A stretch of DNA of 34,880 nucleotides from Burkholderiaceae bacterium (GTDB taxonomy: Bacteria > Pseudomonadota > Gammaproteobacteria > Burkholderiales > Burkholderiaceae_F). This document shows positions 1 through 34,880 of this stretch, piece after piece. The stretch spans positions 1 to 34,880 of the forward strand of contig JACCZX010000302.1 of assembly GCA_013695705.1 (NCBI GenBank). The letters are read 5' to 3'. Within the stretch, counting starts at the first letter, position 1. Every line of letters begins with the position of its first letter. The notes below the pieces were generated by a model. That model did no database searches and was not told where the DNA came from. It saw only the letters and a list, made by a program, of their open reading frames with translations. The position numbers and the translations under genes are program-made.

Positions 1-678
1 GGCCATACCGAAGCGTGTTGCGATCTGGCGCGGCTGGCGGGTTTGAATCCAGCCGCGGTGCTGTGTGAGGTGATGAACGATGACGGCACCATGGCGCGGT
101 TGCCCGACCTTCTGCCGTTTGCCGCCGCACACGGTTTGCGGATCGGAACGATCGCTGATTTGATTCGTTATCGTGCCGCCAATGAATCACTGGTCGAACG
201 CGTAGCGGTGCGCCGCGCTATGACGCCGGCGGGTGAGTTCGAGCTGATTGCGTACCGCGACGAACCGAGCGGCGCGGCGCATCTCGCACTGGTGCATGGT
301 GTGCTGGCGCCCGATCGTGAAGCACTGGTGCGCGTTCACGAGCCACTATCGGTGCTTGACGTGCTTGATGTCGAAGCGTCGAGCCACGCGTGGCCGCTGT
401 TAAAGGCGCTCAAGCGCATCGCGCAAAGTGATGGGGGCGTGCTGGTGATGTTGAATTGCGGCGAATCCGCGGAACAGCTTTTCGCGCACTTCGCGGCGAC
501 GATCGACAGCGGAGCGGATGACGCGCGTGCCACAAAAATGGATTTGCGCACTTATGGTGTCGGCGCGCAGATCCTGCGCGATCTGAACGTGCAGAAAATG
601 AAGTTGCTCGCCCGGCCGCGCAAGATGCCGTCGATGGCGGGGTTTGGATTGCTGGTCACGGGCTATTTAGAGGATTGA
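1..678 (+). CDS. ribBA: RibBA-type protein, 3' portion (end of the 3,4-dihydroxy-2-butanone-4-phosphate synthase domain plus a GTP-cyclohydrolase-II-like C-terminal domain). The 5' end lies outside the window.
   Basis: Frame 1 is open from nt 1 (GHTEACCDLARLAGLNPAAVLCEVMNDDG, a DHBP-synthase signature region). The C-terminal half has a GCH-II-like layout (VRVHE..., YGVGAQILRDLNV). ribH follows 6 nt downstream. Confidence 0.85.
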   Translation, partial: GHTEACCDLARLAGLNPAAVLCEVMNDDGTMARLPDLLPFAAAHGLRIGTIADLIRYRAANESLVERVAVRRAMTPAGEFELIAYRDEPSGAAHLALVHGVLAPDREALVRVHEPLSVLDVLDVEASSHAWPLLKALKRIAQSDGGVLVMLNCGESAEQLFAHFAATIDSGADDARATKMDLRTYGVGAQILRDLNVQKMKLLARPRKMPSMAGFGLLVTGYLED

Positions 679-684
679 CGTCTG

Positions 685-1182
685 ATGGCCAAAGACTCCA
701 TCGCGCCGGACTTCGACGGCGATGCTCTGCGCATTGGACTGGTGCAGTCGCGCTTTAACGAGTGGGCGTCGCGTGCGCTGAGCGATGCGTGCGTCAGCGA
801 GTTGATCAGGCTTGGCGTTGACGAAGACGACATTACCCACGTCACCGTTCCGGGAGCGCTCGAAATTCCACTGGCGTTGGCGAAGCTCGCCGCCACCGAA
901 GATTTCGATGCGTTAATCGCGCTTGGCTGCGTGATTCGCGGCGAGACGTTTCACTTTGAAGTGGTTGCCAATGAGTCCGCACGCGGCATCGCCGGGGTGT
1001 CGCTCGAATACGGCGTGCCGATTGCGAACGCAGTCTTGACCACTGAAAATGAAGAGCAGGCGAGAGTACGGGTCGATGAGAAAGGCCGCGATGCGGCGCG
1101 CGTCGCAGTCGAAATGGCCAATCTGCTGTGGGCGCTCGATGCAGACGGCGAGGAGATGGTTGCAGGCGAGAGTCAGGCATGA
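685..1182 (+). CDS. ribH: 6,7-dimethyl-8-ribityllumazine synthase
   Basis: 165 aa with [21 protein letters not shown] and [16 protein letters not shown] motifs typical of lumazine synthase. It sits in the conserved position between ribBA and nusB. Confidence 0.95.
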
Positions 1183-1673
1183 ACGAGCACTCTTCTGCAG
1201 CTCCAGTTTCACGCGCTGCCAGGGGCGGTGCTCGCAGTGCGCGGCGGCGCTCGCGCGAGCTCGCACTGCAGGGCCTGTATCAGTGGCTGGTCGGCGGCAA
1301 TGACGCCGCTGCGATCGAGGCACAACCCCTGGACGAGGGCCAGGCACTGGCGGCGGTCGACATTGGGCATTATCGCGAAGTGCTCAATGGCGCCATTGAT
1401 AACGCTGCGAATCTCCGCGCTCGCTTTACACCGCATCTTGATCGCACCATCGAGGTCCTGTCGCCGGTAGAACATTCGATCCTGTTGATCGCGACGTACG
1501 AGCTGCAGCATCGGGTAGAGATTCCGTACCGCGTCGTCATCAACGAAGCGGTCGAGCTGGCCAAGAATTTTGGCGGCACCGATGGTTTTCGTTACGTGAA
1601 CGGCGTGCTCGATAAAGTCGCAGCAGAGCTGCGGCCGGCGGAAGTCAGCGGACGCAGCCGGGTTCCCGGCTGA
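1179..1673 (+). CDS. nusB: Transcription antitermination factor NusB
   Basis: The ATG at 1179 overlaps the ribH stop (ATGA). [11 protein letters not shown]... and [18 protein letters not shown] are NusB hallmarks. I chose the internal ATG over the longer ORF that starts at 1128 inside ribH. Confidence 0.9.
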
Positions 1674-1676
1674 TTT

Positions 1677-2654
1677 GTGGCAGGGAGGGCTTCAATCGGC
1701 GAGTTTGAGCTGATCGAACGCTTTTTCAGGCGCTCATCGCCACAAAATTCATCTGTGGCGCTTGGCGTCGGCGATGATTGCGCGCTAATCGCATCGGAAG
1801 CTGGCGCGCAATGGGCGGTGTCGACCGATACGCTGGTCGAGCACGTCCATTTTCTATCTGATGTAGATCCTGCTGCGCTCGGTCACAAGGCGCTCGCCGT
1901 CAGTCTTTCCGATCTCGCGGCGTGCGGCGCCACGCCGCGCTGTTTTTTCTTGGCGCTTGCGCTGCCAAGCGCCGATCCGGCCTGGCTCGAGCGTTTCAGT
2001 GACGGCATGTACGCGTTGGCCGACCTTCATTGCTGCGCGCTTGCCGGCGGCGATACTTCTCGTTCATCGGCAGGCATCGTGATCACGATCACTGCGCTGG
2101 GCTATGTTCCGACCGGGGACGCTCTTCTCCGCTCGGGTGCGCGAGTGGGGGACGACATCTGGGTTTCAGGCGAACTGGGCGACGCCGCACTCGGGCTCGC
2201 GTTTCGGCGCGGCGATGTGGATTTGCCGCAGGCGGCTGCGCAAAGAGTCGTTACGAAGCTCGAGCTGCCGGTGCCGCGCGTGCTTCTGGGAGTGCGGCTG
2301 CGCGAACTCGCCAGCAGCGCGATCGATTTATCGGACGGGCTGGTGGGCGATTTGCGCCATGTCATGCGTGCATCTGGCGTCGGCGCCGTCGTCAACTGGG
2401 CGCAAATACCGCGCTCCGCAGTGCTCCAACAGCAGCCAATTCCCACGCAACAGCGCCTGGCGCTGGCGGGCGGCGACGACTATGAGCTCCTGTTCACCGC
2501 GGCATCCGAACGCCGCGCCCAGGTGATAGCGGTGGCTGCCGGGCTCGTGCCCGTCACGCGAATCGGTATTGTCACATCGACCACCGGTCTTGAGGTGGTA
2601 GACGAGGACGGAGCGGCGGTGGACACTGGCATGATTGCTTTCGAGCATTTTTGA
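1677..2654 (+). CDS. thiL: Thiamine-monophosphate kinase
   Basis: 325 aa with a GTG start. IGEFELIERF, GDDCALI, the ALAVSLSDLAACGA (AIR-synthase-like) region and GGDDYELLFT are present. The nusB-thiL order is conserved. Confidence 0.9.
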   Translation: MAGRASIGEFELIERFFRRSSPQNSSVALGVGDDCALIASEAGAQWAVSTDTLVEHVHFLSDVDPAALGHKALAVSLSDLAACGATPRCFFLALALPSADPAWLERFSDGMYALADLHCCALAGGDTSRSSAGIVITITALGYVPTGDALLRSGARVGDDIWVSGELGDAALGLAFRRGDVDLPQAAAQRVVTKLELPVPRVLLGVRLRELASSAIDLSDGLVGDLRHVMRASGVGAVVNWAQIPRSAVLQQQPIPTQQRLALAGGDDYELLFTAASERRAQVIAVAAGLVPVTRIGIVTSTTGLEVVDEDGAAVDTGMIAFEHF

Positions 2655-2662
2655 TAACAGGG

Positions 2663-3181
2663 ATGAACGACGCTGCAACCATCGAACACTTGGCAGGGCG
2701 CCTGGGCTCCGCGCTCCGTGCGCAACATTTGATGCTTGCGACTGCGGAGTCGTGCACGGCAGGCGGAGTCGGGTACGCCATCACCCTGCTGCCGGGAGCG
2801 AGCGGCTGGTACGACCGCGGCTTCATTGCCTACTCAAATGAGGCGAAGATGCAGATGCTCGGCGTGTCTGCGGCCTACCTGCGCGACTTTGGCGCGGTCA
2901 GCGAGCCGGTCGCGCGCGCGATGGCGCTGGGCGCGTTGTCACACGGCGCTCAGGTATCGATGGCAGTGACCGGGGTGGCGGGCCCCGACGCAGGGTCCGA
3001 CGACAAGCCGGTAGGCACCGTGTGTTTCGCGTGGGCGATTCGTCGGGATGTGTCAAATGCGCCGTGGGTCAAGACGCAGACGCAGCACTTGACGGGTGAT
3101 CGTCATGCGGTACGCACGCGCAGCATCATCATTGCGCTTGAGACATTGGTGGGGCTGCTGGAACAGCGCGAGGACATTTGA
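2663..3181 (+). CDS. pncC: CinA C-terminal-domain protein / nicotinamide-nucleotide amidohydrolase PncC family
   Basis: LATAESCTAGG...GASGWYDRGFIAYSNEAK...AVTGVAGP motifs. The ATG at 2663 gives a family-typical N-terminus. An alternative TTG at 2651 overlaps the thiL stop. Confidence 0.85.
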   Translation: MNDAATIEHLAGRLGSALRAQHLMLATAESCTAGGVGYAITLLPGASGWYDRGFIAYSNEAKMQMLGVSAAYLRDFGAVSEPVARAMALGALSHGAQVSMAVTGVAGPDAGSDDKPVGTVCFAWAIRRDVSNAPWVKTQTQHLTGDRHAVRTRSIIIALETLVGLLEQREDI

Positions 3182-4095
3182 GTACAGAGTCGCGCGGGCG
3201 AGCAGGCGCAGAGCTGTTCGCCGGTCTTGCGCTTGAAAAACACAACGTCAATGGCGTGAACCTCAACGCCCGATATGGCGGCCGCGGGCCTCCTTTACTG
3301 CTGTTGCACGGATTCCCGCAAACACACGCAATCTGGCACAAGGTCGCGCCGCAACTCGCGCAGCGTTACACGCTGGTTATGCCAGACCTGCGCGGCTACG
3401 GCGATTCGGACAAGCCTGTCAGTGGCGCGGACCATGCCCAGTATTCGAAGCGCTCGATGGCGCTCGATGCCGTCGAGCTGATGCGTTCATTGGGATTTGA
3501 GCGTTTCTTTGTCTGTGGCCATGATCGCGGCGGGCGCGTGGCGCATCGCCTCGCGCTTGATCATCCGCAATCTGTCGCAGCGTTAATGGTGTTGGATATT
3601 TCGCCGACGCTGACGATGTACGGGCGCACCACGATGGATTTCGCAAGCGCGTACTACCACTGGTTCTTTCTGATCCAACCCGCGCCGCTGCCCGAAACGC
3701 TGATCGCGGCCGATCCGATCTTTTATTTACGCAATAAGCTCGGCGGATGGGGCTCCGCCGGCATCTCGCTGTTCGACCCGCGCGCGCTTGCCGAATACGA
3801 ACGATGCTTCACGCCGGCTGCGATCCACGCGATGTGCGAGGACTACCGCGCCGCGGCGTCAATCGATCTCGAGCACGACCGGATGGATGTGCAAGCCAAC
3901 AGGCGTGTCGAGTGCCCGCTGCGCGTACTGTGGGGCGAACGCGGCGTCGTCAACAAGCTTTTTACGCCGATTGCGGACTGGCAGGAACGTGCGAGCCAGC
4001 GCGTAACTGGCCATGCCACGCCGACCGGGCACTACATCCCAGAGGAAGCGCCGGAATTGCTAGCCGCGCAAATGCAAAGTTTCTTTACACACTGA
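3178..4095 (+). CDS. Alpha/beta-fold hydrolase of the haloacetate (fluoroacetate) dehalogenase / epoxide-hydrolase-like group
   Basis: LLLLHGFPQTHAIWHKV, PDLRGYGDSDKP, nucleophile elbow CGHDRGGRVAHR and YYHWFF are present. The TTG start overlaps the pncC stop. Substrate cannot be read from the sequence. Confidence 0.75.
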   Translation: MSTESRGRAGAELFAGLALEKHNVNGVNLNARYGGRGPPLLLLHGFPQTHAIWHKVAPQLAQRYTLVMPDLRGYGDSDKPVSGADHAQYSKRSMALDAVELMRSLGFERFFVCGHDRGGRVAHRLALDHPQSVAALMVLDISPTLTMYGRTTMDFASAYYHWFFLIQPAPLPETLIAADPIFYLRNKLGGWGSAGISLFDPRALAEYERCFTPAAIHAMCEDYRAAASIDLEHDRMDVQANRRVECPLRVLWGERGVVNKLFTPIADWQERASQRVTGHATPTGHYIPEEAPELLAAQMQSFFTH

Positions 4096-4122
4096 TTCCG
4101 CATACTGATTTTGTAGACTGAG

Positions 4123-5796
4123 TTGATGCGTCGATGCTTTTTTGTTCGCGCCGCGCTTGTCGGAGCAACGTTTGCACTCGTTCCGGCCGCGGCGGTTGAA
4201 ACGGTCAAGGACAGCGCGCGTGCGCCAGGCTTTTGCATGTCCGGCGCCAGCGCTTTGCCGGCGGGCGCGGCGCGCGAGCTGCCAATTGGCAACTATCGTG
4301 GCCCGCGCGCATCGAGCAACGAAAAGGCGCAGCGATTCTTCGATCAGGGACTGGTGTTCGGCTGGGGATTTAATTTCCCCGAGTCCGTGCGCTCGTTTCG
4401 TGCCGCCGCCCGGCTCGATCTCGACTGCGCGCTGTGTCGCTGGGGCATTGCGTGGTCGCTTGGGCCAAGTATCAATCACGATATGCAGGCAGCCGACGTG
4501 CCGATAGCTCTCGATGCCTTGGTGCAGGCGCGCGTCATTGCAAAGCCCGGCTCGCGCGATCGTTTGCTGATCGACGCACTGTCGGAGCGCTACGCCGATC
4601 GCCCCGGCGTGCGCACCGAGCAGCTCGCGCAGAATTACGCGCGTTCGATGCGCGCGCTGACAGAGCGACACGCCGATGATGCTGACATTGCGGTGTTGGC
4701 TGCCGAAGCCATGATGAATCAGCATGCGTACGACTATTGGCGCAAAAATGGCACGCCGCAGTCATGGACGCCGGAGATCGTAGAGATGCTTGAGATGGCG
4801 TTGCGGCTGGCGCCGATGCATCCGGGCGCGCACCACTACCGCATTCATCTGTACGAGGACTCGCGCCAACCCGAGCTCGCATTGGCATCGGCCGAGCAAC
4901 TTGGCGCGCTGACGCCGATCGTTGGTCATCTGGTGCATATGCCGTCTCACGTGTTCTTCCGGCTCGGGCGCTATCGCGATGCGACGGTGGCAAATGATGC
5001 AGCGGTGCGGGCCGACCGTGAATACGCGGCCTTGGCGGGAAATGAATCCGACTACGCGCTGCATCATCTGCATTTCCTGTGGGCGTCGGCGCTGTGGAGC
5101 GGTGAGCGCGACACTGCGCTGCGTGTGGCCGATCAACTGGCAACCGCGGCCGCATCGCCCAGTACCAATAGGATCGATGGCCGCGATGGAACTCGTCAGC
5201 ACTTGCTGTCGGCGCCAGACTTGACCCTGGTTCGCTTTGGGCTCTGGCAAGAACTCGCCGCGCGGGTCGACGCAGGTGCAGCCAGCGGCCCGTATCAGCG
5301 CGGCTTGACGCAATTCGCAGCCGGAATCGCGCATGCCAAGCGCGGCGACGTCGCACTTGCACGCAACAAGCTTGCAGCGCTGCGGCGTTCCGCGCGCGAC
5401 ACCTCGGCTGCCGCGCTGACGGTAAAAAACATCAATCGGGCGGCCGACGTGTTATCCATTGCGCGGGCACTGTTGCAATCTGCCATTGCGAGCGCGCGCG
5501 GTGCGCACAGCGATGCAGTGCGTAACGCGCGCGCTGCTGTCATCGCCGAAGACCGCCTGGAAAGCGATGATCCTCCTGCATGGCCGTTGCCGGCGCGGCA
5601 CGTATTGGCGGCAGCGTTGCTGCATGCCGGCCGCGCGCATGAAGCTGCAAGGACGTACCGTGCAGACCTCGACCGCTATCCAGACAATTGCATTGCCCGG
5701 ATAGGACTGGCCGCGGCCGAACGCAAGCGATCATCGACTGTCTCGTTGCAACCTCCGGCGCGCAGTGCTGCGCCTCCACCGCAGTGTTTTGAGTAA
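4123..5796 (+). CDS. Secreted helical-repeat (TPR-like) protein of unknown function
   Basis: 557 aa with an N-terminal signal-like segment (MMRRCFFVRAALVGATFALVPAAA). The body is Ala/Leu/Arg-rich helical repeats with His-rich motifs (HHYRIHLYE, HMPSHVFFRLGRY, HHLHFLW). I recognise no catalytic family. Confidence 0.65.
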   Translation: MMRRCFFVRAALVGATFALVPAAAVETVKDSARAPGFCMSGASALPAGAARELPIGNYRGPRASSNEKAQRFFDQGLVFGWGFNFPESVRSFRAAARLDLDCALCRWGIAWSLGPSINHDMQAADVPIALDALVQARVIAKPGSRDRLLIDALSERYADRPGVRTEQLAQNYARSMRALTERHADDADIAVLAAEAMMNQHAYDYWRKNGTPQSWTPEIVEMLEMALRLAPMHPGAHHYRIHLYEDSRQPELALASAEQLGALTPIVGHLVHMPSHVFFRLGRYRDATVANDAAVRADREYAALAGNESDYALHHLHFLWASALWSGERDTALRVADQLATAAASPSTNRIDGRDGTRQHLLSAPDLTLVRFGLWQELAARVDAGAASGPYQRGLTQFAAGIAHAKRGDVALARNKLAALRRSARDTSAAALTVKNINRAADVLSIARALLQSAIASARGAHSDAVRNARAAVIAEDRLESDDPPAWPLPARHVLAAALLHAGRAHEAARTYRADLDRYPDNCIARIGLAAAERKRSSTVSLQPPARSAAPPPQCFE

Positions 5797-5800
5797 CGCT

Positions 5801-7144
5801 ATGCCCATCGAAGTGTTGGTTCTACTCGGCTTGATAGCGCTCAATGGCGTGTTCGCGATGTCAGAGATCGCTCTCGTCACTGCGCGCCGGGCACGCCTGC
5901 AACTCCTGGTAGAAGAGGGAGATCGCGGCGCGGCGGCAGCAATGGCGTTGAACACGGAGCCCACTCGGTTTCTATCGACGATTCAGGTTGGCATTACATC
6001 GATTGGAATCACCAGCGGCATCGTTGGGGAGGCTGCGTTCGCCACTCCGCTGAGCCACTGGTTGATCGAAATGGGAGGTAACCCGGCTAACGCGCGGCTC
6101 GGCGCAACGGTGCTGGTCGTATTGGTCATCACATACGTCTCGATTGTGATTGGCGAGCTGGTGCCGAAGCGGCTGGGTCAGATTTGGCCGGAGGCGATTG
6201 CGCGCAATGTGGCGCGGCCGATCAGCTGGCTCGCGATTGCGGTGCGGCCGTTCGTGCGGTTGTTGTCATCGTCGACCGATTTGTTGCTACGGCTGTTTGG
6301 GACGCGTGGCAGGCGTGCCACGTCAGTGACCGAAGAGGAAATTCACGCGCTGATACAGGAAGGCTCGGACCATGGTGTCATCGACGAACAGGAGCGCGCC
6401 ATGGTGCGCAACGTGTTTCGTCTCGACGATCGGCAAATCGCGTCGCTGATGACGCCCCGCTCGGACATCGTGTACATCGACCTGGAAGATTCGGCGGCAG
6501 ACAATCTGAACAAGGTGATCGAGGCGCAGCGATCGCGTTTCCCGGTGTGTCGCGGCGGGCTGCGCGATGTGGTCGGCATCATCAGCGCAAGCAGTTTGTT
6601 GCAGCAGACGATTCGCGGCCAGGCACCGGATTTTTCAAAAGGATTGGCCGCCGCCGCGTACGTTCCGGAATCATTGACCGGCATGGAATTGCTCGAGACA
6701 TTTCGCACTTCGACTTCGCACCTGGCGCTGGTGGTCGACGAGTATGGCGAAATTCAAGGTCTGGTTTCGTTGCAGGATCTGCTCGAGGCAATTACTGGCG
6801 AATTTAAAACGCCGAGTGTTGACGACGCATGGGCGGTGCAACGACAGGATGGTTCGTGGCTACTCGACGGCTTGATTCCGTTGCCCGAGTTGAAGGATCG
6901 ACTCGCATTCGCCGCCGCACCCGAAGAAGAACTCGGCCGCTATAACACCCTGAGCGGGATGGTGATGTTGCTTCTCGGGCGGGTGCCACGGACCGGCGAC
7001 GTTGCCGAGTGGCAGGGTTGGCGCTTCGAGATCGTCGACATGGACAAACATCGGATCGACAAAGTGCTCGCGGTGCATTTGCCTGAAAAGACACAACGCG
7101 ATGATGAGAATCGAAGCGATGCAGGCGCCGAGGCACCGCGCTGA
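5801..7144 (+). CDS. Hemolysin-family (TlyC/CorC-like) membrane protein: CNNM/DUF21 transmembrane domain, CBS pair and CorC_HlyC domain
   Basis: The ATG at 5801 gives MPIEVLVLLGLIALNGVFAMSEIALV, the typical DUF21 start. GELVPKRLG, a CBS region (MTPRSDIVYIDLED...) and a C-terminal transporter-associated domain follow. Confidence 0.9.
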   Translation: MPIEVLVLLGLIALNGVFAMSEIALVTARRARLQLLVEEGDRGAAAAMALNTEPTRFLSTIQVGITSIGITSGIVGEAAFATPLSHWLIEMGGNPANARLGATVLVVLVITYVSIVIGELVPKRLGQIWPEAIARNVARPISWLAIAVRPFVRLLSSSTDLLLRLFGTRGRRATSVTEEEIHALIQEGSDHGVIDEQERAMVRNVFRLDDRQIASLMTPRSDIVYIDLEDSAADNLNKVIEAQRSRFPVCRGGLRDVVGIISASSLLQQTIRGQAPDFSKGLAAAAYVPESLTGMELLETFRTSTSHLALVVDEYGEIQGLVSLQDLLEAITGEFKTPSVDDAWAVQRQDGSWLLDGLIPLPELKDRLAFAAAPEEELGRYNTLSGMVMLLLGRVPRTGDVAEWQGWRFEIVDMDKHRIDKVLAVHLPEKTQRDDENRSDAGAEAPR

Positions 7145-7150
7145 TAGCCT

Positions 7151-7972
7151 CTACGCCGGCACCCGTCGGTAGCGGTTAATTTCATCACGCGCGATCCGCG
7201 CTGCAGCCCGCGATGCGGCTGCAAAATGCTCACCCTGCCCAGCATAGATAATTGCGCGCGACGAGTTGACGATGATGCCCGCGCCGTCCGCAGCCTGTCC
7301 GGCTGTGACGCTGGCTTGCACGTCACCGCCCTGGGCACCGATGCCGGGCACGAGCAGCGGCATTTCGCCGACCAGTTCGCGCACGCGTGCAAGTTCATTC
7401 GGATACGTGGCGCCGGCCACCAGGCCAAGTTGGCCGCCGCGATTCCATTGCATCGCCAGCCGCGCAACGCGCTCATACAGCCGCTCGCCGCCAACGTCGA
7501 GCATTTGCAAATCATCACCGCTGGCATTGCTGGTACGGCACAACAGAAACGTGCCGCGGTCTGCGTACTCCAGATACGGCTCGATCGAATCGAAACCGAG
7601 ATACGGCGACAGCGTTACCGCGTGCGCGTTGTAACGCTCGAACACTTCGCGCGCGTAGTGGTGCGCGGTCGATGCCATGTCGCCACGCTTGGCATCCAGA
7701 ATCACGGGAATCGCTGGATGCGCTTCCCTCGCATACGCAATCAGGCGCTGCAACGAATCTTCCGCGCCGGCCGAAGCGAAATAGGCAATTTGCGGTTTGA
7801 ATGCACAGGCGAAACCGGCGGTCGCATCGACGATCGATTTGCAGAATTCGAAGAACGGGTCGGCGCCATTGCGCAAATGCTCAGGAATCCGCGCAAGGTC
7901 AGGATCAAGTCCAACACAAAGCAATGTGTTGGCCGCGCGCCAGCGCGCCTTGAGCATGTCAACAAACTTCAT
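7151..7972 (-). CDS. pyrF: Orotidine-5'-phosphate decarboxylase (long, type 2 form)
   Basis: 273 aa with [21 protein letters not shown] and PGIGAQGG motifs. Confidence 0.92.
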
Positions 7973-8019
7973 ACGGCCTCCGTCGCGAAGTCTACAGAGC
8001 CGGTGTCGGCTTTAGCGCG

Positions 8020-8330
8020 ATGAGCGCGGTTCGCTTGTCCAGGCGCGACCGCGTGCTGCTCGTACTGCTAACTCTCTTCTGGGGGTATCAGCTGGCCGGT
8101 GATGAAGCTCGGTGTCGACGAGTTGCCGCCACTTTACTTTCGCACCCTCTGTATTGCCCGGCGGCGTGCTGATCATCGGGCTGTGGGCGGTGGTGACGCG
8201 AGTCCCAATGCGCGTGCCCGTGGGCGGCGAGTAGCCGTCGTGGCATGACTATGCGGCGCTTTCGCTGATCGAGGTAGCGCTGTCGACTGTTTTTCTGGCG
8301 CCCAGGAGTTCGGGCGTCGAGTGGAGGACA
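8020..8330 (+). pseudogene. Decayed N-terminal relic of an EamA/DMT-family transporter gene (frameshifted and truncated)
   Basis: From the ATG at 8020: MSAVRLSRRDRVLLVLLTLFWG. After a +1 shift it reads ISWPVMKLGVDELPPLYFRTLCIA, and after a further shift GGVLIIGLWAVVTRVPMRVPVGGE*. Together these mimic the first EamA repeat (LFWG.NWPV.K.G..ELPP..FR). No frame stays open, and only about 0.3-0.4 kb remains before the convergent M48 gene. The 3' boundary is approximate. Confidence 0.45.
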
Positions 8331-8407
8331 TGAGATGCGCGCGATCGTAATCCCGACGCTGCGCGCCGAACCAGTTCGGCTCGTCCGAGCGGACGCTGAT
8401 GTGCCGC

Positions 8408-9412
8408 TCAATTTGCCGGCTTGCGGAAGAGCTCGATGCGCTCGGGAGTCGGCGGGTGGGTTGATAGATACGCCGGCCACTGTTTGCCCGGGCTGCGTTT
8501 TTCATGGGCTTTTTGCATGCGTTCGAACAGCGTTGCCAGCGATGCGGTCGAAATTTTATTTTTTTGCAGCAAATCGATCGAGTAGTTGTCGGCTTCGCGC
8601 TCCATCGCGCGCGAGTAGTCGAGCTCGATCAAAATCGCGGGCAGCGCCGCCAGAACGGTGCTGACGTCGCCGACCAGCACGGCCGCGGCCGCGCCCACCG
8701 CGGCGCTTGCAAACAGCCGTCGCATCAAATGGCGATGCTCGATGTGCCCAAGCTCATGCGCCAGCACCCCTATTACCGCATCGTTGTCTGGCGCCAGCTC
8801 TACCAGCGCGTCGGTGACGTAAATCACGCCGCCCGGCAGCGCAAGCGCGTTTGGGCCGATTTTTGACGCCCGAAAACGAATTTCGTAGTCGCGCTCATCG
8901 CGCGGCGCAATTTCTTCAAAGCGATCGATCAGCGCTTCGCGCCGCGCGCTCGACAGCTCGGTCGCCGAAAAAATTCGTTTCTCCAAGAACGCGGTGGCCT
9001 CGCGACCGAGCTTTTGTTCCCAACTCAGCGGTACCTGTTGGGCGATCGCCTCGGCGGCAACGGGCAGCGCCCAGCGATAAGCGGCGAACAGAAACACGAT
9101 CAGGCCGACGACGGCGAAAATGACGCCGCGCCACTGGTTCTGCCACGCGACTACAAACGAATCGCGATGCCCCGAGCTTGCGAGCAGCTGCGAAAACGCG
9201 GCGTTGTCTGCGACCTCGCAATAAGAACCGTCGCTTAGCGTCACGATCCTTGGTGCGTGTGCGAGCGGCTCGGATACTTTCAATTGCGCAAGCGGCACAC
9301 GCCGCGCGATGCCGTCGCCGTCAATGTCGAGCTCATGATCGACGACAGAAACCCGCACCGCGTGCGCGCGGGAGCTGGTGCCATCGAAATAACGAGCATC
9401 CAGGCTGCTCAC
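8408..9412 (-). CDS. M48-family zinc metallopeptidase with an N-terminal soluble domain and a transmembrane segment
   Basis: 334 aa with the HELGHIEHRH (HExxH) motif and a hydrophobic segment (VIFAVVGLIVFLFAAY). The GTG start overlaps the stop of the upstream DUF898 gene (GTGA). Confidence 0.85.
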   Translation of the reverse strand: MSSLDARYFDGTSSRAHAVRVSVVDHELDIDGDGIARRVPLAQLKVSEPLAHAPRIVTLSDGSYCEVADNAAFSQLLASSGHRDSFVVAWQNQWRGVIFAVVGLIVFLFAAYRWALPVAAEAIAQQVPLSWEQKLGREATAFLEKRIFSATELSSARREALIDRFEEIAPRDERDYEIRFRASKIGPNALALPGGVIYVTDALVELAPDNDAVIGVLAHELGHIEHRHLMRRLFASAAVGAAAAVLVGDVSTVLAALPAILIELDYSRAMEREADNYSIDLLQKNKISTASLATLFERMQKAHEKRSPGKQWPAYLSTHPPTPERIELFRKPAN

Positions 9413-10563
9413 AGCCCGATGTCGATGTCGAACAGATCGGCCGCGCCTTCTCCCGCGGCGGCAACCTGCTCGGCCGATGCATCGCTTAGGAATTGATCCA
9501 TGCCGGCCGTGGTCATGGCTGCCACCACCTGCAGCCGATATTTGAGACTTCGTATCACGGCAAACGGAGTGAACAGTCCCAGTGTGAGAAAAAGTAGGAT
9601 GATGTTGACGAAGTAAATACGCGTCATCGGCAGCATGCGCGCCTGGCTCGTGAAGCGCACTTCGCCAAGGGTCGTGTTGTTCCAGATCCGGTTCTGCAGC
9701 AGCACGACAAAGGCGGCGATCAGCAACAGGTACAGCGCATAGAACACAATGATTCCAACCGCGATGCCGACGTAGGGAATCTCTCCGCCCGCCTGGTAAA
9801 AACCGTAACCGACGGCGAATACGATGCCTCCGACCACCACCGCGACACCGAGCGAAATGAGAAAGACGATGCCATAGATAGCGTAGAAGGTGCCGGCCGT
9901 GGCAGTGAAGCGCGCGGCGGTCGATCCGAGAAAACTGTTGCCGTGCTGGTAACGCTTGAAGCGATAGTGCAGATAAGGCACGAGCGCGAAGTAGAGCAGG
10001 AATGCGATGCCGAAGAACGCGGCAAACCAGGCGGGTGGATCGAACGCCTCTTCGTCTACAAATGCGCCCGCCAGTGCGCCTGACAAAACGGCGAGCAGCA
10101 CCGGTGCAGCGATCAGATACAGCTCACCGAGGCGGCCGGCGAAACGAAAACGAATGCCGCGGTAGCTCGAATAGCGCAAACGAAAGCGCAGCGACTGCCA
10201 AATCAGCCATGGAAAGATCGCGGCCAGCAAAGCTAGAGTGACGAGGCCGGCCGTCAGTGAAAATCGGAAGCTGAAGTTGTAGGCGATCACCAGCACCAGC
10301 GCGATCAACCTGCCTTTCAATATCGCGATTGGAGAACCGTGGTAGTCGAACGACGAGCCGGCGATCTGCGTGTTGCGGTACATGTATTTCAAGCGCCGCA
10401 CCTTGGCCCACGCTGAGTAAATGCCGAGCGTGACGATCGTCAGCAATAAATTGACGATCCATATGCGGAAGTACTCGCTGCCGCTGCCGAGAAAGCGCAC
10501 CGGATATTCGGTCGCAACATCGCCGGCGGGCGCCGCTGCTGCCGCTGCGGATACATCATGCAT
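9409..10563 (-). CDS. DUF898 / YjgN-family polytopic inner-membrane protein
   Basis: The start is set at ATG 10563 (MHDVSAAAA...YPVRFLGSGSEYFRIWIVNLLLTIVTLGIYSAWAKVRR). The internal duplication (F.G.....F.I...N..L...TLG...P.A) is typical of YjgN proteins. The longer ORF to 10785 overlaps the groEL 3' end and crosses its terminator, so I discounted it. Confidence 0.8.
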   Translation of the reverse strand: MHDVSAAAAAAPAGDVATEYPVRFLGSGSEYFRIWIVNLLLTIVTLGIYSAWAKVRRLKYMYRNTQIAGSSFDYHGSPIAILKGRLIALVLVIAYNFSFRFSLTAGLVTLALLAAIFPWLIWQSLRFRLRYSSYRGIRFRFAGRLGELYLIAAPVLLAVLSGALAGAFVDEEAFDPPAWFAAFFGIAFLLYFALVPYLHYRFKRYQHGNSFLGSTAARFTATAGTFYAIYGIVFLISLGVAVVVGGIVFAVGYGFYQAGGEIPYVGIAVGIIVFYALYLLLIAAFVVLLQNRIWNNTTLGEVRFTSQARMLPMTRIYFVNIILLFLTLGLFTPFAVIRSLKYRLQVVAAMTTAGMDQFLSDASAEQVAAAGEGAADLFDIDIGL

Positions 10564-10629
10564 GATCACCCTCTCTGTTCTTGTGGCGCGGTTGTAGCGG
10601 AGTGCCGGCGCAAGAGCAATCACGGGGCG

Positions 10630-10659
10630 AAAGAAAGCCCGCCGAAGCGGGCTTTCTTT
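10630..10659 (-). terminator. Intrinsic terminator of groESL
   Basis: A perfect 13-bp stem (aaagaaagcccgc / gcgggctttcttt) with a UUCG loop on the groEL-sense strand lies 26 nt after the groEL stop. The 3' arm is U-rich (cuuucuuu). Confidence 0.7.
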
Positions 10660-10684
10660 GACTCTACAAAGTGAAGGCGTTCGA

Positions 10685-12358
<1,674 letters not shown>

Positions 12359-12404
12359 TTAAGTAGTCGGACCGCGCAGCGGGCCGATGGTCAATGGATG
12401 GGCG

Positions 12405-12692
12405 TTATGCAATAACGCCCATCAAATCTTCTTCGCGCATCACCAGCAGCTCGTCGCCTTCGACCTTGACGGTCTGGCCCGAGTACTTGCCGAACAGCAC
12501 GCGATCGCCGACTTTGACGTCGAGCGTAATAACCTTGCCGTTATCGTCGCGCTTGCCCGGACCGACAGCGACTATTTCGCCTTGATCTGGTTTTTCGGCG
12601 GCGTTGTCAGGAATGACGATGCCAGAGGCAGTCTTACGCTCGTTGTCCAGGCGTTTGACCATTACTCGATCGTGCAGAGGACGGATCTTCAT
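12405..12692 (-). CDS. groS: Co-chaperonin GroES (Cpn10)
   Basis: The ATG at 12692 gives [29 protein letters not shown]..., 95 aa. The upstream extension of the ORF to 12761 runs into the CIRCE region, so I discounted it. Confidence 0.97.
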
Positions 12693-12764
12693 GGGTTCTC
12701 CAGGTTGATAATTTCTCGACAGGGCGAGAAAACGAAAATCGGAAGCGGCGAATAATGCCACCTA

Positions 12765-12791
12765 TTAGCACTCTCCGCATTCGAGTGCTAA
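12765..12791 (-). promoter_or_regulatory. CIRCE operator (HrcA binding site)
   Basis: TTAGCACTC-N9-GAGTGCTAA is a perfect match to the CIRCE consensus inverted repeat. It lies 73 nt upstream of the groES ATG. Confidence 0.9.
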
Positions 12792-12818
12792 ATGGGAGCA
12801 AACCGCCCCGATTCAAGC
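12792..12818 (-). promoter_or_regulatory. Candidate sigma-32-type heat-shock promoter of groESL
   Basis: The minus strand reads gCTTGAAt-(14-15 nt)-tCCCATtT immediately upstream of CIRCE, close to the CTTGAAA/CCCCATNT consensus. This is a pattern match only. Confidence 0.4.
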
Positions 12819-13014
12819 CTGGAAAACTGTTTTCACACAAGCCGCAACCGCTCAAGAGCCAAACACGAGCGCCCGTCGCTTAGAAGTGACCACTAACATT
12901 TACCCGTGAGACTGTAAGGTTCGTCCTAGCGATGAACACGCAGTAAGAGAAAATTTTCTTCAACCGTACTGCAAACGCGCTATTAGGTGACCCCCGCGGG
13001 CGCCGAAGATTAGG

Positions 13015-13025
13015 CGTTAACCGTA
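13015..13025 (+). repeat. Left copy of the 11-nt direct repeat CGTTAACCGTA flanking the Cas6e-like ORF
   Basis: An exact 11-mer ends 1 nt before the ATG at 13026. An 8-mer sub-copy, AACCGTAC, is also at 12962-12969. Confidence 0.5.
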
Positions 13026-13736
13026 ATGGGGTGTTACGTGGCAATCGATTTTCCGCTTCGGCTTCCGCAACATTGGCTTGCATCGTCTGCACCCAGAGGC
13101 AAAGGGCCGAAGGAAACGTTGCGCGCTTTTGTCGACAGCGTGATGAGCTACACGAAAATGGACGTGCCGACGGTCGAGTTGTTCGAGACCGCAGTCACAT
13201 TCGACGAGAAGCATCGCGATCCCTTGTCGGCTCACCAATGTTTGTCGCGTACCTTCGGCAAGAAAGCGGGGGTCAGCTTCGTGTTTCGTGCCGATACCGC
13301 GAGCCCGGGCCGATACTGGGTTTATTCGGCCGATCCGTGGCTCGAGCCGCCAGCCGAAGCAGTTAGTGCGCTCGCCCCGAAGCGACTGATGGTGCAGTTA
13401 TGCGAAGGACTGCCGTATCGATTTACGCTCGAAGCGTGTGTCGGCCGTGAAAAACTGGTTGCCGGCGAAAAAGAGGTCGAACCATTTCGCACGGCGGAGG
13501 AAGTCGAGGCGTGGATAAAAGTCACCGGCCCGAAGCTCGGCTTCAAAGTCGACTTCTTTAACGTGGCCATCAAGGAACTGCAGTTTCCCTATGGTGAGCG
13601 CACCATAAAGTTGCCGTACGCTTCGATCGAAGGTGTGCTGCAGGTGACAGATGCCGAGTTGATGAAACGGCCGTTGTTACGTGGTATCGGCTCGTATCGC
13701 AGAGTCGGTTTGGGGCTGCTGCAGTTGTCCAACTGA
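13026..13736 (+). CDS. Stand-alone Cas6e (CasE/Cse3)-like RAMP endoribonuclease homologue
   Basis: The C-terminus ASIEGVLQVTDAELMKRPLLRGIGSYRRVGLGLLQLSN matches the Cas6e glycine-rich tail as I remember it (E. coli CasE ...FEGVLTINDAPALIDLVQQGIGPAKSMGCGLLSLAPL; T. thermophilus Cse3 ...LRRGVGPGKALGLGLLSVAP). The middle G.PYRFTLEA...(x)..AEEVEAWIKVTGPKLGFKV parallels G..L.FRLRANP....E...WL.RK....GF. The N-terminal DPLSAHQCLSRTF parallels the catalytic-His region (NPYEMHRTLSKAV). The Cas6e-like core would begin near ATG 13143 or 13158 (192-197 aa), and the longest ORF adds a 39-44 aa extension. No obvious SD precedes any of the three ATGs. Confidence 0.65.
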   Translation: MGCYVAIDFPLRLPQHWLASSAPRGKGPKETLRAFVDSVMSYTKMDVPTVELFETAVTFDEKHRDPLSAHQCLSRTFGKKAGVSFVFRADTASPGRYWVYSADPWLEPPAEAVSALAPKRLMVQLCEGLPYRFTLEACVGREKLVAGEKEVEPFRTAEEVEAWIKVTGPKLGFKVDFFNVAIKELQFPYGERTIKLPYASIEGVLQVTDAELMKRPLLRGIGSYRRVGLGLLQLSN

Positions 13737-13743
13737 CTGCGAT

Positions 13744-13754
13744 CGTTAACCGTA
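13744..13754 (+). repeat. Right copy of the 11-nt direct repeat CGTTAACCGTA
   Basis: An exact 11-mer begins 8 nt after the Cas6e-like stop codon (13734-13736). Confidence 0.5.
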
Positions 13755-13796
13755 CGCGCCGGGATGCGCTTTTGGTTTTGTCCCCCGCGCTATGCG

Positions 13797-14618
13797 TCAT
13801 CGCGCCCCGATCCGCAGCTCTTCCGTCCACACGCTTTCCGGCTGCGTTAGAAGAAACCGCACGGCTTCGGCCACCTCGCTCGGCTGCAGAAATTTTTCGC
13901 CTTGTGCCTGCCGCTGCAACTTGCCCTCGATCGTGTCGGCCCCGAAATCGGTCAGGATGCCTCCGGGCAAAATCGAACTGACCCGGATGCCTTGCCCTCG
14001 CAGCTCGAGCGCCAACGTGCGCATCAGCGCCAGCAGTGCCCACTTGCTCGCTGCGTACGCGCCCAGGCCGGGCATCACGCCATAAGAAAACTCAGAGCCG
14101 ATCGCGATCATCATTCCCCGCGTCGCGCGTAGATGCGGAATCGCTGCGCGCGCGACAAGAAACGCGCTGGTCACATTGGTGGCAAACACGCGCTGCCAAT
14201 TTTCGAGCGAAAACTGCTCGATGCCTCCTACCAGCCCGACCCCCGCATTCAGGATGACAGCGTCGAGACGCGCGAAGTGGCGGACCGCCGTTTCCATGGC
14301 GCACGTGACGTCGGCCTCATTGGTAAGATCGGCAGCGATCGGGAGCGCGCAGGCGACAAGCAATGCACGACTCAGAATCTGGTCGCTGCGCGTGTTGACA
14401 CCGAGCGGCAGCCGCTGTTGATTCGTGTGATCGCCGCATGTTTCCGCCACCGATGTGAGCAGATCTGCGCGTCGCGCCACCAGTGCCACCTTCGCTCCGC
14501 TCGCTGTCAGCATGCGCGCGATCGTCGCGCCGACGCCGCTGCTAGCGCCCGCTACCAGGATGACTTTATCCCGCAATGAATTGGTCACTGCAGTTTTCGA
14601 GTGGATTTTTTCTGTCAT
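13797..14618 (-). CDS. Short-chain dehydrogenase/reductase (classical SDR)
   Basis: VAGASSGVGATIA (TGxxxGxG-type), NAGVG and S...YAASK catalytic motifs. The ATG overlaps the stop of the upstream Gfo/Idh/MocA gene (ATGA). Confidence 0.85.
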   Translation of the reverse strand: MTEKIHSKTAVTNSLRDKVILVAGASSGVGATIARMLTASGAKVALVARRADLLTSVAETCGDHTNQQRLPLGVNTRSDQILSRALLVACALPIAADLTNEADVTCAMETAVRHFARLDAVILNAGVGLVGGIEQFSLENWQRVFATNVTSAFLVARAAIPHLRATRGMMIAIGSEFSYGVMPGLGAYAASKWALLALMRTLALELRGQGIRVSSILPGGILTDFGADTIEGKLQRQAQGEKFLQPSEVAEAVRFLLTQPESVWTEELRIGAR

Positions 14619-15634
14619 CCGACTCGAGCGACGTCGACTCGCATCCCGCCCGCTGCAAGTGATTTTTCAAACGCAAGCGTTAGCGCCAATGTGCGCACCC
14701 CCTCCTCGAAGCTGGCGCCGACTGCGCCCGGATCAGCTGCGCGCGCCGCAGTAATGAACTTGCGAAGCGACGCATACCAGGAGGCTGCGCCCGAGAAGCC
14801 ATGCGGCACGATATTGGAAATTGGCTCGGCTATGTGCGAGATTGCGGACCCATCACAATGGCCCGACATTGCCTCCGGAAAAAAATTCAGATGCAGATGC
14901 AGATCGCGGGCGACCACGTCGATGCTCCAACGCCCGCCATGAGTGGCGCAGCTCAGGCCGAAACTCCCCACGCCGCCCGATGCAAATTCGATCGTCGCCG
15001 CCGCGACATCCTCGACCGCGCACCCCGCAGGTTCCAGTAAATTGCGCGCGCCGACATACGTAACGCGCCGGGCGTCACCGCCGAACAGCCGCATCAAGTC
15101 GATGATATGCGTACCCGACTCGACCAACGCCCCGCCCGAGAGTGACTTATCGCGCCACCACACCGGCGGAGGTGCGGCGGTAATGACCGTGCCCTGAATC
15201 AATCCCACAGCACGACTGCCCAACAAAGTGCGTGCCCGGTGCACAAGTGGCGAACTGCGCCACATATAGCCGCTGGCGGCGACCACGCCGGACTTGCGCA
15301 CCGCGTCGAGGTCATGCAACGCTGCTTCGATACTGAGACCGACCGGCTTTTCCGCATACAGATGAACGTCGGCATTCGCGATGCGCGCGACGACACCGGC
15401 GGTGGCAAAGGGCGGCAGGCAGACAATCAGTGCATCGAGTCCGCAGCTCAGCAGTTCGTCCAGGCCTGACACCACCGCCGCTTTGCGTGAGTCAGCCAGG
15501 TCGTGAGCGCGCGCGGAATCAATGTCCGCCACTGCGACCAACTCGGCTTCGGGTATTTGATCGAGGTTGCGCGCGTGGATTCCGGCGATCGTCCCGGCGC
15601 CCAGCATGCCGAGGCGAAGTGCGCGATCGGTCAT
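14615..15634 (-). CDS. Gfo/Idh/MocA-family NAD(P)-dependent oxidoreductase
   Basis: LGMLGAGTIAGIHARNL Rossmann N-terminus, the EKP motif (YAEKPVGL), and an alpha/beta C-terminal domain. 339 aa. Confidence 0.85.
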   Translation of the reverse strand: MTDRALRLGMLGAGTIAGIHARNLDQIPEAELVAVADIDSARAHDLADSRKAAVVSGLDELLSCGLDALIVCLPPFATAGVVARIANADVHLYAEKPVGLSIEAALHDLDAVRKSGVVAASGYMWRSSPLVHRARTLLGSRAVGLIQGTVITAAPPPVWWRDKSLSGGALVESGTHIIDLMRLFGGDARRVTYVGARNLLEPAGCAVEDVAAATIEFASGGVGSFGLSCATHGGRWSIDVVARDLHLHLNFFPEAMSGHCDGSAISHIAEPISNIVPHGFSGAASWYASLRKFITAARAADPGAVGASFEEGVRTLALTLAFEKSLAAGGMRVDVARVG

Positions 15635-15831
15635 CTCTGTGAAACGTCAATTGCTATTCTAAACACGCGTGTCCTCACGCGACATAATAGCGAGCAAGCG
15701 AAGCGGTATGTATCCGACGACAGTCACCGCTGCACATATGCAATCGCAAACGAAAACGGCGCCGAGCCCCCTTTTTTAGGCGCATTCATGAACCCTCGGA
15801 ACATCGAACGCGGCTTACGATCGCGTGACAA

Positions 15832-17268
15832 ATGATGCTGACGACCTTATTGAAAGTGGCGTTCACAACCGGCATGACGCTGCTGCTTGCGTCGCCAGCG
15901 GCGGTGACAGCGCAGCCCGTGCAAGGCGCTGCGCTGCTACCTGAGGCGGTGCTTGTCGCGCTGAAGCAAGCCAACGTGCCGGCGTCCGCGGTCGGCGTCG
16001 CCGTCATTCCGTTGTCTGGCGCGGGGTTGACGCTGGCGGCGAATGAAAGCCAGTCGATGAATCCGGCATCGACGATGAAGCTAGTTACCACGCTGGCCGG
16101 GCTCGAGCTGCTCGGTCCGCAGTATCAATGGCGCACTGATGTGCTAAGCGCAGCCCCGGTGCGCAACGGCGTGCTCGAAGGCGATTTATGGCTGCGCGGC
16201 AGCGGCGATCCGCAACTTGTGATTGAAGATATGTGGCTGTTGGTGCAGCGACTGCGCGGCGCCGGGGTGCGTGAGATTCGCGGCAATCTAATGCTCGATC
16301 GCAGCGCCTTCGAGCCGGCACCGCATGATTCAGGCGCCTTTGATGGCGAAGCGCTGCGGCCCTATAACGCCGGGCCCGATGCTCTGTTGTTGAACTACAA
16401 GGCCGTTAGTTTTCATTTTTCAGTGGACGCCGATGCGAAGCAGGCACGCGTCTACCCTTTGCCTGCCCTGGCAGGCATGGTGGTGCCGCCAACGGTGCGC
16501 GGCACTGAGGGCGCTTGCAACGACTGGCGTGGACGTCTCGGCGGCGACTTCACTGATCCGCTGCGTCCGGTGTTTCGAGGCGCTTATCCGCTGTCGTGCG
16601 GCGACAAGGTCTGGCACGTCAGCGTTTTGAGCAATGTGCAATACGCCGAAGCGTTGTTTCGTTCGCTCTGGGAATCGAGCGGCGGTGTGTGGAAGGGCCG
16701 CGTTCGCGAAGGTTTGGTACCGGCGGATGCGAAAAGATTGGCACAACACGAATCCAAGCCGCTCGCCGAAGTGATTCGCGACATCAACAAGTACAGCAAT
16801 AACGTAATGGCGCGGCAGTTGTTTCTTACGCTCGGAGCGGAGGCCACGCGCCGCCCAGCGAACACCGAGCGCGCGCAGCGGGCGGTGGGTGACTGGCTGG
16901 TAGCTCGCGGCCTCGATCGTCGTGACTTCGTGCTCGAAAATGGCGCTGGGTTATCGCGCGTCGAGCGTGTGACGCCGGCGGGGCTTGCACGATTGCTGCA
17001 GGGTGCATTCGCGTCGCCACTTATGCCCGAATTCGTGTCGTCGCTGCCGATCGTTGGTATCGATGGCACCATGCGCCGTCGCAGCGGCGCCGCCGGATCA
17101 GCGCATATCAAGACGGGGTTGTTGTCAGATACGCGCGCTATCGCAGGCTACGTGCTGGCAGCGAGCGGTAAGCACTATGCGGTGGTGGCGATTATCAATC
17201 ACCCCAACGCCGGCGCCGGGCAACCGGCGCTCGACGCGCTGCTCAACTGGATATTTGTGCAGGGCTAG
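15832..17268 (+). CDS. dacB: D-alanyl-D-alanine carboxypeptidase/endopeptidase, PBP4 family
   Basis: A signal peptide plus the STMK (SxxK), YSNN (SxN) and KTG motifs in the correct order. 478 aa. Confidence 0.9.
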   Translation: MMLTTLLKVAFTTGMTLLLASPAAVTAQPVQGAALLPEAVLVALKQANVPASAVGVAVIPLSGAGLTLAANESQSMNPASTMKLVTTLAGLELLGPQYQWRTDVLSAAPVRNGVLEGDLWLRGSGDPQLVIEDMWLLVQRLRGAGVREIRGNLMLDRSAFEPAPHDSGAFDGEALRPYNAGPDALLLNYKAVSFHFSVDADAKQARVYPLPALAGMVVPPTVRGTEGACNDWRGRLGGDFTDPLRPVFRGAYPLSCGDKVWHVSVLSNVQYAEALFRSLWESSGGVWKGRVREGLVPADAKRLAQHESKPLAEVIRDINKYSNNVMARQLFLTLGAEATRRPANTERAQRAVGDWLVARGLDRRDFVLENGAGLSRVERVTPAGLARLLQGAFASPLMPEFVSSLPIVGIDGTMRRRSGAAGSAHIKTGLLSDTRAIAGYVLAASGKHYAVVAIINHPNAGAGQPALDALLNWIFVQG

Positions 17269-17277
17269 CGTGCACCG

Positions 17278-17874
17278 TCACATACCGCTGTACTTGATCG
17301 TGCATCCGTACGCCTGATTGCTCGCCTTTGACACAGGCTTGCCTGCTTTCACATCGGTCAACGCAGCCACGACATAGTTGCTCGCTGTTTTGACGTCGGC
17401 CACATTGGTGCTTCGTTTGTCGTCGATCGCGCCGGCGTAAACCAGCGTTCCATTGGGGTCGATCACGTACATGTGCGGCGTGACTTTGGCGCCGAAGGCG
17501 CGTCCCACTTCGCCCTTCGTATCCATCAGTACAGCCGTGGGCGCCGCGTTGTGCTGCTTGAACCACGCAGCCAGCTTAGCGGGCGCCATGTAGTCCGAAT
17601 TATCGTCGGCCGTCGAGTTGATCGACAGCCACGCAACATTTTCAGCGCCGAAGCGTTTCTGCAGCGACTGCATGTTGCCGCTGTCGTAGTGCTTCTGCAC
17701 GAACGGGCAACCGGGGTTGTTCCACTCGAGCACGACGTACTTACCTTTGAAGTCGGCTAACGACACTTGCTTCCCGGCGACATCTGCCGCGCGAAAATTG
17801 GGAGCAGATTGACCTGGCGTTGGCTGCGCCAGCACACCGGCAGTCAGTGACGATGCGAGCAAGCCCGTTAGCAA
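17278..17874 (-). CDS. Secreted thioredoxin-fold (redoxin/AhpC-TSA-like) protein
   Basis: The KYVVLEWNNPGCPFVQKHY active-site region sits in a thioredoxin-fold context. A TTG start lies 8 nt after the DsbD-family stop, and the hydrophobic N-terminus is short. Confidence 0.7.
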   Translation of the reverse strand: MLTGLLASSLTAGVLAQPTPGQSAPNFRAADVAGKQVSLADFKGKYVVLEWNNPGCPFVQKHYDSGNMQSLQKRFGAENVAWLSINSTADDNSDYMAPAKLAAWFKQHNAAPTAVLMDTKGEVGRAFGAKVTPHMYVIDPNGTLVYAGAIDDKRSTNVADVKTASNYVVAALTDVKAGKPVSKASNQAYGCTIKYSGM

Positions 17875-17882
17875 TGATCGAG

Positions 17883-20024
17883 TCAGTTTAATTTTGATTT
17901 CTCCTTGAGTTTGTCAAGCGCGGCAAGAACGATGCCTTCGGTCAACAACTCAGGCAGCACCGCTGCTTCTCCGGTGCGATCGTAAAGCACGTAAAGCGGC
18001 ACGCCGTTGCGGCCGAACTGTGCCAGTGCCTGTGTAATGCGCTCATCGCGGTTGGTCCAGTCGGCGCGCATTAGCACCACGTTGTCCGCAGCAAAGCGGC
18101 TCTTCACGCTCTCAGCGCGCAGTGCGACGCGTTTGTTGACCTGGCACGTCACGCACCACGCGGCGGTAAAGTCGACGAACACCGCTTTGCCTTCTCCACG
18201 CAGCTGCGCGAGTTTTTCAACCGAGTACTCGGTCCATCCTGCGTCTGCGGTGGTACGAGTGCCCGGCGCCAGCGCTTCACTGACGGCGATCGGCGCGAAA
18301 GTCAACGCCGCCAGCACGCCGCCGACGGCCGCAACCCAGCGAAAGAAACGTGCACCGCGCTGCGACTGCCCGAGCGCCCACAGCGTAAATCCCACCGCCA
18401 CCAGCACGCCAAGTGCAAGAGCTACGCCGCCAGCGTCGACCTGCTGCGCGAGCACCCACAGCAGCCAAACACAGGTAGCAAACATCGGAAACGCCATGAA
18501 CTGCTTGAACAACTCCATCCACCGACCGGGCCGCGGAAGCTTTTCCAATAACTTCGGAAACAATGTGAGCAGCACGTAGGGCGCCGCCATGCCGACACCG
18601 AGCGCGGCGAACACAGACAACGCGATGAACGCCGGCTGCGTGATGGCGTAACCGAGCGCAGCGCCCATGAACGGCGCGGTGCACGGTGACGCGACGATGA
18701 CCGCGAGCACGCCGGTGCCGAAGCTGCCGCGCCAGTCCGATTTGTGCGCCAGCGCATCGGCAGCTTTCAGGTTCGCGACGCCGGTGGCCATCGTGAACTC
18801 GAACACGCCGAGCAGGTTCAAGCCGATGCCGAAGAACAGCACCGTCAAGGCGGCGACGACCCACGGCGTTTGCAGTTGGAAGCCCCAGCCAAGCGCGCTG
18901 CCGGCCTGTTGCAGCCCGATCAACAACGCGGCGAGCAGCACAAACGACAGCACCACGCCGACGGCGAATGCAAGGCCATGCGCCGCCATCGGACCCGAGT
19001 GTGTGCGATGCTGCGCCAGCCCGATCAGCTTCAGCGACAAGACCGGAAACACGCACGGCATCAAATTCAATATCAATCCGCCAAGAAGGGCGGTGCCAAG
19101 CGCAGCCAACAGCGACATCGATGAAGTGCTCGCGCCGGCAGATGCACCCGGCGCAGTCGCTGTGCCCGCCGCGCCTGCGGCTAGCGTCGTCTGCACCACG
19201 CTCGCCCAGCCGTTCGCCGTGCCGGGGCCGCCGTTAGCCACGACTACGCCCTTTAATGATTTGAAGTCGGCGCCAGTCGGTTTTGCTGCAGTCAAATAAA
19301 TTGCGAATTGACCGCCTTCGCTTTTCAATACTTGCGGCGCTGCCGGTTCAATGCGTCCTTCCTCGAGCGGGAAAAATTCCACCTTGTCGAGCGTTTTTCC
19401 GGCCGGTGGTGAAAGTGCGACGCGAATTCGGTCAGCGTCGATGCTGGCGGTAGCGGCGAGTGTGCCCTGCGGCACCCGCGCCTGCGAGGCGTTAAAAAGC
19501 GCGGTCGACGAAGACGGAGCTGCTTGCGCTTGCACCGGCAATGTCAATTTCACTTGTGCGTCGCCCGGAATGCAAACGTCTTTGCACTCGAGCCAAGAAG
19601 CCTTCGCCGTTAACGTAACCGGCGTGCCTACCACTAGATTGGCGGGCACCTGCACTGTCGTCAGCAGCAGTGTTTCGCCTTCGTAGCCGAAGTTCATCAA
19701 CGGCCCAACCGGCAACCGCTTCGGATGCGGCCAATCGATCGCGCCGGCGCTGAAGCCTGCCGGTAGCTGCCACTTGATTTGCGTCGGCAATCCGGAGTCA
19801 CCCGGCACCTGCCAATAGGTATGCCACTCGTGTTCGTGCTTGAGCCGAAGGCCGAGCTTCAGCGGCTGGCCGGGCACAATCGCGTCAGTCGCCGCGATCA
19901 ATTCGGCTTCAACATGCTTTTCAGGCGCGCCAAAGCGCGGCAGCGACTGGCTGGCCGCCGGCAGGGCGACAGTGGCGGCGAAGGTGAACGCGAGAGCTGA
20001 TAGAAACTGCATCTGGTTTTTCAT
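17883..20024 (-). CDS. DsbD-family protein-disulfide reductase (extended N-terminal periplasmic domain, DsbD transmembrane core, C-terminal thioredoxin domain)
   Basis: A signal peptide, the N-domain Cys pair (WLECKDVCIPG), membrane-core Cys residues (NLMPCVFPV, ASPCTAPFMG) and a C-terminal FVDFTAAWCVTCQ. 713 aa. Confidence 0.88.
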   Translation of the reverse strand: MKNQMQFLSALAFTFAATVALPAASQSLPRFGAPEKHVEAELIAATDAIVPGQPLKLGLRLKHEHEWHTYWQVPGDSGLPTQIKWQLPAGFSAGAIDWPHPKRLPVGPLMNFGYEGETLLLTTVQVPANLVVGTPVTLTAKASWLECKDVCIPGDAQVKLTLPVQAQAAPSSSTALFNASQARVPQGTLAATASIDADRIRVALSPPAGKTLDKVEFFPLEEGRIEPAAPQVLKSEGGQFAIYLTAAKPTGADFKSLKGVVVANGGPGTANGWASVVQTTLAAGAAGTATAPGASAGASTSSMSLLAALGTALLGGLILNLMPCVFPVLSLKLIGLAQHRTHSGPMAAHGLAFAVGVVLSFVLLAALLIGLQQAGSALGWGFQLQTPWVVAALTVLFFGIGLNLLGVFEFTMATGVANLKAADALAHKSDWRGSFGTGVLAVIVASPCTAPFMGAALGYAITQPAFIALSVFAALGVGMAAPYVLLTLFPKLLEKLPRPGRWMELFKQFMAFPMFATCVWLLWVLAQQVDAGGVALALGVLVAVGFTLWALGQSQRGARFFRWVAAVGGVLAALTFAPIAVSEALAPGTRTTADAGWTEYSVEKLAQLRGEGKAVFVDFTAAWCVTCQVNKRVALRAESVKSRFAADNVVLMRADWTNRDERITQALAQFGRNGVPLYVLYDRTGEAAVLPELLTEGIVLAALDKLKEKSKLN

Positions 20025-20087
20025 CCGACAGGTTCGTCTGGCAAATGTGGATCAAGTTCCGCTGAGTTGCCCAACCTAACGAATTAC

Positions 20088-21392
20088 TTAGCGGATTTCT
20101 GCAAATGCCTGCCTGGCAGCGTCGATGGTCGCCTCAATTACTGAATTATCGTGCGCCATCGATACAAAGCCTGCCTCATAGGCCGACGGTGCGAGATACA
20201 CACCGCGCTTCAGCATCGCATGGAAGAAGCGCTTAAATCGATCGATATCGCAGGCGATAACGTCGGCATATCGGGCCGGTACGCCGGCGGCGAAGTAGAT
20301 GCCGAACATCCCACCCACGCTATCACCGGAAAACGCTAAGCCGGTCGCACTTTTCGCTCCCTCATTTGCAACCTTCGTGAGCCCGTCGATCAGCAATCCG
20401 GTACGTTGTTCGAGCGCTGGGTAAAAGCCGGGGCGCTGAATTTCATGCAACGTAGCCAGACCGCAGGCAACCGCGACCGGGTTGCCCGACAACGTGCCGG
20501 CCTGGTAGACCGATCCCAATGGGGCGAGGTGTTTCATGACTTCGCGTTTGCCGCCGAAAGCGGCCAGTGGCATTCCGCCGCCGATCACTTTGCCAAGCAC
20601 CGTGATGTCCGGATCGATGCCAAAAAGTGCTTGCGCGCCGCCAAGTGCTACGCGAAAGCCCGACATCACTTCGTCGAAAATCAGCAGCGCGCCATTGGCG
20701 GTGCACTGTTGTCTCATCGTGCGCAGAAACTCCGGCGTCGCTCGCACCAGATTCATGTTGCCGGCGATCGGCTCGACGATGACGCACGCGATGTCGTCAC
20801 CGTGGGCAGTGAATGTCTCTTCCAGCTGCTGCGAGTCGTTGTAGTCGAGCACCAGCGTGTGTTGCGTAATCTCGGCCGGGACGCCGGCGCTGCTCGGATG
20901 GCCAAACGTCAGCAGGCCGGAGCCGGCTTTCACCAACAGACTGTCGGCGTGGCCGTGATAACAACCTTCGAACTTGATGATTTTGCGGCGCATGCCGTTG
21001 CCGGCGGCGCCTCTGGCCAGGCGAATCGCGCTCATCGCCGCTTCCGTGCCCGATGACACCAAACGCACTTGCTGCATCGACGGCACCAGCTTGATCAGCG
21101 CTTCGGCCATTTCGACCTCGGCTTCGGTCGGGGCGCCGAAGGAGATGCCGCGTTCCAGTGCATTCTGGACAGCCTGCACGACTGCCGGGTGCCGATGGCC
21201 CAGAATCATCGGTCCCCAGGAACCGATGTAGTCAATGTAGCGCGTGCCTTCGGCGTCCCAGAAGTACGGGCCGTCAGCACGCTCGATAAAGCGTGGTGTG
21301 CCGCCGACCGAGCGGAACGCGCGCACGGGGGAGTTGACCCCGCCCGGAATCGAGCGCTGCGCGCGCTCAAACAGGTGATCGTTGCTCGTCAT
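20088..21392 (-). CDS. hemL: Glutamate-1-semialdehyde 2,1-aminomutase
   Basis: The ATG at 21392 gives [31 protein letters not shown]. The PLP-lysine region is [10 protein letters not shown]. The longer ORF to 21545 lies inside thiE, so I discounted it. Confidence 0.95.
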
Positions 21393-22050
21393 GCTCGTGC
21401 CTTCCCTCATTGAATCCCTGCACCAGCTCGCGCGCTGCAAGCGCCGGATTATTCGCACCAAAGACGGCATCGAGTACGGCCGCCGCGTGGGCGCCGGCGC
21501 GCGCGACTGCGGCAATGTTGCCTCTATTGATGCCGCCGATGGCAACGATTCGCTGGTGCGGCCAGCTCGAGCGAGCCTGCGACAGCAACGTCAGTGGCGC
21601 GCGCACTGCGGCGGGCTTAGTGCTCGATGCGAACATCGAGCCGAAGGCGATGGCATCGGCACCGGCCGCTATCGCTGCGCGGGCAGCTTCCAGTTGGTCG
21701 TAGCAAGACACGCCGAGCATTCGATTCGGCAACCGGCGCCGCGCGATCGAGAGGTCGCCATCGTCACGGCCCAGATGCACGCCGTCTGCGCCCGACGCTG
21801 CTGCTACCTCGACGCTGTCATTGACTATCAACAATGCAGCGGCCCTGTGCGTCAGCGCCACCAGTTGTTGCGCACGATCGAGCCGACTCGCCGGATCCGC
21901 GCCTTTGTCGCGATACTGAACAGCGCGCACCCCGGCGTTGAGCGCGTGTCCGACCACCTTCAGCACATTGTTGAAGCCGAATGAAGCGGCATCAGGCGTC
22001 AGCAGGTACACGCCCGCGAGTGCGCTATGCAACACGGTCAGATTAGTCAC
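21367..22050 (-). CDS. thiE: Thiamine-phosphate synthase
   Basis: 227 aa with a GTG start. [20 protein letters not shown] and AIGGI motifs are present. The 3' end overlaps the hemL start by 26 nt. Confidence 0.85.
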
Positions 22051-22175
22051 GCAAAATGGCTAGCGGTTACTTGTTATGCCACGTTATGATGCTTCGCTAA
22101 CTTGTTGATTTTAGCCGTCGAGACGGATTTGGCGTCGGCTTTCGTTGTTTGACACGAATGACGACCGGCGCGGCG

Positions 22176-22340
22176 ATGAAAACCTGGATGTGCCTGATTT
22201 GCGGCTGGATCTACGATGAAGCCGCGGGTGTGCCGGAAGAAGGGGTAGCTGCTGGAACACGCTGGGAAGACATTCCGCCGAATTGGACATGCCCGGAGTG
22301 CGGGGCGCGCAAAGAAGATTTCGAAATGGTTGAAATCTGA
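22176..22340 (+). CDS. Rubredoxin
   Basis: MKTWMCLICGWIYDE...WTCPECGARKEDFE contains two CxxCG knuckles. Alternative upstream starts are at 22149 (TTG) and 22158 (ATG). Confidence 0.9.
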   Translation: MKTWMCLICGWIYDEAAGVPEEGVAAGTRWEDIPPNWTCPECGARKEDFEMVEI

Positions 22341-22427
22341 CCTCGGAACCACGGTATTCGGCGCTGACACTACGCTGGCTTCGCGTACAACGCAGGCTCG
22401 GTAATAGCGCGAGATGGGTTGCAACAA

Positions 22428-22823
22428 ATGGCGGCTCTGGACTTTACGGAAATCCGCGGCAAGAAAGTGATGGTGATCGATGATTCGAACACTATCCGCC
22501 GCAGCGCAGAGATTTTTCTATCGCAGGCCGGCTGCCAGGTGATCTTGGCGCAGGATGGATTTGAAGCGCTTTCAAAAATCAACGATCACCAACCCAACAT
22601 CATTTTTTGCGACATCTTGATGCCGCGTCTTGATGGCTATCAGACATGCGCACTGATTAAAAGAAGCCCGCGTTTTCACAAGACCCCAGTGGTGATGCTG
22701 TCGTCGAAAGACGGATTGTTCGATCGCGCGCGCGGACGCATGGTTGGTTCGAGCGAGTATCTAACCAAACCTTTTACCAAGGATAGTTTGCTGACCGCTG
22801 TACGCCAGCACTCAATGAATTAA
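22428..22823 (+). CDS. pilG: Twitching-motility response regulator PilG (CheY-like)
   Basis: KVMVIDDSNTIRR...IIFCDILMPRLDGYQTCALIK...MLSSKDGLFDRARGRMVGSSEYLTKPF closely resembles P. aeruginosa PilG as I remember it. An alternative TTG start is at 22419. Confidence 0.9.
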   Translation: MAALDFTEIRGKKVMVIDDSNTIRRSAEIFLSQAGCQVILAQDGFEALSKINDHQPNIIFCDILMPRLDGYQTCALIKRSPRFHKTPVVMLSSKDGLFDRARGRMVGSSEYLTKPFTKDSLLTAVRQHSMN

Positions 22824-22853
22824 AAAAATAGGCTGTTGGCGGAGGGAAGTGCC

Positions 22854-23219
22854 ATGCCGATTAAGAAAGTTCTGATCGTCGACGATTCGCCGACCGAGCG
22901 CCATGTATTGACCGAGATGCTGACCAAGCAGGGCTTCGCCGTGTCGACTGCGGAGAACGCGGACGAGGCAATGATCAAGGTCAAGACGATGCCGCCGGAC
23001 CTGATTCTGATGGATGTTGTGATGCCTGGACAAAACGGTTTTCAGCTTACGCGTGCCCTGTCCAAGGACCCGGCGACGCAGAACATCCCAATCATCATGT
23101 GTACCAGCAAGAACCAGCAGACCGATCGTATTTGGGGCCTGCGCCAAGGCGCGCGTGACTATGTCGTCAAGCCGGTCAAGGCTGATGAGTTGTTTGAAAA
23201 GATCGCGGCGTTTAATTAG
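22854..23219 (+). CDS. pilH: Twitching-motility response regulator PilH (CheY-like)
   Basis: The ATG at 22854 is preceded by GGAGGGA. MPIKKVLIVDDSPTERH...DVVMPGQNGFQLTR...KP is a single receiver domain. Confidence 0.9.
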   Translation: MPIKKVLIVDDSPTERHVLTEMLTKQGFAVSTAENADEAMIKVKTMPPDLILMDVVMPGQNGFQLTRALSKDPATQNIPIIMCTSKNQQTDRIWGLRQGARDYVVKPVKADELFEKIAAFN

Positions 23220-23268
23220 TTAGTGGCAGACACAGATAGTCAGCGGAGCAGGTAAGCAACCGGCGAAC

Positions 23269-23823
23269 ATGGCAACGAGCAGAGAAGCGTCCAACCGACA
23301 GATGGTCAAACTGCGCGAATTTTCGACGCAGCTGGCGCAACGTCTGAAGGACGCTCCGAACAAGCCCACCGAGCCGACGCGCTTGGCAGTGCGTATTGGG
23401 GCCGAAAGTTATTTGATCGAAATGGCGTTGGCTGGAGAGATTGTGAGCCTGCCGGGAATTGCGCCGGTGCCGTGGACTCGGCCATGGTATCGAGGGCTTG
23501 CCAATGTCCGTGGCAGATTGATCGGCGTGGTTGACATTATGCAGCTCAGCGGTCGTGATCCTTTGCCACCGGACCAATCGCAACAAGTTTTGGTTTTCGG
23601 CGAGGTGCTTGGAGTCAACGCAGGCATCCTCGTGTCGCGTGCGTTCGGCATTCGCAACTTGAAAGAACTAACGCTGCTGGAGGGCGAGGCGCCGGCGACG
23701 GGCCTGGCACCGCGCGCGAGCTGGGAGCACGCACGCTATCGGGACAACGACGGTTTGACGATGACCGAGCTCGAGTTGCGCGAGCTTGCCATGTCGCCGC
23801 ACTTTTCAGCAATCGGTGTATGA
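23269..23823 (+). CDS. pilI: CheW-like coupling protein PilI
   Basis: CheW-domain pattern (LAVRIGAESYLIEM...VPWTRPWYRGLANVRGRLIGVVD) in the position between pilH and pilJ. Confidence 0.85.
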   Translation: MATSREASNRQMVKLREFSTQLAQRLKDAPNKPTEPTRLAVRIGAESYLIEMALAGEIVSLPGIAPVPWTRPWYRGLANVRGRLIGVVDIMQLSGRDPLPPDQSQQVLVFGEVLGVNAGILVSRAFGIRNLKELTLLEGEAPATGLAPRASWEHARYRDNDGLTMTELELRELAMSPHFSAIGV

Positions 23824-23966
23824 GTGGCGCGACTTTGGTCGGCCTGATTTGTAGCAAAGCATGCGAAACAAAAAAGGCGACCGCAACATGCGGCGTGACG
23901 ATGCCGGCCAGATCAACAATGGCGGCACAAGGGTGTAACGGTGGAGCTGTAGTGGCGGAGGGTTAG

Positions 23967-26231
23967 ATGGCGCTCGACATGGCATCGATGGTAAGCAAGA
24001 AAAAACCTAAAGAGCGATCGAGTCGGAATCGCGATTCGTTTCGGCCGAGCGTGCTGGACACGATGTCGCCTGGCACGACGACAGCGGTGCCGGCGCCGAA
24101 GACCGTGATGCTCGAGCGCCCTGGCACCACCGGCGGCGCGATGCGCTTCATGGATCGGCTGATCGAGATGCGGTTGCCGGTGATTGGCGACAAGCCCGTC
24201 AACACGCAGGTTCAGGTTTTGTTGGCGTTGCTGGTCACGTTCCTGTTGTTATTCGTTCTGGTGCTGATCATCGACAACCGTCTGGCATCCAACGGTGCGA
24301 TGCAGATCGAGATCGTCGGCGACACCTTGATGCACACGCAGCGTCTGGCCAAGGCGGCGCCGAATGCCGTCGGCGGCAACCGTTCGGCGTTCGTCGAGGT
24401 CAAGGAGAGCCGCGACGCAATTGCGGGCAACCTAGATGCGCTGAGCAAAGGCGATGACAAGCGCGGGCTGACCGCTTCGAGCGGCGATGCCATCACGCCG
24501 GCGGTGGACAAGCTGATGAACAACTGGCGCGCGAGCGAATCTGCGGCGTCGGTCATTCTTGCCAACGAAAAAACGCTGATGGCGTTTGGCGACGTGATCA
24601 AGAAAATCAACGACGCGAGTCCACGCCTGCAGCAATTGACCGAAGAAATCATGGCGCTCAAGCTGCAAGTCGGAGCTTCGTCGCGCGAAATTGCAACCGC
24701 CGGCCAGTTGGTAACGTTGACGCAGCGACTTGGCAAGAGCGCCAACTCGCTGGTGGCGGGCAACGTCGCGAATGCCGAAGTTGCTCTGACGCTCGGCCGC
24801 GACATCAACCAATTTCGCGATCTGACGCAAGCGCTTCTTTCCGGCAGCGAGGCCCTGCGTATCACTGCGTCGACCGATGCCGAGGCGCGCTCCCGTCTGC
24901 AGGAGCTGTTGAAGGTCTACGGCGAGTTTCAAAAGTCAATCGAAGGCGCGCTCGGAAGCTTGCAGGCCATCGTGCAGGCGAAGGAAGCCGAGCTCGGCAT
25001 CTTGCGCGACTCGGAAATGTTGCGCCAGCAAGTGGGGCAGTTAAGCGGCATGTACACCAGCGAACAACGCACGCGTGCTTTGAACTTGCTGCTGATGATT
25101 TTTTTCGGTGGCAGCTTGTTGCTGGCAGGGCTCGCCATATTCAAGGTACTGCTCGAAGACACGCGCCATCGGGCATCGGACGCCAACGTTCAGCGGATGC
25201 AGGCCGAGCGGCTTGAGCAGGACGCAAAGAAAACCAATGACGTGAATCAGGCCGCGATTTTGCGTCTGATGAACGAGTTGCAGGAAGTGGCCGACGGTAA
25301 CCTGACGGTGCAGGCCACGGTGTCCGAAGATATTACCGGCGCCATCGCGGATTCGGTCAACTACACGGTCGAGGAATTGCGCGGACTGGTGGGCCGCATC
25401 AACAATACGGCCGAGCAGGTCAGCACGGCGTCCACGCAGGCACGCGATATAGCGACGCGGTTGTTGACGGCGTCCGAAGCGCAGTCGAAGGAGATCAAGG
25501 ACACCGGCGATCAGGTGCTGAAAATGGCATCGCAGATCAACGACGTCTCGAAGAACGCCGGCGAATCGGCCAAGGTCGCGCGCGCGTCGCTCGAAGCGGC
25601 AGAGCGCGGACAGCGCGCGGTGTTCAATCAGATCAGCGGCATGAACGAGATCCGTGAGCAGATTCAGGAAACCGCCAAGCGCATCAAGCGCCTGGGCGAG
25701 TCATCGCAGGAAATCGGTGAGATCGTCGAGCTGATTTCCGACATTACCGAGCAGACCAACGTGCTGGCGTTGAACGCGGCAATACAGGCCGCTTCGGCGG
25801 GTGAAGCAGGGCGCGGCTTTTCGGTGGTAGCCGAGGAAGTGCAACGACTGGCCGATCGCTCGGCCGAAGCCGCCAAGCAGATCGGCGCGCTGGTGCGCAC
25901 GATTCAGACCGACACGCAGGACGCGGTCGCGGCCATGGAAAAGAGTACGCAGGGCGTGGTCGAAGGCGCCAAGCTGTCGGACGCGGCCGGCAATGCTCTG
26001 TCGGACATTGGCCGCGTTTCGCGCCAGCTGACCGATCAGGTCGAGAAGATTGCGTCGGCCACCAATGACCAGGCGCAGTCGGCCGGGGGTGTTGCTCATT
26101 CGATCGAAAGAATTTTGACTGTGACCGAGCAGACATCGCAGGGCACGCGGCAGGCCGCGCAGTCAATTGGGCAACTGGCCACGCTGGCGCACGAACTGAA
26201 AGCCTCGGTTGCTCGGTTCAGGGTGGGATAA
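23967..26231 (+). CDS. pilJ: Methyl-accepting chemotaxis-like receptor PilJ
   Basis: The ATG is preceded by GGAGGG. There are two TM segments, a large periplasmic helical domain, a HAMP domain and the conserved signalling hairpin ([33 protein letters not shown]). The cytoplasmic N-terminal extension before TM1 is about 85 aa. Confidence 0.9.
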
Positions 26232-26236
26232 GAGCG

Positions 26237-26266
26237 CGCGCAAAAGTGCAAACCTACTTTTGCGCG
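26237..26266 (+). terminator. Hairpin between pilJ and chpA (possible attenuator or partial terminator)
   Basis: An 11-bp perfect stem (cgcgcaaaagt / acttttgcgcg) with an 8-nt loop lies 6 nt after the pilJ stop, followed by attagttt. The U-tract is weak, so the function is uncertain. Confidence 0.35.
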
Positions 26267-26372
26267 ATTAGTTTGCGAAAAATCGCTGGCGGAGCCAGAC
26301 AATTTTTCGAGTGCAACGGCACGCAAGTGACGGGGGAGTCGCCACACGTGATCGCGATAGTCGAGGAATTGA

Positions 26373-29300
26373 ATGGCTGAGAAACATGATCCAAACCAAC
26401 TAGTAGGCGCTGCGCCCGACATCGCGCCGCTGGCGTGGGTCATCGATGAGATTCGCGCGTCGCTTACCGAAGCGGTCAACGGGCTCAAGGCGTTCGTCGC
26501 CAGCAAGCAGGACGTCGATAGTTTGCGCAATGCGCGCAACCAGATCCACCAGGCCAACGGTGCCTTGCAATTGCTCGACCTGCGCGGTGTAGCGTTGGTC
26601 ACCGAAGCGATCGAGCAACTGACGCGTCGCTTCGAAGCCGATCCGAAAGAATGTTCACCGGCGCCGATTCGAATAATCGAAACTGCGTTGTCTGCGGTGA
26701 TGGCCTACCTCGAAGGACTGTTGTCGGGGCGGTCGAATCAACCGATCAAGTTGTTTCCTTATTACCGCGATGTGTTGCAGTTGAACCAGGCGACCCGGGT
26801 TCATCCGGCCGACCTGGTGTTTCCGGACCTGTCGCGCCGCCCGGCTTTTCATCAGATCGAAGCGCGCAATTTCACACCGCGCCAGTTGCGCGATCGGCGC
26901 GCTCGATTCGAGCTCGGGCTGCTCGGTTTCCTGCGCAACTCTGATGACGCCGCGCCGCGCAAGCGCATGCGTGAAGCATTGTCGGATCTCGAACACATGC
27001 CGCAGCGCGGCCTCGCGCGCAGCTTCTGGTGGATCGCGCGCGGACTGCTCGAGGCGCTCGAAGCGGGCGCGGTCGCGGTCGACGTTGATTTGAAGCGGGT
27101 ACTGGCGCGGCTCAATTTGCAGCTGCGCCGCATGATCGAAGGCGGCGGTGCGGTAGCCGAGCGCTTAATGGTCGACACCCTTTATTACGTGGGCCGGGCA
27201 GAAGGAAATTTGCCACGCGTGCTCGAGGTTAAGCGCCTCTACGGGCTCGATGCGCTGATCCCGGCAGATTTCGAGCGTGCGAGCTTGACCGCACTCGACG
27301 CCGACGCATTGCGCGCGTTAAAAGAAGCGATGGTGCAGGCCAAGCAGTTGTGGGGTCAAATCGTCGCCGGTTCCCCCGACACTGCGAAGTTCGAACACGA
27401 GATTGCGCTCGCCCGCCAGACATCGCACAAACTGCACGCGCGACCGCTGGTAGCAACAGTGGACGCGATCGCCCGCGTCACGCACGAATTCGCCAAGCTG
27501 GCGCCGAATGTGCGAGAGGCACTCGGGCTCGAAATCGCTTCGGCTCTGCTGTTTTTCGATCTCGGCGTCGATGAACTGCCGCAGATCGAATCCGAGTACG
27601 AAGGGCGTGCGCTGCAGGTAATCGACCGGCTCGCCAAGGCGCGCAACGGTCAGGCGTTGCCGCAGGCGGGCCCGTGGATGTCCGAGCTGGCGCGACGTGC
27701 GCAGGATCGTCTGACGATGGGCACGGTGGTGGCCGAAACACAGGCCACGCTGCGTGATATCGAGCAGCGGCTCGACCGATTCTTCCGCAATCCGCTCGAG
27801 CGTGCGGACTTGCCAGGCACCACTGCGATGTTCGATCAGGTGTGCGGCGTTCTTTCATTGCTCGGCTACGACGAGCCCGTGGCGGCGTTGCGCAACGTCC
27901 AGACCTCGATCGCGCGCTTTGCTGACGCGACTGTGGCGCCGGAGCCCGACGAGTTCGGCCGCATTGCGCAAAACCTTGGCGCAATCGGCTTTTTTGTCGA
28001 AAGTGTCGGGCAGGATGCGGACCGGCCGCGCGGCATGTTCCGTTATGACCCGGTCACCGGAATATTCAGCGCCGACCTCGGTCAGTTTCAATCTTCCGAC
28101 ATGGTCAACGCGCCGGCGGACGACGACTACATCGCGCCGCGCACCGTCGACATTCGCTTGCCGGCCAGGCGTGGCGACAACGTCGAATCGGCAGCACGCA
28201 AGACACTCGAGGCGGCGCACGCGCAAGCGACAAGATTGCTGTTGGTCGCCGGCGATGCGCGCGCGATCGAAGAGCTCGAACGCCTGTTGCCAACGCTGGC
28301 CAACGAAGCCGATCTGCTCGACAACGATTCGCTCAAGCAGAACGCCGCCCGCGCCACGCAGCTGCTGACGCAGTTGAAGGAATCGAGCCGGCGCGAGGAC
28401 GCGGCCGAGCTCGAGCAATTGCTGGCGCCGATACGCGCGCTCGAAACTCCGAAGCCGACCGCGCCGCTGCCGGTATCCGAGGCGGCTGCCGATAACGAAT
28501 TGCGGCAGATTTTCGTGGAAGAAGCGCGCGACGTGCTCGACAGCATCCTCGAGCAGCTCGAAATGCTGCGCACCACGCGCGATGATCAGGCGACACTGAC
28601 GACGGTGCGGCGCGCCTATCACACTCTTAAAGGTTCGAGCCGAATGGTCGGCTTCAAAACCGTGGGCGAAGGCGCATGGGCGGTCGAACAGTGTTTCAAT
28701 CTCTGGCTGGCGCAGGAGCGCGCGGCAAGCGACGATCTGCTCGATCTCGCAGAAGGCTCGCAGCGCGTAATTCGTGATTGGGTCAACCAGATTGCGCGCA
28801 ATCCCGGTGCGGAGCCCGATCCGACACCGCTGGTGCGATCGGCGCAAGCAGTGCGTGAAGGTGGCGCGTTCGAGTATCCGCATAGCTTGCCGGGGACGCC
28901 ATCGTCCCCAAAGTCTGACGGCAGCGCGCCGGCAGCGACTATCGACGCGCTGCCTGTAAGGAAGACTGGGGACACCAGCGACACCGGCCCGGCGACGGTC
29001 GAATTAATCGCCGACGAAATCATCGACGGCGATGTCGCGCCGATGGGCGTGGAGGAAATCGAAGCGTCGACCGCTTCTGCGTCCGCGGCGGCGCTTCCCG
29101 CTGCCACAGTAGCCAATGAAGAACCTGGCAGCGAAGAGATCAAGCGCGTGGGTCCGCTCGAAATCAGTCACGGCCTGTATTCGATTTTTCTGACCGAGGC
29201 AGACGAGTGCATCCGTGTGCTTGCCAACGACATTGCCGAATGGCGTTATGAGCCGGCGCGCGGCGTGACGCCTAACATCATGCGGCGCGCTCATTCGCTG

Positions 29301-32195
29301 TCCGGTATTTCAAAGACTGTCGGACTGGCGCCGGTCGTCGCCATCGCCGAGCCGCTTGACGATCTGATGCGCACACTGACGATTCACGGCCCGCGCCATC
29401 TGGCGCTGACGGCTGCGCAATTCGACACGCTGGAGCGCGTCACCGATCGCGTGCGCGGCATGCTGCATCAGTTTGCCGCAGGCGTTTATCCCGATGAAGC
29501 ACCGCTCGAAGCGGGTGCGTTGCACGACCTGGTATCGGTCGTGCGAGCGCACAGCGCGCTGCATGACGACATGCACGAGGGTTCTGCGCTGCATCTGGTG
29601 GAAGTCGATGCGCCGGAAGTCGATGACAGCCCGGCATCCACGTTCGAAGCGGAAGCAAGGGTCGCTGAAGAGCCCCGGCCAACCGTGGACCAAGAGCCCA
29701 CCGCTGCGCGGCCGGCAGCAGCGACTTCGGCAGCGGCTGCCACTGGCGTGGAACGCCGCGCTACCGCTCGGTCCGAGACAGCAGCCGAAGCTGAACAGGT
29801 CGAGGCGTCGCGCTTGCGCGATGAACTCGACGCTGAACTGCTCGAGGTGTTCCTGACCGAAGCTGCCGAATTGTTGCCTTCGGTGGCGACCAACTTGCGC
29901 GGATTGGCGAGCAACCCCAATGAGGCGGAGCTGGCGCGCGATCTTATGCGCAAGCTGCACACCGTAAAGGGCAGTGCTCGAATGGCCGGCGCAATGCGGC
30001 TTGGCGAAGCGGTGCACGAGATGGAAACGCGAATGGAAGCTGCGATGCAGCTGGCCGATATCCCGCCAAAGACCATCGACGATCTACACACGCAGTATGA
30101 CCATGCAATGGGGTTGTACGACGAGTTGCAAAAGCCTGCAGTCGTCGTCAGCACGGTTGCGGCGGAGGAGATATCAGCGTTGCCCGCAAGCCAGCCACCG
30201 CGGGCGCCCGTTATCGACATCGCCGCCAAGCGCGCCGACGGCAAGGCCGAAGCGCACAAGGCACCTGGAGCGCCTTTGGCGATGGCGAGCGAAGTCAGTG
30301 CGACATTGAGCGCTGCCACGCCGGGTGCAGCACCCGTGGCAACGTTTATCCGCGTGCGTGCTGACGTGTTGGACAAGCTGGTAGACCAAGCGGGCGAGGT
30401 CTCGATTGCGCGCTCGAAACTAGAAAACGAAGTGGGCACCATCAAGGGTTCGCTCACGGATCTGACCGAAAACATTTCGCGCCTGCGAGCGCAATTGCGC
30501 GAAGTCGAAATACAGGCCGATGCGCAGATTCAGGCGCGTGGCGATCAGCTGTCGCGTGACTCAGCGGATTTCGATCCGCTCGAATTTGACCGTTACACGC
30601 GACTGCAGGAGCTGACGCGCATGCTGGCGGAATCGGTCGAAGACGTCGCGATGGTCCAGAGCAACATGTTGAAGGGACTGCAAAGCGCCGATACCGATCT
30701 GACGTCGCAATCGCGCTTGACGCGCGATCTGCAACAGCAACTGATGCGCGTTCGACTGGTGCCGTTCTCTAATGTGTCGGAGCGTTTGTACCGGGTAGCG
30801 CGGCAAGTTGCGAAGGAGCTCGACAAGCGCGTCAACCTCGACATTCGCGGCGCCACAACGGAGCTCGATCGCGGTGTGCTCGAAAAAATGGCGGGCCCGT
30901 TTGAACACCTGATCCGAAACGCGATCGTGCACGGCCTCGAAGGGCCGGTCGAGCGTCGCACGGCGGGCAAACCGGAGGTGGGCGAGCTGACTCTCGATGT
31001 GCGGCAGGAAGGTAACGAAATTATTGTCGTCATCAACGATGACGGCGCAGGGTTGCATCTGGAGCGCATCCAGGCACGCGCGGTCGAGCGTGGATTGATC
31101 ACGCCGGACCAGCTCCTGAGCGATCGCGAGCTAATGGAGCTTATTTTTCAGCCCGGTTTTACGACCGCAACCGAGGTCACCGAGTTGGCCGGCCGTGGTG
31201 TCGGCATGGATGTCGTACGCGCGGAGCTTGGATCCTTCGGCGGACGCATTTCGATCTCGAGTGAAAGTGGCCGTGGCACGCGCTTCACGTTGTACCTGCC
31301 TATGACACTGGCGGTCGCACAAGTGGTGCTGGTCGGCATCGGCGGCCGCCGCTATGCCATTCCTGCCGGCATGGTCGAGCAGGTACGTCGCTATCGCCCC
31401 GCGGTTTTACTGGCAGCGCTCACGGACGGGCTGCTCGAGATCCCGCCGATCGGCGCGGTCGTGCTGCGACCGCTCACGCAACTGCTTGGCGAAGAAACCA
31501 CACCGCACCTGGCGCGGCAGACGCCAGTGGTGCTGTTGCGCTCGGGCGACGATCGGCTGGCGATTGCAGTCGACGAAGTTTCGAGCAATCAGGAAGTTGT
31601 GGTCAAAAGCGTCGGCGTGCAAGTCGCACGGCTGGCCGGCATTCTGGGCGCCACGATTCTCGGTAATGGCGAGATCGTGTTGATCATCAATCCAGTGCAG
31701 TTGATCACGCGCGCGCCCGAGCCACCTGCGGTGTTCGACGTCGCACCCGATGCGCGCGATGAAGCAAGAGCGGCGCAGAAGCGGATCGATCACGTGACCG
31801 AATTGTCGACGTCGAACGTGCCGACCGTGATGGTGGTAGACGATTCGCTCACGGTGCGCAGGGTTACGCAACGGCTGCTCGAGCGCCAGGGTTACACGGT
31901 GCTGCTGGCGAAGGATGGGGTCGATGCTCTGCGCCAGCTGCAGGACGTCAAGCCCGACATCATGTTGGTCGACATTGAAATGCCGCGTATGGACGGCTAC
32001 GACCTGACGCGCAACGTGCGCGGCAACACTCAGACTGCCCAGATTCCGATCATCATGATTACGTCTCGAACGGCGGAGAAGCATCGGAAGATGGCGTTCG
32101 AGCTGGGTGTCAACGAGTACCTTGGCAAGCCTTATCAGGAAGACGAGCTGCTGAAGTTCATTAAGCAGTATTTGGCGGAGCGCGTGCCGGCGTAG
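26373..32195 (+). CDS. chpA: Hybrid CheA-type histidine kinase ChpA/PilL (multiple Hpt domains, dimerisation/HATPase core, CheW-like domain, C-terminal receiver)
   Basis: GAGGA lies 7 nt upstream of the ATG. Hpt motifs are IHQANGAL (N-terminal, FimL-like region), AYHTLKGSSRMVG, AHSLSGISKTVG and KLHTVKGSARMAG. HATPase boxes are HLIRNAIVHGLE, NDDGAGL and GRGVGMDVV. A CheW-like segment (RYAIPAGMVEQV) is followed by a receiver (VMVVDDSLTVRR...DIEMPRMDGYDL...KP). 1940 aa. Confidence 0.92.
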   Translation: MAEKHDPNQLVGAAPDIAPLAWVIDEIRASLTEAVNGLKAFVASKQDVDSLRNARNQIHQANGALQLLDLRGVALVTEAIEQLTRRFEADPKECSPAPIRIIETALSAVMAYLEGLLSGRSNQPIKLFPYYRDVLQLNQATRVHPADLVFPDLSRRPAFHQIEARNFTPRQLRDRRARFELGLLGFLRNSDDAAPRKRMREALSDLEHMPQRGLARSFWWIARGLLEALEAGAVAVDVDLKRVLARLNLQLRRMIEGGGAVAERLMVDTLYYVGRAEGNLPRVLEVKRLYGLDALIPADFERASLTALDADALRALKEAMVQAKQLWGQIVAGSPDTAKFEHEIALARQTSHKLHARPLVATVDAIARVTHEFAKLAPNVREALGLEIASALLFFDLGVDELPQIESEYEGRALQVIDRLAKARNGQALPQAGPWMSELARRAQDRLTMGTVVAETQATLRDIEQRLDRFFRNPLERADLPGTTAMFDQVCGVLSLLGYDEPVAALRNVQTSIARFADATVAPEPDEFGRIAQNLGAIGFFVESVGQDADRPRGMFRYDPVTGIFSADLGQFQSSDMVNAPADDDYIAPRTVDIRLPARRGDNVESAARKTLEAAHAQATRLLLVAGDARAIEELERLLPTLANEADLLDNDSLKQNAARATQLLTQLKESSRREDAAELEQLLAPIRALETPKPTAPLPVSEAAADNELRQIFVEEARDVLDSILEQLEMLRTTRDDQATLTTVRRAYHTLKGSSRMVGFKTVGEGAWAVEQCFNLWLAQERAASDDLLDLAEGSQRVIRDWVNQIARNPGAEPDPTPLVRSAQAVREGGAFEYPHSLPGTPSSPKSDGSAPAATIDALPVRKTGDTSDTGPATVELIADEIIDGDVAPMGVEEIEASTASASAAALPAATVANEEPGSEEIKRVGPLEISHGLYSIFLTEADECIRVLANDIAEWRYEPARGVTPNIMRRAHSLSGISKTVGLAPVVAIAEPLDDLMRTLTIHGPRHLALTAAQFDTLERVTDRVRGMLHQFAAGVYPDEAPLEAGALHDLVSVVRAHSALHDDMHEGSALHLVEVDAPEVDDSPASTFEAEARVAEEPRPTVDQEPTAARPAAATSAAAATGVERRATARSETAAEAEQVEASRLRDELDAELLEVFLTEAAELLPSVATNLRGLASNPNEAELARDLMRKLHTVKGSARMAGAMRLGEAVHEMETRMEAAMQLADIPPKTIDDLHTQYDHAMGLYDELQKPAVVVSTVAAEEISALPASQPPRAPVIDIAAKRADGKAEAHKAPGAPLAMASEVSATLSAATPGAAPVATFIRVRADVLDKLVDQAGEVSIARSKLENEVGTIKGSLTDLTENISRLRAQLREVEIQADAQIQARGDQLSRDSADFDPLEFDRYTRLQELTRMLAESVEDVAMVQSNMLKGLQSADTDLTSQSRLTRDLQQQLMRVRLVPFSNVSERLYRVARQVAKELDKRVNLDIRGATTELDRGVLEKMAGPFEHLIRNAIVHGLEGPVERRTAGKPEVGELTLDVRQEGNEIIVVINDDGAGLHLERIQARAVERGLITPDQLLSDRELMELIFQPGFTTATEVTELAGRGVGMDVVRAELGSFGGRISISSESGRGTRFTLYLPMTLAVAQVVLVGIGGRRYAIPAGMVEQVRRYRPAVLLAALTDGLLEIPPIGAVVLRPLTQLLGEETTPHLARQTPVVLLRSGDDRLAIAVDEVSSNQEVVVKSVGVQVARLAGILGATILGNGEIVLIINPVQLITRAPEPPAVFDVAPDARDEARAAQKRIDHVTELSTSNVPTVMVVDDSLTVRRVTQRLLERQGYTVLLAKDGVDALRQLQDVKPDIMLVDIEMPRMDGYDLTRNVRGNTQTAQIPIIMITSRTAEKHRKMAFELGVNEYLGKPYQEDELLKFIKQYLAERVPA

Positions 32196-32206
32196 GGTAA
32201 CTGTCA

Positions 32207-32224
32207 TTCCCGCGCACGCGGGAA
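32207..32224 (+). repeat. GC-rich palindromic unit (REP-like hairpin) just after the chpA stop
   Basis: TTCCCGCG-CA-CGCGGGAA sits within gtcaTTCCCGCGCACGCGGGAAcccag, 12 nt after the stop. It could also act as a transcription stop or stabiliser. Confidence 0.5.
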
Positions 32225-32244
32225 CCCAGCTTGCTTCGTAGGCG

Positions 32245-32418
32245 CGACATGTATACGCCGCGCTTCCCGCCCGAGGCGTCGGTCGCTTCGCGACTGCTCT
32301 GCGGTACGCGCCAAGTCCGGCGCGAACCACAGTTAAAGCGCCGTTTCGCTCAGAGGCCCCGGCCTCGGCTCCGCTCCTCGACGACGCCAAAGGCGGGCAG
32401 CGCGGCGTACACCTGCCG
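32245..32418. repeat. About 174-bp element bounded by 27-nt imperfect inverted repeats (MITE/BIME-like structured intergenic element)
   Basis: The left arm is cgacatgtatacgccgcgcttcccgcc (32245-32271). The reverse complement of the right arm (32392-32418) is cggcaggtgtacgccgcgctgcccgcc. That is 23/27 identical by my alignment. Internal sub-hairpins are gcgcc-aagtcc-ggcgc and gaggcc-cc-ggcctc. Confidence 0.45.
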
Positions 32419-32419
32419 T

Positions 32420-33865
32420 TCAGCGTTTCACCTTGAAGCGCTTTAGTGTTTTCTTTCGTGCGTCCGCGTGATCGACAATCGGCTTCGGATAATCGCGGCC
32501 GATGACGCAGCCCGCTTCCTTTTGTCGTTTGACTGAAACCAACCACGGTGCATGAATTTCCCGGGCAGTAAAGTTCGCCAGTTGCGGCAGATACTGACGA
32601 ATGAAATCGCCATTGGGATCGAATCTCACGGACTGCGTAACGGGGTTGAAGATGCGGAAATACGGCTGGGCGTCGCAGCCGGTAGACGCGGCCCATTGCC
32701 AGCCGCCGTTATTGGCCGCCAGGTCATAGTCGTTCAGCTGGTGGGCAAAATATCGTTCGCCGCGCAGCCAGTGAATGCCGAGATCCTTGGTTAGGAAACT
32801 GGCGGTCACCATGCGCAAGCGGTTGTGCATGTAGCCGCTGGTGTTGATCTGCACCATTGCGGCGTCGACCAGTGGATAGCCGGTCTTGCCGTCGCACCAG
32901 GCGGCGAAGTTTCGGTTTCCACGAGCGCTGGTTTCCCACTCGATGTGATCGTATTGCGGCCGGTACGCGTGCTCGACCACGTGCGGGTGATGCCAAAGAA
33001 TCATTTGATAAAAATCCCGCCAGATCAGTTCCGACAGCCACGTTTGCGCACCCGCTGATCGGCTCCGTTCGTGCGCAAAACGCGCCAGCTCGCGTGTCGA
33101 AAGTGTGCCGAAGCGCAAATGGACGGACAGATAAGAGGGTCCGCGCGCCGCAGGATAGTTGCGAGCTTGATGATAGTCGTCGATGCGCGATTTGAAGTCT
33201 TCGAACATTTGTTGCGCGCCCGCCTCGCCGGCAGGCAACGGAAGTTGGTCCAGATTGGTGAGCGCAAATCCCATTTGAGTCAGGGATGGAATCTGCAGCG
33301 GGCACGGCGGCATCGCGAGCCTGTTCGAGCGTTTGTCGCTGTCGCGCTTCGTCAGATCCGACTCCTGCAGTTGCTTGAGCCAGGCGTTCTTGTACGGCGT
33401 AAACACCCCGAACGGCCTGCCGGCGCCGGTGAGCACCTCGTTCTTTTCGAAAATGACGTGGTCTTTGAAGAGCAGCAGTTCGCGGCGCTGTTGTAGCAGC
33501 GCGCGCTTTACGCGCTGGTCGCGCTGCTGCGCATACGGCTCGTAGTCCGCGTTGCCGAAAACTGCGTCTACGCCAAGCTCCGCGGCCAATTTAACGACGG
33601 CGTCCGCGGCATCGGTATGCCGCACTATCAGCGCGGCGCCTTGCCGCCGCAACGACGCGTCGAGTGAGGTGATGGAGCGATGAATGAAATCGACGCGCCG
33701 ATCTGCGACGATGCCCGCGGCGGTCAAAGGCTCGAGAATTGCAGCATCGAAGATAAAAGCGCAGTACACGCGCTTGCACTGCGCCAGTGCGGCCGCGAGG
33801 GCAGCGTTATCGGTCAGTCTTAAATCGCGGCGGAGCCATACCAGGCCGTGGTCGTATTGCATCAA
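32420..33865 (-). CDS. phrB: Deoxyribodipyrimidine photolyase (cryptochrome/photolyase family)
   Basis: LVWLRRDLRLTDNAAL N-terminus, TGYPLVDAAM, NNGGWQWAASTGCDAQPYFRIFNP. 481 aa. Confidence 0.9.
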   Translation of the reverse strand: MMQYDHGLVWLRRDLRLTDNAALAAALAQCKRVYCAFIFDAAILEPLTAAGIVADRRVDFIHRSITSLDASLRRQGAALIVRHTDAADAVVKLAAELGVDAVFGNADYEPYAQQRDQRVKRALLQQRRELLLFKDHVIFEKNEVLTGAGRPFGVFTPYKNAWLKQLQESDLTKRDSDKRSNRLAMPPCPLQIPSLTQMGFALTNLDQLPLPAGEAGAQQMFEDFKSRIDDYHQARNYPAARGPSYLSVHLRFGTLSTRELARFAHERSRSAGAQTWLSELIWRDFYQMILWHHPHVVEHAYRPQYDHIEWETSARGNRNFAAWCDGKTGYPLVDAAMVQINTSGYMHNRLRMVTASFLTKDLGIHWLRGERYFAHQLNDYDLAANNGGWQWAASTGCDAQPYFRIFNPVTQSVRFDPNGDFIRQYLPQLANFTAREIHAPWLVSVKRQKEAGCVIGRDYPKPIVDHADARKKTLKRFKVKR

Positions 33866-33934
33866 GTGTCAAAGCAGCTATGAGGCAGTCTACAATCCGG
33901 CCTCATGCCGAGCGAATCGAAGGTCCACAGCTCA

Positions 33935-34486
33935 ATGGACCTGAAGCATCAGTTTCTGATCGCCATGCCCGCCATGGCGGACACCAATTTTGAGCGGTCC
34001 GTAGTATATGTATGCGATCACACCGAGCGCGGCACTCTGGGTCTCGTCATCAATCGGCCCACCGACCTGACGCTCGGCAAGCTGTTCGATCGCGTCGATC
34101 TAAAGCTTGAAATTGCGTTGTGCAAGGACGATCCCGTCTACTTCGGCGGCCCGGTGCAAACCGAACGCGGCTTCGTATTGCACGGCCCAAGTGCCAATTA
34201 CAGTTCGACTTTGGCCATTTCGAGCGAGATTTCACTGACAACGTCCAAGGACGTTCTCGAAGCGATCGCTGAAGGCAACGGGCCCGACAAAGTGCTGATC
34301 ACGCTGGGCTACGCGGGATGGGCTGCGGGCCAGCTCGAAAGCGAAATTGCGCAGAACGCCTGGCTTACCGTCGGCGCCGCGCCGCAGGTCATCTTCGACA
34401 TTCCGGCCGATGAGAAGTACAGCGCTGCGTTACGGCTGCTCGGCGTCGATAGCTCGCAGCTGACGGGGCACGCCGGTCATGCGTGA
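33935..34486 (+). CDS. yqgE: YqgE/AlgH-family protein (UPF0301)
   Basis: The ATG at 33935 gives MDLKHQFLIAMPAMADTNFERSVVYVCDHTERGTLGLVINRP, which parallels the E. coli YqgE N-terminus. The ORF could also start at 33905. Confidence 0.9.
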   Translation: MDLKHQFLIAMPAMADTNFERSVVYVCDHTERGTLGLVINRPTDLTLGKLFDRVDLKLEIALCKDDPVYFGGPVQTERGFVLHGPSANYSSTLAISSEISLTTSKDVLEAIAEGNGPDKVLITLGYAGWAAGQLESEIAQNAWLTVGAAPQVIFDIPADEKYSAALRLLGVDSSQLTGHAGHA

Positions 34487-34550
34487 CCGGCCCGGTCATG
34501 CCCCCATCGCTTCCTCGTTCCGTTTTTCTTTCGTTGTTGCTCCGGTGTCG

Positions 34551-34880
34551 ATGACCGACATCATCGTGCTGGCATTCGATTTCGGAGCACGGCGCATCGG
34601 CGTGGCGATCGGTAACAGCCTGACGCGCGAGGCGCGGCCCTTGGCGACGATCGATGCGGTCGGGAACGACGTACGGTGGAACGCAGTGGAAGCAGTCATT
34701 GATCAATGGTTGCCCACGCAGCTGGTGGTTGGCGTTCCGCGCTATCCGGACGGCGCAGCGAACCCAATGACCGCGCGCTGCGAGCGCTTTGCACGCCAGC
34801 TCGAAGGCCGATGTGGCCTGCCTGTGGCACGTGTCGATGAGCGCTACAGCTCGGCAGTCGTTGGGCGCGCTGACGATATC
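34551..34880 (+). CDS. ruvX: Putative pre-16S rRNA nuclease / Holliday-junction-resolvase-like protein RuvX (YqgF); the 3' end lies outside the window
   Basis: This ORF is not in the supplied track because it has no stop in the window. Translation from ATG 34551 gives MTDIIVLAFDFGARRIGVAIGNSLTREARPLATI...VVGVPRYPDGAANPMT...ERFARQL, the YqgF pattern. The yqgE-ruvX order is conserved. Confidence 0.88.
   Translation, partial: MTDIIVLAFDFGARRIGVAIGNSLTREARPLATIDAVGNDVRWNAVEAVIDQWLPTQLVVGVPRYPDGAANPMTARCERFARQLEGRCGLPVARVDERYSSAVVGRADDI

Follow-up and report, generated by a model that had tools for sequence, protein, structure and literature searches.

A lone Cas6e gene conserved in about 60 Burkholderiales species and its probable recruitment to an RNA-related role outside CRISPR

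Introduction

What is the role of a gene for a CRISPR RNA-processing protein in a genomic region that has no CRISPR? Canonical Cas6e is both the crRNA endoribonuclease and a Cascade subunit of type I-E systems, and canonical I-E loci encode their own cas6e. The question is raised by a contig of an uncultured Burkholderiaceae bacterium (GCA_013695705.1, JACCZX010000302.1), in which a Cas6e-like gene lies divergently from groES; the whole stretch of DNA that was analysed, 34,880 nucleotides long, is called the window below. The initial annotation, based on the letters of the DNA, described it as an orphan Cas6e gene and considered three origins: a Cas6e fold exapted outside CRISPR, a component of an undescribed minimal system, or the lone survivor of a lost type I-E locus. 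The evolution of CRISPR is marked by repeated exchange between defence and core functions of the cell, and the known exaptations concern whole effector modules (CAST, type IV, I-E plus STAND) or the DNA-acting proteins Cas1 and Cas4. Here the gene is analysed together with its orthologues and their loci; the features discussed are collected in Table 1.

Table 1. Coordinates of the solo Cas6e gene and associated features in the window
Feature	Position	Strand	Basis or remark
GC-rich bipartite hairpin, groES-groEL spacer	12359..12394	-	covariance model R1
groES, divergent neighbour	12405..12692	-	Pfam Cpn10
Conserved block GAAGTGACCACTAACAT	12883..12899	+	conserved in close clade; about 140 nt 5' of start
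Solo Cas6e-like CDS	13038..13736	+	HMM matches, start-site comparison, dN/dS; stop codon 13734-13736
Family-specific N-terminal extension, about 35 residues, basic	13038..13142	+	protein conservation
Cas6e core, two RRM/ferredoxin-like domains	13143..13733	+	pLDDT, Foldseek
His70 codon CAC	13233..13235	+	phmmer alignment with catalytic His20 of E. coli CasE
Glycine-rich loop GIGSYRRVGLG, Cas6 hallmark	13683..13715	+	alignments

The gene and its family

The longest open reading frame (13026-13736, forward strand) opens at an ATG and codes for 236 amino acids; however, the conserved start is probably not this codon but the GTG at 13038, because translation from the upstream ATG would run into an in-frame TAA in the relatives. 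Comparison with the relatives also revealed a conserved GGGG 8-11 nt 5' of the GTG. Further upstream, the GAAGTGACCACTAACAT block occurs once in the window versus 0.02 occurrences expected by chance, and a related CACTAAC core is found in the middle clade; the block is probably a promoter or operator of the solo gene. A sigma-70 promoter scan for the gene returned a single consensus match, which is intragenic and of a frequency not above chance.

The assignment to the Cas6e family, originally made from three diagnostic motifs that are indeed all found in the protein, was borne out by profiles as well as by fold. Residues 60-234 match Pfam PF08798 with 63.7 bits (cut-off 25), TIGR01907 (casE_Cse3) gives 52.9 bits (cut-off 45.2), both thus above the curated thresholds, and the best PADLOC profile is Cas6e (1.8e-21). 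The AlphaFold2 model (pLDDT 86, pTM 0.74), with pLDDT above 90 over most of the core (residues 45-236), superposes on Thermus Cse3 and E. coli CasE; the top 26 Foldseek matches in the PDB are all Cas6e chains (2y8w, E=2.6e-13), and the target-normalised TM scores to solved Cas6e structures range from 0.64 to 0.76, the latter with 4u7u_D. Sequence identity to these solved structures is only about 20%.

In a search of 1.84 billion representative sequences the solo proteins formed an isolated clade: the members score 130-370 bits among themselves, and the next canonical Cas6e reaches at most 61 bits (E>=1e-11). Giant proteins of 2,500-7,300 residues (P0072, P0077 and others) that ranked high in the profile search are an artefact, because their fibronectin-III-like repeats add 6-11 bits each over 5-48 repeats.

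Conserved and remodelled residues

The solo family shares with canonical Cas6e (E. coli CasE/YgcH, Thermus thermophilus Cse3) the profile families, the two-RRM fold, the glycine-rich loop, the residues W163, G172 and G203 and, in most members, the His of the first helix. The C-terminal loop, GxGxxRRxGLG, is invariant across the solo proteins; none of 40 family members deviates at its glycines G220, G222, G228 and G230, which at least 99% of 111 canonical sequences also have, whereas the invariant arginines R225 and R226 are specific to the solo family, R226 standing where canonical proteins have Ala or Ser. R96, R120 and K149 complete the set of invariant basic residues of the family.

Other features set the family apart. 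The N-terminal extension noticed in the initial annotation is real and conserved at the protein level: it ends at residue 40, which aligns with Met1 of canonical Cas6e, and carries the motifs LRLPxHWL, KGKGP and FVxSVMSYTK. F35, S41 and T43 are nearly invariant, and M45 is replaced by Leu in distant members. Its dN/dS is 0.27 and it is disordered in the AlphaFold model (pLDDT below 50). A further insert of about 10 residues follows strand 1 and is likewise a difference from canonical Cas6e.

The active site has been remodelled. His70 had been proposed as a retained catalytic residue, which is correct for the protein of the window but not for the whole family: His occupies this column in 97% of 111 canonical Cas6e and in 82% of 40 family proteins, or in 53 of 58 species loci, and in one sublineage (L002/L042/L043) it is replaced by Asn. 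This lineage is still constrained, with an internal dN/dS of 0.09. Three residues before the His, where Tyr is found in 50% of the canonical sample, the whole family has an invariant Leu67; Tyr is the general base of the Tyr/His/Lys triad of Cas6e (PMC3727216). Also the departure of the RANP strand motif, which reads LEACVG in the window, turned out to be family-wide: canonical proteins have Asn in 78% and Pro in 87% of cases, whereas the solo proteins have Cys in 97%, followed by Val, Ala or Ile.

As counted earlier, the 192-residue core of the window protein contains exactly 25 K/R and 25 D/E; the resulting pI is 6.8, and the net charge of the solo family is +4 versus +9 for canonical Cas6e, values that are less typical of an RNA binder. 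A Cas6e fold repurposed for a role not directed to RNA, for instance as a protein- or DNA-binding adaptor that has lost the nuclease chemistry, would account for the near-neutral core, for the loss of Tyr and of Asn-Pro in the entire family and for a His that is dispensable in one lineage, and the conserved disordered N-terminal peptide could serve in docking. We nevertheless regard such a role as rather unlikely: no RAMP protein is known to us whose role lies outside nucleic acids, and the residues that the family holds invariant, namely the glycine-rich loop with its two arginines, R96, R120 and K149, sit in RNA-contact elements of Cas6e (PMC3727216).

Genomic distribution and insertion history

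Orthologues with 45-91% identity were found in 60 species-level genomes (GTDB species loci), all of them MAGs of uncultured Burkholderiaceae/Burkholderiales. In 44 of the 51 loci that have an upstream gene, the gene diverges from a groES-groEL operon as in the window; in the L002/L042 lineage it is located away from groES. On its other side the gene has different neighbours (dacB in 23 loci, DUF1501 in 12, a thioredoxin-TPR gene in 12, an SDR gene in the window). No conserved partner gene was found among the neighbours of the related loci, and there is therefore no sign of the undescribed minimal system suggested at first.

Within the window and the related loci, the orphan status of the gene was confirmed. 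A Pfam search of each called gene of the window identified no cas gene, the remaining genes being housekeeping, and none of the type I-E genes cse1, cse2, cas7e, cas5e, cas3, cas1 and cas2 is present at the locus; TRF and Rfam at gathering thresholds gave no CRISPR array and no CRISPR-DR RNA in the window. A CRISPR-DR29 match (E=1.7) that appeared when Rfam was scanned at E<=10 lies inside groEL and is due to chance. No array-like periodic repeats occurred in 1.04 Mb from 64 related loci, scanned by k-mer periodicity, and PADLOC detected no Cas family among 89 representatives of neighbour-gene clusters from these loci. A further 24 clusters did not enter the PADLOC scan; they had been named by Pfam or by a representative sequence, or are antisense artefacts.

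The groES junction, whose comparison in related genomes had been suggested initially, is informative on the origin of the gene. In seven relatives without it, belonging to sister lineages, dacB directly adjoins groES, and no remnant of the gene or cas debris is found at these empty sites. Where the gene is present, its divergence keeps pace with that of dacB, DsbD and hemL, and the median dN/dS over 749 pairs is 0.12 for the whole gene (0.105 for the core). At the level of genome sequence, these comparisons demonstrate that a cas6e-derived gene entered the dacB-groES junction once, in the ancestor of an uncultured lineage of Burkholderiaceae, and that it has since been passed on vertically as a lone gene under purifying selection. 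A mobile-element origin was considered and discarded: there was no phage match, and plasmids matched only with canonical cas6e genes, at 31% identity.

Three copies (L041, L056 and L062), all from long-read MAGs, look frameshifted; long-read assemblies are prone to indel errors. These copies, and the mere presence of a single cas-like gene without cas neighbours, are what one would expect if a type I-E locus had been lost and the gene were its decaying remnant, but this explanation, which the initial annotation had named as the duller alternative, is rejected here as extremely improbable. The open reading frame is intact and syntenic across about 60 species, down to 45% identity, it evolves under the constraint and at the housekeeping pace reported above, the family has invariant residues of its own, the sister lineages show an empty site free of cas debris, and the frameshifts are few and confined to the indel-prone assemblies.

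The gene might instead encode a relocated canonical subunit, whose substrate would be the pre-crRNA of a type I-E or type IV system, or of a lone array, elsewhere in the genome. The protein passes the "equivalog" cut-off of TIGR01907, the glycine-rich loop is retained, as is the His in most members, and the genomic view comprises the 35-kb window and related loci of at most 20 kb each, all of which agree with this proposal. However, CRISPR-Cas loci are patchy and frequently lost, whereas about 60 species have the solo gene fixed at a single housekeeping junction, where it diverges at a housekeeping-like pace; moreover, a large score gap separates it from all canonical Cas6e, Tyr and Asn-Pro are gone, an extension has been gained, the His is missing in one constrained lineage, and the 1.04 Mb of related loci contain no array or cas gene. 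We thus judge a relocated subunit to be unlikely.

A hairpin in the groES-groEL spacer

RNAalifold analysis, in windows on both strands, of the groES-gene intergenic alignment gave only the CIRCE inverted repeat (12765-12791, minus strand), and no other hairpin that could be a target in the flanks of the gene; one that appeared to lie 5' of the conserved GCCGAAGAT motif was not upheld across loci. The spacer between groES and groEL contains a hairpin with a GC-rich stem of 9-10 bp and a small loop, which covariance model R1 detects with 25.5 bits as its sole match in the window at E<=0.1. Of 62 loci with the gene, 34 have the motif, always in this spacer, whereas 76 loci without the gene all lack it, although the model was trained on the gene-carrying clade and gene and hairpin both mark one clade, so that the association is confounded by phylogeny. 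A scan based on structure only gave spacer hairpins in 32 of 46 loci with the gene and in 9 of 58 without. The motif is not a multi-copy (REP-like) element, as the model finds one copy in the window and elsewhere hits the spacer only.

The hairpin is a speculative candidate for the RNA target of the solo Cas6e. On a specific version of the recruitment hypothesis favoured below, a CRISPR enzyme would have been domesticated into the control of the chaperonin operon, binding, and in most species cleaving, the spacer hairpin or the CIRCE RNA hairpin of the leader, and so adjusting how stable and how strongly expressed groES is in relation to groEL. The adjacency to groES, maintained in the 44 of 51 loci despite rearrangements on the other flank, the restriction of the motif to the spacer and its unequal occurrence in both scans point in this direction, and a short GC-rich stem with a small loop belongs to the substrate class of Cas6e (PMC3727216). 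Yet we consider a factor dedicated to groESL doubtful. Besides the confounding by phylogeny and the training of the model on the same clade, at least eight gene-carrying loci have short spacers in which the hairpin is absent, covariation is weak (two pairs changed on both sides), the adjacency can be explained by one insertion followed by vertical descent, and the L002/L042 lineage has the gene away from groES.

Comparison with other Cas proteins outside CRISPR

In Streptomyces, a derived type I-E module (cas5-cas6-cas7-cas8) is linked to a STAND NTPase; similarly to the solo gene, it is an I-E derivative without Cas3, adaptation module and array, and its presumed role is outside adaptive immunity (PMC8730458). 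Unlike that module, which consists of four Cascade genes in a defence-type context, the solo Cas6e is one gene without a conserved partner among housekeeping genes. Solo-Cas4 and the stand-alone Cas1 of casposons are examples of Cas families that are commonly encoded away from CRISPR-cas loci and presumed to have roles unconnected with CRISPR (PMC5704561; PMC6452270); these, however, are DNA-acting nucleases or integrases, often on mobile elements, whereas the solo Cas6e has a RAMP RNA-binding fold, a stable chromosomal site and no mobile-element match. For the His-to-Asn sublineage, a precedent for specific RNA binding with or without cleavage is given by Cas6 variants that lack the His: Sulfolobus Cas6 paralogues without general acid/base are active, and Cas6nc of Pyrococcus horikoshii is a non-catalytic binder (PMC3727216). 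They differ from the solo family in occurring in CRISPR-cas contexts and acting on CRISPR repeats. From canonical Cas6e itself the family differs in the absence of a cas operon and array, the fixed housekeeping site and the vertical descent.

Proposed function

The exaptation of a Cas6e fold outside CRISPR, the first of the three origins considered initially, is supported by the intact reading frame, the dN/dS of 0.12, the divergence in step with the neighbours and the empty site. It is fairly probable, in our opinion, that the gene descends from the crRNA endoribonuclease Cas6e of type I-E systems and has been domesticated as a stand-alone gene. As predicted from the structural model, its product would most likely bind or cleave a hairpin in a host RNA, independently of CRISPR; specific recognition of a stem-loop is suggested because the two-RRM architecture, the glycine-rich loop and several basic residues have been kept. 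In most members His70 could catalyze a metal-independent cleavage at the hairpin base, as in Cas6e, and the basic disordered extension probably supplies additional contacts with RNA or with a partner. Since the active site is remodelled (Tyr replaced by Leu, Asn-Pro lost, His changed to Asn in a constrained lineage), what has been conserved may be tight binding of the hairpin, as a regulator or protector of RNA, with cleavage perhaps only a side activity or no longer present.

Conclusions

In full-text literature, mostly without subscription journals, no solo or orphan clade of Cas6e was found to have been described, which is an absence of evidence only. As the family proteins exceed the equivalog cut-off of TIGR01907, public pipelines label them "type I-E CRISPR-associated protein Cas6/Cse3/CasE", and this naming will mislead CRISPR-Cas censuses of the carrier genomes. 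Should the doubtful link with the chaperonin operon prove true, groES:groEL stoichiometry or mRNA stability would be tuned by the solo Cas6e, which would be the first member of the Cas6 family with a dedicated housekeeping RNA substrate. More generally, a family that goes back to one insertion, is maintained by purifying selection in about 60 species and has its active site remodelled would show clearly how a RAMP RNA endonuclease can become a stable gene of the host; it would provide a defined system for asking what Cas6 does without CRISPR, and RNA engineering may gain from it a new orthogonal protein that binds hairpins.

Identity of the Cas6e-like protein

The open reading frame (ORF) singled out by the initial annotation exists, with 236 codons, and its product belongs to the Cas6e family by both profile and fold, as had been proposed. 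PF08798 matches it with 63.7 bits (residues 60-234 on profile positions 16-221 of 223; curated cut-off, 25 bits) and TIGR01907 casE_Cse3 with 52.9 bits (cut-off, 45.2 bits); the top PADLOC model is also Cas6e (1.8e-21), well ahead of the type IV Cas6 models. In a direct phmmer comparison with solved structures, residues 65-235 align with residues 15-197 of E. coli CasE, so that His70 corresponds to the catalytic His20, and the C-terminal GIGSYRRVGLG to the glycine-rich loop. An AlphaFold2 model, obtained from 40 family sequences, has a mean pLDDT of 86 (>90 over most of residues 45-236), and its best 26 Foldseek matches in the PDB are every one a Cas6e chain; Thermus Cse3 (2y8w) matches with E=2.6e-13, and E. 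coli CasE within Cascade with a target-normalised TM of 0.73-0.76.

Searched with the family profile, 1.84 billion cluster representatives yielded 19 hits below 1e-30, all family members or their fragments, followed after a gap by canonical Cas6e at E 1e-11 or weaker (at most 61 bits), which indicates that the family is an isolated clade without intermediates. Several giant hits (P0072, P0077, P0090, P0092, P0093, P0097 and P0211) were rejected as fibronectin-III-like repeat proteins: weak matches of a 40-residue strand-turn-strand segment (LxxGxxYxFxxxAxxG) to the individual repeats add up to top-ranking scores, an artefact to watch in profile searches.

Aligned together, 40 family proteins and 111 canonical sequences taken from the same search reveal a common framework (F77, S101, P109, F133, W163, G172, G203 and all four glycines of the glycine-rich loop), together with a remodelled catalytic region. 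The catalytic His is present in 97% of the canonical set and in 82% of the family, being replaced by Asn or Cys in the related proteins P0036, P0039 and P0041-P0045; thus, its retention, proposed from the window protein, is true of that protein and not of the family as a whole (His in 53 of 58 species loci). Three residues before it, all family members have Leu, whereas half of the canonical sample has Tyr, the general base in TtCas6e (PMC3727216). The canonical Asn-Pro motif has become Cys-Val/Ala, in agreement with the departure first noticed in the window protein (Cys-Val), while R96, W98, W105, R120, K149 and R226 are invariant and peculiar to the family. The 192-residue core of the window protein is roughly neutral, as described (25 K/R and 25 D/E, pI 6.8); the family medians for net charge and pI are +4 and 9.2, compared with +9 and 9.6 in canonical Cas6e. 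The lineage with Asn instead of His is still constrained (dN/dS 0.09 between loci L002 and L043), suggesting that the conserved function does not strictly depend on that His. There are Cas6 enzymes that work in the absence of a general acid or base, and other Cas6 proteins that bind RNA without catalysis (PMC3727216).

The N-terminal extension, also reported initially, comprises the residues ahead of the canonical Met1 position (residue 40). It is predicted by AlphaFold to be disordered, and it is conserved as protein, with the motifs LRLPxHWL, KGKGP and FVxSVMSYTK; this conservation, together with the replacement of M45 by Leu in distant members, indicates that it is translated. Translation probably starts at a GTG (13038), because in close relatives an in-frame TAA comes after the ATG equivalent to 13026, whereas the GTG is kept with a GGGG 8-11 nt upstream.

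Genomic context and distribution

The called genes of the window, all scanned with Pfam, have housekeeping functions only: ribBA, ribH, nusB, thiL, cinA, pyrF, an M48 peptidase, DUF898, groEL, groES, SDR, a GFO/IDH/MocA oxidoreductase, dacB, AhpC/TSA, dsbD, hemL, thiE, the pilG-pilJ-chpA chemosensory cluster, photolyase, algH and ruvX. The absence of other cas genes (Pfam) and of arrays, CRISPR-DR elements and tRNAs (TRF, Rfam, ARAGORN) bears out the orphan status of the gene in the window. The gene is solo in its relatives as well: no array-like periodic repeat occurs across 1.04 Mb of related loci, and no Cas family was matched by PADLOC among 89 neighbour-gene cluster representatives, a scan outside which lie 24 clusters, most named via Pfam hits on members or equivalents, some by reading the representative sequence only, and three being antisense or gene-calling artefacts. 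Single PADLOC hits to unrelated defence families in a few loci (mad3/mad8 of MADS, HEC-01/02, AriA/Old-type ATPases) each concern one cluster representative, and none recurs across loci. The chemosensory cluster is ordinary but large. No Pfam match at E<=0.001 exists for the 557-aa ORF, whose coding statistics are good; a weak relative (29% identity) lies upstream of groES in the metagenome locus L089.

Features of the window and their positions
Feature	Position	Strand	Remark
557-aa ORF	4123-5796	+	
groES-groEL spacer hairpin	12359-12394	-	GC-rich, bipartite; core 12367-12387
Leader hairpin	12713-12730		TTTCTCG-ACAGGG-CGAGAAA; between CIRCE and ribosome-binding site
CIRCE operator of groESL	12765-12791		TTAGCACTC-N9-GAGTGCTAA, perfect inverted repeat
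CTTGAAT-N12-CTCCCAT	about 12793-12820	-	directly upstream of CIRCE on groES strand
Conserved non-coding block	12883-12899		GAAGTGACCACTAACAT
Solo Cas6e-like gene	13026-13736	+	
SDR and GFO/IDH/MocA pair	13797-15634	-	this window only
Chemosensory cluster (pilG/pilH/pilI/pilJ/chpA type)	22419-32195	+	two receiver domains, CheW, PilJ-MCP protein, 1,940-aa hybrid kinase with multiple Hpt (Pfam)

A search of 5.8 billion proteins gave 71 relatives, mostly of 229-230 aa and with a lowest identity of 43%, several labelled as Burkholderiaceae MAG proteins. When each GTDB species was represented by a single genome, 60 loci at 45-91% identity were found, almost all labelled as uncultured Burkholderiaceae, Burkholderiales or 'beta proteobacterium' MAGs. 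Neighbourhoods, read after gene calling with a codon-usage model and clustering, agree with the precomputed Pfam labels of two independent contigs. The gene is fixed at one locus: groES-groEL is the divergent neighbour in 44 of the 51 loci having an upstream gene, even for members at 45-50% identity, and one sublineage holds the gene away from groES. The downstream side is variable, with dacB (Peptidase_S13) in 23 loci, a DUF1501/DUF1800 pair in 12 and a thioredoxin-TPR (CnoX/YbbN-like) gene in 12; in the window, a convergent SDR and GFO/IDH/MocA pair (clusters 134 and 135), absent from all other loci compared, lies between the gene and dacB. Two MAGs each carry two differing copies on separate contigs, MFD10007.bin.2.152 (L024, L027; 77% and 80% identity to the window) and SMAG_U13814 (L008, L045; 88% and 83%), each adjoining its own groES where the contig permits; mixed strains are more likely than true paralogues. 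The copies in the long-read MAGs L041, L056 and L062 look frameshifted or truncated, and could be real pseudogenes or indel errors.

Selection and origin

The gene is under purifying selection. Among 749 pairs with dS 0.2-2.0, taken from codon alignments of 43 full-length orthologues, the median dN/dS is 0.12 (core 0.105, N-terminal extension 0.27); between the window gene and its closest relatives the value is 0.04-0.06, with dS near saturation. Identity to the window protein runs parallel to that of neighbours in the same genomes, and the gene thus behaves as a vertically inherited, functional chromosomal gene, unlike a pseudogene or a recently transferred defence gene; the initial suggestion of a lone survivor of a lost I-E locus is likewise not sustained.

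Identity to the window proteins (%)
Clade	Cas6e-like	dacB	DsbD	hemL
Close	86.7	80.7	84.6	81.8
Middle	76.1	73.7	71.7	75.5
Far	51.6	65.3	59.8	74.1

A metagenome scan with the window GroES retrieved 80 groES loci at 77-90% GroES identity, of which only the four with the closest GroES (L065-L068) have the gene upstream. In seven relatives devoid of it, dacB is directly divergent to groES across a gap of 77-442 nt with no gene remnant by tblastn at E<=10. The most parsimonious history is that a cas6e-derived gene was inserted once, between dacB and groES, in the clade ancestor. No family member occurs in 50,697 phage records, and plasmid matches were to canonical cas6e at 31% identity only.

Possible function and RNA targets

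The most conserved parts of the family are the RNA-contacting elements of Cas6e, namely the glycine-rich loop with two arginines and several basic residues, so that recognition of a particular RNA stem-loop has most probably been retained. Members with His70 may plausibly cleave RNA, although this activity may be secondary to tight hairpin binding. On this analysis, a CRISPR-independent protein binding or processing RNA hairpins is the reading we consider rather probable. The main rival, in which the protein serves in trans a CRISPR-Cas locus at another place in the genome, appears unlikely and fits poorly: the gene is fixed over about 60 species at a housekeeping junction, unlike CRISPR-Cas loci, which are patchy in distribution, and type I-E loci encode their own cas6e.

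The neighbouring groESL operon offers several RNA structures. CIRCE is the sole conserved hairpin of the shared intergenic region, conserved or slightly variant across related loci, and it is preceded by a putative sigma-32-like promoter; groESL thus seems to be controlled by both HrcA and RpoH, the dual regulation reported for beta-proteobacteria. In the groES 5′ leader, the TCTCG/CGAGA stem of a small hairpin is conserved with variable loops, as read from the alignments of relatives, and an alternative pairing of its 5′ arm, with the GGAGAA Shine-Dalgarno, is conceivable and would make a thermosensor-like arrangement. On the other side, about 140 nt upstream of the Cas6e-like start, the GAAGTGACCACTAACAT block, which occurs once in the window and has a related CACTAAC core in more distant clades, may be an operator or promoter element.

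The groES-groEL spacer contains a further hairpin (mRNA-strand core UCGG-C-CCGC-UGC-GCGG-U-CCGA). A covariance model finds it once in the window at E<=0.1 (25.5 bits). Of 62 loci with the gene, 34 gave a hit, each confined to that spacer, with no other hit in 1 Mb, whereas none of 76 groES loci without the gene did; a structure-only scan gave 32 of 46 and 9 of 58, respectively, and L067 has two tandem copies. Paired cells amount to 90%, compared with 22-45% in slid controls. The association is suggestive but weak: hairpin and gene mark the same clade, on which the model was trained; at least eight gene-carrying loci have no hairpin; the modest covariation amounts to two pairs with changes in both partners; and in one sublineage the gene lies apart from groES. 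The hairpin is therefore a speculative and improbable candidate target of the protein.

Relation to known systems

No description of a stand-alone Cas6e lineage was found in the full-text literature searched, CRISPR evolution reviews included; the nearest documented cases are solo-Cas4, stand-alone Cas1 and a type I-E derivative with STAND in Streptomyces. In evolutionary terms the case is solid. The protein lacks the features that define a component of a type I-E system, and it carries family-specific changes. Family members (P0010-P0042) are named 'type I-E CRISPR-associated protein Cas6/Cse3/CasE' in IMG and NCBI, and the TIGR01907 equivalog cut-off is passed by about 8 bits. Public labels thus mislabel these solo genes as I-E Cas6e, probably a systematic over-annotation that inflates the counts of orphan cas genes.
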